Shown: piece by piece, positions 1 through 64,000 of the stretch
Layout: each line of letters begins with the position of its first letter
How positions within the stretch are numbered: the stretch's first letter is position 1
From: Candidatus Latescibacterota bacterium
GTDB taxonomy: Bacteria > Latescibacterota > UBA2968 > UBA8231
NCBI GenBank assembly: GCA_965200315.1
Contig: OZ241362.1
Span: forward strand, 1,888,001-1,952,000
Direction of reading: 5' to 3'
DNA: 64,000 nucleotides
The notes under the pieces: generated by a model
Databases searched by the model: none
Seen by the model: only the letters and a program-made list of their open reading frames with translations
What the model was told of the DNA's origin: nothing
Position numbers and translations under genes: made by a program

Positions 1-826
1 GCTCGAACATCGACACCCCTTCGGGGTTGATATTGCCGCCGGCAGCAATGCCCATTCCGCCTTGGATCATCGCGCCCAAATCCGTGATGATGTCCCCGAA
101 CATGTTGTCGGTGACCACCACGTCGAACCACTCGGGGTTTTTGACCATCCACATGCAGATGGCATCGACGTGGGCGTAGTCGCGCTTGATGGACGGATAG
201 TCGGCCGCGCCGATTTCGTCAAACGCCCGCTCCCACAGGTCGAAGGCATAGGTCAGCACATTGGTCTTGCCACACAGCGTCAAGGTGTTGTCTTTGTTGC
301 GCCGCTGAGTGTATTCAAAGGCGTAGCGCAGGCAGCGCTCGACGCCTTTGCGGGTGTTGATCGACTCCTGCACTGCGATCTCGTCGGGTGTACCCTTTTT
401 GAGGAAGCCGCCGGCGCCGGCGTACAGCCCCTCGGTGTTTTCGCGCACCACCACGAAGTCGATATCCTCCGGCCCCTTGTCCTTGATCGGCGTCGGCACA
501 TTGGGGTAGAGCTTGACCGGGCGGAGATTGATGTACTGATCCAACTCAAAGCGCAGCCTCAGTAGAATGCCCTTTTCGAGGATACCCGGCTTCACGTCCG
601 GGTGGCCGATGGCCCCCAAGTAAATGGCATCAAACTGCCTAAAGTCCTCGGACGCTGAGTCGGGCAAGACTTCGCCGGTGCGCAGATAGCGGTCGCCACC
701 GAAGTCGAACTCGGCGGTCTCGTATTTGAATCCCTGCTTGGCAGCCACCGCGTCGAGTGCTTTTAGCCCCTCAACCACGACTTCAGGCCCCGTTCCGTCT
801 CCGGGTAGTACGGCGATTTTGTGCAA
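1..826 (-). CDS. leuB: 3-isopropylmalate dehydrogenase (3' end outside window)
   Basis: Hand translation from TTG at 826: [23 protein letters not shown]...; later [10 protein letters not shown] and NMFGDI motifs; SD-like GGGAG upstream; downstream of leuACD. Confidence 0.92.
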
Positions 827-859
827 TTATTTATCTCCCGTGTTTGAGGATAATTCGCC

Positions 860-1774
860 TTATTCAGTTAAACCTAATAGGCGTTCGAGTTCGCCGATTA
901 TTGCAAGTGCAGACTGAGCCTTCTGAGAAGGGATGTCTGTTGCTTGTCGAACTCGCTGCTGCAACCGTTCCAAGGCGGTACGTGCTCGGTCATCGGTCGT
1001 GCTTTCTTGAAAAGTCTTCAAGAACTCCCTCCAATAAACCGCCTTTATACCGCACAATTGTACATCATCGAGTTTATTTTTATATGTGTCCATCATCCCC
1101 GTGCGGGCCAAGCGGCCAAAGTTGCTACCGCCATCCGAAACAGGTTTGTCGAGGATCTGATCCGACTTGCTTGGATATGGCTCCACTCCGGCAGGAATAT
1201 CGATGTCCGTAGAAAGGCGGGTTTCCCGGACTCGTTGCCAGTGGTGATTGCGATATTCCGCAGCGTATTTTGCTGATTCGACAAATGGCTCAAACAGAAT
1301 CGGAGACCCGTTGGTGATGTTTCCCAAAACCCAAGGAACCACGACAATCAAATCTTGTTCAGCACAGGCCGCGGCGGTAGTTTGAAATCTCAAACTGGGC
1401 TCGGTTTCTTTGGCCAACAAATACCAGCCTTTAAGTTCAATACCCAATAGAGTCTCGCTGTTTGATGCTTGGCGCAAAAGAACATCGGGGAATGTTTGTG
1501 CTTGGCGTACAAAACTATACAGGGCATACTTTTCGCCCGGGTCCCACGTATTCCTCATTAGGTTCAATGTGAGTACAACTTGCTCTTCAATCGTCGCTCC
1601 GAGTACGGTATTTAGAGTATGTAGATCGGTAGCCATGACGCCGGAAATATGGGTTTCTGTACGGAAGTGGAGCGGCAGACCCGAGATAGCTTCGCGGACA
1701 TCTTTGTAAAGTTGAAAATGTTCCCAGTCGTCGGGCAATTTCCTTGTTGGGGTGCCCTGACTTCTCTCACTCAT
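860..1774 (-). CDS. putative type II restriction endonuclease (PD-(D/E)XK)
   Basis: 304 aa; TFPDVLL...GIELKGW matches PD-Xn-EXK; ATGA overlap with the upstream MTase; visibly lower GC than leu genes. Confidence 0.65.
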   Translation of the reverse strand: MSERSQGTPTRKLPDDWEHFQLYKDVREAISGLPLHFRTETHISGVMATDLHTLNTVLGATIEEQVVLTLNLMRNTWDPGEKYALYSFVRQAQTFPDVLLRQASNSETLLGIELKGWYLLAKETEPSLRFQTTAAACAEQDLIVVVPWVLGNITNGSPILFEPFVESAKYAAEYRNHHWQRVRETRLSTDIDIPAGVEPYPSKSDQILDKPVSDGGSNFGRLARTGMMDTYKNKLDDVQLCGIKAVYWREFLKTFQESTTDDRARTALERLQQRVRQATDIPSQKAQSALAIIGELERLLGLTE

Positions 1775-2820
1775 GAGGCGGCCAATCTCTCCACGGCGGC
1801 ACGGTAAAATTCGGGAATTATCTCCGCAGCATAGTACTCGCGGTCAAATTGATAAGCCACTACTGCTCCTGGACATAGACCACCAAACGGTTCCCAGATA
1901 ACGTCGCCTTTATCCGTCGAAGCTCGAATGATCAAGTCTATGAACTTCAATGGCTTCTGGCTACCGTGCAAGCTGCGGAATTTATACTTCATTTTACTGC
2001 GCACTCCCCGAATCCGCTCAGAACCACTGACCTGTGGTTCGCGCCAAACATTCGTGATGCCTATGTTGCATTTGAATTTTGCCCGTAGTTTGGCCCAATG
2101 ATGACCGGGGATAGGGTCTCTACCGTCTGCACTGAAATACGGGCACCCTTTGGGGTCGCCGTGTTCGTTTGCGTACTTGACCAATTTCACGAAGGTTTCA
2201 ACTGGCGGATAGTACCAAAGATGGTCAGCAGTAAGGTACTTTCGGGTTGCGGCATTAATCACTCCACACGCTTCATTAGCCAATCGCAAAGGTAAACCCG
2301 TGCGCTTCCATTCGCGCCGAAGCCATTCCTGCATAGTCAATGACACCCCACCCACTTGGAAGCGGGCCGCCTTGACGTAATGCACACATACCTCCGTTAC
2401 CACCGGGAATTTGCGCAGCGTGTGTGTATTGGCGTTTCCAGCAATGTGCCCGAGGCCCTTGTCCCAAACATTGCAACACCGATACTCCCAGCCGTGCGCC
2501 ACGAGGATCGGATGCACCGTCGCCCAGCCCACTTCCGTATTCCAAAACCACAAGGTGGTCGCCGGGGTAGCCCGCTCACTCCACGTCTTAACGTGTGGCT
2601 CGTACCACTCAGCCAAGGAACTCTCGGTATGGCTGTCACCGGGAAAACCGCTGACTCCATACGGGCCATCGGAAATAATGCAAGTCGGCGTTGGCCAGTC
2701 GGCATAGTGGTTTTCGGCGCGGTCAAAGTGAATAGATGCCAATCCGTGCGTGTACTGCTGACCGGCGACAGGTTCTGGTTGGCCGCGTTGCTCGGTTGGG
2801 AACAAGTGAGCCTGTGTCAT
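1771..2820 (-). CDS. N4/N6 DNA methyltransferase, beta-class motif order
   Basis: 349 aa; catalytic-like IISDGPYG near N-terminus, HGSQKP and GDVIWEPFGG (SAM motif I) near C-terminus. Confidence 0.85.
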   Translation of the reverse strand: MTQAHLFPTEQRGQPEPVAGQQYTHGLASIHFDRAENHYADWPTPTCIISDGPYGVSGFPGDSHTESSLAEWYEPHVKTWSERATPATTLWFWNTEVGWATVHPILVAHGWEYRCCNVWDKGLGHIAGNANTHTLRKFPVVTEVCVHYVKAARFQVGGVSLTMQEWLRREWKRTGLPLRLANEACGVINAATRKYLTADHLWYYPPVETFVKLVKYANEHGDPKGCPYFSADGRDPIPGHHWAKLRAKFKCNIGITNVWREPQVSGSERIRGVRSKMKYKFRSLHGSQKPLKFIDLIIRASTDKGDVIWEPFGGLCPGAVVAYQFDREYYAAEIIPEFYRAAVERLAAS

Positions 2821-2832
2821 CTTGCGCTGCCC

Positions 2833-3438
2833 TTAGTGGCCAGCGGCAAAGGCTCGAGTGTAAGGCAAGCGAGCAGCGGTCTGGCCGATCTGGTCGCCGG
2901 CGTCCAAAAGCTGACCCAGCGAGTCCCAGCTCCCCTTGAGAAATTGCTCGCGCGGGCCATCGGCAATATCGGCTGCAACTTGGCGGCCGGCCCAGCTCAC
3001 CCGCCGAGCTTCGAGGTCAATGGCCACCTCCTGCGCCGGATCGCTCTCGACCGCGTCCATCAAAGTCTGCATGTCCTCGGCCGCCACCCGCACACAAGGC
3101 AATCCCATGGCGATGCAGTTGCCAAAGAAAATCTCGGCAAAGGACTCGGCGACAAATCCCTGAATCCCCCAGCGCATTAGGGCTTGGGGGGCGTGTTCGC
3201 GCGAGGACCCGCAGCCAAAATTGGCATTAGCCAACAGGATCGATGCCCCTTGGAAACGCGCTTGGTCAAAGGGATGGTCGCCAGCCGTGCGATCATCTTC
3301 AAAGGCGTGGGCACCCAGATGCTCAAAGGTCACCGTCCGCAAAAAGCGGGCCGGAATGATGCGGTCGGTATCAATATCGGCCCCGCGCACGACCACGCCG
3401 CGGCCAGTTATCGTCTGAATCACACTCGAATTTCCCAT
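2833..3438 (-). CDS. leuD: 3-isopropylmalate dehydratase small subunit
   Basis: DIDTDRIIPARFL, NFGCGSSREHAP, SFAEIFFGN; ATG 3438 preceded by GAGGAG. Confidence 0.96.
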   Translation of the reverse strand: MGNSSVIQTITGRGVVVRGADIDTDRIIPARFLRTVTFEHLGAHAFEDDRTAGDHPFDQARFQGASILLANANFGCGSSREHAPQALMRWGIQGFVAESFAEIFFGNCIAMGLPCVRVAAEDMQTLMDAVESDPAQEVAIDLEARRVSWAGRQVAADIADGPREQFLKGSWDSLGQLLDAGDQIGQTAARLPYTRAFAAGH

Positions 3439-3451
3439 GGTGTCTCCTCCT

Positions 3452-4849
3452 CTACCCCACCAATTCCCGCACATCTGCCACCTCGCCGGCCACCGCCGCC
3501 GCCGCGACCATCGCCGGACTCATCAGCAGGGTGCGGCCGGTGGGGCTGCCCTGCCGGCCCTTGAAGTTGCGGTTGGACGACGAGGCGCACAGCTCGCGGC
3601 CCTCGAGTTTGTCGGGATTCATCGCCAAGCACATGGAGCAACCCGCTCCCCGCCACTGGAACCCAGCCTCCGCAAAGATCTCGTGCAAGCCCTCGGCCTC
3701 GGCTGCGGCCCGCACCTGCTGAGACCCAGGCACCACGAGGGCGCGGACGCTGGGGGCTACCTTGTGCCCGCGAGCTACTCGGGCGGCCTCGCGCAAATCC
3801 GAGAGCCGACCGTTGGTGCAGGAGCCGATAAACGCCACATCTACTTTGGTGCCGGCGATCCTTTGCCCCGGCGCAAAGTCCATGTACTCAAAGGCTTCTC
3901 GGACAGTGGATCGCTCGGCGTCGGCAAAAGCGTCTAGGTCGGGCAGGGCTTGGTCGATACCGACTGATTGGCCTGGCGTGATGCCCCACGTCACGGTCGG
4001 GCCGATCGCACGACCGTCTATTTGGACTAAGTCGTCGTATTCGGCGTCGGCATCTGAGGCCATGGACTCCCACCACTCGACCGCCTGCTCAAAGTTGCGC
4101 GGCGCGTGAGGCCGCCCGTTGAGATAGTTGTAAGTCGTCTGATCGGGATTGACGTAGCCGACCCGGGCCCCGCCCTCAATCGACATATTGCACACCGTCA
4201 TCCGCTCTTCGATGGACATGGCCTCAATGACTGAGCCGCCGTACTCATAGCCGTAGCCAACACCGCCATTGACCCCGAGCTGGCCGATGATGTGCAAGAT
4301 GACGTCCTTGGCATACACCCCCTCGCTCAGCGCACCGCGGATCTCGATCCGCCGCACCTTGAGCGGGTCCATGGCCAAGCACTGAGTGGCGAGCACATCG
4401 CGGACTTGGCTGGTGCCAATGCCAAAGGCCACCGCGCCAAAGGCTCCGTGCGTCGAAGTGTGGCTGTCGCCGCAGGCAATGGTCATGCCTGGCTGGGTCA
4501 GCCCCAACTCTGGGCCGATGACGTGGACTACCCCTTGGCGCTGATCGTCGATGTTGAACAGCGGGATCTCGAATTCGGCGGCATTCTGCTCGATCGCGTC
4601 CATCATCTCCTCGGCCAAGTCATCGACAAAAGGCCGCTGCACCAAGTCCGTAGGCACGATGTGATCCACAGTGGCAAAGGTGCGCTTGGGGAAGCGGACC
4701 ATAAGGCCGCGCTCCCGCAGCATCTCAAAAGCCTGAGGGCTGGTCACCTCGTGGACCAGATGCAGGCCAACGAACAACTGCGTCTGCCCAGAGGGCAACT
4801 CGCGCACGGTGTGCGCATCCCAAACCTTGTGCAACAGGGTCTTGCCCAT
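3452..4849 (-). CDS. leuC: 3-isopropylmalate dehydratase large subunit
   Basis: [50 protein letters not shown]. Confidence 0.97.
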
Positions 4850-4862
4850 CTCCAAATCTCCT

Positions 4863-6398
4863 CTACACGGTCTGATGCTGTTCTTTAATGGTCTTGGCGA
4901 CTAGGCGGTTCAGCGCATCCACATAAGCCCTCGCACTCGCCTCAATGACGTCCGTTGAAACCCCCCGGCCGCGCGCCTTCTCTCCGTTATCCGACAAATG
5001 CACTGTTACCTCGCCCAGCGCTTGGCTGCCGGAGGTAATGGCGCGGATGGCGTAGTCGTCGAGCCGGGCCTCGGTGCCGCAAGCCAAGCCAATGGCCGCA
5101 TAAGCCGCATCGACCGGGCCATCGCCCCACGACGACTGCTGGACCGTTTCGTCGCCAATGCGCATCCGCACCGTGGCCGAAGGCACCGTACCGGTGCCGC
5201 TGACCGAATGCAAGTACTGGAGCTCGTAGTAGGCAGTCGTTTCGTCCGAGTCGCCGACGATCTCAATTAAGTCCTCGTCGAAGACCTCCTTCTTCTTGTC
5301 GGCCAACTCGACGAAGTCTTCGTACACCTTGTCCAGTTCCTCTTTGTTCAACTCGTAGCCCAAGACCTCCAGCCGGTGGCGCAGTGCAGCGCGTCCCGAG
5401 CGCGCCGTCAGCACGATCTCGGTATCGTCCAGCCCGACGTCTTTCGGCTCCATGATCTCAAAAGTGTCGCGCTGCTTGAGCACTCCGTCTTGGTGGATGC
5501 CCGAGCTGTGAGCGAAGGCGTTGGCACCGACGATCGCCTTGTTGGGCTGGACCGCGATCCCCATCAAGCGGCTGACCAGCCGGCTAGTGGGTACGATCTC
5601 CTCGGTTTCTACCTCGGTGTCAAAGCCGAAGTAGTCCTGGCGCGTCTTCAGCGCCATGACGATCTCTTCTAGCGAGGCATTGCCGGCTCGCTCGCCCAAA
5701 CCGTTGATCGTGCATTCGGCTTGGCGTGCGCCGTTCTTGATGGCGGAGAGCGTGTTGATTACCGCCATCCCCAGATCGTCGTGGCAGTGGACGCTGATAA
5801 TGGCACCGCCACTGTTGGGCACCTTGGCGATAATCTGCGCGATTAGGGCTCCAAACTCTTCGGGCACGGCATAACCCACGGTGTCGGGGATGTTGATCGT
5901 CGTGGCCCCCGCCGCGATGGTTGCCGCGATAACTTCGTTGAGGTAGTTGGGCTCGGTGCGAGCGGCGTCCATAGGTGAAAACTCGACATCGTCGCAGTAC
6001 GACTTGGCCTGCTCCACCGCGGCCACCGCCATTTTCAGCACCTCTTCCCGGCCCTTGCGCAACTGGCCCGCGAGGTGAATATCTGATGTGCCAATGAAGG
6101 TGTGGATCCGCGGCCGGGGCGCGTCCCGCAGCGCCTCACCTGCCCGGTCAATGTCCAAGGGCACGGCGCGGGACAGCCCGCAGATCACCGGCCCGGCAAC
6201 TTCCTGCCCAATGCGACGCACGGCCTCAAAGTCCTCGTTGGAAGAAACCGGAAAGCCGGCCTCGATAATATCGACCTTCAACCGCGCCAACTGGTGGGCG
6301 ACTTCGAGCTTTTCCTTGACTGTCAGCGAGGCACCGGGCGTTTGCTCGGCATCCCGCAGCGTGGTGTCGAAAATATATACGCGATTTGCATCAGCCAT
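4863..6398 (-). CDS. leuA: 2-isopropylmalate synthase
   Basis: [39 protein letters not shown]-terminal regulatory domain GDGPVDA. Confidence 0.97.
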
Positions 6399-6424
6399 GA
6401 TGTGTTCTTTCCTAGGCTGGCCGG

Positions 6425-6540
6425 ATGAAGTGGTACAAGCGGCAGACGGTCCCCTCCAGCCGTGCAGAGACCGCCTACCGACCAAAGGTCGGGGTCGGAA
6501 CTCAACTCGCTAAGTAGGGGTTCCATCGCGCTCACCTCCT
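6425..6540 (-). promoter_or_regulatory. structured ilvC-leuA intergenic region with SD-led upstream ORF (candidate cis-regulator)
   Basis: AGGAGG-N8-ATG GAA CCC CTA CTT..., then hairpins CCGACC-TTT-GGTCGG and GGCGGTCTC...GGGGACCGTC. Confidence 0.35.
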
Positions 6541-6559
6541 CTCAAGGTTTTCCTATCTG

Positions 6560-7552
6560 TTATTTGTCGTCCAGCCAGCTCATCATCGCACGCAGCCGGG
6601 TGCCGACGGTCTCGATCAGGTGCTCGGAATCGCGGCGCTTGATCGCATTGTACACCGGGCGGCCCACTTGGTTTTCGGCCAGCCATTCCCGCGCAAAGTG
6701 GCCGTTCTGCACGTCGGCGAGAATCTGCTTCATCTCCGCTCGCGTCTGCTCGCTTATCACCCGGCGGCCGCGCGTCAGGTCGCCAAACTCCGCGGTATCT
6801 GAAATCGACGAGCGCATGTTGGCAATGCCGCCCTCGTAGATCAGATCGACGATCAGCTTGACCTCGTGCAGGCACTCGAAATAAGCGACCTCGGGCTGGT
6901 AGCCAGCCTCGACGAGCGTGTCAAACCCCGCACGGATTAGCTCGGTCAAGCCGCCGCACAGCACCACCTGCTCGCCGAATAAGTCGGTCTCGGTCTCCTC
7001 GCGGAAAGTCGTCTCAATAACTCCGGCCCGGCCGCAGCCAATCCCCTTCGCGTATGCCAAGCCGACCTCGTGCGCCCGGCCAGTGGCGTCTTGGTACACG
7101 GCCAACAGGCCCGGCACACCACCCCCTTGCTGGTACACGCGGCGCACCAAATGCCCCGGCCCTTTGGGCGCAACCATGAACACATCGACATCGGTCGGCG
7201 GCACCACCTGCCCAAAGTGGATGTTAAACCCGTGGGCAAAGGCGAGGGCATTGCCCGCTTCGAGATTGGGGCGGATATCGGCTTCGTACACGGCCTTTTG
7301 GACTTCGTCGTTGATCAGGATCACCACGATATCGCCCCGCTTGCTGGCCTCGGCCACATCGGCGACCTCCAGCCCTTCGGCCTCGGCTTCAGCGCGCCGC
7401 TGGCTACCCGCACGCAGGCCCACCACCACCTTGACGCCGCTCTCCGCCAGGTTGAGCGAATGCGCGTGGCCCTGACTGCCATAGCCGATGACGGCCACGG
7501 TTTTGTCCGCGAGCAGCTCGAGGTTGGCGTCGTTGTCGTAGAACATTTGCAT
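6560..7552 (-). CDS. ilvC: ketol-acid reductoisomerase
   Basis: [46 protein letters not shown]. Confidence 0.97.
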
Positions 7553-7673
7553 GAAAATTCTCCTTCACTGAGGGCGTTGAGATTGTTTTATAGACATAGT
7601 TAGCTGACAGCCGGCTCGTTGCAGCGGCTTCGTCCGTTAATTGGGCTGTTAAACGTGGAACGAGGAGCGAAGC

Positions 7674-7787
7674 CTACTTGACCAGTCGGCTGATAATAGG
7701 TAGGTCGAGGAGGAGAAGTCGGAGGCGCACCCACACTGGCGTCGAGCGGACAATACGCGGGTACTGGAACGGTGCGCTCATTGGCAT
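7674..7787 (-). promoter_or_regulatory. branched-chain amino acid attenuator leader peptide (37 aa)
   Basis: MPMSAPFQYPRIVRSTPVWVRLRLLLLDLPIISRLVK*, directly upstream of ilvC; followed by complementary segments GGCTTCG/CGAAGCC and CAGCCG/CGGCTG. Confidence 0.8.
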
Positions 7788-7934
7788 TAAACCTAAGTAA
7801 TCCAAGAAGTTAGCTTGCAATACGATAAAGGGCTCAATATATGGCGTCCCAGAGGGAATGTCAAGCTATATGGCGCAATCGCCCATCCTGCCCCAATTTA
7901 CCTTGCATGTTGAATCCCAACCGCGAAATCTCTT

Positions 7935-8918
7935 GTGGCCGACACCTTTGAAATCCGCCTCGTCGCCGACGACACTGCTTGGGATGCCTTTGTCCGCCAA
8001 GCCGTCGGCGGCACGGTATTTTCCACCAGCGCGTGGCTGCGCTGTGCTGCGGCCGCCACCGGCGGTCAAGCCCTCCGCCTCGGCTGCCACCGCAACGGCC
8101 GCCTCGTCGCCGGCATCAGCGGCTTGGCTCGCCGCCGCATGGGTCTCTACCGCCTCGAAACCCCAGAGCTAACGCCCTACACCGGCCTGCTCCTCGCCCC
8201 GGTCACCGGCAAAGGACCGGCCAAAGCCGAAGCAGCCCAACATCGCGCTTGCACGCACCTGATGGACCATCTCGCCAAGCACTACGCCCGCGTCTCCCTA
8301 GTCCACGCGCCGATCATCACCGATGTGCGTCCCTTCACTTGGCAGGGCTGGAACGCGCACCTGCGCTATACCTATCGGCTGCCGCTCGGCGACAGCAACG
8401 CACTCTGGGAGCGAATCGAGCGCCGCACGCGCACCGCCATTCGCAAGGCTGAAAAACTTGGCTATAAACTGCGGCCCACCTGCGATGTCGCGCTGTTTCG
8501 GCGGCAGTACGAATCCATCTACGCCAACCAAGGCGACGGCCCCCCGGTTGCCGCCGCCTTGGCCGAGCGCTTTGTCGGTGCCGCTTTAGAGGCTGGCCTA
8601 GCCCAAGCGTACGAAATTACCTCCCCGGATGGGCCAGCCGCGATCGTCGTTTTTGTCGAGGGCTTCGACACCACCTATGCCTGGGCCGCAGGAGCCGACC
8701 CCGCTTACAACCACACGGGTGCCATCTCGCTGTTGTACTGGCAGTACTGCACCACGACCGCCCACCAGTACTTCGACTTTGTCGGCGCTAACATGCCGAA
8801 CATCGCCTTTTTTAAGCGCGGCTTTGGCTGCGACCTCGTGCCGTACTACGCAGTGGTGGGCTACAAGAGCCGCTGGGTCAAGCGCGCTTTTGGCGTACGC
8901 CAAGCCCTGCGCGGCTGA
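7935..8918 (+). CDS. GNAT acetyltransferase, FemAB/Acetyltransf_6-like
   Basis: WDAFV...TVFSTSAWL, RTAIRKAEKLG, FDFVGAN...FFKRGFG pattern. Confidence 0.8.
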   Translation: MADTFEIRLVADDTAWDAFVRQAVGGTVFSTSAWLRCAAAATGGQALRLGCHRNGRLVAGISGLARRRMGLYRLETPELTPYTGLLLAPVTGKGPAKAEAAQHRACTHLMDHLAKHYARVSLVHAPIITDVRPFTWQGWNAHLRYTYRLPLGDSNALWERIERRTRTAIRKAEKLGYKLRPTCDVALFRRQYESIYANQGDGPPVAAALAERFVGAALEAGLAQAYEITSPDGPAAIVVFVEGFDTTYAWAAGADPAYNHTGAISLLYWQYCTTTAHQYFDFVGANMPNIAFFKRGFGCDLVPYYAVVGYKSRWVKRAFGVRQALRG

Positions 8919-8924
8919 CCGCTC

Positions 8925-10895
8925 TCAATAGTGCAACTGCGTCACCGACTTAGATATTAACGCAATGGCCACCGCCGACATGCCCACCAAGCCCATCCCA
9001 CACGCATACCCAGCCAACAACACCGGCGCGTATTGCCGCCACTTTTGCGCCCCAAAGCGCGGCTCCAACCAATAGCGAGCCAGCAGAGCACCGGCCATCT
9101 CCGGGATCAGCAAATGCGGCAGGCCCCCAAGGCCGCGCACAAACCCGTACACCAGCGAAATCGGCCACCCCAACCACGACGTCACCCCCAATAGCCCCCC
9201 GGCCATCACAAAACTCCCCGCGATCCACCACCCCTTAATCGCCTGATCAAACAGCGTCTCTCCGCCCAACGTCGCCGAGTACCACAAGCACTGGCGCAGC
9301 GCGATCAGATGCCAATACGTCTGCGCGTATTGGAAGGTTGGCGAGGGAATGGGCTCCATCTGCCAGACCAACGACCAAAACACAAAGCCGCACACCAAGC
9401 TCAGCGGCAACAGCAACAACTCGGCCTTGAGGATCGATGAGAAGCGCGTCCCGGTCAGCTCCACTTCGCGGAAGAGCTGGGCGCGCCGGCCGTGGTCGGC
9501 GTATGGAATGGGCGCGAACCATATATCAATGCCTTTATAGCCGCTCAAGATAAAAGCCCCTTCGCGCAGCAGCGGAAAGCTGACCAACTGCCCGGTCAGC
9601 CCGGCCATACGCGCATTGACATACGAAATCACCGGCGTCAGCACAAAGCCAAAAAGCAGCAAAAAAATTAGCGGAAACTCGTCGTCGTCCAACAGCAACA
9701 CGCAGAGCCAAATCATGGCCAACGTCGATAGCGCGTACCCGCCAATCGCTATCCACAGCGGGAAGTCGCCCCGGCCGGCCGGCGCATCCCGCAACGGGCG
9801 AGGCCCGCCCTGACGGCGCACAGCCCGCACCGACAGCACGGCATGCACCAAGCCAATCGCGCCCACAGCCGCGCCCGCGCCAATGTACACGCTCATCCAC
9901 ACATCGATGTCGTTGGCGAAATTCGTCAGAATCGCGTCCATGCCCGGTCGCCAGTGCGTCAGCATACCAGCGTGGTAGAGAATCGGGCTGCCCAAGGCGT
10001 GGACCATGGCCGCGGTAAACGTGCCGACGACGATCCAAAACGGCAGCACCATCCCCAACAACACCAAGCCCAAGTCCGTGCCAAGGCCCAAGGGCGCGGC
10101 TGGCAAAACGTCCTCCGTAGTGCGCGTCAGGTCGATCCAAGGGATGGGCAGCAGGACGATGGGATCGCTGGCGATCAATCCGGTCAGCGCGGGCAACCCC
10201 ACGTACACCGCGCCGAACAGCAAACCAATCCCCATGCCGACCGAGAAAACCCGCCAGCGCCAGCTATCCCGCCCTTCGTCGCTCTCGGCCAGTGCCGTCG
10301 CCCCTTGCGCGGCGACCGGTGCCAACGGGAAGGGCAAGCGCTCCACATCGGACGTGACGCGGAAGAGGATGTAGCCGAGCGTGAACCACTCGACCCGCGA
10401 CAAAACCTGAGAGGCGACCAGCACGACCATTGGCGGGATCCACGCCCGGTGCAAAAAGCTGCGCCCCACCAGCGCGTCTGAACCGATCGGCGGCGCAACC
10501 CATTCCGGGATGTGCTCGGCAATGCCAAAGCCAGCCGCGGCCTGCGACTGCACGAGGTACTGGTTCCACATTAGCTGCCCAAACGGCCCCCCGGCCAGCA
10601 TGGTGCCGCCGATGACGCCGGCCAAGCCGCCGGCAATGTAGTAGATAAGGTAAATCTCTTGGCGCGTCAGCGCGGAAAAGGAGCGCCGTGCTAACTCGGA
10701 AAACAGGATGATGGTCACCCACTCGGCGGCCGCGCCGAGCGATGCGCCGGCAATCAGGCCCATGTAAATGGCCCCGGGCATCATGATAAAGCCGACGAAG
10801 AACGCCCCGGCCACAGTCCGCATGGTAAAGCCCTCGCGGAATCGCGTCGGGGGCTGCATCAGGTCGCGGTAGCTCGTTAGCTCGTTAGCCGTCAC
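8925..10895 (-). CDS. OPT-like polytopic membrane protein ('peptide transporter')
   Basis: GTG at 10895 overlaps the previous TGA (GTGA); FREGFTMRTVAGAFFVGFIMMPGAIYMGL, DVERLPFPLAPV; many TM segments. Confidence 0.7.
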   Translation of the reverse strand: MTANELTSYRDLMQPPTRFREGFTMRTVAGAFFVGFIMMPGAIYMGLIAGASLGAAAEWVTIILFSELARRSFSALTRQEIYLIYYIAGGLAGVIGGTMLAGGPFGQLMWNQYLVQSQAAAGFGIAEHIPEWVAPPIGSDALVGRSFLHRAWIPPMVVLVASQVLSRVEWFTLGYILFRVTSDVERLPFPLAPVAAQGATALAESDEGRDSWRWRVFSVGMGIGLLFGAVYVGLPALTGLIASDPIVLLPIPWIDLTRTTEDVLPAAPLGLGTDLGLVLLGMVLPFWIVVGTFTAAMVHALGSPILYHAGMLTHWRPGMDAILTNFANDIDVWMSVYIGAGAAVGAIGLVHAVLSVRAVRRQGGPRPLRDAPAGRGDFPLWIAIGGYALSTLAMIWLCVLLLDDDEFPLIFLLLFGFVLTPVISYVNARMAGLTGQLVSFPLLREGAFILSGYKGIDIWFAPIPYADHGRRAQLFREVELTGTRFSSILKAELLLLPLSLVCGFVFWSLVWQMEPIPSPTFQYAQTYWHLIALRQCLWYSATLGGETLFDQAIKGWWIAGSFVMAGGLLGVTSWLGWPISLVYGFVRGLGGLPHLLIPEMAGALLARYWLEPRFGAQKWRQYAPVLLAGYACGMGLVGMSAVAIALISKSVTQLHY

Positions 10896-12796
10896 GGCCG
10901 GTACCCGCCTCCCATCTCGCCCTGCCCCAGCGCGACCGCGGCCCACAACAGCCGCATTGCGATTTCGCCGCAAATCATTCCCAGGAAAAACGGCATGACC
11001 CGCCGATAGGTCTGTGCCCCGCCGTAGCGCACTGCCAGCCACTTGCACAACCAGCCGCACAACACCGCCCCCCACACCAGCCAGCCAAAACCCGTGCCAA
11101 ACACAAAGCCCATCGGATGCAAGGGCCAGCGGAGAAAGTGCTGGCGCATCAACGCCAAGAAATAGGTACAGCCCGCCCCAACCGCGTGAAATCCCAAGCG
11201 CACCCAGTCCGTGCCCCCAGCCACCGTGCCCGCGTCTTTGAACAAGTAGTTGTAGTAGCGGCCAATGCGCGCCTCAGACCGTGCGCCGCCCTGTTCCTGC
11301 AAGGCAAACAGCCCGTGCTCGTAGATCGTTTCCAATGAAAACACGTAGCCAGCCCCCAGCCCAACGGCCAACCCCAAAGCCATCCCCCAAATCAAGCGGC
11401 GCGGAGACACTCCGTGGATCTCGGCCAACTTCAGCCCCTCAAATTGCAGGGCGGGCCAGAGCCCAATCATCGTAAAGCCAAACACCGCCAAAAAACCAAA
11501 GCCCATGTAGGTCTCATCGGCAAAATGCCCAGCACCGGTTCCCAAGACCACGAAGAACAGGTAGCCCACAATCTGCGGCATCCCCACAATGGGCAACCCG
11601 CCGTCGATCCGCAGCCGCGCAAACGTCAACGCCAACAGCAACACCAGCACCAGCGCCGCAATGCCCATCAGCGGCGGTACCCCCAAAGCCGTAGTCCACG
11701 CCCACAGCACCAGCAGCCCGACCACCAGCCCCCACGTCGCCGGACTGCGCCAAGAGATCGCCGCCGCCAAGGCCCGCCGCGCCGACCACAGACTAAACAA
11801 CCCCAAAAAAAGCAAGCCGCCGCGCGCCTGCGTCATAAAAAAAGGAAAGTGACTGGGCCAATCTAGCCACGGCGATCCGTGCCCAGGGATGAAGTCGCCG
11901 CGATATTCCGAGCGCCCGAGGAAATGGGCCACCAGCAATTGTACGCGGGTGAGCAGATAGAAAAACCACGTGCTGAACGACACTTCCACGGGTGCCAGAA
12001 ACGCCGCGCCCACCAACAGGGGGACAAACTCAAAGTGGAACGGAGATTCAAAAGGGGCCATGGCTTTCCACGGATCGTCGAGGAGGAAATGCGCCATGTT
12101 CAAGCTCGTGGTGATCTCGGGCACTCGCGGCATGTAGTGGTGCCAGCCATTGATCCCCAACAGCACACCCGGCACCAACGCACCCCACCAAAACAGCCGC
12201 TGGCCAAACAGGTCTCCGGCAATGAGGGCGCGGGGTACTTCCAACAGCGGAAATCCCAAGCGCTCGGTCTCCAGCCAGCGCTGCCGCAAAAGCCACACCA
12301 AGCAAAAGCAGGTGAGAAAGAACGCGCCGAAAAACGCAGTCCACATGGCCAATGGCCACAGCCACGCCCCCCAAGGCACGGCCGCGCCACCTTCAAACGC
12401 CCCGATGGCCGGTGCCTCATTCGGGCCGCCCGGCACCAGCCAATCCGGGACGACTTTTAGGAAGCGATAATAGGGGCCGGTCGGTTGGGCAAAGCCTCCG
12501 TAGAAACCCGTCACTAAACCCGGCAGAAAGCGGTGCATCAGGCCAGAAGCAGTCGCCGACACCCCGATGACTAACGAGGCGTAAAGTACCGCGCGATCCC
12601 CCGGGCCGAGCAAGCGGCGCATTAAGGTAACGGCTGCCAAAGCCCCTATTGGCACGGCGAAAAAGACCTGCGCCCCCGGCATACTCCCGGCCCCGGCCAA
12701 ATACGGGCCGTTGTACAGCAACTCGACGCGCTGGAGCAACCACCCGCTCGCAACCGTAATGCCGACGATGAGCGCGGCTAAGCGCAGTGCGGCCAT
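10892..12796 (-). CDS. DUF6785/DUF6784-type polytopic membrane protein (paralog 1)
   Basis: PWGAWLWPL, RQRWLETERLGFPL, WPLHPMG, PFFLGMICG signature segments. Confidence 0.75.
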   Translation of the reverse strand: MAALRLAALIVGITVASGWLLQRVELLYNGPYLAGAGSMPGAQVFFAVPIGALAAVTLMRRLLGPGDRAVLYASLVIGVSATASGLMHRFLPGLVTGFYGGFAQPTGPYYRFLKVVPDWLVPGGPNEAPAIGAFEGGAAVPWGAWLWPLAMWTAFFGAFFLTCFCLVWLLRQRWLETERLGFPLLEVPRALIAGDLFGQRLFWWGALVPGVLLGINGWHHYMPRVPEITTSLNMAHFLLDDPWKAMAPFESPFHFEFVPLLVGAAFLAPVEVSFSTWFFYLLTRVQLLVAHFLGRSEYRGDFIPGHGSPWLDWPSHFPFFMTQARGGLLFLGLFSLWSARRALAAAISWRSPATWGLVVGLLVLWAWTTALGVPPLMGIAALVLVLLLALTFARLRIDGGLPIVGMPQIVGYLFFVVLGTGAGHFADETYMGFGFLAVFGFTMIGLWPALQFEGLKLAEIHGVSPRRLIWGMALGLAVGLGAGYVFSLETIYEHGLFALQEQGGARSEARIGRYYNYLFKDAGTVAGGTDWVRLGFHAVGAGCTYFLALMRQHFLRWPLHPMGFVFGTGFGWLVWGAVLCGWLCKWLAVRYGGAQTYRRVMPFFLGMICGEIAMRLLWAAVALGQGEMGGGYRP

Positions 12797-12855
12797 CTCG
12801 TAAATCTTTCTACCATTCCTTGCGTTGTCCTAGTAGCCACTTTAGAGCATCTCAT

Positions 12856-12883
12856 ATTGACTTAGAGGGCTTGGTATTCTACC
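12856..12883 (+). repeat. 28-bp direct repeat, copy A (promoter-like)
   Basis: ATTGACTTAGAGGGCTTGGTATTCTACC; near-identical to 14012-14038. Confidence 0.7.
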
Positions 12884-13060
12884 CATAAGAAACCACGCCA
12901 GAAAGCCTCACTAGGGCTTTAGGGCTGTCCTCAAGATCGGCTTACTTGACCTTTGCGAAAAGAGGCCATTGTGCATTGGGCGACCTAACTGATGCTGAGG
13001 GCAACGCGGTACGAGGGTGAATTCGCAGTACGCAAAATATCCCAAAAGTAGGAGAATCCC

Positions 13061-13894
13061 ATGAGCGTGAAATCCGTTTATATGATGACCGATTTGGAAG
13101 GCGTGGCCGGTGTCGATGATTGGGACCCGAGGCACCGGGACGATGCGACAACGGCAAAAGGCGTGTACGACCGCGCCGAGATGCAGCGCTTGTTGACCGG
13201 AGAAGTCAATGCCGCGGCCGCAGGCTTATTGGCAGCAGGTGTCGAAGAAGTCATCATCAATGACGCGCATGGGGCCGGGCGCACGATTTTGTCCGAAGAA
13301 TTGATCTCAGGCGTAAAACTGGTCCAAGGCGTCGAGCGGCCGTGCTGGTTGCCGGGCTTATCGCCTAAATTTGACGCCTTGATCCAAGTGGGCATGCATG
13401 CAATGACCGGCACCCCCAACGGATGCCTCGCCCATTCGATGAGCCACAACATGGTCTATCGAGTCAATGATGTAGAAGTCGGCGAGATGGAAATGGCGGC
13501 GTATTTGTGTGGTCATCTAGGCATTCCTTGGGTCTTTACAGCGGGCGATCTGCACGCCTGTACCGAATCCGAGCGCTGGGTCCGCGGCATTGTCACAGCA
13601 CCTGTAAAAGAAGGGCTGGGAGAATTATGTGCCCTGCACATGGCACCAACAGACGCACGTGCCTTGATTAAGACGCGCGTACAAGAAGCCATCGCGGTCG
13701 CCAAAAACATCGAACCACTCGTTGCAAAACGTCCGGTGGTGATGGAGGTAATGCACCCCGACCCCAAGCGTCTTTCCGTGTCAGAAGGGGTTGAGCACGT
13801 AGATGACGTTACGATTCGCTGCAAAGGCACCTCCTTCTGGCAGGTGTTTCACAACATGGTCTATGGCCAGCCCGATTTTCCGGTTCCCGCGTAA
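13061..13894 (+). CDS. dppA: M55 family D-aminopeptidase
   Basis: TDLEGVAG, INDAHGAG, GMHAMTG, LAHSM, GEMEM, AGD, VKEGLG motifs; AGGAG SD. Confidence 0.85.
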   Translation: MSVKSVYMMTDLEGVAGVDDWDPRHRDDATTAKGVYDRAEMQRLLTGEVNAAAAGLLAAGVEEVIINDAHGAGRTILSEELISGVKLVQGVERPCWLPGLSPKFDALIQVGMHAMTGTPNGCLAHSMSHNMVYRVNDVEVGEMEMAAYLCGHLGIPWVFTAGDLHACTESERWVRGIVTAPVKEGLGELCALHMAPTDARALIKTRVQEAIAVAKNIEPLVAKRPVVMEVMHPDPKRLSVSEGVEHVDDVTIRCKGTSFWQVFHNMVYGQPDFPVPA

Positions 13895-14011
13895 CAGACC
13901 GGGTGACGTTGGGTGCCAATTTCTTAATTTCGCTCGTACATGGCTCCGAGCATGGTGTTGTCCTCGGATGCCAGACCTTTGAGACTTTAGACTATCCCAA
14001 GAAGCTCTATC

Positions 14012-14038
14012 ATTGACTTAGGGACTTGGTATTCTACC
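14012..14038 (+). repeat. 27-bp direct repeat, copy B (promoter-like)
   Basis: ATTGACTTAGGGACTTGGTATTCTACC. Confidence 0.7.
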
Positions 14039-14131
14039 TTACATCAGACAAGGGAATCGAACAAATAATAAAGCGGCCTCATACTGATCTAAATTAAGAA
14101 TATTCTTCTTCCGAAGGGAGCGAAACACACC

Positions 14132-17100
14132 ATGAATCAAGACCTCGAAGCACTGATTGAAGAGCACGCCAAGATCATGGCCGACCAGATGGTGAAGGCC
14201 GCTGCATGGGCAGGATCGGAAGAAGACATTCGCCATGCCTGCAATACGCTTATCGACGAGTTCATCAAGAAAGCGGGGTTGACCGTCGAAGGTCGCCATG
14301 AATATGGCTTAGCGGGCGGGCGTATTGACTCGAAATACGGCGGCGTGGTCATCGAGTACAAAGATCCGAAGGGTGCCGGAAAAATTACAGAGGATAATAA
14401 CGCGCCGGGAGTCAAAGCCGTCGTCGAACAGCTCAAAAAGCGGTTCCGGGACTTTCAGGCAAAAGAGCACGTCGGTATGGAGCGTATCCTTGGCGTGGGC
14501 TGCGATAGGCGACACGATCATCTTTGTACGGAAGCGCGGGGCCAAGCTCGACGCCGAGGATCCGCAGCCGGTCACGCCGCATACGATCCAACGCCTGCTT
14601 CGAGTTATAGTCTCGCTAGGCGCACAAGGATGTTCCTTCACCCCTGAGAACCTAGCCGCCTATTTTGGTTCCGAAGGCCAGAGCGCACAAGGGGGTGTCC
14701 AGCGAATGTATGCCCTAATCCACGCAACCGATAGCCCCAAGGCTCAGACGTTTTTCCGCCAATGGCAGATTCTCTTTGGCGAAGTCTGTGGCTACGATAT
14801 TCATAGCCAAAGCCCCAAAATTGAGAAACTGGCCAAGCATTATTTTATATTCAACCCGGATCCAGCCGAACTCCTCTTCGCCGTCCACACGTATTATGCC
14901 CTATTAATGAAGATGCTGGCTGCTGAGATTGTTTCCTCCTTCTCGCCGTTGGGAACCTCAACTCTAAAGAAACTCGTTTCCGCGCCTACTTCGGCTAGCT
15001 TGAGGAGTGCATTGGAGAACCTCGAACAGGGCGGCATCTGGTCGCAACTCGGCATTCGCAACTTTCTCGAAGGCGATCTCTTCTCTTGGTATCTCGATGC
15101 TTGGAACGAAGATTGTGCGGACGCCGTCCGCACCATGACGCAGGCCCTCGACCAATTCGATCCGACCACTCTGAGCGTCGATCCCGCTGAGTCCCGTGAC
15201 TTGCTTAAGCAACTCTACCAACAACTCTTCCCCAAATCCGTCCGCCACGACCTTGGCGAATACTACACACCTGATTGGCTAGCCGAACTCGTGCTCGACG
15301 AACTCGGCTACGATGGCAACCCAGACAAGCGTTTGCTCGACCCTGCCTGTGGTTCGGGCACTTTTCTCATCATGGCACTGAATCGCGTCAAAACGTGGTA
15401 CGACGAACACCGCTACGAGTGCGGCTTTGGCGAAGACGAGCTTTTGCAGAAAATTTTGCGGAACATCATAGGCTTCGACCTAAATCCACTGGCCGTCATG
15501 GCGGCCCGCACCAACTACCTGATGGCCATCCGCGAGCTACGGCGTCATGCGGACAACATTGAATTACCCGTGTACCTGTGTGATTCGATCATGACGCCCT
15601 CAGAATACGGCGACGTTTTAATTGGAGGCTTGGGTAAGGTCCGGCAACTCAATACCAGTGCCGGTGATTTCAACATCCCTACGGAAGTCACGGAAAATCG
15701 CGAGTATATCGGCCGCTATGCTGATACGCTTGAGTTTTGCATCCGCAATGGGTACTCGCCCGAAGAGTTTCTCGACCGATGCAGGGCTGAAGCTCTCCCA
15801 GTGACAGAAGCCCTCCTCCATATAGCCCTCTATTCTTGTCTCCAGCAGCTCGACGCGGATAACAAAAACGGAGTCTGGGCGCGTATTATTAAAAATGCGT
15901 TCGCGCCTCTATTCATCGGCAAAGTGGACTATGTGGCTGGCAATCCGCCTTGGGTAAATTGGGAAAGTCTTCCTAGCGCCTATCGGGACGCCATGAAACC
16001 GCTCTGGCAGGAGTACAACCTTTTTACCCTGTCAGGAACGGCTGGTCGCTTAGGCGGAGGCAAGAAAGATATTTCCATGCTTTTCACATATACCTCAGTC
16101 GACAACTATCTGAAAAAGGACGGACGGCTCGGTTTTGTCATCACACAGAGTGTTTTCAAGACGCAGGGGGCGGGAGATGGTTTCAGACAACTCCGCTATA
16201 CGCAAGCTGAGACTAGCCAATCATGGTATCTAAAACCCCTTATGGTCCACGATCTGAGTGCCATACAGGTTTTTGAAGGTGCTACCAACCGCACTGCAGT
16301 CTTTATCTGCGAAAAGAAGAAGAAGCCCTTTCAGTATCCCGTGGAATATACAATATGGACCGGGGCGTCGCGTATTGCTCAAGATAAGACACTGGTAAAT
16401 GCCCATGCCGATACGACCCAACGCAGAATGGAAGCCATACCTATTATCGCTTCCAAAGGCTCATCCCCTTGGCTCACTGTGCCAAAGCAGGCACTTCCTG
16501 GCATTAAAAAAGTGATCGGAGTAAGCAATTACAAGGCACATGAAGGAGTGAACACGGGCGGCCTCAACGGATGTTTCTGGCTTCAAGTCTTAGAAAAGCG
16601 TCCGAATGGAGAGTTGGTAATCGAGAATCTGCACGACGTCGGTAAAATCGAGGTCAAACAGGTACAGGCCGTCATTGAGCCAGACCTTGTCTATCCTCTC
16701 CTGCGCGGTCAAGATGTCCACCGCTGGCAGGCCGATCCTTCGGCACACATTATTCTGGCCCAAGACCCTCAAACAAGAAAGGGTATTCCCGAGTCCGAAA
16801 TGAAGAGCCGCTGGCCGAAGACCTTCGCCTACTTAAAGCAGTTTGAAGGCGACCCCAATATATCCGAACGTGGTACGTTGCGGGGGAGGGCTACAAAAAC
16901 TGTACGCGGCCCTATTAAGAACGGTGCCCCTTTCTATTCTATGTTTGGAGTCGGATCTTACACAATGGCGGAATGGAAGGTTGTTTGGCCAGAAGTGGGG
17001 CACTCCGTCCGCGCAAGCGTGTCCGGCCCCTTAACAGTTAATAAGGTAAAACCCTCTTTGCCAGCTCATACAATCGTGGCTGTTTCTTGCAGTAGCGAAA

Positions 17101-17399
17101 GTGAGGCATATTTCATCGCCGGAATGCTCAATTCTTCACCTGCCTACGTAGCCGTTGCAGCTTATATTGTTCTACATCCATCTCCGCATATTATGAAGAA
17201 TATAGCTATCCCCCGGTTCAAAAAGGCAGATAACGACCATACACTACTAGCTGAACTCTCATACCAATGTCACGTTGCCACAAATAATGAGGGCCAACTT
17301 GCTGCATTAGAGGCTGATATTGACGAAGCAGCGGCCAAAATTTGGTGCATCACCGATACCGAACTGAAAGCAATCCAGAAAACCATGTCAGAGCTTTAG
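14132..17399 (+). CDS. type IIG restriction-modification enzyme (REase-N6 MTase-TRD); 1-nt frameshift at ~14507
   Basis: N-terminal GRIDSKYGGVVIEYK nuclease motif in ORF 14132; removing one base in TGC GAT A GGC GAC joins ORF 14325-17399 with GEYYTP, LDPACGSGTF, NPPW. Confidence 0.85.
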
Positions 17400-17424
17400 T
17401 AACTTCATCCGTAGAGGAGAACTC

Positions 17425-18014
17425 ATGGGTAATGACAGCAGCGATCCAATACTGTCTGAGCTAAAGACGGAAGCTGCCAAGCGAGCACGGAAGAGCTTTG
17501 AGCGTCAAGTTGAGGAACAGCAAAACAAAGAGCAGCAGATAGCCTTCAACATCCTAGTTTGGGGTATGGCACCCGACAGAGATGTGCCCATAGCCCAAAA
17601 ACGAAAAGACATTGGGAATCAGCTTATTGAAGACGGCCATAATGCTATGTTCAGCGAGGACCTAAGCCACCTCAAGATCCGGACCTTTCGGAAACGAGTA
17701 AGGAGTTTGCTCAGGCAAATGCTGCTGATTTCATTATCGTCCTTGTCGAAGGTTCGCCTAGTGCGCTGGCCGAAGTATGCGATTTCTGTGCTCGCCCAGC
17801 CTTGGCTACGAAGGTATATGTCATGGTGCCGGACGCCTACAAAACTAGCTATGTAGGCCAAGGGTCCCTGAAAGAATTGGACGAAGGATATGAGAGTGTT
17901 CATTGGTATCATCAAGGAGATGTCGAAGCCTGTAGCGTTTTGACCCAAGCCTGCAAGCGTGTAAGAGCACGGCGGAGCATGTCTTATCGTCCCCCACCAA
18001 GGAGGACGAACTGA
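17425..18014 (+). CDS. nucleoside 2-deoxyribosyltransferase-like protein; frameshift at ~17675
   Basis: Joined reading ...ILVWG...AMFSEDLSHLK/DPDLSETSKEFAQANAADFIIVLVEGSPSALAEVCDF...; resembles the NDT-type 'D.I.....S.G...E' core. Confidence 0.5.
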
Positions 18015-20972
18015 TGACTTACGAAGAAAAGATTGATTGGGAAGCAGCCTACGCGATGCAAGACAAGGAAACTATATTCCTCTTGTACACCGTGTCGGAG
18101 GGCCTCTGTCAGTATGTCAGCGACTTCTCTACGCATTTCAAGGGAGCGGTTGAAGAAAATGTTCAAAGGCTTATCACGGCTGGCTTTTTGGAGGAGTCCG
18201 ATGGACGCTTGGCCGTTACCGAAAGAGGACGTTTCGTATTGGGTGATTTTGCTAAAGCTGCCCAGAGAATAGAACTCAAAAACAAATCATGGGTGGTCAG
18301 CACAAGCCCTCTACACGCAGATAACGGCATCGGCGTAGTCCGGGAGATTCGTGGAGAACAAGTCAAGGTGGAGTTTCGTGCGAGAATTTTCTCAAAGCCT
18401 CCCTACTTGACCATATCCCGTACCCTCAATGCCAACGAACTTCGCGCAATCAAATCGCCGTCGGAACGGTTACAGGACGGCGAATTCGACGAACCGTGGT
18501 GTTTCGACCTGCGTACACGGGCAGCGGAATTGCTTATATACAACCGCGATGGACAATTAGGCGATGCGCGGACAGACTTGTTGCCGCATCAAATCAGCAT
18601 AGCACATAAGGTGGTTTCCAGCCCGCGGCGACGCTACTTGATCGCGGACGAAGTGGGGCTAGGCAAAACAGTCGAAGCCGGGATGATTCTCTATGCGTTG
18701 CGGCAGCGGGACCAGGCGCAACGGGTGTTGATCGTGCCGCCGGCGGGCCTGACGCTGCAATGGCAGGAAGAAATGGAGGACAAGTTCGGCCTGAAGTTCG
18801 CTGTGTACCGTGAGGATGTGGATGGACCACTAGCCTTTGACCAGATGAATTATCTGATTGCGTCGATGGATACGCTGAAGCTAGACCGTCCTCTGAAGGA
18901 TGGACGTCGTGAAGGTCATAAGACGCTATTACTTGGTTCCCGCGATTGGGATGTAGTTATATTCGACGAGGCGCATAAGCTCTCGGCGAAGACGTGGTCT
19001 CCGCAGAAGACAGATAGGACACAGAACTATCGTTTGGCGGAAGACCTAAAGGAACGCTGCCGAGCACTGATACTATTAACAGCGACGCCGCATCAGGGTG
19101 ATGAGTCAAAATTCCAAAATTTGGTATCTCTGTTACATCCCCACGTAACCTTCAAGGAATTTCTGATACGAGAGGATAAGAACAGATCAATACCCTTCAC
19201 AGACCTCATACTCCGAAACCGTAAGAGTAAAGTGACCGATGCAGAAGGCAACCTGATCTTCAAAGGCATGGATATTCATCCGGTACGCGTCGATCTTTTG
19301 GGCAACGGGGAAAAGCAGTTCCACGAGGCATTGGAATCCTACCTTCGAAAGGGCTATGGCTTCGCGGATCAAGACCCAAGCGACACGCAGCACAAAGCCA
19401 TTGGATTCGTCATGACGACATTCCAGAAATTGGCGGCGAGCAGTACACGGGCCATCAAGGACGCACTCAAAAAGCGCGTTGCGAACCTTCGGAATACTGC
19501 TAAAGAGAAGGAACCCGGAGACAAAACCGAATACGACACACGGTACGAAGGTGAATTCGAGGCACAGAAGACTGAACAATTTCGCCAAGTGTTCATTGAG
19601 AAGGAAGTTGAGATGCTGGAAGAGCTAATTGCTATGGACGTGCCCGGCGATGCCAAGCAGAACGAACTATCGGAGGTAATCGAGTCTGTAAGCAACGAAG
19701 ATTCAGACCAACTGGTGCTGGTATTTACAGAGTACTTGGCGACTCAAGACGTTCTCGTAGAATTCTTGGAGAGGGCTTATGGGGAAGGCTGCACCGCGAT
19801 AATTCGCGGTGGGATGTCGATGTGGAATAAAAAGAAAAGTATCGCTGAGTTCCGCGACAATCCGAAAGTACGTTTTCTAGTATCCACGGAAGCGGGTGGC
19901 GAAGGCATCAACCTCCAGTTCGCTCACGTGATGATTAACTATGACTTGCCCTGGAATCCATTCCGACTAGCTCAGCGGTACGGACGACTCTATCGCTACG
20001 GTCAGACTAAACGAGTGCAAGTCTTCAATTTCCAAAACGCGGGAACCATTGAGGATAAGGTTCGCAAGTATTCTGGAACAGAAGACACAGACCGCCGCCA
20101 CCCGGCTGTCAGACGTGACCGGAGAGTCTTCCAAAGAAATCGAAGAAGGATTGCTCGGTCTGTTCGACGAGCATCTAAATTATGAAAAAATTTATCGAGA
20201 GGGCTTGGCCAAGGGCAATATCAAGCCTTCGCAAGAGGAAATCGACAAAGCCGCCAAGAAGGCCGAAGAATCTTATAAGATCGCCTATGCTAGTCTGTTT
20301 AGCAAAGACATTGCCCCCTTCAATCCCGAACACTTTAAGCATGAAGTACAGAGTCCTCTCACTCTTGAAGACGTGAAAGCATTCGTCCTGAAGTTTGTCA
20401 ATCGAGAAGGTCGCAAAGTAATCGAATCCGACGACGGGACATTTGAGTTTCCCTTACCGGATAGCCTGAGCGAGGAAGAGGGGCTGGATCGACGCTACAA
20501 GAAGGTAACTTTCGGTAGAGCAACAGCCATCCGTAACTCTGAAGCAGAGTTTATGGCGATTGGGCACCCGTTCACGAACGCGGTACTAAAATATTGTGGA
20601 TCTGTTGACTTTGGTGGCTTAGCGTGTTCAAAAGTGGTCCGGCACTCATCATTGCCATCTGGCAATGGTACGCTCTTCAACTTCACTGTGAAGGTTTTAA
20701 AAGAGACCCAAGATGATGAGAGCATCTTCTTCAAATTCCTCCCTATATTTGTGTACGGTAATGGAACGGTTGGTTCAGAGGAGACTACGCAGGCAATCGT
20801 TTCGGCGTTAGCCGAGGCTAAGATGACGTCAAAAAAGGAAGCTTTGCCCCTTGAGGGTGCTGAGGCTCTATTCGAGAAAGCCAAAGACCAAGTGTTCACT
20901 CAATGCGCCCAGTACGATCCTTGGGATGATGATATATTCTGCCTGAATGCCCTTCGTGTCGAAGTGGTCTGA
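18014..20972 (+). CDS. SNF2/RapA-like helicase; frameshift at ~20073
   Basis: LLPHQ, LIADEVGLGKT, DEAH, LTATPHQG, STEAGGEGINLQ, YDLPWNP, QRYGRLYRYGQ; AAG TAT T CTG GAA joins ORF 20049-20972. Confidence 0.88.
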
Positions 20973-21045
20973 CAACAATTGAGAATATTCCTCGAATCAA
21001 AAGTTTCAATGCCAAGTAGAACGCCAAACGACAAGCGTTTAGGGA

Positions 21046-21375
21046 ACGGCCTCCCAAGAAATCGGAATCCTCGCCCACGTCCGACGCACTGCTGCTCAAC
21101 GCGTACTTTTTTTTCCTCATGCAGTGCGCCAGATGGCACGACCAGACAGGACGATTGCGCCAAACGAGATTAGAACTGTTGTCATGCAAGGCGATCTAAT
21201 CGAGGATTACCCCGAGGACGCACGCGGCCATAGCTGCCTACTGCACGGCCAAGGAGTTGACCAACGAGACATCCACGTAGTCTGTGCGCCCAAAGAGGAT
21301 TTTCTCGCAGTAATCACAGCGCACCTTCCCACAGAGGATGAGTGGGAGCAAGACTTACGGACAAGGAGGTCATAA
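21046..21375 (+). CDS. DUF4258-type putative toxin (apparent ACG start)
   Basis: HAVRQM...IEDYPEDARGHSCLL...IHVVCAPKEDFLAVITAH.P; frame open back to ACG 21046; TAATG overlap with next gene. Confidence 0.75.
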   Translation, partial: TASQEIGILAHVRRTAAQRVLFFPHAVRQMARPDRTIAPNEIRTVVMQGDLIEDYPEDARGHSCLLHGQGVDQRDIHVVCAPKEDFLAVITAHLPTEDEWEQDLRTRRS

Positions 21376-21587
21376 TGAACTGCATCCACTGTCATGGGCA
21401 GATGAAGCGCTCAAAGGCCCCCTTCCACATTGACCGCCATGGCTATCACTTGGTGTTCGACACAGTTCCGGCGTGGGTCTGTGACCAATGCGGTGAGGCG
21501 TACTTTGAGGGGCGCGAGGTCAATGCAATTCAGAGTGCCATTAAGGGGCTTGACCAACAGGCCCAGCAGCTTGTTGCGGACGCTTGA
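21375..21587 (+). CDS. YgiT/MqsA-type zinc-finger antitoxin
   Basis: MNCIHCHGQM...VPAWVCDQCGEAYF; AGGAGG SD. Confidence 0.85.
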   Translation: MNCIHCHGQMKRSKAPFHIDRHGYHLVFDTVPAWVCDQCGEAYFEGREVNAIQSAIKGLDQQAQQLVADA

Positions 21588-21626
21588 GAGACTCATCAAG
21601 CCGCGTCAGGGTGACGAATCGAGATG

Positions 21627-42063: not shown

Positions 42064-42888
42064 ATGGAGCCCAGCCCAGCCGCTGAGATACTCGCCGTCC
42101 TTGGGTCCATTAAAGAGAGCTGCTTCCAAGTGCTGCCCAAGTTGGTCGTCTCCCTAGTCGTAGTGTTCGTGGGGTGGCTGGTGGCGTGGTCGCTCCGCAC
42201 GCTCGTGCGCCGAGTGGTCGCGCGTTTTTCCAAGCGGATTGCCGCGGGTGCTTGGCAACGGGCCTTAGCCGACAAGGGACTCGGGCGCATCGTCTCGATC
42301 AGCATCTACTGGCTCGTCTTGTTGGTCGCAATCACAGTGGCGAGCGAAGTCGTCGGCCTGCCGGTTTTGACCACTTATCTGGCCGCTCTAGCACACTACC
42401 TGCCTAGGGTCATCGCGGCGGTTGCGGTCTTATTCGTCGGTGTCGTCGGAGGTCGCCTCGTCAGCAATGCGGCAATGAGTACGGCCTTTCGCTTGCTGCC
42501 GCATCAGGGGCAGCAGTTGGCCCGCATCGTCCAAGGCGTCATCGTCGGCGCAGCCATCCTCGTGGCGATCAAGCAACTCGGAGTAGATGTATCGCTGCTG
42601 ACGAACATCTTTTTGATCGTGCTCGCCGCACTCCTCGCGGGCGCGGCCTTTGCATTTGGGCTGGGTGCCCGCAGCGTTGTGGCCAACATTCTCGCCATGC
42701 ACTACGTCAACAAATCCTACGACGTGGGTCAGCGCATTCGCCTCGGCGACGACAACGGGCGCATCGTGCGGACGACCTCCACCACCGTTTTCGTCGAGCA
42801 TCACGAGGGCGAGTTGGGCATCCCCGGCCAGCAGTTCTTCGAGGAACGCTGCCTCCTCGTAGGCAAGGGAGAGTCCGGTGAATCTTGA
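42064..42888 (+). CDS. MscS-like mechanosensitive channel (TM-helix repeat type)
   Basis: YLPRVIAAV, AFAFGLGARSVVANILA, GQRIRLG. Confidence 0.75.
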   Translation: MEPSPAAEILAVLGSIKESCFQVLPKLVVSLVVVFVGWLVAWSLRTLVRRVVARFSKRIAAGAWQRALADKGLGRIVSISIYWLVLLVAITVASEVVGLPVLTTYLAALAHYLPRVIAAVAVLFVGVVGGRLVSNAAMSTAFRLLPHQGQQLARIVQGVIVGAAILVAIKQLGVDVSLLTNIFLIVLAALLAGAAFAFGLGARSVVANILAMHYVNKSYDVGQRIRLGDDNGRIVRTTSTTVFVEHHEGELGIPGQQFFEERCLLVGKGESGES

Positions 42889-43756
42889 ACAACAGCTCCT
42901 CGCACAATTTGCAACCGATCATCCGGCGGAAGTCGCGTCCTCCCTAGCGGCCATGTCGCATCGAGAAGTGGCGCTGGTGCTCGGCGACCTCGCGCCAGCA
43001 GTTGCCGCAGGCCTCTTGCACTACCTGCCGTCGCTTTCTGCGGCCCTCTCCCTAGAGCAGCTATCCGTCGAAGATGCTGCCGCCATACTCATTGCCATGC
43101 GCCCGGATATGGCCGCGTCCATCTTGCGGGCGACCCCAAACGAGCACCGGGCCGCCGCCGTCGAGTGTTTTCCCGCGCGCCGCCAAGCAGTGATTGCTAA
43201 TCTGCTCATCTACGCCGAGGATACAGCCGGAGCGCTCATGGACCCGCAGGTGATCACCGCATTCGAGCAGGAATCGGTGCGCCAAGTGCTCGCACGGCTC
43301 CAGCGCAATCCCGCGCACACCCTCTACTACCTCTATGTGGTAGCCAACAATCAGCAGCTCGTCGGCGTCGTCAACATGAGAGAGTTGCTGGGCGCACGGC
43401 CCGATGTATCGCTCGCGTCCGTCTGCACGCGCCACGTCGCGTCCATTGCCGCCAGCGCCACTTGGCAAACCGTGGTGGGACACCCAGCGTGGGGAAGCGT
43501 CCACGCGCTGCCCGTGGTGGATCAGACCGGCCGGTTCGTCGGTGTCATCCGCTACAAAACCGTCCGCGATTTGGAGCAACGCCAAGCGAGCGACGCGCTG
43601 ATAGATAGTGGCTTGCAAACGGCCTCAGCCCTCGGCGAACTATTTGGTCTCGGCCTGCGCGGATTGTTTGGCCTCGGCTTGCACGGCCTGTTCCAATCGC
43701 CAACTTCCGGGACCGCAGCTAGCTCGGGTAATCAGGAGTCGCGATGGGACAGCTAA
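42878..43756 (+). CDS. MgtE N-terminal plus CBS domain protein (no TM domain)
   Basis: YAEDTAGALM, YLYVV...LVGVV, LPVVD...FVGVI. Confidence 0.75.
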   Translation: MNLEQQLLAQFATDHPAEVASSLAAMSHREVALVLGDLAPAVAAGLLHYLPSLSAALSLEQLSVEDAAAILIAMRPDMAASILRATPNEHRAAAVECFPARRQAVIANLLIYAEDTAGALMDPQVITAFEQESVRQVLARLQRNPAHTLYYLYVVANNQQLVGVVNMRELLGARPDVSLASVCTRHVASIAASATWQTVVGHPAWGSVHALPVVDQTGRFVGVIRYKTVRDLEQRQASDALIDSGLQTASALGELFGLGLRGLFGLGLHGLFQSPTSGTAASSGNQESRWDS

Positions 43757-45054
43757 CTCCGCGCCAAGTGCTCATCCAGCGATTCGTCGAACTCCATCCC
43801 GAGGAAGCAGCGCGTCAGCTAAACGACGCCGAGGTGGAAGAAGCCGTCGGCGCATTGCAAGGCGTGGACGATGCGGTCGCGGCAACCGTCTTGCAGCGGA
43901 TGGAGCAGGAGCGCAGCGCACACATTTTAGCGCACTTGGACGACGCAGCTTTGAGTCGCCTTCTCAACCAACTCGACCCGGCCATTACGGCAAGGCTAGT
44001 TGCGCATCTCGACGAGCTGGTGAGTACGCGGATTCTCGAGTTGGCGGGCGCAGAGCGCGGCCGAGAAATCCAAGAAATTCTCTCCTATCCCCCGGGCACA
44101 GCCGGTTCCCTGATGGATGCCCAAGTCAGCACCTTTGCAGTGGATTGCACGGTAGGCACCGCGCTAGTGCGCATCCGCCAGCTCGGCAATCGCCGCGCCA
44201 CAGATCTCGTACTGCACGACGAAAATAATCGCTACGCGGGCTTGGTGCGGCTGCCGGACGTAGTCGCCGCTGACCCAGAATTGTCGCTCGGCGAACTCCG
44301 CGATGGCGCGGCCGTGCAAGTGCAGCCCATGACGCCGCGGGACGAAGTCGTCGAACTCCTCAACACCTACCGCCTCACCAGCCTGCCGGTGGTCGATTTC
44401 CAAGAGCAAGTAGTAGGTGTCATTCGCCACGATGGCCTCGTGAGTGCGGCACAGCAAAACTTAGCGGCCGGTGTTCAAGAAATGGTCGGCGCGTCCGCCG
44501 AAGAGCGCACCTTGTCCAAGCCGTGGGTGGGCATTCGCAGCCGGCTACCTTGGCTCAACATCAACCTCGTAACCGCCTTTCTCGCGGCTGCGGTCGTCGG
44601 CCTCTTTGAGGACACCATTGCCAAGTTTACCGCGCTCGCGGTCCTACTACCCGTAGTTGCGGGGCAGTCGGGCAACACCGGTGCGCAGGCCCTCGCCGTG
44701 ACCATGCGGGGGCTCGCACTGCGCGAAATCCGCACCTCGCACGCGGCCCGCGTCCTCGCCAAGGAGCTAGCCATCGGCTTTTGCAACGGACTGGCCATTG
44801 CCGCGGTGACCGCCATCGGCGTCTTCATCTGGAGCCAGAGTTTGGGGCTAGCCCTCGTCATGTTGTGCTCCATGTTGGCGTCCATGATGCTCGCATCCAT
44901 AGCGGGCGCGGCCATCCCGGTCGTGCTGGTCAAGCTCGGCCACGACCCCGCGACCGCGGCCTCGATCATTCTCACAACCGCGACCGACATCGTGGGCTTC
45001 CTTTCGTTTTTGGGCTTGGCGACGCTATTGTCCAGTATGCTCCCGACCGGCTAG
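43744..45054 (+). CDS. mgtE: magnesium transporter MgtE
   Basis: YPPGTAGSLM, RLPWL, PVVAGQSGNTGAQ, DPATAASIILTTATD. Confidence 0.92.
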   Translation: MGQLTPRQVLIQRFVELHPEEAARQLNDAEVEEAVGALQGVDDAVAATVLQRMEQERSAHILAHLDDAALSRLLNQLDPAITARLVAHLDELVSTRILELAGAERGREIQEILSYPPGTAGSLMDAQVSTFAVDCTVGTALVRIRQLGNRRATDLVLHDENNRYAGLVRLPDVVAADPELSLGELRDGAAVQVQPMTPRDEVVELLNTYRLTSLPVVDFQEQVVGVIRHDGLVSAAQQNLAAGVQEMVGASAEERTLSKPWVGIRSRLPWLNINLVTAFLAAAVVGLFEDTIAKFTALAVLLPVVAGQSGNTGAQALAVTMRGLALREIRTSHAARVLAKELAIGFCNGLAIAAVTAIGVFIWSQSLGLALVMLCSMLASMMLASIAGAAIPVVLVKLGHDPATAASIILTTATDIVGFLSFLGLATLLSSMLPTG

Positions 45055-45171
45055 AAACAACGGCCATTGCAGCGTTTTAAACTCTTCATGCAGCTCGCAA
45101 TTCCCACAACGGACATTGCGGCTCTTTATATTCATTAACGCGACTATAACGCGAAACAAGGAGACCCTTCA

Positions 45172-46122
45172 GTGGACGCCATCGCAGCCATCGGCGGCAG
45201 CCGGCCCCTCAAAGCCGAGGAATACGCTCGCCGCGCTTACAACTATGCCCTCAATCCCGCCCGCAACCCGCTCAAAGAAACCCTCGACCAGTGCGAGTCG
45301 GTGGCCAAAACCCCACCCCTGCTGGGCGGCTTCAACGACGTGCCGTGGCACAAACTGCGCGACGCCGAGGTCCACGCTTGGGCCAAGGCCGGCTGGTCGT
45401 GGATCGTCAACGACGCCGAGCACAGCCAGTGGGAAGGCTGGTATGGCCGCGAGCAAAACGCCGTCCTCGCCCGCCACGGCATCCTGCCAGTCCAGCGCCT
45501 AGCCCGCGAGGCCCGCTCTGAACACGGCGACGCTTTCCAGCTCGGAGCGCGGGCGACGATGCGCCCCTATGGCACCACCTACGAAGAAGCTGAGCGCTAC
45601 TTCCGCGCCATCAACTTCCCCGTCCCCGGCCAAGCCACCCCAGACGATCGCGGCGGGTATCCGGTGCGCGACGGCGAGCGGACCATGATGTTCACGCCCG
45701 ACGAACTGCGCGGCACCGAGACCGAGACCCAAGGTTGGATCCAGTTTGAGACCAAGGAATACATCATCGACATCGAGACCCGCGACCGCGTCCTCGACCT
45801 GATGGCCGCCCAAGGGCGCAACAAGGCATGTGGCTTTGTCGGCCCCTTCGACGCCATCCTGCGCGAGGGCGACCTGCCCGAAGTCAACGCCGCAGTCAAC
45901 GCCCTCTTCCGCGCCGCGGCCGAGCGCGGCGTCCACACTGGCCGCGTCGTGGGGCACGGCGCAATGGAAGACCCCCAAGACATCGAAGACGGCATGGTCG
46001 AGGCCATCGACAACGGCGCGCGCCTAATTTGCGTACACCCCCTCACCAGTGACATGGTCTTTCGCGGGGCCTACGCCATGGCCGAGCCTTTCTTCCGCGC
46101 CTGCAAGCGCTGCGGCTTTTGA
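45172..46122 (+). CDS. HpcH/HpaI aldolase-like protein
   Basis: AGWSWIVNDAEH, IQFET, FVGPFD; AAGGAG SD before GTG. Confidence 0.65.
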   Translation: MDAIAAIGGSRPLKAEEYARRAYNYALNPARNPLKETLDQCESVAKTPPLLGGFNDVPWHKLRDAEVHAWAKAGWSWIVNDAEHSQWEGWYGREQNAVLARHGILPVQRLAREARSEHGDAFQLGARATMRPYGTTYEEAERYFRAINFPVPGQATPDDRGGYPVRDGERTMMFTPDELRGTETETQGWIQFETKEYIIDIETRDRVLDLMAAQGRNKACGFVGPFDAILREGDLPEVNAAVNALFRAAAERGVHTGRVVGHGAMEDPQDIEDGMVEAIDNGARLICVHPLTSDMVFRGAYAMAEPFFRACKRCGF

Positions 46123-46150
46123 ACATTCCCTCACAATTTTAGGAGACCTT

Positions 46151-46921
46151 ATGCACCTGTTTTGCGTACTAATCGGCGTGGTCGCGCTAGTGGGCACTGC
46201 CGTCCATGCTCAATCCGAAGACGACGCTCCAGCGGAGGCAACAGTCGCCCCTGCCGTCCATCCCCCCCTCAGCTACGACCCCTACTATGTCCTGCCGGGC
46301 GGGCTAGGTTACACTAGCGTCGATGTTGGCGTCCGCACTGCTTCCTCCACGTTCAAAGAGCTCAAGGACGTGAGCGATATCGTGGCCATGGCCAAATTCA
46401 ATCCTCACGCTCGCGTTGAAGTGGGCGCACATCTCACCTTTGGCTTTTTCAAAGATGGAAATTCCAACTTTTCGTCGCTCGTAGTCGGCAGCAAGTACCA
46501 ACTCGGTACCAACCGCGCGGTGACCGCTAACATCGCGCTACCTGCTGGCGACATCGCTAATCCCGGCTTGGTCGTCGGTCTCATGCAGACCGTGGAGTTT
46601 GGCACGGCCTTTCGCCTCAACAGTCATCTACAGGTCGCCGCGCTAAAAGGCTACACCCATGCCTACGAAGGTAAAGGCGCGATAGGCAGCCTCTTGGTCG
46701 AGCCGGCGATAATATTCAGCGAAAAACTAAGCGCGTACCTCGACTTGTCCATTGCGTCCAACACCTCCGACTTGGAAGGCTACCTCAGAGTCCGCTTAGA
46801 GCCGAATTTCGACATCGGCCTCGGCGATGGCATGGTGCTGAACTCAGGAGTGAGCGTGGATTTGCAGGGCGACGAACAAGAGGACGTGGGGCTGTTTATA
46901 GTGCTATTGCGCGACATGTAG
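46151..46921 (+). CDS. exported, probably beta-barrel hypothetical protein
   Basis: AGGAG SD, signal peptide ending AVHA, alternating beta-strand pattern. Confidence 0.6.
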   Translation: MHLFCVLIGVVALVGTAVHAQSEDDAPAEATVAPAVHPPLSYDPYYVLPGGLGYTSVDVGVRTASSTFKELKDVSDIVAMAKFNPHARVEVGAHLTFGFFKDGNSNFSSLVVGSKYQLGTNRAVTANIALPAGDIANPGLVVGLMQTVEFGTAFRLNSHLQVAALKGYTHAYEGKGAIGSLLVEPAIIFSEKLSAYLDLSIASNTSDLEGYLRVRLEPNFDIGLGDGMVLNSGVSVDLQGDEQEDVGLFIVLLRDM

Positions 46922-46972
46922 GGGTTTCACAGAGCGTCCCAATCGCCATCTCGCTGGCAACGCCCCTGACAA

Positions 46973-48907
46973 TCACCAGCTAAAAATGCGGTTGTCGGTC
47001 ATGCCAGTGCAGGCGTCGATAACCAGCCAGACTCCGGCGCTGGCAAACTGGCCGAGGATCGCCCCGAGGAAGAACGGGCGAACGGCGCGGAAGCCACGCG
47101 GCCCCCAGTATTTGAGCACGATGGCCTTGCAAAGCCACGCTAAAAAGATCGAAAACCAAGAGTGACTCATCAGCCAGAGGCCGGCAATGGGGAAGCCAAT
47201 GGGGTGTAGAGGCCACCACGTCAGGTAGTGCCGGGCCAGCATCAGGCCGCCCATGATTGCCGCGCCAACCCCGGTAGAAAACCAGCCCTCCCAGCTAGGC
47301 CCAGTGGGGTTGACCAAGAGGCGGGCGACAAAGCTCTCGAAGGGCGCGCGAGCGCCGCCGCCAAAAAACCAGCGGTTGAGGTTGATGCCGCCGTAGCGGT
47401 AGGACAGATCGAGGATCGCCCACATCGAACTAACCATGCTGACCAGCACCGCGAGCATCAGCGCCCAGAAGAAGGGACGATGGCGTCCCTGTTGGCCGTC
47501 GAGCAGCTTGAGGGCGTGGGCGGCCGAGGCCATTACTACGACGCGGAGTTCAGTGGCCCAAGTAAAGGAAAAGCCGAGCGCGGTAATGCCGGTTTCGCCG
47601 ACCGTGGTCGTGCCAATTCCCGTGGCGACGAAGCTCTGCGGCATCATTGGCGTGCGCGCTTCGGGCACCCCACTTTCGGCGACAATGCGGGTCAGTGCCA
47701 CGAAAATGGCAAAGGCGCTAATCAGAAAGAGCAGGGCCACTAGCGGCGGCATGCCGCTCAGATAGAGCCAAACCCCGGCAAAACCCAAGCTCGCCAACGC
47801 GCCTCCGACCGCGACTCGGTAGGAGAGTATCTCGTCCGAGTCATCGACATCCGCGGCATTGAAAAACGCCTTGCGGCACACATCCTTGAGGTGCCCGCGT
47901 CCCACCCACAGCGTAAGAGCGACGAGCGCGAGCAGCGCCCCCATTTCCTGATGGGCAATCGCCGGTGGATTGACGCTAAAAGTGTCTAATGCTTCGCCAG
48001 AGGTGACGCCGAGCACACCGTATAGTCCCTTTTGCACATTGACCAGCACGTTGCAAAACCACAGGCTGAAAGCGATCTCGAGGTTGATCAGGTAGGCAAA
48101 GCCGAGTACCGGGAAGCTGAGCACCACCGGCAGATGCACGGTGTCGCGGAAAAGGCTAATGCCCGAGGAGAGCTGGATTTGCGGAAAGACGTGGAAGTAG
48201 TTGTGAAAGGCATTGGTCGAAGAGATGAGACAGGGAATGGCAAAGCCGATCCACAAGCTGGCGCTTTTGAAAAACGGCGGCAGCCGACTCTCGTCACTTT
48301 GGCGCACCATGTCGAGCGGCAATTGCGCGAGCGGATAGATGAGCTTTTCGCGCTCGATCCACTGGCGGCGGAGGACGACGGCGACGCAAATCATGGCGAA
48401 GTACACGGCGACAATGAGGGTGCTCCACCCAAGCAAGGGGAGCAGCCAAGCGTCCCAAGGAATGGACGCGCCCGTGGGCAACCCCTCGTAGAAGTGCTTG
48501 ATGGCGCGAGCGTCGTCGGGAACCAAGAAGTCGCGGATGTAGGGATGGAACAGGTCGTCCCAGCGGTTTTCCGGCGTGGCGAAGTAGAGCCAAGACCCCA
48601 TGATCGGCAAGAGGTATTCAGAGAGGCCACAGGTGGTAATCGCCGAGGCGATGAGCATCATGCTATAGATCAGGAGTAACTCGGCGCGGGCGAGTCCGCC
48701 GCTGGGAAAGACGCATTTGTACAGCGCGTTGAATACGCCGACCAAAAAGAAGAACAGGAAGAGTGCCCCAGGAGTGGAAAAGTCTTGGGTCATATACGAG
48801 CCGCGCAGGACCATGTTGCAATAGGGAGCACCCGCGGCGAGAATAGCGGCACAGAGTGCGCCCAAAAAGAAGGCCCTGAAGGTGTACCCTGAGCGGGGAA
48901 GAGACAT
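46973..48907 (-). CDS. DUF6785/DUF6784-type membrane protein (paralog 3)
   Basis: YFATPENRW, PWDAWLLPL, RRQWIEREKLIYPL, WWPLHPIG, PFFLGAILG. Confidence 0.8.
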   Translation of the reverse strand: MSLPRSGYTFRAFFLGALCAAILAAGAPYCNMVLRGSYMTQDFSTPGALFLFFFLVGVFNALYKCVFPSGGLARAELLLIYSMMLIASAITTCGLSEYLLPIMGSWLYFATPENRWDDLFHPYIRDFLVPDDARAIKHFYEGLPTGASIPWDAWLLPLLGWSTLIVAVYFAMICVAVVLRRQWIEREKLIYPLAQLPLDMVRQSDESRLPPFFKSASLWIGFAIPCLISSTNAFHNYFHVFPQIQLSSGISLFRDTVHLPVVLSFPVLGFAYLINLEIAFSLWFCNVLVNVQKGLYGVLGVTSGEALDTFSVNPPAIAHQEMGALLALVALTLWVGRGHLKDVCRKAFFNAADVDDSDEILSYRVAVGGALASLGFAGVWLYLSGMPPLVALLFLISAFAIFVALTRIVAESGVPEARTPMMPQSFVATGIGTTTVGETGITALGFSFTWATELRVVVMASAAHALKLLDGQQGRHRPFFWALMLAVLVSMVSSMWAILDLSYRYGGINLNRWFFGGGARAPFESFVARLLVNPTGPSWEGWFSTGVGAAIMGGLMLARHYLTWWPLHPIGFPIAGLWLMSHSWFSIFLAWLCKAIVLKYWGPRGFRAVRPFFLGAILGQFASAGVWLVIDACTGMTDNRIFSW

Positions 48908-49052
48908 AGTGTTTTCTCGCTGATTCATATTCCACGGAACCTGTCGCGCTCGCCGAGGCGCTTCGCTGTGTTTGCCAAATAGTAGGGCCTTCACTAGCAG
49001 TAATCCAGAATAGACGGAGTTGATGCGATGAGCGGTGCTCTAGGAATCCTCA

Positions 49053-49520
49053 CTGCCGTGGCTCGACTTCCCCCGCCACCTGCCGCCGGGGCTGGCGGAA
49101 TACGCAAAGGACTGGCTCGAACACCCGAACCGGCGGGCTTGGAAGTTCGACGAGGTGCATGAGGAAGTAGCCGTCCCCAACCTCGACTTCAGCGGCTGGT
49201 ACGACCACTGCAACGGCTCGATGCAGCACCTACAGCTCATGCAGCGCCATGGTCGCACCGAGCAGGCGCGTTCGCAGACAAAGCTGATCGCCGGCCCGTG
49301 GAATCACCCCAGCCTCGGCAGCCGCACGGTAGCCGGGTTCGACTTCGGCCCACAGGCCGAGCTCGATCTGCCGGACCTAATCATCCGCTGGTTCGACCAC
49401 TGGCTCAAGGGGATCGACAATGGCGTCAACCGCGAGCCAGCCGTGCGCTACTTTGTGATGGCTGGACGGCAGGGACAATGGCGCTCGGCCAGCACTTGGC
49501 CGCCAGCGGACACCGCGCCC
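49053..49520 (+). pseudogene. internal fragment of a CocE/NonD family hydrolase
   Basis: WLEHP...SGWYD...LIAGPWNH...IRWFDHWLKGIDNG...VRYFVM...W...TWPP; no start and no nucleophile region; degenerates before the repeats. Confidence 0.8.
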
Positions 49521-49603
49521 TGTGGCTGGTGGACGAGCACCCGCCCACAGGAGAGACGGCGAGCGGACCAGCACCGGAGGCTGCCTGTGTGCGTGGGGTA
49601 AGC

Positions 49604-49850
49604 GGGCGAACACATAGGTTCGCCCCTACAAAAAATCGGGCGGGCCCGATGCGCAGGATACGCCGGCGAACACAGCAGGGCCACCCAACCAAACAATCGG
49701 GCGAACCCGATCACACGATACGCCGGCGAACACAGCAGGGCGACACGACAAAAAAATCGGGCGAACCCGATCACACGATGCACAGGCGAACACAGCGAGG
49801 CGACACGACAAAAAATCGGGCGAACCCGATGCACACGATACGCCGGCGAT
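49604..49850. repeat. GTAG-type REP plus four ~60-bp tandem palindromic units (BIME-like)
   Basis: GGGCGAACACATAGGTTCGCCCCTAC at 49604-49629; ATCGGG-CG(AA/GG)-CCCGAT hairpins at 49635, 49696, 49756, 49815. Confidence 0.85.
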
Positions 49851-49888
49851 CTTAGCCTCGGTACGCGCCATCAGTTCGTCGCACGAAT

Positions 49889-50992
49889 CTAAGAAGTCTG
49901 CAACCGCCGCACCCGCGCCGGGGTGTGATCTTGGGTGATCTCCGAGGAGAGAATGCCCAACGAACGGTCCGCTAGCGGCAGATCCACGCGGACCAAACCG
50001 GCGCGGTGCGATTGGCGCAGAGCAATGGCCACTTCGAGGGCGGCCCGGCCATCATCGCCCGAGCAGCGCGGAGCCGATCCCGTCTCAATGGCCTCGATCA
50101 GATCATCTATAATGGTCAGGCCCATGCCCTGTATGCGCGTCGGATAGGGAAAGGGCACGTACGCAGGTACGCCGCGGCCCCGGTTGCCGCCCGCAGCCGT
50201 GCGGATGTACTCCATTTGCGTGCAATTAGCTATAGATCGGATGCGGCCCTCAGTGCCAATGACGTCGATTTCCCAAGCCGCGACCCCGGTGGGCGTGGCG
50301 CGGATAAAGGCTCGCACCCCATTGTCAAAGACGAGGTAACCATTGCCCTGCGGGTCGGTCTCGCCCGCGGCCGCGGCGTCTGATTCCATTTCGCCAAAAA
50401 CCCACTCCACCTGCCCTCCGGCCATGTAGCGCACAATATCGAGGAGGTGGCTGCCGTTGTGCGACAGGCCGCACTGGGCGTAGCCGGTAACTTGGAGGAT
50501 TCGCCCCAGCGCACCTTGGTCAATGAGGCGGCGGGCCTCGCTGAAGAACGGATTCCAGCGGCGGGCGCAGTTGATGGCCAAGGCCGTGCCGTGTTGGCGG
50601 CAGGTCTCGACCATGGCATCGGCTTCAGCCAAGGTCAGGGCGATGGGCTTTTCGGCCCAGATGGCTTTGACGCCGGCGCGGGCGCAGTCCTCGACGATTT
50701 GCGAGCGGATGCGGGCTGTGGTGCAGACGCTGACCAAGTCGAGGTTTTCTCGCTCTAGCATTGGGCGGTAGTCGCTGTAGAGATGGTCTTGCTCTAAGCC
50801 CCAGCGGTCGCCGAAGATGGCGCGTTGTTCGTCATGCACATCGGCTCCAGCCACCAGTTCCGTATGGGGCGAAGCGCAGTACGAGGGGGCGTGGCAATAG
50901 GGCAGAAAAATGGAACCTCCTTCGCTCATTTCATCGTCGAACGTGCTGCCCATGCGGCCCAAGCCGATAACGGCGGCGCGATACGTAGTCAT
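49889..50992 (-). CDS. Gfo/Idh/MocA oxidoreductase
   Basis: IGLGRMG, IWAEKP, HNGSHLLD. Confidence 0.88.
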   Translation of the reverse strand: MTTYRAAVIGLGRMGSTFDDEMSEGGSIFLPYCHAPSYCASPHTELVAGADVHDEQRAIFGDRWGLEQDHLYSDYRPMLERENLDLVSVCTTARIRSQIVEDCARAGVKAIWAEKPIALTLAEADAMVETCRQHGTALAINCARRWNPFFSEARRLIDQGALGRILQVTGYAQCGLSHNGSHLLDIVRYMAGGQVEWVFGEMESDAAAAGETDPQGNGYLVFDNGVRAFIRATPTGVAAWEIDVIGTEGRIRSIANCTQMEYIRTAAGGNRGRGVPAYVPFPYPTRIQGMGLTIIDDLIEAIETGSAPRCSGDDGRAALEVAIALRQSHRAGLVRVDLPLADRSLGILSSEITQDHTPARVRRLQTS

Positions 50993-51388
50993 GGTCTCCT
51001 CCGGCGTTTGATGAGGGTGGGACTCTGCGGAAAAAGAAAGAAGCGGCTCAAAGCACATGAGACCGAGAGCATCTCGTCCTCAAAACGCGCTTGGCCTAAC
51101 TCAAGGAACGCTACAAAGCACTGTGCAGCAAGTCGTTTTATAATGCTATAGCATCCTACATGACTGGCAGTGCTTGCCGGGTTGTGCTCTCATCGAACTT
51201 GGCCCGGCCGGTGCTTGGTGGTTCGTGCGTCCGTCCTTGGGGGGGCCGGCCTGCGGGCGTCTCGCCGCGTGGCGGGAAGAATGACACACGCATCCGCAAA
51301 ATCCCCAAGATCGAGGGCAGCCTGCCCGCGAAAAACACCGCATCCCCAAACTGCCCGCCCGCTCTATCGTAGGAAGGATGTAGAACAA

Positions 51389-52834
51389 CTATAGATAGGG
51401 ATAGGTCGCTTCTGGATCGTAGTCCGGCAGCAGCGCGTCATGGGGTTGGCCGGGGATTAAGCGCGTCCCATCCACAAAACCTTCTGGTCGGTCTTTGAGG
51501 AATTCGCTGAGGCGATTTCGCCAAGGCTGCATCCTAATCTCAGCGTCGGCATCGCGCGACAAGTCGCGCATTTCTTGCGGGTCTTCGTCCAAATCGAAAA
51601 GGTGTTCTTGGCCCGTTTGGGAATACCAGATGTATTTGCAGTGCCCATCGGTGACAAAATGATTGCCGTGGTCGCGGGCGTAGCAGCCAGCGTGTTCGCC
51701 GTGGAGAAATTCCCTGACGCCATCGGCGTCGCCTTGCATGACGGGCAACAGGCTTTTGCCCGTGCAGGTAGCGGGAATGTCGATGCCGGCCGCGTCGAGG
51801 ATGGTGGGCATGATGTCTTGGATGCCGACGGGACGTTGGCAGACGACTCCTTCGGGATAGCCCCAATTTTTGGGGGCACGCATGAAGAATGGGACTCGGG
51901 CCGACGCTTCGTAAGGCCAAGTTTTGCGAAAGAGGTTGTGGTCGCCCAGCATTTCGCCGTGGTCGGAGGTGAAGAGGACCAAGCAGTTGTCGAGGCTCCC
52001 GGTAAACTGGATGAGGCGGCCGAGTTGGTCGTCTATAAAGTTGATCATGCCGTAATAAGCGGCGCGACAACAGCGCATATCGCGTGCGCTGAGACGAATT
52101 TCCCACTCATTGGGATTGAGCCCTTTTTGCGGGCCATCGAATGCGGGAGCCCAGTCGCCGACGACGGGATCGGGCAGGCTGCGGTGGATATAGCGGTCGT
52201 AATAAGGAGCGGGTGGCGTGAGCGGAGGGTGGGGGTCGATAAAGGAAACATTGAGAAAAAACGGTGCCGAAGGATCGCGCTTGCGCAGAAAGTCCATAGC
52301 CCGGTCGACACACCAGAAGGTGTGCATCTGTTCTTCCGGCAAATGGTGTGGGCGACCGATCCAGCCGTTGGCGGAAACGCCGTGGGCCATGCCGGGCTCT
52401 ACTTCATGGCGGCCGTGGTATTGCCGCAGCCATTCGACGTAGTCGTTGTCGGCATCCCGGGTAGCATCGGCCAGTTGCATGTGGTCAAATCCGTAGCGCT
52501 TGCGCTGGGGGGTTAAGTGGAGTTTGCCGATCATCTCCGTCTGATAACCTGCCTTGGACAGCTCGCCGGCCAAGGTGTGCGGTGGCTGCCACTCAGCCCC
52601 TCTGAAGCCAACGGCTCCATTGGCGGCCGGGGCCGTGCCGGTCATCAGGCAGCGGCGGGCGGGAATGCAACTGGGGCATTCTGAGTAGCCGTGGTGAAAG
52701 TGTGTGCCGGTGCGGGCAAGCCAGTCTAAGTTAGGAGTTTGCAGGCACGAGGGGCTGTGGGGGTCGAGCCCGAGGCAGTCGCCGCGCTGCTGGTCGGTCA
52801 TAATGAGTAAGATATTGGGGCGGGTGTCTGGCAT
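51389..52834 (-). CDS. formylglycine-dependent sulfatase
   Basis: RPNILLIMTDQQR, CIPARRCLMTG (CxPxR), GKLH, TSDHG. Confidence 0.93.
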   Translation of the reverse strand: MPDTRPNILLIMTDQQRGDCLGLDPHSPSCLQTPNLDWLARTGTHFHHGYSECPSCIPARRCLMTGTAPAANGAVGFRGAEWQPPHTLAGELSKAGYQTEMIGKLHLTPQRKRYGFDHMQLADATRDADNDYVEWLRQYHGRHEVEPGMAHGVSANGWIGRPHHLPEEQMHTFWCVDRAMDFLRKRDPSAPFFLNVSFIDPHPPLTPPAPYYDRYIHRSLPDPVVGDWAPAFDGPQKGLNPNEWEIRLSARDMRCCRAAYYGMINFIDDQLGRLIQFTGSLDNCLVLFTSDHGEMLGDHNLFRKTWPYEASARVPFFMRAPKNWGYPEGVVCQRPVGIQDIMPTILDAAGIDIPATCTGKSLLPVMQGDADGVREFLHGEHAGCYARDHGNHFVTDGHCKYIWYSQTGQEHLFDLDEDPQEMRDLSRDADAEIRMQPWRNRLSEFLKDRPEGFVDGTRLIPGQPHDALLPDYDPEATYPYL

Positions 52835-52945
52835 ATCATTCTCCTCTTAAGGACCTGATGTTGCGCATCGGAGCCGAAGGGGTCATCTGTGCATCGCCTA
52901 CTCAGAAGGGCATGGTTATCGGCGCGAACACATAGGCGTGATCAC

Positions 52946-55063
52946 CTACGTTACAGATGCTGGATGCAGCGTCACCGACTGGACGTGGTCGTAGCCGCCC
53001 GGCGCGCGGATCGGCTGCCGCTGACTTTCGATGTCCACGCTTGCGCCCTGACAGGTGAAGCGGTACGCACCCGCTTCAGGCAACACAAACCACGCGGTGC
53101 CCGCCAGATCGGCCCGCACGGCATAGGGCCGCACAGCTTGCCCGGCCAGCGGGGCCACGAGGACACAGGCGCGGGCGACCGGGCGACCGTCGCGCACCAC
53201 CCTCACGAGCACCTCCGGCAACCGCTCGGACGCCAGCGGCCCCACGTCTCGCCCGGCGAGCTGGCGGAACAACGCCTGTGACCAAGCCGTCGTCGCCGTT
53301 GGACGCGAGACCGGCTGCTGAGGATCACACCAGTTGAGACACAGCCGGTGCTTGCCCCGCGCCGCCGGGGTCCCCACGCCAAAAGGATCGATGCGGGCGT
53401 CCGCTCCCGACTGCGACGGCCACGTGACCTCCAAGTCGAGCGGTCCGGCCAGCATCCCCGGCACGGAGTCGGTGAAACCGCGGTAATCCATGTCGGCGAG
53501 GAAAAACGTCTGTAGCCCGTGTACATTGCGCTCCGGCATTGAGGTCAAAAATTCCCACCAGCCTTCCGCCAGCGGTGGCTCCTCCTGCTCTCCCCACGAG
53601 GCTCGCGCGAAGATGCCCGCCTCACCGACCCGGATCGGCTTCACTCGGAGGCCGCTGCGAATCGCATCAATGCTCGCCTCGATGTTTTCTAGGCCGCTGA
53701 ACAGCCGGTAGCAATCAATCAGCTCGATTAGCTCGTCCGTGGCCACAGCAGGATCAAAGGTGACTTCGGCGATGCGGCTGCCGTCGAGTTCTTTTACCTT
53801 GCGCAGCAAGGGCACACAGTATGCGGGCTCGCGCGCGTCGGTGATGTCCCAGAACAGGATCGACGGATGGTTGCGGACCGAGCGGATCCAGTGGTCGGCC
53901 ACCGCTAGCTGGTACTCTGCTACCAGCACCTTTTCCGCGGCGTCCATCTCCGGCGGGTACACCTGTCCCGTGCCGACGCAGAAGTTGGCACCCACCACGA
54001 ACACGCCCAGCTCGTCGGCCACATCGTAAAACACCGGCGGCGGGTCGTAGCGATGGTGCTCGACGATGCTGACGTTGGCGTCGGCCAGATCGACGAACTT
54101 GCGAGTCAGCCACTGGCGCTCGTACACGTACGGCACGGTGTGGTCGCCCCAAGGCATTAGCTGAATGCCGTTGAGCAGCAGCCGATCCTCCTCGGCCCAG
54201 ATTTCGCGGAAGCCGAAGCGGGTTACGTCCGTATGCACGGCGCGACCGGCCGAGTGCAGCGCACTTTCGAGGAAGTACAAGACCGGCTCGCCGTACGGCG
54301 GACGGCCCCAAAGCACAGCGTCGCGCCAAGGCGCTGCGGTCTCTAGGCGGCGGCTCTCCCCTATCGCCAGATCGAGAGCACAGCCTGCGAGTTCTAACGC
54401 GGTCTCGCCCGCCCGGCGCACCCGCAGGCGAACATCGCCGTGGAACGCTTCATCAGCGTCGTTGCGGACGGTCAACCCAACGCGGATTTCGCGTTCCCGC
54501 ACCGACGTGATGATCTGCACGTCTTCGACCCGCACCCGCGACTCCCAGCTCAGCCACACATCCGACTCCATGCCAACGGTGGCGGCGCTCGTGTACCAGA
54601 AGCGAGTGTCGAGGGCTTTTTCCGCCTCTTCGCTTAGCTGTGGGGCGTCGGGATGTGCATAGGGGCCGCTGCAGTTGTGGGTGAACACGTCGAGCCGATA
54701 AGCGCGCCCCGGACGGATGCTATCCGTCAGATCAATGCGCCAAGGCAAGCGCATGCCGTAGTGCTCGCCGATCCCCACACAGTCGAGGAAGGCGCGCCCG
54801 AAGTGGCGCACCCGCCCGAGGTCGAGCACAATGCGCCCGTCTGCATCCCAGCCTTCGGGCAGGCGCAGTTCTGTGCGATACCAGCCGGACTTGGGCGGAT
54901 CGTCTTCAAACTCGCGCGAGCGATGCGGCACGCGCACGCGCTCCCAGCCGGCGGTCGGCGGGTCGCCATCGGGGCCTGCGGCAAACTCCCACTCGCCGTT
55001 CAGCAGCAGGCGGACATCGCCGCCCCCTTTTAGCAGTTCGGAATCGGTGCCTGAAGTGTTCAT
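52946..55063 (-). CDS. GH2-like glycoside hydrolase
   Basis: LNGEWEF, GWYRT, RFGFREI, LLLNG, YDVADELG, RNHPSILFW. Confidence 0.75.
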   Translation of the reverse strand: MNTSGTDSELLKGGGDVRLLLNGEWEFAAGPDGDPPTAGWERVRVPHRSREFEDDPPKSGWYRTELRLPEGWDADGRIVLDLGRVRHFGRAFLDCVGIGEHYGMRLPWRIDLTDSIRPGRAYRLDVFTHNCSGPYAHPDAPQLSEEAEKALDTRFWYTSAATVGMESDVWLSWESRVRVEDVQIITSVREREIRVGLTVRNDADEAFHGDVRLRVRRAGETALELAGCALDLAIGESRRLETAAPWRDAVLWGRPPYGEPVLYFLESALHSAGRAVHTDVTRFGFREIWAEEDRLLLNGIQLMPWGDHTVPYVYERQWLTRKFVDLADANVSIVEHHRYDPPPVFYDVADELGVFVVGANFCVGTGQVYPPEMDAAEKVLVAEYQLAVADHWIRSVRNHPSILFWDITDAREPAYCVPLLRKVKELDGSRIAEVTFDPAVATDELIELIDCYRLFSGLENIEASIDAIRSGLRVKPIRVGEAGIFARASWGEQEEPPLAEGWWEFLTSMPERNVHGLQTFFLADMDYRGFTDSVPGMLAGPLDLEVTWPSQSGADARIDPFGVGTPAARGKHRLCLNWCDPQQPVSRPTATTAWSQALFRQLAGRDVGPLASERLPEVLVRVVRDGRPVARACVLVAPLAGQAVRPYAVRADLAGTAWFVLPEAGAYRFTCQGASVDIESQRQPIRAPGGYDHVQSVTLHPASVT

Positions 55064-55066
55064 ACC

Positions 55067-56863
55067 TTACCTCTCGCCTTGGGCCATAGCCTCATTACCG
55101 ACCGGCTCCAGCCGGATAAAGGTCTTCAACAATTCCCACTGCCAAGAGTGCGGGAAGCCGTAGGGGTCTTGCTGGCTCGGCCAGCCGGTCCAGCGGGTGG
55201 TGTTGCAAGGATAGCGGATGATGAGCTGCGCCAAGAAGATGTCGGGCAACTCCCCCACCCAGATTTCCATGGCCTCCGCGAACAGCGCCAACAGTTCCTC
55301 GTCGCCGACCTGTAGAGGCGCGATGCGCTCGACAATGCGGTCGAACTCCTCGTTGCGCCAGCGCGAGGTGGTTGACCACAGCGGCGCCGGCTGGCCGGTG
55401 GGCCGGAAGTACTGAGAGGTGTAGTAAGACAGCATCAGATAAGGGTCCATGCCGCGCACCCCGCTAGGTCCCTTACAGCCGAGGGAAGCCTTCTGCTCTC
55501 CGGTCTGCACAAGCGAGGTCAGGCCGGGCGAGGTGTCGAAGTTCGCATCAAAACCAGCGTCGCGCAGTTGTTGGGTTAGCGGCGGACCGTAGGCCCGCAG
55601 CCACTGCGGCACGTACATGGCAATCTCGACGCGCTCGCCCTCTGAGTTGATCCACAAGCCCTCGTCGTCCTTGCGATAGCCTTTCCCCTCCATGATCCGA
55701 TCCACTTCTTCCAAGTGCGGCTTGGTGTCGTACCCGTGCCGGGCGAGAATCTCCTGCAGGGCCTCGTCAAAAGGCGCGAACCATTCGTAGGGCGTGAAGG
55801 GATGCAACGCGACCACGCCCGCGCCCGACTCGGCTAACTGGACGAGTTTCTCCCGGTCGATGGCCATGCTGATCGCCCGGCGAATCTGCGGATCGTCAAA
55901 CGGCGGCTCCGAGCAGTTCATGTTGAGGTCAATGGGGCACCAGTCCAAGTAGCCGTAGGGCGGCTCCCGCTCAGAAAAGGTCACGACCTGCGCATTGCGC
56001 TCTAACACGCTTTCGAGGGTGAGCACCTGCATGATGGGGGCCATGTCGAGCTGATCGGTCAGCAGCAGTTGCGCGGCTTGGCTTTCCTCTTGCTGCGGCA
56101 CGTAGATGATGCGCTCAATTCTCGGCAGGCGCTTGAACCCGGTCTTGGCCGCCCACCATTCCCGCCGCAGATCGTAGATTTTCTGGTAAGGCGAAGCGTA
56201 CACGAGGCGGTAGGGACCTGTGCCCAAGGGCAAGCCGCCGTCGATATCGTGGAACGTGAACTCTAGCGGGTCTTGGTCTTTCCAGATGTGCTCAGGCAAG
56301 ACGAAGATGCCGTGGTTGCTGCTCAGGGTGGTCGCCCAAAACGCGGGCCCCGCCTTTTTCAGCACCAGCCGCACTGTGCGGTCATCGACGACCTCGACGG
56401 AATCGAAGAACTCGGGCAGGTCGGCCAGATGCACCATGGACTCGGCGTGCTCACGCAGCAGGCCAAAGGTGAAGGCCACGTCGCGCGCGGTGAAGGGCAC
56501 GCCGTCGGCCCATTCAATGCCCGCACGCAGCTTCACGGTGAGCACAGTGAAGCTATCGTTGTACTCCCAGCTTTCGGCCAGCCAGTTCTCGTATTCCCCG
56601 GTGAGCACGTTGTACATAATCAGCGGCTCAAATACCGCCGGCAGCGTACCCATGTGGAACCCCTGATCCGAGCCGGGGATGTAGGGGTTCTGATTGTCGA
56701 ACAGGGCGTACTGGTTCGGCCCGCCGTTCATCAAGATCAGGGTGCGATCCCGGGGAACATCGTCTAGCACCACAGCCGGCCCGCAGCTAGCCAGCACCGC
56801 ACATGCCGCAAGCAGGAGTAGAGGCACCCCTTGTATGTTGAAGTTATTGTTTTTCAAAGGCAT
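55067..56863 (-). CDS. ABC transporter substrate-binding lipoprotein, family 5
   Basis: Lipobox LASC; LAESWE, LRAGIEWADGVPFTARDVAFT, GTGPY, PFDDPQIRRAI. Confidence 0.9.
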   Translation of the reverse strand: MPLKNNNFNIQGVPLLLLAACAVLASCGPAVVLDDVPRDRTLILMNGGPNQYALFDNQNPYIPGSDQGFHMGTLPAVFEPLIMYNVLTGEYENWLAESWEYNDSFTVLTVKLRAGIEWADGVPFTARDVAFTFGLLREHAESMVHLADLPEFFDSVEVVDDRTVRLVLKKAGPAFWATTLSSNHGIFVLPEHIWKDQDPLEFTFHDIDGGLPLGTGPYRLVYASPYQKIYDLRREWWAAKTGFKRLPRIERIIYVPQQEESQAAQLLLTDQLDMAPIMQVLTLESVLERNAQVVTFSEREPPYGYLDWCPIDLNMNCSEPPFDDPQIRRAISMAIDREKLVQLAESGAGVVALHPFTPYEWFAPFDEALQEILARHGYDTKPHLEEVDRIMEGKGYRKDDEGLWINSEGERVEIAMYVPQWLRAYGPPLTQQLRDAGFDANFDTSPGLTSLVQTGEQKASLGCKGPSGVRGMDPYLMLSYYTSQYFRPTGQPAPLWSTTSRWRNEEFDRIVERIAPLQVGDEELLALFAEAMEIWVGELPDIFLAQLIIRYPCNTTRWTGWPSQQDPYGFPHSWQWELLKTFIRLEPVGNEAMAQGER

Positions 56864-57002
56864 AGGTTATATCAACGGAAATGGCCTGATGAGCGTAAGT
56901 TAGCAGGAATTTTACTCTCAATCACTATCTCAAGTCAAGGTTTTGCTCGGCTTCAAACATAGAAACCAAAGGGATGGCTCAAACTAAGAGGGACCCTACC
57001 CT

Positions 57003-57092
57003 CTCCCCCCTTCCGATGCGAAAGGGGGGAGCCTAAGATGAGATTACGGGGTTCTCCCCTTTCCTCGTAGGCAAGGGGACCGGGGGATAGGT
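57003..57092. repeat. pair of C-rich/G-rich palindromes (REP/MITE-like)
   Basis: CTCCCCCCTT...AAGGGGGGAG (57003-57031) and TCCCCTT...AAGGGGA (57055-57079). Confidence 0.55.
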
Positions 57093-57385
57093 CCCCAGCG
57101 CAAGCCCTGCGAAACGTCCGTTAACCCTTGGCGGGGGTCTAGGGGATGTGGGGAGTTTGGGTCTGTGGGTGCCGATTTTCTCCCGGGGTTGGCGGCGGCT
57201 TAGTCCCTAAAAGGTTTCATTCATGGGTGGTGTCCGATACAGTCGCGCCCCGCACGATCTCAGCCTCTCCCCTACGCTTCGGCCTTGGCATGGATGTTGC
57301 AATGTAGGAATTACGAATTACGAAAGGCCCCAACCGCTCCCTGCGGTTCGGACGGCTGGCACACGCTAATGCCTACTGGATCACC

Positions 57386-58288
57386 ATGGCTGAGTTGGAT
57401 ACGGTTTCCAAGCACCTGATTCAAACCTACCCCGCCGACTTCGTCCGTTTCACCATCCAGCGCGACGATATCGAAGTCGTCGAAGTGCTCGATACCGAGC
57501 AACCCACCGTCGAAACCCGCCGCACCGATAGCCTGATCCGCGTGCGTATCGGGGGCAAAGACGCCCTAGTCCACCACGAATTTCAAACCACCGATAGCAC
57601 CCGCCCCCCAATGCCCCGCCGCATGGCCGGCTACATCGGCCGCTGTATCGAGCGCTACGGACTGCCGGTGTACGCCTATGTCTTCTACCTGCGCCCCGCC
57701 GCCGGACGACGCGATCCGGGCTGCTACCTCCAAGCGCTTTGCGGCCACCAAATCTTCGTTCAATACAAGGTAATCCGCCTCAGCCAACAGGCCGGTCAGG
57801 CCGTGCTCGACCGGAAGCTTGCGGGCTTGTTGCCGTTGGCACCGTTGATGCAACCGCCGGCCGGACAGACCCCCAAGGCGTGGTTGGATCAATGTGTGGC
57901 CACGGCGGCGGCCGTGCCATTAGAACGGTCGATTAAGGCCAACTTTCTCGCTGGGTTAGCGATCTTGAGCGGATTAGTGTATAATCCTCAGACGATCACG
58001 GCCATTGTTTCCAAGGAGCATCTCATGGACCTCATCCACGAATCCTCGTTTGCCCAGTACCTCACCAAAAGTGCCCGTGAGCAAGGCATTGAGCAAGGCA
58101 TTGAGCAATGCCGCCGACTCAGTATCCAAGAAGTGTTGGCGTTGCGCTTTGGCCCCGGCGCGGCCCAATCCTTCGCCGCCGGCTTGGAGGCCATTGGCGA
58201 TGTACAGCGGCTCAAGCAGTTGCATCGGGCGGCTATACAGGTGTCCAGTCTCGAAGCCTTTAGGCACTTGGTAGAAGCCGACGAGTAA
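57386..58288 (+). CDS. Rpn/YhgA-like recombination-promoting nuclease (PD-(D/E)XK)
   Basis: RRTDSLI...VHHEFQT, MPRRMAGY, VFYLRP, GLLPLAPLM, C-terminal EQGIEQG repeats and LRFG. Confidence 0.85.
   Translation: MAELDTVSKHLIQTYPADFVRFTIQRDDIEVVEVLDTEQPTVETRRTDSLIRVRIGGKDALVHHEFQTTDSTRPPMPRRMAGYIGRCIERYGLPVYAYVFYLRPAAGRRDPGCYLQALCGHQIFVQYKVIRLSQQAGQAVLDRKLAGLLPLAPLMQPPAGQTPKAWLDQCVATAAAVPLERSIKANFLAGLAILSGLVYNPQTITAIVSKEHLMDLIHESSFAQYLTKSAREQGIEQGIEQCRRLSIQEVLALRFGPGAAQSFAAGLEAIGDVQRLKQLHRAAIQVSSLEAFRHLVEADE
58025..58288 (+). CDS. intragenic in-frame RpnS-like small protein (87 aa)
   Basis: AAGGAG-N6-ATG inside the rpn gene; TATAAT at 57980. Confidence 0.65.
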   Translation: MDLIHESSFAQYLTKSAREQGIEQGIEQCRRLSIQEVLALRFGPGAAQSFAAGLEAIGDVQRLKQLHRAAIQVSSLEAFRHLVEADE

Positions 58289-58323
58289 GGACGATCATGA
58301 TCATCTCTTCCAAGGAGCAGCTC

Positions 58324-58638
58324 ATGGACCTCATCCGCGAATCCCCGTTTGCCCGGCACCTCGCCGAATCCCTCCTCGCCAAAAGTGCCCGTGAGCAAGG
58401 TTTTGAGCAAGGTTTTGCGCAAGGTTTTGAGCAAGGTTTTGCGCAAGGTTTTGCGCAAGGCCGCCGACACTGTATCCAAGAAGTGTTGGCGTTGCGCTTT
58501 GACCCCGGCGCGGCCCAATCCTTCGCCGCCGGCTTGGAGGCCATTGGCGATGTGCAGCGGCTCAAGCAGTTGCATCGGGCGGCCATACAGGTGTCCAGTC
58601 TCGAAGCCTTTAGGCACTTGGTAGAAGCCGACGAGTAA
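58324..58638 (+). CDS. stand-alone duplicated RpnS-like protein (104 aa)
   Basis: Own AAGGAG-N6-ATG; 3' half nearly identical to the rpn C-terminus; 12-bp EQGF/AQGF repeats expanded. Confidence 0.75.
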   Translation: MDLIRESPFARHLAESLLAKSAREQGFEQGFAQGFEQGFAQGFAQGRRHCIQEVLALRFDPGAAQSFAAGLEAIGDVQRLKQLHRAAIQVSSLEAFRHLVEADE

Positions 58639-58962
58639 GGACACCGCAAAGACGTCCATCAGACTCCTTCCTGTCGCTCGGATGGATTGAGTACTCCAGC
58701 TAGGTCAATTAAAGGCGCATCGCGTCGTCTCATCGAGATGGCCGATCTGCGCCTCGGACGCGCCTGCGTGGTCGAGACGGTTTTGGACGATGGAGATGCG
58801 GCGAATCGCTATATCGTCACGCGGGGCTTGCGGCATCGTTCACCCACCTCCGTAGGACAGGTCGGCGGCTGCACCGCGCCGGCAATGGATCTTTCACCTC
58901 AGCGGCGTTTTGCGTCCGATGCTTCCATCTCACCGCCCACCGCTCGCTGAGAGCCTAACGCA

Positions 58963-61900
58963 TTAAACCTCGTCGCCTTTGGTCAGGCTTGGGAGCTCGC
59001 CGCGGGCCAGTTGGTCGTAGGCGCAGAGGACGTAGCGTTGGGTGCGGTATTCGCCAAATTCCTGCATCTCGTTGCGTTTGAGGGCTGGGAAGGACGCGCT
59101 CGGCGCGGGTGCGTCTAAAATCCATTCGAGGTCGGCGCGGTCTAGCTGGTATAGGTGCGCGAAAATGGCGTCTAGTTCGCACTTGAGGGCGTGGCGGCGG
59201 TCGTCGTCGTAGGAAAAGGGCGGGCCGTCGTAGCCAAGGTCGCGGGCGAAGCCTTCGAGGTCGGCGGCGGTGTACGTTAGCTCCAAGACGCGGGGGACGA
59301 TGAGTTCGACGTATCTGAGGCCGGGGAGCACTTCGTCGAGATAGGCTTCCGGCGGCAGGACGGGGAGTTGCTTGACGATGAAGAAGCTAAGATCTGTACC
59401 GCCAATCGCGGAGCGAGCCGCGAAGTCCAGCACAAGTGAATTGAGAGTTGAGACGAACAGGGCCGCAGCCTCAGCATCTTCGATATGGAGAAGTGGTGCC
59501 CGATCGCTCATGCCTGACCTCGGGACGAACGAAGCGATGCCGGTCCTCTCATTAGTGGCATTGGTGGTTTTTCGGAAGGGGATGATCCAACGTCCAGAGT
59601 AATGACGGCTCCTTTGTGACCAAGACCCGTCTTTGGAATAAGAGACGCTATCACTGTTCTCTGGTTGGTTGCTGTCGTGATCAGTCTCAAAGCCAACTTC
59701 CATTCTTGAGTCGGACGACCGTTCCCTTGCCCAATCCACTTCGCGGCACGATGGTGCTGATCGTCGTCCGTATGTCGGTCGATCTGGCGATGACTCGTAT
59801 CGCGATGTAGTACCGCGACCGATCCGATCCGATCCGATCCGATCCGATCCGATCCGATCCGATCCGATCCGATCCGATCCGATCCGATCCGATCCGATCC
59901 GATCCGATCCGATCCGATCCGTCAAAAATGGGGCTGTTTCGGTTTTGTCAAGTCTTTTTTTCACTTCTTCTTCCGGCACCCAATACCTCGGCAAAGGCAC
60001 TTGCTGCGCGTCCTCCTTTTCCGCCGCGGTCATGGGCCGGGCCTTGCCGCCTTGGCGGTCTTTTTCCGAAGCCCCCTCGAATGTGGCGAAGCGGTGATCG
60101 TACTGGTGAAACAGCTTGGCCTCGTAGAGCGGCAAGCAGGCTTCAACAGGCTCGGTGCTCGCTGCGTGCTCCCCTCCGCCCTCCTGCTGTCTTGTCGCGG
60201 GACGCACAAACACATTGCCCACAAGCTGCCAGCCCGCTTCTTCCAACTGCTCGCGGGTGCGAAAGAGGCCAGAGTCACTTGTCATATTGAACATTTGCAT
60301 GAACGTGACGCCCCAAGGGTTCTCCTCCGGCTCTGCACCTTTCGCTTCCTTCCACAACACACCGGCGCGGTCGTACATCTTGCGGGCAATTTCCATGTCG
60401 CGGCGGGTGCGGAAGATGGGGCAGGTGCGGGTGTTGGGATTGAACAGGGCGAAATCCTCGGCTGACAGGGCGAACCGCCGCGCCGAATCGCGCAGTTGCT
60501 CGGCCTGGTACAGAAAGAAGGCGAACTCGGCCTGTGGACAGGGGCGGTCCGCGCCGGTCAGGGTGAGCAGGCAGAATTTGATGCGGCTGTCTATGCTCGG
60601 AAACACCTTTTCCCGGTTCTCAAAGTCGTAGAGGCTGACGAGCCTTTTCTTCGTAACAATTTCGTCGAAAAACGCTTTGGTCGAATTATCCGTGGCAATG
60701 CCGGAAGGTACGATCAGGCCGGCGTGTCCCTCTGGCGATAGGAGTCGGAGAAACGTTTCTGCAAACAAAGCATAGCTGTTCAATTTGCCGTACGCTGTCA
60801 ATGGATGTCGTCCGCCACTACGACAAAATGCGTCCCTTGCATCGTATATGCGACTATCCAACTGGTACTGCTTCCAAAGTGGAGGATTGTGTTCCGCGAG
60901 TTGGGAGATGGCTCTCTTCCGTTCCGCACCCGACAAATCGGCAATGCTGGGTGCGCGTACTGCAAAGTACTCTTTTTCCGCGAGTTGAGACACCTCCCAC
61001 GGCGGATTCCCCAACACCACGTCAAACCCCCCGTCCTGCATGACCTCGGCAAAGGCGAGATGCCAGTGAAAAAAGCAGTGCTCGCGGGCTAGCTTGCCAA
61101 CCGCCTCGCCGACGCCGGGCCGCATGACCAAGCCGGCTTTGAGGCGATTGAAATCCTCGATGAGCGGCACCGCGTCGGTGCTGCCCCGCGTCTTTTTTGC
61201 AAAATACGCCCCGACAAACAAATTCGCCCGCAGTTCCTCTCTTGTGCGCTCTTCCTGTACACGCATGGCCTCATACGCGGTGCGCTTGCGCTCTACATCC
61301 TCAATCGTCTCCTCGGGCATGTCGCCGAAGTCGAGGGTCGCTACCGCCACTTCGAGCAAACTATCTTCGTCGAACAAGTTGCCCTGTACCTCATCTCCCG
61401 CTTGGCGGTTGCGCTTTTTGAGCTCGGTACAAACAGCCTTGTCATCGCCGGTCAAGGGCTTGTACGCAGCGGCCGGAATGCCGTTTGCCATGATCTCCGG
61501 GTCGAGGACGCCCACGAGGCTGTCACCGTGCAGAATGTGCGCGTCGAGAAAGCTCAGCGGCTTGCCCGGCTCCACGGTTTCGATCCACAGGGCGGTCTTG
61601 CACAGCTCAACCGCCAGCGGATTGCGGTCCACGCCGTAGATGCAGTTTTGCACCACTTCCCGCAGCGCATGCTGACGCACGGTTTCGTCGGAAGTAGGCC
61701 CACTCGAGCCGAGGCTTACTATTTCGGCCGCCATGCGCCGCGCCGCGGCCAACAGGAAATGCCCCGAGCCGCACGCCGGATCGATGACTCGCAAGGCGAG
61801 GATCGCTTCTCTCGGATCTTCAGGATGATCGGCGACAGCTTGAGCTAAGACAGGCTCCAGCGTCGATTTGATCAGCTCATTTACCAGAGTCTCGGGCGTG

Positions 61901-63306
61901 TAGTACGAGCCCGTTAGCTTGCGCTCGGAGCCTCTGCTCTTTTCGCTGCTGAGGCCATCGCCAACAAAGCCAAAAGCACAAGGCGCAGCACTCATGTCCA
62001 CCACAGGCTGAAGCTCCAAGAGGCTTTCGTACACCGAGCCGAGCTCTTCGGTGCCCATGTCTCGATAGTTGACGCGGGCGAGAGCCTCGTCAGTGCGGAA
62101 GGACGCTAAGTTTCGCACCGCCTCCAAAAGCCGCTCATTGGCAATGAAGGCCTCTTCCAAAGCCGGGCACTGATCTCGGCGGAACAGGCCCCCTAAAGCC
62201 GGCAATCCCAGCGCAGGCTCCCCTCGGGCGAGCGCACCGAAGATAATCCGCAGGCCCACATAGAGATCATGGTGGTGGTCGTAATGGCGTCGGCGCAAAG
62301 CGCGTTCGCGCAACCGAGAAAGGGAATACCCCTCGGTAAACAGGTCGCGCTGTTTTTTGGTGGCCCCCGGGGTGTGCAGCAGGTCGCGCTCTTCGGCCGT
62401 AAAGAGAAAGAGCAGGCGATAAATGAACCGGAGAAGCTGCTGGAAATAGCCCTCGGGCGAGAGCGTACCCTCGCTGAGGGCGGCGCACAAAGCAGCGTTG
62501 TTCGGGTGCTGGAGGAAACCATTGCCGATCTGCCGCAGGGCTTTGGTGACGCCAGTGCGGAGGTTATCTAAGGCGCGTTCACCGGTCTGATGCGCTTGCG
62601 TGCGCCAGCTTTCGATGATGCAACTAGACGGCTGGCCATTGGTTGGCTGCAACCGGCTGGCATGAGCGGTGAGCCAAAGGGCCGCAAAATCCGCATAGAG
62701 CCCCTCCGCGAACATGCGGTCCAAGTCGGCCTCAATGCAGGCGGGCCGCGTCAGGCTGGAGTTGTCGCGGAGCAGGCGCAGCTTTGCACCGTTGGAAATG
62801 ATCCCCCACAAAGAAGCGTCCTCGGCGTTGAGGTACTCTTGCATCAATCCGTGCGGTGCTTGCTGGCGTCCCTCGTGCCCAAACCGCGGATCGGCCTTGT
62901 CGAGTTCAAAGCCGTGCGTGGTCAACAAAAGGGGCACTGACTCGCTACAAGCGCGGTGGGTTAGAGCAAACCGGCGATCTCCGAGCGCGACGCTCGCAGA
63001 CGCGGTCAAATCGCCGTAGCCGAGGATGTCGCGCAACAAAGGCACAAGCCATTCGCCCACGCCGACGTGGTCTGCGCTGAGTTCGCGGCGCGGACAGCGC
63101 TCGGAATAACTCGCGTACAGATCGTTGGCAATGCGCCAATAGCGGGCCAGTTCCTCTTTGAGCGCGAGGGACTTAGAGAGGCCGTAGGCCATGCCGGTCT
63201 GTTTGGGAGCGTCCAATGCGGCGATGGTCTGGAGAAACTCAGGATGCAAAATGCCGCCTTTGATCCTGATAGCAATGAATCCGTGATCTTTTCGCGTTCG
63301 TGCCAT
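58963..63306 (-). CDS. type IIG/DrmMI-like REase-N6 methyltransferase with phase-variable TRD
   Basis: LGSVYESLL, GSYYTP, IDPACGSGHF, GNPPW, FNPNTRTCPIFR, PLYEAKLFHQYDHR, PRYWV; contains the (GGATC)20 tract. Confidence 0.9.
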   Translation of the reverse strand: MARTRKDHGFIAIRIKGGILHPEFLQTIAALDAPKQTGMAYGLSKSLALKEELARYWRIANDLYASYSERCPRRELSADHVGVGEWLVPLLRDILGYGDLTASASVALGDRRFALTHRACSESVPLLLTTHGFELDKADPRFGHEGRQQAPHGLMQEYLNAEDASLWGIISNGAKLRLLRDNSSLTRPACIEADLDRMFAEGLYADFAALWLTAHASRLQPTNGQPSSCIIESWRTQAHQTGERALDNLRTGVTKALRQIGNGFLQHPNNAALCAALSEGTLSPEGYFQQLLRFIYRLLFLFTAEERDLLHTPGATKKQRDLFTEGYSLSRLRERALRRRHYDHHHDLYVGLRIIFGALARGEPALGLPALGGLFRRDQCPALEEAFIANERLLEAVRNLASFRTDEALARVNYRDMGTEELGSVYESLLELQPVVDMSAAPCAFGFVGDGLSSEKSRGSERKLTGSYYTPETLVNELIKSTLEPVLAQAVADHPEDPREAILALRVIDPACGSGHFLLAAARRMAAEIVSLGSSGPTSDETVRQHALREVVQNCIYGVDRNPLAVELCKTALWIETVEPGKPLSFLDAHILHGDSLVGVLDPEIMANGIPAAAYKPLTGDDKAVCTELKKRNRQAGDEVQGNLFDEDSLLEVAVATLDFGDMPEETIEDVERKRTAYEAMRVQEERTREELRANLFVGAYFAKKTRGSTDAVPLIEDFNRLKAGLVMRPGVGEAVGKLAREHCFFHWHLAFAEVMQDGGFDVVLGNPPWEVSQLAEKEYFAVRAPSIADLSGAERKRAISQLAEHNPPLWKQYQLDSRIYDARDAFCRSGGRHPLTAYGKLNSYALFAETFLRLLSPEGHAGLIVPSGIATDNSTKAFFDEIVTKKRLVSLYDFENREKVFPSIDSRIKFCLLTLTGADRPCPQAEFAFFLYQAEQLRDSARRFALSAEDFALFNPNTRTCPIFRTRRDMEIARKMYDRAGVLWKEAKGAEPEENPWGVTFMQMFNMTSDSGLFRTREQLEEAGWQLVGNVFVRPATRQQEGGGEHAASTEPVEACLPLYEAKLFHQYDHRFATFEGASEKDRQGGKARPMTAAEKEDAQQVPLPRYWVPEEEVKKRLDKTETAPFLTDRIGSDRIGSDRIGSDRIGSDRIGSDRIGSDRIGRGTTSRYESSPDRPTYGRRSAPSCREVDWARERSSDSRMEVGFETDHDSNQPENSDSVSYSKDGSWSQRSRHYSGRWIIPFRKTTNATNERTGIASFVPRSGMSDRAPLLHIEDAEAAALFVSTLNSLVLDFAARSAIGGTDLSFFIVKQLPVLPPEAYLDEVLPGLRYVELIVPRVLELTYTAADLEGFARDLGYDGPPFSYDDDRRHALKCELDAIFAHLYQLDRADLEWILDAPAPSASFPALKRNEMQEFGEYRTQRYVLCAYDQLARGELPSLTKGDEV
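59488..59812 (-). other. three tandem homologous TRD cassettes in three different frames
   Basis: C1 (59812) YYIAIRVIARSTDIRTTISTIVPRSGLGKGTVV; C2 (59702) WKLALRLITTATNQRTVIASLIPKTGLGHKGAVI; C3 (59589) WIIPFRKTTNATNERTGIASFVPRSGMSDRAPLL. Confidence 0.85.
59821..59920 (-). repeat. pentanucleotide microsatellite (GGATC)20
   Basis: 20 perfect GATCC units on the + strand; encodes (GSDRI)n with no stop in any frame. Confidence 0.98.
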
Positions 63307-63376
63307 TTTTGTCTTTTATCACCCGTTTTCCGCGTTCGTGAGCACACTGAGCCTGTCGCAGGGCACTTTATCCCTT

Positions 63377-64000
63377 TCACAAACTCGCCATGGGCATAAA
63401 AACATAGACCCCGATCTTGTCAACAGGCAGCACCGGAATCACGTCGTATCGCAGGCCCTTAGCATCGCTGGCCTCGCGGATGCGCCGATGGTCCGCCAAC
63501 AACTCCCGCGCCCGCTCGTGTGCGAGGCGATCAAACGTGTCTTCTAGGGCGGGGACCGCATCGCGGGCTTGCCTAATGAGGTGAGTTTTCTGGGCGTCTT
63601 CCATGTTGCGGCCCGGATCTGAGGACAGTAGCGACAGCGCCTTTTCCTCGGTCAATAGTTCAGGGTCGTTGCCCCCGCGAACCGCGACCCCAAGACACTC
63701 CTCGGTTAGGAGCGACTTCAGAGGCGCGTACCGGCCGTTGGCACCGCGCTGCTCCACTCGAAGCTGACTGCGCAGACGCAGCAGGTAGAGCACGGTGCGT
63801 GTGCTGATTTCTCGGGCGAACATGGCACTTGCCCGGGCACCGAGATCGGGTTGCCCGGCGTCGAGGGCCTGTTCAGCCACGTAATCAGCGAGTGCCGCAA
63901 CCAGCCGATGGGCCCGGTGGATATAGTCCGCCCCGGTTGGCGCAGGTTGGGCAAAGGCAAGTCTTGCAGCCGCTTTGAAGCCCATGGCATCGAGGCGGTC
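63377..64000 (-). CDS. C-terminal part of a probable SNF2/DrmD-like helicase (5' end outside window)
   Basis: HRAHRLV...RARELLADHRRIREAS...PVDKIGVYVFMP ending, typical of helicases preceding such MTases; motor motifs not visible. Confidence 0.6.
   Translation of the reverse strand, partial: DRLDAMGFKAAARLAFAQPAPTGADYIHRAHRLVAALADYVAEQALDAGQPDLGARASAMFAREISTRTVLYLLRLRSQLRVEQRGANGRYAPLKSLLTEECLGVAVRGGNDPELLTEEKALSLLSSDPGRNMEDAQKTHLIRQARDAVPALEDTFDRLAHERARELLADHRRIREASDAKGLRYDVIPVLPVDKIGVYVFMPMASL

Follow-up and report, generated by a model that had tools for sequence, protein, structure and literature searches.

Phase-variable methylases are usually taken for on/off switches, and copies with a shifted frame are entered in genome annotations as pseudogenes or as pairs of unrelated ORFs. 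In the available descriptions of the Type III mod genes and of Cj0031, a Type IIG methylase with a poly-G tract (PMC9881135), a non-triplet repeat lies inside the methylase ORF and its slippage shifts the frame; these systems, too, belong to defence or epigenetic switching. They are described there as ON/OFF, whereas at the locus reported here the shifted frames meet homologous copies of a cassette that appear to be under selection, and the part still missing can be made from a conserved stop-start overlap. The same methylase family and the same neighbourhood (DUF1998 helicase, SNF2 helicase) occur in Class 1 DISARM, where programmed inversions vary the coding sequence of DrmMI-like methylases (PMC9881135). 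That mechanism is DNA inversion, while here it is repeat slippage combined with frame-coded cassettes, and the passages of that paper on these inversions describe no split-chain state. Homopolymeric tracts of Helicobacter canadensis (PMC2823697) likewise lie near the 3' part of a gene and alter the C-terminal sequence without abolishing the protein, but the parts of that account bearing on these tracts make no mention of homologous alternative-frame cassettes or of reinitiation.

The locus also resembles translationally coupled overlapping genes, in which the stop codon of one frame shares bases with the next start and an SD-like element lies just upstream; ATGA overlaps number 226 among 8127 crude ORFs of this genome. 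Unlike in ordinary coupled genes, the overlap here lies within one gene and would be used in only one of three heritable repeat-length states. The solved gamma-class N6-adenine methylases M.BseCI, CamA, M.TaqI, BREX PglX/BrxX, BpuSI and MmeI share the fold of residues 840-1393 of our protein; they are single chains with one copy per element, in contrast to the three cassettes found here. A full-text literature search, judged by titles and the beginnings of abstracts, returned no description of frame-coded cassettes with such an overlap, and the phrase 'all three reading frames' was not found in the papers it matched.

The window, that is, the whole stretch of 64,000 nt that was analysed, comes from a Candidatus Latescibacterota genome (contig OZ241362.1). 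The features discussed are collected in the table below. The 1447-aa methylase is the last of three genes in a defence operon, preceded by two helicase genes and flanked by ORFs of Opp-type ABC transporters. It carries the motif VVLGNPPWE (NPPW) of the N6-adenine methyltransferase catalytic domain, with Pfam matches to Eco57I (1e-21), N6_Mtase (6.4e-10) and MmeI_Mtase. PADLOC profile PDLC02643 (DrmMI) matches at 8e-72, with a best stretch confined to residues 458-774 of 1447; there are matches to Type IIG profiles as well, and scores against the NCBIfam BREX PglX models fall far under their cut-offs. The 953-aa SNF2 protein matches DpdE (5.7e-210) and DrmD (4.8e-86). In the 1760-aa operon protein there are DEAD, Helicase_C and MZB/DUF1998 domains; in PADLOC it is best matched by DruE, and weakly by DrmA. 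The neighbours that mark Class 1 DISARM (drmA helicase, drmB DUF1998, drmD SNF2) are thus present at the locus. No PLD domain, the sign of the phospholipase D nuclease drmC, was seen in the five upstream ORFs scanned, and we therefore file the locus as DISARM-like rather than as a verified member. The drmC gene is dispensable in some DISARM systems.

Features of the methylase locus within the analysed window
Feature	Start	End	Strand	Basis or remark
182-aa C-terminal product (tail strand and helical C-terminal half of recognition region)	58963	59511	-	ORF, model
N6-adenine DNA methyltransferase (DrmMI-like), 1447 aa	58963	63306	-	ORF, Pfam and PADLOC matches
Cassette 3 (main frame, n=20), WIIPFRKTTNATNERTGIASFVPRSGMSDRAPLLH	59485	59589	-	CAS HMM 67 bits
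ATGA, start of 182-aa product over stop of cassette-2 frame	59508	59511	-	Sequence read directly
Cassette 2 (read at n=21) with 28-aa out-of-frame tail	59508	59702	-	CAS HMM 34.8 bits, E 1.3e-10
Shine-Dalgarno-like GAGGT	59517	59521	-	Five bases (59516-59512) ahead of ATG
Cassette 1 (read at n=19)	59687	59806	-	CAS HMM 26.6 bits, E 4.8e-08; ends TGA 59689-59687
Main-frame ATG near cassette-1 stop	59701	59703	-	A+TGG of cassette-2 Trp codon context; judged incidental
(GGATC)x20 simple sequence repeat within methylase ORF	59821	59920	-	Selects the downstream frame read
SNF2 helicase gene (DpdE/DrmD-like), 953 aa, 3' part	63377	64000	-	Upstream neighbour, extends past window

A search of the PDB with the methylase sequence gave no match at E <= 0.01. 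By structure (VIA-align), residues 840-1393 match M.BseCI (Z 14.2, rmsd 4.5, 319 residues aligned), CamA (13.5), BpuSI (11.3), PglX (11.1), M.TaqI (10.6) and MmeI (9.1). The part matched is the C-terminal part of these enzymes, which we take to be their DNA-recognition domain. The (GGATC)20 tract sits inside the TaqI-type target-recognition region of the methylase. Its unit of 5 nt is not divisible by three, and the corresponding site of homologues holds repeats with units of 1, 4, 5 and 8 nt, among them (GACAG)27, (GACAA)20, (GACAG)14 and (CACG)5 in orthologues of the same genus. Repeat-coded periodic peptides were counted by eye in about 20 of the 33 homologue rows examined. Compared between genomes, tract length and phase both vary, and all three phases occur among the 21 assemblies in which an upstream anchor is present. 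Of these, 5 read full-length; a further 10 end early behind an alternative cassette, and the remaining 6 end early with no cassette. In contigs of an RNA library (X1), a type of library in which DNA can occur, and in those of X3, the flank 58900-59860 is identical to the locus; these contigs end inside the repeat, at a raw-read depth of 0-10. The gene is probably phase-variable via its pentanucleotide repeat, and the frame shifts are probably not a simple off switch.

On the 3' side of the repeat lie three homologous cassettes, one in each reading frame. Each corresponds to a strand-loop-strand segment of the target-recognition region with the motif W..FR.I...T..RT.I....P..G; the strands of cassette 3 are residues 401-407 and 417-419 of the structure model. 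The cassette-1 frame, ending in IAIRVIARSTDIRTTISTIVPRSGLGKGTVVRLKNGSWL, closes at TGA 59689-59687, and the cassette-2 frame (WKLALRLITTATNQRTVIASLIPKTGLGHKGAVITL...RGQA) runs on to TGA 59510-59508. Synonymous and nonsynonymous differences were counted frame by frame between the window and L163, an orthologue of the same genus. Cassette 1 shows 8 synonymous and 10 nonsynonymous differences in its own frame, compared with 5/14 and 3/18 when it is read in the two others; the corresponding values are 5/2 against 0/8 (main frame) and 2/6 for cassette 2, and 6/1 against 1/7 and 0/7 for cassette 3. By these counts every cassette is under purifying selection in its own frame, and this, together with the significant HMM matches, indicates that the alternative-frame cassettes are real coding sequence. 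HMM matches place such multi-frame cassettes behind a repeat at 25 distinct loci from several phyla; another 153 loci, with just one cassette and that in frame, have no frame problem, and in all 153 a single chain runs from the cassette into the C-terminal half.

The first-pass annotation had pointed to an internal start near the end of cassette 3, GAGGT-N5-ATG, giving a 182-aa product, and had placed the stop of the cassette-2 frame exactly on it. Both readings prove exact to the base: the element spans 59521-59509, ATG 59511-59509 is in the frame of the 1447-aa ORF, and translation from it yields 182 residues, MSDRAPLLHIEDAEAAALF.... The methylase ORF contains 20 in-frame internal ATGs, 2 of which have a GGAG/GAGG/AGGA core at -16..-4 and 4 of which form ATGA; this ATG (M1266) is the only one with both. 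The SD is formed by the rare Arg codon AGG, which accounts for 6/108 Arg codons outside the out-of-frame stretch, and L163 has AAGGT where the window has GAGGT. The genome as a whole uses SD sequences, which precede 36.5% of crude starts vs 9.5% in the background. In the structure model M1266 falls in the loop between the cassette strand 417-419 and the tail strand 433-436. A scan of 58700-60100 for sigma-70-like promoters gave 0 sites, so the 182-aa product would depend on the operon mRNA. The local RNA fold around the start has a z-score of +1.59, with 191/200 shuffles folding at least as well; the start region is thus without stable structure, and a hairpin opened by ribosomes gains no support.

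Conservation in homologues, which the first-pass annotation had proposed as a check, is seen for the overlap and less widely for the SD. For this comparison we took the main-frame cassettes that follow an alternative-frame cassette (n=24) and considered cassette positions 27 and 28. There, (A/G)TG-A is found in 18/24 (ATG-A 13, GTG-A 5), against any NTGA in 11/147 single-cassette controls and 0/14 second main-frame cassettes; these counts, like the others compared here as proportions, overstate independence because the loci are related. The overlap was seen by eye in four more loci (L010, L093, L003, L088), and L085 and L107 have ATGA, or an ATG 4 nt ahead of the stop, just before the last cassette. 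Leu (CTN/TTG), common at position 27 of the alternative-frame cassettes, occurs in 0/24 of the main-frame cassettes that follow, whose position-27 codons are 14 ATG, 6 GTG and one each of ATA, ATT, GTA and GTC. Position 28 of the 18 overlap cases is Ser or Asn, and a TCN serine is never used. In 14/25 loci the +1-frame cassette meets no stop before the overlapping TGA; elsewhere the +1 frame ends 5-8 codons ahead of ATGA (L004, L006, L164) or at the start of the next cassette (L005, L009, L094, L007). An SD core at -16..-4 is present in 8/24, against 8/148 single-cassette controls, 0/14 and 1/30. Upstream stop and downstream start are thus co-located and remain so in relatives, a pattern that PMC3711429 gives as a comparative criterion for coupling. 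The overlap could also have been inherited and kept by an amino-acid preference (M/V-S/N), and as NTG-A is needed both for the TGA stop and for the start, selection for one is only partly separable from selection for the other.

Natural splits favour a separate C-terminal chain. In L010 the preceding cassette is interrupted by a stop, and the intact C-terminal ORF has the overlap ATGA as its first ATG; in L088/L089 the core of the preceding cassette is lost and the ORF starts at ATGAGT with a conserved tail; in L003 there is an insertion and the C-terminal ORF has its own ATG. In these three loci, judging from their ORFs, the C-terminus can be made only as a separate ORF. Database proteins of 100-319 aa that match the 182-aa product number 1288, and in 103 of the top 120 the first residue falls precisely on the position of ATG 59511. 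Pfam gave no match at E <= 1 for the 182-aa product or for the last 445 aa of the methylase.

The 182-aa product is modelled with a pLDDT above 90 over most of its length. The split complex, whose modelling the first-pass annotation had proposed, was predicted for L163, pairing its natural 485-aa fragment of the cassette-1 phase with its own 177-aa product. The pair scored 0.90 and the best of 3 controls 0.06, a result to be read with the tendency of halves of one fold to pass. The mark of 0.90 was reached by 58/80 solved complexes and 2/110 mismatched pairs, counts that hold only roughly because our own alignments were used. Contact agreement between runs was at least 89% and partner pLDDT at least 86, and cassette residues 441-463 and 465 fall within the predicted interface. 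Both chains would carry the 'tail' strand, and in the predicted complex neither tail is placed with confidence. The truncated fragment and the C-terminal chain are thus predicted to assemble.

We suggest the following scheme. As each of the three frames holds its own copy of the segment, any given repeat length would join one version of the cassette to the body of the enzyme. With n=20, cassette 3 would be read on into the C-terminal half as the single 1447-aa chain. With n=21, the ribosome would read cassette 2, halt at TGA 59510-59508 and restart on the overlapping ATG, helped by GAGGT five bases upstream, so that the last 182 residues become a second chain. With n=19, cassette 1 would be read and the 182-aa chain would come from independent initiation at the same SD-ATG. 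In both shifted states this chain would dock beside the alternative cassette on the truncated enzyme and rebuild the recognition region. By way of the conserved overlap, the final 182 residues are probably made as a chain of their own; a shifted frame would then not have to mean a dead enzyme, and on the sequence comparisons coupled reinitiation at ATG 59511 appears likely. From all this we infer that reinitiation occurs, that the two-chain enzymes would be active, and in what respect the three forms may differ. More tentatively, and with rather less than even confidence, we propose that the repeat is a three-position selector whose shifted states are rebuilt from two chains, that the isoforms differ in DNA target or in coupling to the helicases, and that this multi-state epigenetic or defence switch has spread horizontally across many phyla. 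If the shifted states are working two-chain enzymes, each with another recognition-region cassette, one repeat would encode three enzyme forms via all three frames of a single DNA stretch, many 'broken' DISARM-like methylases in environmental genomes would be functional, and repeat length would give a direct measure of how defence and methylome vary in uncultured symbionts.

The same locus can be read as a classical ON/OFF switch, in which only n=20 (mod 3) is active, cassettes 1 and 2 give dead truncated products, and inherited G-M-S codons happen to spell the ATGA and its SD-like bases. Switching driven by such repeats is the rule in the published outline of phase-variable methylases, 16/21 assemblies are not full-length, as would fit a costly system usually kept off, and the SD core is missing in 16/24 main-frame cassettes; loci of the two-frame type do have a true OFF state, since one of their frames lacks a cassette. 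Dead frames, however, would not keep the family motif and purifying selection in their own frame, as the alternative cassettes do. Moreover, the C-terminal ORF stays intact where full-length reading is impossible (L010, L088/89, L003), and (A/G)TG-A stands at 18/24 vs 11/147 controls; we consider this explanation rather unlikely. Selection on the alternative cassettes by itself shows only that the truncated chains are of use and is silent on whether the C-terminus pairs with them, and the truncated enzymes might work without their C-terminal half, for example as modification-dead helicase partners, with the 182-aa ORF not separately translated. Yet single-cassette relatives (153/153) keep cassette and C-terminal half in one chain, the predicted interface sets the alternative cassette against that half, and intact separate C-terminal ORFs persist with a conserved start position, which makes such a role improbable in our estimation.

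Initiation at the internal ATG might instead be constitutive, whichever of the three phases is set, and the C-terminal chain might have a function of its own, for instance as a regulator or competitor of the full-length enzyme, instead of completing the truncated forms. The SD-ATG is independent of the upstream frame, its surroundings are less structured than shuffles, and no stop-start overlap is conserved for the cassette-1 phase, all of which would suit such a start. That the +1-frame stop falls exactly on the start in 14/25 loci argues instead for termination-reinitiation, and the chain is predicted in its normal intramolecular position; a purely constitutive role thus seems to us very doubtful.

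Termination-reinitiation, as we propose it, applies to the cassette-2 phase. The first-pass annotation had taken both truncated phases for split enzymes formed by translational coupling, and had noted that the cassette-1 stop lies just past another main-frame ATG at 59703. The positions are as it gave them, and its split-chain reading, with coupling in the cassette-2 phase, is supported computationally by the own-frame coding of the cassettes, the conserved overlap, the natural splits and the predicted assembly; coupling in the cassette-1 phase did not hold up. At the corresponding Trp site of 6 loci the sequence is ATGG in 2, namely the window genome and its closest orthologue, the only genomes with an ATG at this site, and CTGG or TTGG in 4. 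Three of these four carry an upstream cassette, with the cassette-1-type stop 53-62 nt away. As co-location with the stop is not conserved, we rejected ATG 59703 as a coupled start, and the C-terminus of the cassette-1 phase would therefore need independent initiation at 59511.

The earlier proposal was that the two frame-shifted phases of the methylase form split two-chain enzymes by translational coupling, so that they need not be OFF states. Every coordinate behind it proved correct (GAGGT-N5-ATG 59511 and its 182-aa product, the cassette-2 ATGA overlap, the cassette-1 stop, ATG 59703 and (GGATC)20). By arithmetic on the frames, the ribosome enters the cassette-2 frame at n=21 repeat copies and the cassette-1 frame at n=19 (cassettes 1, 2 and 3 are homologous target-recognition segments, one per frame; the n=20 ORF reads cassette 3). 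For the cassette-2 phase we lean towards coupled reinitiation at ATG 59511 as the best explanation, on the strength of the conserved overlap, natural split forms and docking, but the coupling of the cassette-1 phase via ATG 59703 was not supported.

Features of the methylase gene and its downstream neighbours
Feature	Position	Strand	Remark
Methylase ORF, 1447 aa	58963..63306	minus	internal start at its 3' end
(GGATC)20 repeat	59821-59920	minus	inside methylase ORF; GATC in every unit, giving 20 potential Dam-type sites
Main-frame ATG 59703	59703	minus	A is the last base of a codon, TG comes from a cassette-2 Trp codon
Cassette-1 frame stop TGA	59689-59687	minus	
GAGGT (SD-like)	59521-59517	minus	five bases before ATG 59511-59509
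ATG 59511	59511-59509	minus	main frame; starts the 182-aa product
Cassette-2 frame stop TGA	59510-59508	minus	ATGA overlap with ATG 59511
Downstream ORF	57386-58288	plus	paralogous to the next
Downstream ORF	58297-58638	plus	
12-nt tandem repeat, in frame	58392-58460		5.8 copies
12-nt tandem repeat, in frame	58078-58108		2.6 copies

HMMs for three parts of the homologue alignment (UP, before the repeat; CAS, the cassette; CT, the C-terminal half) were used to scan 189 related loci and the window in all three forward frames. The plain arrangement of UP, one in-frame cassette and CT, with no repeat problem, occurs in 153 loci, while in 25 distinct loci (window counted) an SSR with units of 1, 4, 5 or 8 nt is followed by two or three cassettes that differ in frame; by record titles, these loci belong to Alpha- and Gammaproteobacteria, Acidobacteria, Rhodothermales, Verrucomicrobia and Dehalococcoidia. 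Cassettes 1, 2 and 3 of the window match CAS at E = 4.8e-08, 1.3e-10 and 1.2e-20. L163, an orthologue from the same genus, shares 92% identity with the window at the C-terminus. Synonymous/nonsynonymous differences between the two in each segment's own frame, followed by the other frames, are 8/10 (5/14, 3/18) for cassette 1, 5/2 (0/8, 2/6) for cassette 2, 6/1 (1/7, 0/7) for cassette 3 and 26/10 (5/32, 4/32) for the C-terminal half. The synonymous excess of every cassette thus falls in its own frame, which argues that the alternative frames are translated and of consequence.

Among same-genus orthologues the repeat sequence turns over while its site stays: GACAG x27 in L163 (1185-1319), GACAA x20 in L165 (1150-1249), GACAG x14 in L166 (1183-1252) and CACG x5 in L164 (1234-1253). 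A second architecture, in which one alternative-frame cassette precedes two main-frame cassettes and the third frame lacks any cassette and soon meets a stop, is seen in L002, L004, L005, L006, L039, L083, L087, L090, L091, L093, L094 and L164-L166; such loci would combine a true OFF state with two cassette states.

Conservation of the internal start was scored at positions 27/28 of the cassette, which read G-M·S in the window, with GGAG, GAGG or AGGA at -16..-4 as SD core; because the loci are related by descent, the counts lack independence. Where a main-frame cassette follows an alternative-frame one, (A/G)TG·A is present in 18/24 (13 ATG·A, 5 GTG·A) and an SD core in 8/24, against any NTGA in 11/147 (usually V-G) and an SD core in 8/148 of single-cassette relatives. 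Second main-frame cassettes have neither (0/14 each), and alternative-frame cassettes mostly have Leu codons there, with one GTG·A and an SD core in 1/30. The SD-core rate of 8/24 is near the 36.5% at crude gene starts of this genome, compared with 9.5% inside genes. Position 27 of main-frame cassettes following an alternative one is ATG 14 times, GTG six times and ATA, ATT, GTA and GTC once each, never Leu, and the next codon in all 18 overlaps begins with A (Ser as AGY, or Asn), never a TCN serine. In 14/25 loci the +1-frame cassette meets this TGA as its first stop. By eye, the overlap is present in four more loci (L010, L093, L003, L088) whose cassettes were missed by the HMM alignment or lie in a shifted frame, and in L085 and L107 an ATGA, or an ATG 4 nt ahead of the stop, comes immediately before the last cassette. 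Conserved co-location of stop and start is the accepted sign of coupling (PMC3711429). The SD in the window contains AGG, which is rare among Arg codons here (6 of 108), and L163 retains AAGGT at this site. No sigma-70-like promoter was found near ATG 59511, and the surrounding RNA has, if anything, less structure than shuffles (z +1.59).

ATG 59703 did not share this conservation. Its position reads ATGG in the window and L163 only and CTGG/TTGG in L002, L084, L085 and L088, and the stop corresponding to the cassette-1 stop lies 53-62 nt away in L084, L085 and L088, so the cassette-1 phase lacks conserved coupling. We rejected ATG 59703 as its coupled start; it is probably incidental. To make the 182-aa chain in this phase, ribosomes would have to initiate independently at SD-ATG 59511.

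Some loci are split naturally. L010 has a stop in its penultimate cassette, which leaves no full-length reading; its C-terminal ORF is intact and has the ATG of the ATGA overlap (position 27/28) as its first. In L088/L089 that cassette has lost its core and stops close the main frame; the C-terminal ORF starts ATGAGT and continues into the conserved tail. The parts of L003 are separated by an insertion, the C-terminal ORF having its own ATG; this insertion of ~425 nt (about 6690-7120) lies between cassettes, splits the methylase gene and contains a small reverse-strand ORF that ends ...GIGIIGATVALIKLLP. Among protein database entries, 1288 of 100-319 aa match the 182-aa product, and 103 of the best 120 start exactly at the conserved ATG position: 38 have a MSDRAPLL-like start and 177-192 aa, like the window, and 65 have a MSNKAPLL, MNEGAP, MNHKAP or MSHHVP-like start, ~220-228 aa and one more cassette. 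These entries, gene-caller predictions rather than proteins, show a widely kept start codon and common shifted states. The 21 assemblies that contain the upstream anchor comprise 5 full-length readings, 10 that end behind an alternative cassette and 6 in which no cassette is read. Two remnants were also seen: L167 (G139, about 1240-1600), where a large internal deletion fuses about the first 95 methylase residues directly to the C-terminal half, and L168 (G133), where only part of the C-terminus is left, with a stop.

An AlphaFold2 model of residues 840-1447 (mean pLDDT 73, pTM 0.75) is disordered at model residues 284-398 (the repeat peptide and out-of-frame stretch), places cassette 3 in strands 401-407 and 417-419, and puts M1266, the codon of ATG 59511, at residue 427 in a loop ahead of a short strand (433-436); the remainder is helical and mostly above pLDDT 90. 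Sequence searches of PDB chains gave no match, and Pfam no family over the last 445 residues. By structure, the region groups with gamma-class N6-adenine methylases with C-terminal recognition domains (Z: M.BseCI 14.2, CamA 13.5, BpuSI 11.3, PglX 11.1, M.TaqI 10.6, MmeI 9.1). In these enzymes the matched part is the target-recognition region, to which the cassette and 182-aa product therefore correspond.

L163 is naturally in the cassette-1 phase. Its 485-aa fragment (NPPW motif to cassette-1 stop) and its 177-aa product from the conserved ATG scored 0.90 in three complex prediction runs, against 0.06 for the best of three controls; this mark was reached by 58/80 solved complexes and 2/110 mismatched pairs, counts that apply only roughly because the alignments used for the L163 pair were our own, and a pair cut through one fold is of a kind that tends to pass. 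Contact agreement was at least 89% and partner pLDDT at least 86, with the alternative cassette (residues 441-463, 465) in the predicted interface and the tails of both chains without confident placement. The split complex envisaged by the first-pass annotation is thereby supported as to compatibility: the cassette-1 version is predicted to fit the C-terminal half, which does not amount to binding in cells.

That SSRs turn methylases on and off is well established. There is also a description of SSRs that switch C-terminal sequences (PMC2823697). In PMC9881135 a poly-G tract varies Cj0031-type enzymes, and DISARM DrmMI-like genes undergo programmed inversion, a mechanism unlike the repeat with cassettes in three frames here. 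Judged from titles and abstract starts, we found no published account of homologous cassettes in several frames behind a repeat, or of a methylase alternating between fused and two-chain form.

The methylase ORF has Eco57I, N6_Mtase and MmeI_Mtase domains (Pfam), and among defence profiles it matches DrmMI (Class 1 DISARM methylase) best, at 8e-72, with Type IIG profiles next; BREX PglX models scored far under their cut-offs. Upstream on the same strand are a 953-aa SNF2 helicase (DpdE 5.7e-210, DrmD 4.8e-86) and a protein of 1760 aa that carries DEAD, Helicase_C and MZB/DUF1998 domains and whose best profile name is DruE, with DrmA weak. From this gene content we call the three-gene locus a DISARM-like island; the flanking ORFs scanned included no PLD gene. 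The island is embedded in an Opp-type ABC transporter cluster: the solute-binding protein lies to one side of it, two ATPases and a permease to the other (window 55067-56863; beyond the window, L001 8788-12723). The same genome has a second family member, 44% identical, with an open frame of 1331 aa (G000:C1:3971147-3971746). Directly downstream of the methylase are two paralogous neighbouring ORFs, of which the 300-aa one has no Pfam match; their 12-nt repeats encode EQGF/EQGI-type peptides.

What the first reader, a model, noticed from the sequence alone, without database searches (positions are those of the whole stretch)
59488..59925. Three-state, frame-selected specificity switch: microsatellite plus three TRD cassettes in three reading frames
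Seen: in the TRD region of a type IIG/DrmMI-like gene, (GGATC)20 is followed by three homologous cassettes that align without gaps (invariant R6, T12, R15, T16, I18, P23, G26). They are spaced 110 and 113 nt apart, so each lies in a different frame. The repeat has no stop in any frame. The cassette-2 frame stays open across cassette 1, and the cassette-3 frame stays open across both (77 codons of polar linker). Hence repeat number n mod 3 = 1, 0 or 2 selects cassette 1, 2 or 3; the current n=20 selects cassette 3. The cassettes differ at RVIARSTD/RLITTATN/RKTTNATN and GLGKG/GLGHK/GMSDR. Established: SSR slippage gives ON/OFF or spacer-length variation in mod/hsdS/type IIG genes, while multi-specificity switching normally uses invertases or recombination. 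Inference: the variable residues contact DNA, and slippage alone cycles among three recognition specificities through overlapping-frame coding. I do not know of this mechanism being described.
Basis: partly seen in the sequence, partly recalled or inferred. Interest (0 to 1): 0.97.

Follow-up and report, generated by a model that had tools for sequence, protein, structure and literature searches.

The report
Repeat-driven three-frame switch in methylase
A slippery five-base repeat inside a phage-defence DNA methylase gene sets which of three reading frames is read, and each frame carries its own copy of the same small protein module, a layout shared by related genes in bacteria of many phyla that looks like a built-in three-state switch.

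Summary
(GGATC)20 lies at window 59821-59920 (minus strand) inside a 1447-aa DrmMI-like adenine methyltransferase gene. Only n≡2 (mod 3) gives the full-length protein.

The layout is not an accident. In 74 of 79 related loci, from MAGs of many phyla, a non-triplet, stop-free repeat sits at the same hinge; unit lengths are 1, 2, 4, 5, 7, 8, 10 and 11, never a multiple of 3. Out-of-frame cassette copies follow it, and each shows the codon-position signature of purifying selection in its own frame. Assemblies are spread over all three phases (22/16/22).

In the commoner 35-locus layout (not the window's), 57 of 70 alternative-frame stops are TGA, and 54 of those 57 overlap an ATG or GTG of the next frame. 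That suggests re-initiation on a constant C-terminal module. A complex model supports binding of the two fragments.

Best reading: a three-state isoform switch (fused, split, truncated) of a DISARM-like methylase. Three DNA specificities remain possible but unsupported. My literature searches found no description of it.

The parts
58963..63306 (-). DrmMI-like N6-adenine DNA methyltransferase gene, 1447 aa in the present phase (n=20)
   Evidence: ORF list and translation. Pfam Eco57I 1e-21, N6_Mtase, MmeI_Mtase. PADLOC DrmMI 8e-72. NPPW motif in the translation.
59977..59991 (-). Family-wide anchor motif PRYWV, the last conserved element before the hinge that holds the repeat
   Evidence: The anchor is present in 78 of 80 related loci plus the window. 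In single-cassette relatives it lies 16-30 aa before the cassette.
59821..59920 (-). (GGATC)20 microsatellite, stop-free in all three frames; encodes (DRIGS)n-type peptide in the present phase
   Evidence: TRF; exact count. It is the only long non-homopolymer, non-triplet SSR among 10 SSRs found in the 5.36-Mb genome.
59687..59812 (-). Cassette 1 (frame +2 relative to the gene frame) with its TGA stop at 59687-59689; read when n mod 3 = 1, giving a 1204-aa product
   Evidence: Own genome versus G005: substitutions by codon position 9/2/13 in this frame. Eight loci of this layout: nucleotide entropy 0.83/0.51/1.18.
59508..59702 (-). Cassette 2 (frame +1) plus a 27-codon tail and a TGA stop at 59508-59510; read when n mod 3 = 0, giving a 1267-aa product
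   Evidence: Own genome versus G005: 5 synonymous / 2 non-synonymous codon changes in this frame, against 0/8 in the gene frame. Entropy 0.64/0.48/1.22.
59590..59818 (-). About 76 codons of polar linker in the gene frame: cassettes 1 and 2 read out of frame. Predicted disordered.
   Evidence: AF2 pLDDT is 22-33 over this stretch, in a poor model.
59467..59589 (-). Cassette 3 (gene frame), the only one joined in frame to the C-terminal module; keeps the family's Glu (TNERT)
   Evidence: Entropy 0.78/0.42/1.27.
59509..59511 (-). In-frame ATG (Met of GMSDR) overlapping the cassette-2-frame stop as ATGA, with GAGG 6 nt upstream: candidate re-initiation codon for a separate C-terminal fragment
   Evidence: In 8 loci of this layout, 6 have TGA here, overlapping ATG (5) or GTG (1). 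The function is inferred.
58966..59508 (-). Constant C-terminal module (APLL strand, LNS helix region, helical C-terminus); no Pfam family
   Evidence: Alignments A1 and A3. No Pfam hit on the equivalent module of 27 relatives. High-confidence fold in a canonical relative.
63377..64000 (-). 3' part of the upstream SNF2 helicase gene (953 aa, runs beyond the window); a 1760-aa DEAD-helicase+MZB/DUF1998 gene lies further upstream
   Evidence: The same gene order is found in G012 and G009.

Best explanation
The gene encodes the adenine methyltransferase of a three-gene DISARM-like defence operon: a helicase-DUF1998 fusion, an SNF2 helicase and a DrmMI-like methylase. A hypermutable, non-triplet, stop-free microsatellite sits in a flexible hinge of the methylase's target-recognition-like C-terminal half. 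Slipped-strand changes of one repeat unit move translation among three frames, and all three have been kept meaningful. In the present phase (n mod 3 = 2) the ribosome reads through a disordered linker into cassette 3 and the constant C-terminal module, giving the fused 1447-aa enzyme. In the other two phases it reads a spare, frame-specific copy of the same conserved beta-strand cassette (cassette 2 or cassette 1) and then stops. The result is an N-terminal fragment that carries its own cassette. In the cassette-2 phase the stop overlaps an in-frame ATG (ATGA) at the start of the constant module. Ribosomes probably re-initiate there and make that module as a separate polypeptide that re-associates, giving a split enzyme. 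The locus is therefore a heritable, reversible three-state isoform switch (fused, split, truncated-capped) that changes the activity or coupling of the methylase rather than simply turning it on and off. Shown: the repeat, the frames and the stops; selection on each frame; conservation of the design across many taxa; the different phases among genomes. Inferred: slippage within populations, re-initiation, re-association and any functional difference between the states.
For: Anatomy.

Operon: 1760-aa DEAD helicase + MZB/DUF1998, 953-aa SNF2 and the methylase, conserved in G012 and G009.

Same-genus orthologues carry different repeats at the same spot and are assembled in different phases. G005 has (GACAG)27 in the cassette-1 phase. 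G012 has (GACAA)20 and is full-length. G009 has (GACAG)14 in an alternative-cassette phase. G004 has (CACG)5 in the third phase.

Wider set: I examined 79 loci with the anchor, namely 78 of the 80 fetched plus the window.
- 74 have a robust SSR 20-130 nt after the anchor.
- Unit lengths are 1 (14 loci), 2 (1), 4 (18), 5 (26), 7 (5), 8 (6), 10 (2) and 11 (2); none is a multiple of 3.
- 74 of 74 are stop-free in all frames, against 76-87% expected for random units.
- Of the 64 loci with enough downstream sequence, 35 have one cassette in frame +1 followed by two in the C-terminal frame, and 9 have the window's 3-frame layout.
- Phases are 22 full-length, 16 frame +1 and 22 frame +2, among the 60 loci with the C-terminal motif.

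Selection: nucleotide entropy at codon positions 1/2/3 of each cassette's own frame is A 0.97/0.52/1.37, B 1.10/0.63/1.47, C 0.87/0.56/1.65, c1 0.83/0.51/1.18, c2 0.64/0.48/1.22 and c3 0.78/0.42/1.27. The frames that must stay open have 0 stops in 35 loci (0 in 8 for the window's layout). Own genome versus G005 agrees.

Protein database: of the top 120 homologues, 33 are full-length, 41 end after a cassette and 46 end without one.

Relay:
- In the 35 loci of the common layout, the frame+1 stop is TGA in 29, and 27 of these sit at one conserved codon. The overlapped codon is GTG (16), ATG (11) or TTG (2).
- The frame+2 stop is TGA in 28, overlapping ATG (17), GTG (10) or CTG (1).
- In 8 loci of the window's layout, the cassette-2 frame ends in TGA in 6, overlapping ATG (5) or GTG (1).

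Split form: the complex prediction used a natural N-fragment ending in its alternative cassette and the C-fragment from the overlapping ATG. It scored 0.88 against a best control of 0.00. That mark was reached by 58 of 80 solved complexes and 2 of 110 mismatched pairs. The runs agree in at least 71% of contacts, and the partner's pLDDT is at least 74. The alternative cassette (residues 419-443) is in the confident interface.

Canonical relatives have one cassette 16-30 aa after the anchor and no SSR. There the cassette forms four beta-strands next to the C-terminal helices (model pLDDT 89.8).

Precedents in print:
[quoted passage not shown] DrmMI-like genes are also targets of programmed variation (PMC9881135, passages).
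- Loss of drmMI causes no autoimmunity in a class 1 DISARM (bioRxiv 10.1101/2021.12.28.474362, passages).
Against: - It is inferred from differences between species.
- Re-initiation is inferred only from codon statistics. V/M at the overlapped codon could reflect protein constraints.
- In the window's layout the cassette-1 stop overlaps TTG (4) or CTG (2) in 8 loci, not ATG/GTG, so the relay is weaker for that phase.
- In the window's layout the re-initiated fragment would lack a cassette core.
- The complex model rests on a different locus (L026, the other layout). Halves of one protein tend to pass such a test, and residues not named in the interface are uncertain rather than excluded.
- The near-equal spread over phases (22/16/22) would also fit a plain ON/OFF switch whose state is neutral at sampling.
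- The three phases have no demonstrated phenotypic difference.
- AF2 on the window's own protein gave a poor model (pLDDT 49).
Confidence: 0.6

Rival explanations
1. One reading: each phase installs a different cassette whose variable residues contact DNA, so slippage cycles the methylase (and the defence system) among three recognition specificities.
For: The cassettes lie in the half of the protein that superposes on the target-recognition halves of M.BseCI, CamA, M.TaqI and BrxX/PglX (Foldseek E 1e-10 to 1e-8, TMq 0.34-0.45). All three frames are under selection. The cassette classes differ systematically, also at a normally conserved Glu. It is kept in A (28/35), C (30/35) and c3 (7/8). 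It is replaced in B (E in 2/35), c2 (0/8) and c1 (0/8). If re-initiation works, each phase would pair one cassette with the same C-terminal module. DrmMI-like and PglX genes are known targets of programmed variation of a middle region with a constant C-terminus (PMC9881135, passages).
Against: The c1 and c2 frames end in stops and are not joined to the C-terminal module. The cassette is the most conserved motif of the family, including single-cassette relatives that presumably differ in specificity. Each cassette class is conserved across phyla instead of diversifying. The commoner layout has only one alternative cassette plus a cassette-less third phase. No DNA contact could be modelled and no methylation data were available.
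Confidence: 0.15
2. An ordinary ON/OFF phase-variable methylase: only the full-length phase is active. The alternative-frame cassettes merely cap or stabilise inactive truncated products so that they are harmless, or are slowly decaying duplicates.
For: SSR ON/OFF switching of mod, hsdS and type IIG genes is well established (PMC5909438, PMC7383803 and PMC4889913; search listings and abstract starts only). Two thirds of assemblies are in truncated phases, as random switching would give. A class 1 DISARM tolerates loss of drmMI.
Against: Codon-position signatures show purifying selection on the out-of-frame cassettes across 35 + 8 loci from many phyla. The alternative frame stays open for about 40 codons past its cassette. 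It then stops at one conserved codon in 27 of 35 loci, and within 21 nt of it in 31 of 35. The overlapped codon is ATG or GTG in 54 of 57 TGA cases. A simple OFF state does not need any of this.
Confidence: 0.2
3. An artefact: mis-assembled alleles or collapsed repeats produce apparent cassettes in different frames.
For: Fifteen of 79 related contigs end less than 1100 nt after the anchor, 9 of them within 6 nt of the repeat's end. These repeats do disturb assembly.
Against: The same ordered layout, spacing (107/110/113 nt) and stops recur in more than 40 independent assemblies, many of them single-contig genomes. The cassettes are only 41-48% identical in DNA, so they cannot be collapsed alleles.
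Confidence: 0.01

Closest known systems
SSR-driven phase variation of DNA methyltransferase genes: type III mod, type I hsdS/hsdM, and type IIG cj0031 of Campylobacter jejuni (PMC5909438, PMC7383803, PMC4889913; search listings and abstract starts seen)
   Same: A hypermutable non-triplet repeat inside the coding sequence of an N6-adenine methylase shifts the frame, and related strains sit in different phases.
   Different: Those switches are described as ON/OFF (or spacer-length changes in hsdS). Here both 'off' frames encode conserved homologous copies of a protein module under selection. The stops sit at conserved positions overlapping start codons, and the repeat lies late in the gene, in a hinge of the recognition half.
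Programmed inversions in DrmMI-like, Cj0031-like and BREX PglX genes, including the split PglX of Brevibacterium casei (PMC9881135; passages read; its supplementary figures were not seen)
   Same: The gene class is the same: DISARM-like loci in which a single CDS encodes helicase + DUF1998. The logic is also the same, namely to vary a part of the methylase while keeping the C-terminus constant. In one case this is done by ending the first protein at the variable part and making the C-terminus separately.
   Different: There the mechanism is site-specific recombination between inverted repeats with a recombinase. Here it is microsatellite slippage plus overlapping-frame coding, with no recombinase and no inverted copies.
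C-terminal phase variation in Helicobacter canadensis (PMC2823697; passages read)
   Same: A repeat late in an ORF changes the C-terminal sequence instead of abolishing the protein.
   Different: There homopolymer tracts alter a few terminal residues and no conserved alternative-frame module is described. Here about 40-aa homologous cassettes are maintained in the alternative frames of a 1447-aa protein, across phyla.
Phase variation of pglX by a G tract in the Streptomyces coelicolor Pgl (BREX type 2) system, and truncation of HsdS by a poly-G tract in NgoAV, which changes specificity (both recalled, from no call)
   Same: The methylase or specificity subunit of a defence system is switched by slippage. 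In NgoAV a truncated product is functional, with altered specificity.
   Different: To my recollection neither has homologous alternative-frame modules or stop-start relays.
Class 1 DISARM of Serratia sp. SCBI (bioRxiv 10.1101/2021.12.28.474362; passages read)
   Same: It has an SNF2 helicase, a DrmMI-type m6A methylase and a helicase with DUF1998. Loss of the methylase is tolerated.
   Different: No PLD (DrmC) gene was seen here. Helicase and DUF1998 are fused, and the best PADLOC hits of the partners are DruE and DpdE models. No phase variation is mentioned in the passages I read.

Membership tests
SSR-mediated phase-variable DNA methyltransferase | Non-triplet simple sequence repeat inside the coding sequence | tested here: met
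   (GGATC)20 at 59821-59920. In relatives, 74 of 79 loci have a robust SSR and none has a unit length that is a multiple of 3.
SSR-mediated phase-variable DNA methyltransferase | Tract length and reading phase vary among close relatives | tested here: met
   Same-genus orthologues have 27, 20, 14 and 5 units of different repeats and sit in three different phases. Across loci the phases are 22/16/22.
SSR-mediated phase-variable DNA methyltransferase | Tract length varies within one population (reads) | not testable with these tools
SSR-mediated phase-variable DNA methyltransferase | Methyltransferase catalytic motifs present | tested here: met
   Pfam Eco57I 1e-21, N6_Mtase 6e-10 and MmeI_Mtase; the NPPW motif is in the translation.
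Class 1 DISARM | DrmMI-type adenine methylase | tested here: met
   PADLOC DrmMI PDLC02643, E 8e-72.
Class 1 DISARM | SNF2 helicase DrmD | tested here: inconclusive
   The 953-aa SNF2 protein hits DrmD at 4.8e-86, but its best hit is DpdE at 5.7e-210.
Class 1 DISARM | DrmA helicase and DrmB (DUF1998) | tested here: inconclusive
   A single 1760-aa protein carries DEAD, Helicase_C and MZB/DUF1998 domains. Its PADLOC best hit is DruE (1.9e-95) and DrmA scores only 3e-12. PMC9881135 lists such fused loci as 'similar to Class 1 DISARM'.
Class 1 DISARM | DrmC (PLD nuclease) | tested here: not met
   No PLD family appeared among the ORFs flanking the three genes that were scanned: ABC-transporter genes on one side, two ORFs without hits and a substrate-binding protein on the other. 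Only ORFs of at least 150-180 aa near the operon were scanned.
Type IIG restriction-modification enzyme (fused nuclease-methylase) | Endonuclease domain in the same polypeptide | tested here: not met
   Pfam finds only methylase families, in residues 461-778. The N-terminal ~450 aa has no hit. PADLOC type IIG models match only the methylase and C-terminal parts. A divergent nuclease cannot be excluded.
Gamma-class N6-adenine methyltransferase with C-terminal target-recognition domain (TaqI/CamA/BseCI/PglX type) | Fold of the region after NPPW resembles the recognition half of solved members | tested here: met
   This was tested on a canonical relative (L164), not on the window's protein. The AF2 model has pLDDT 89.8. 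Foldseek top hits are 7qw6 M.BseCI (E 1.2e-10), CamA, M.TaqI and BrxX/PglX, with TMq 0.34-0.45. There is no sequence-level PDB relative.
Multi-specificity switch of a methylase (alternative recognition modules) | Alternative homologous modules, each joined to the constant parts of the enzyme | tested here: not met
   Cassettes 1 and 2 are followed by stops and are not joined in frame to the C-terminal module. They could be joined functionally only through a split protein, which is inferred.
Multi-specificity switch of a methylase (alternative recognition modules) | The states methylate different DNA motifs | not testable with these tools
   No methylome data were available and no DNA chain could be modelled.

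The most novel reading that the evidence does not exclude
The microsatellite and the conserved RTGA stop-start overlaps form a frame-relay device. In every phase the N-terminal enzyme body and the constant C-terminal module are both made. The repeat number decides which of the frame-specific cassettes (Glu-type or non-Glu-type) docks between them. Slippage alone then cycles a DISARM-like methylase, and with it the defence system, among three heritable functional states with different DNA specificity or activity. The device has spread by horizontal transfer through bacteria of at least ten phyla.
Probability: 0.2. Interest if true: 0.95.

Novelty: new variant of a known kind. Interest (0 to 1): 0.86.

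Why it matters
Phase variation by microsatellites is normally a two-state, gain-or-loss device studied mostly in host-adapted pathogens. Here all three reading frames behind the repeat are kept informative. Homologous protein modules are encoded out of frame with each other, each under selection, and stops sit on start codons of the next frame. If the states differ in function, this is a compact way to encode a three-state, heritable, reversible switch in about 450 bp, with no recombinase. It would be an example of overlapping-frame coding used for regulation in cellular genomes. It also shows that a DISARM-like defence methylase is phase-variable in uncultured environmental bacteria of many phyla, sometimes with two or three such genes per genome. 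That matters for reading MAG annotations: two thirds of these genes look 'broken'. It also matters for understanding how defence and self-methylation are balanced. Finally, the design offers a template for synthetic stochastic switches.

Tried and rejected
- AF2 of the window's own residues 740-1447 with a 19-row alignment gave a poor model (mean pLDDT 49). I did not use it for fold search.
- Sequence searches against the PDB found nothing, either with the protein or with profile A1.
- Pfam on the C-terminal module of 27 relatives gave no credible family at E up to 10.
- I looked for near-identical locus pairs with different repeat numbers, as a stand-in for population data. Only 10 pairs have more than 90% identical upstream flanks and none is close enough. 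They show only that unit and copy number change fast: 13 vs 14, 50 vs 19, 54 vs 33, and AGGC vs AGCC.
- I considered programmed ribosomal or transcriptional slippage on the repeat instead of DNA slippage. I set it aside because assemblies of related genomes are fixed in different DNA phases. It is not excluded as an extra layer.
- I considered a Shine-Dalgarno test upstream of the overlapped start codons. I dropped it because the purine-rich sequence there is confounded by a conserved Gly codon and the taxa differ in SD use.
- NCBIfam BREX PglX models match only far below their cut-offs, so the gene is not a PglX.
- Literature searches turned up no description of alternative-frame cassettes behind a repeat in a methylase. 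The passages of PMC3711429 containing the terms methylase/methyltransferase/restriction/pentanucleotide mention no such methylase case. The library lacks most subscription journals, and supplements were not seen.
Full report
**1. What is in the window**

The finding lies in the 3' quarter of a 1447-aa ORF on the minus strand, 58963..63306.
- Tandem Repeats Finder reports a perfect period-5 array of 20.6 copies at 59819-59921. On the gene strand this is exactly (GGATC)20 at 59821-59920.
- Three-frame translation of the gene strand shows three similar peptides immediately behind the repeat, one in each frame: c1 (59812..59690, frame +2), c2 (59702..59580, frame +1) and c3 (59589..59467, the gene frame).
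- Their starts are 110 and 113 nt apart. They align without gaps and share R6, T12, R15, T16, I18, P23 and G26. The c2 frame is open across c1 and the gene frame is open across both, with about 76 linker codons.

The c2 frame ends in TGA at 59508-59510, 27 codons after. The n=19 and n=21 products are therefore 1204 and 1267 aa and lack the C-terminal ~190 residues.

**2. The cassettes are old and were selected as proteins**

Pairwise, the cassettes share only 50-59 of 123 nucleotides. Matches are concentrated at codon position 2 (24-29 of 41) and are near random at position 3 (8-14 of 41). They are therefore not recent duplicates or collapsed alleles.

**3. What the gene is**

- Pfam finds Eco57I, N6_Mtase and MmeI_Mtase methylase domains in residues 461-778 and nothing else.
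- PADLOC's best model is DrmMI (8e-72), followed by type IIG models that match only the methylase and C-terminal parts. No nuclease domain was detected.
- Upstream on the same strand lie a 953-aa SNF2 helicase and a 1760-aa DEAD helicase with an MZB/DUF1998 domain. Their best PADLOC hits are DpdE/DrmD and DruE/DrmA.
- The three genes sit between genes of a peptide ABC transporter. No PLD gene was seen.
- Loci of this kind, with a single CDS encoding helicase and DUF1998, are listed as 'similar to Class 1 DISARM' in PMC9881135 (passages).

I therefore call the system DISARM-like, not a proven class 1 DISARM.

**4. The canonical form of the protein**

The same genome holds a 1331-aa paralogue with one cassette and no repeat.

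Metagenome relatives that are 45-54% identical in the C-terminal module have a continuous ORF. Their anchor PRYWV lies 16-30 aa before a single cassette, and there is no repeat. Some carry a 100-150-aa insert at the same spot. The repeat therefore sits in a hinge that tolerates insertions.

In a 60-sequence alignment of both kinds, the cassette is the most conserved element of this half. R and T are invariant, and W, I, T-N-E-R-T and P are at least 90% conserved.

An AF2 model of a canonical relative is confident (pLDDT 89.8, pTM 0.86). The cassette forms four short beta-strands directly before the helices of the C-terminal module.

Foldseek places this half next to M.BseCI, CamA, M.TaqI and BrxX/PglX, with E 1e-10 to 1e-8 and TMq 0.34-0.45. 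These are gamma-class adenine methylases whose C-terminal half recognises DNA. The cassette itself, however, is a conserved scaffold element, not a variable one.

**5. Relatives in the same genus**

Of 31 genomes of the genus, 7 including the window's have a close match at E <= 1e-50.

| Genome | Repeat | Layout | Assembled phase |
|---|---|---|---|
| Window | (GGATC)20 | three frames (c1, c2, c3) | full-length |
| G005 | (GACAG)27 | same three-frame layout | cassette 1 |
| G012 | (GACAA)20 | one cassette (A) in frame +1, two (B, C) in the C-terminal frame | full-length |
| G009 | (GACAG)14 | as G012 | cassette A |
| G004 | (CACG)5 | as G012 | third phase, which has no cassette |

G013 and G043 hold remnants.

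Between the window and G005, substitutions fall mainly at codon positions 3 and 1 of each cassette's own frame:
- c1: 9/2/13 by position.
- c2: 3/0/5, with 5 synonymous and 2 non-synonymous codon changes in its own frame, against 0 and 8 in the gene frame.
- c3: 2/1/5.

The counts are small but all point the same way.

The operon is conserved in G012 and G009, and is degraded in G005.

**6. The wider family**

A search of 5.8 billion proteins with residues 800-1130 found 6589 proteins at E <= 1e-20 among the 8000 candidates scored. Among the best 120 (59-81% identical):
- 77 carry a periodic peptide right after the anchor, with period 5 in 52.
- 33 are full-length, 41 end after a cassette and 46 end without one. 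Some of the short ones may be cut by contig ends.

From one-genome-per-species contigs I fetched 80 loci. All are MAGs, titled Latescibacterota, Rhodothermales, Gemmatimonadota, Alpha- and Gammaproteobacteria, Caldilineaceae, Dehalococcoidia, Acidimicrobiia, Binatia, Bryobacterales, Thermoanaerobaculia, Thermodesulfobacteriota and others. Two of them lack the anchor.

Of the 79 loci examined (78 plus the window):
- 74 have a robust repeat starting 20-130 nt (median 72) after the anchor.
- Unit lengths are 1 (14), 2 (1), 4 (18), 5 (26), 7 (5), 8 (6), 10 (2) and 11 (2); none is a multiple of three.
- All 74 are free of stops in all three frames, where random units would be so in 76-87% of cases.
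- Fifteen contigs end less than 1100 nt after the anchor, 9 of them within 6 nt of the repeat's end.

Of the remaining 64 loci:
- 35 have the A / B+C layout.
- 9 have the window's three-frame layout.
- 7 show one alternative plus one in-frame cassette by my pattern.
- 13 are other or unresolved.

Among the 60 with the C-terminal motif, 22 are assembled in the full-length phase, 16 in frame +1 and 22 in frame +2.

In the window's own genome this is the only long non-homopolymer, non-triplet repeat.

**7. Selection on every frame**

I aligned cassettes by their core motif across the 35 loci of the common layout and 8 loci of the window's layout. One of the nine was dropped for atypical spacing.

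Mean nucleotide entropy at codon positions 1/2/3 of each cassette's own frame:

| Cassette | Position 1 | Position 2 | Position 3 |
|---|---|---|---|
| A | 0.97 | 0.52 | 1.37 |
| B | 1.10 | 0.63 | 1.47 |
| C | 0.87 | 0.56 | 1.65 |
| c1 | 0.83 | 0.51 | 1.18 |
| c2 | 0.64 | 0.48 | 1.22 |
| c3 | 0.78 | 0.42 | 1.27 |

Amino-acid entropy is lowest in the cassette's own frame in all six cases.

The frames that must remain open to reach a later cassette have no stop in 35 of 35 loci (8 of 8 for the window's layout). The frames that should end do so in 35 of 35 (8 of 8).

The sequences are related, so this is not a formal test. Still, the phase of the three-base periodicity identifies the translated frame. 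For A, c1 and c2 that frame is not the frame of the full-length protein.

**8. Where the alternative frames stop**

In the 35 loci of the common layout:
- The frame+1 (cassette A) stop is TGA in 29. In 27 of these it sits at one conserved codon, 63 or 66 nt after the core Arg of cassette B.
- The codon of the full-length frame that overlaps this TGA is GTG (16), ATG (11) or TTG (2), never CTG. It begins a conserved (M/V)S(N/D)(K/R)APLL strand.
- In 4 further loci the stop lies 5-7 codons upstream of that codon.
- The frame+2 stop is TGA in 28, and 25 of the 35 stops fall at one codon inside cassette A. The overlapped codon is ATG (17), GTG (10) or CTG (1).

Altogether 54 of 57 TGA stops overlap an ATG or GTG of the frame one step closer to the full-length frame.

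At the equivalent positions of cassettes that carry no overlapping stop, the printed sequences show other hydrophobic residues (L, I, A, F) as well. I did not tally these.

In the window's layout, the c2-frame stop is TGA in 6 of 8 loci, overlapping ATG (5) or GTG (1). In the window it is ATGA at 59508-59511, with GAGG 6 nt upstream. The c1-frame stop overlaps TTG (4) or CTG (2).

I read this as a -1 relay by termination-reinitiation, which lets ribosomes reach the constant C-terminal module from the other phases. This is inference from codon statistics. It is weaker for the cassette-1 phase.

**9. Would the pieces fit together?**

I submitted a natural pair from locus L026, which is assembled in the cassette-A phase. 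Chain 1 was the last 482 aa of the truncated ORF, ending with cassette A and its tail. Chain 2 was the 227-aa fragment starting at the overlapping ATG. Each chain had its own alignment.

The model supports binding but does not show it:
- Score 0.88 (runs 0.88, 0.89, 0.85), best of three controls 0.00.
- That mark was reached by 58 of 80 solved complexes and 2 of 110 mismatched pairs. These counts hold only roughly, because my own alignments were used.
- The runs agree in at least 71% of contacts, and the partner's pLDDT is at least 74.

The confident interface includes cassette A (residues 419-443) and the strand after it (452-457). It also includes the conserved NPNT...FR..RD and HQYDHR regions of chain 1, and residues 53-98 and 117-189 of chain 2. 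Residues 1-52 of chain 2, which hold its own cassette C, are not named. That means they are uncertain, not that they are absent from the interface.

Halves of one protein tend to pass such a test. No related complex is known by sequence.

**10. Two classes of cassette**

The Glu of the family motif TNERT is kept in A (28 of 35), C (30 of 35) and c3 (7 of 8). It is replaced in B (E in 2 of 35; Q in 21, R in 7), in c2 (0 of 8; Q in 5, R in 3) and in c1 (0 of 8). In the window, the full-length phase therefore uses a Glu-type cassette and the two other phases use non-Glu types. What the Glu does is unknown.

**11. Interpretation**

The best-supported reading is a three-state isoform switch.
- The repeat is a slippage-prone frame selector in a hinge.
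- The full-length phase gives a fused enzyme with a long disordered tether.
- The other phases give an N-terminal enzyme body that ends in its own copy of the cassette.
- At least for the frame+1 phase, the C-terminal module is probably made separately.

A plain ON/OFF switch does not explain the selection on the out-of-frame cassettes or the conserved stop-on-start geometry.

The site is in the recognition half, the classes differ, and PMC9881135 describes programmed variation of DrmMI-like and PglX genes with a constant C-terminus, including a split PglX (passages). But the cassette is the family's most conserved motif. Each class is conserved across phyla. The commoner layout has only two cassette-bearing phases. 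No in-frame junction exists.

That the truncated phases are common is compatible with the report that a class 1 DISARM shows no autoimmunity without its methylases (bioRxiv 10.1101/2021.12.28.474362, passages).

**12. Novelty and limits**

SSR switching of methylase genes and C-terminal phase variation are known (PMC5909438, PMC7383803 and PMC4889913 from listings; PMC2823697 from passages). So is programmed variation of DrmMI-like genes by inversion (PMC9881135).

None of my searches found homologous modules kept in alternative frames behind a repeat, or stop-start relays linked to phase variation. The library is incomplete and supplements were closed.

Not done:
- A deeper representative search; the tool was not accepting jobs.
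- Any DNA-bound model.

The window's own protein gave a poor AF2 model. The structural statements therefore rest on a canonical relative (L164) and on locus L026.

Noticed in passing
window 58078-58108 and 58392-58460: Two 12-nt tandem arrays (TGAGCAAGGCAT x2.6 and TGAGCAAGGTTT x5.8) lie in the ~2-kb stretch between the methylase stop and the ABC substrate-binding gene. The two ORFs there (57386..58288 +, 57988..58659 -) have no Pfam, NCBIfam or PADLOC hit.
   Followed up: no
window 55067-56863 (-) and L022 8789-12724 (genome beyond the window end): The three defence genes sit between genes of one peptide/nickel-type ABC transporter: the substrate-binding protein on one side, two ATPases and a permease on the other. 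This looks like an island inserted into that operon.
   Followed up: partly
own genome G000:C1:3971147-3975124 (-): A 1331-aa paralogue has one cassette, no repeat and a different N-terminus (40-44% identical in the shared parts). It shows the ancestral single-cassette arrangement within the same genome.
   Followed up: partly
L056, L063, L073; L088, L093, L094; L034, L052: Several MAGs carry two or three separate copies of the repeat-bearing methylase gene on one contig, each with a different repeat unit. One cell may hold several independent switches.
   Followed up: no
L185 (G009) 935-3786; L183 (G005); L011 (G013); L018 (G043): Signs of decay in relatives. The SNF2 gene of G009 matches in two frames, a possible frameshift near residue 738. 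G005 keeps only the first 369 aa of the helicase next to its methylase. G013 has an internal deletion that fuses the N-terminal ~80 aa to the C-terminal module. G043 has only a C-terminal piece with a stop.
   Followed up: partly
L119, L120, L125, L127, L129, L133, L142, L151, L157, L161, L171, L172, L177: Single-cassette relatives from metagenomes carry a 100-150-aa, apparently helical insert between the PRYWV anchor and the cassette. This is exactly where the repeat sits in the window's family, so the hinge accepts other insertions too.
   Followed up: no
own genome G000:C1:592992, 1055676, 5334603: Homopolymer tracts of 13-14 G or C are the only other long repeats in the genome. They could be further phase-variable sites; their gene context was not examined.
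   Followed up: no
L023-L102 record titles: The closest relatives (56-73% identical protein segment) are spread over MAGs of more than ten phyla, which implies horizontal spread of the whole device. Several isolate labels resemble those of marine sponge or coral metagenome studies; that is my recollection and was not checked beyond one search listing.
   Followed up: partly
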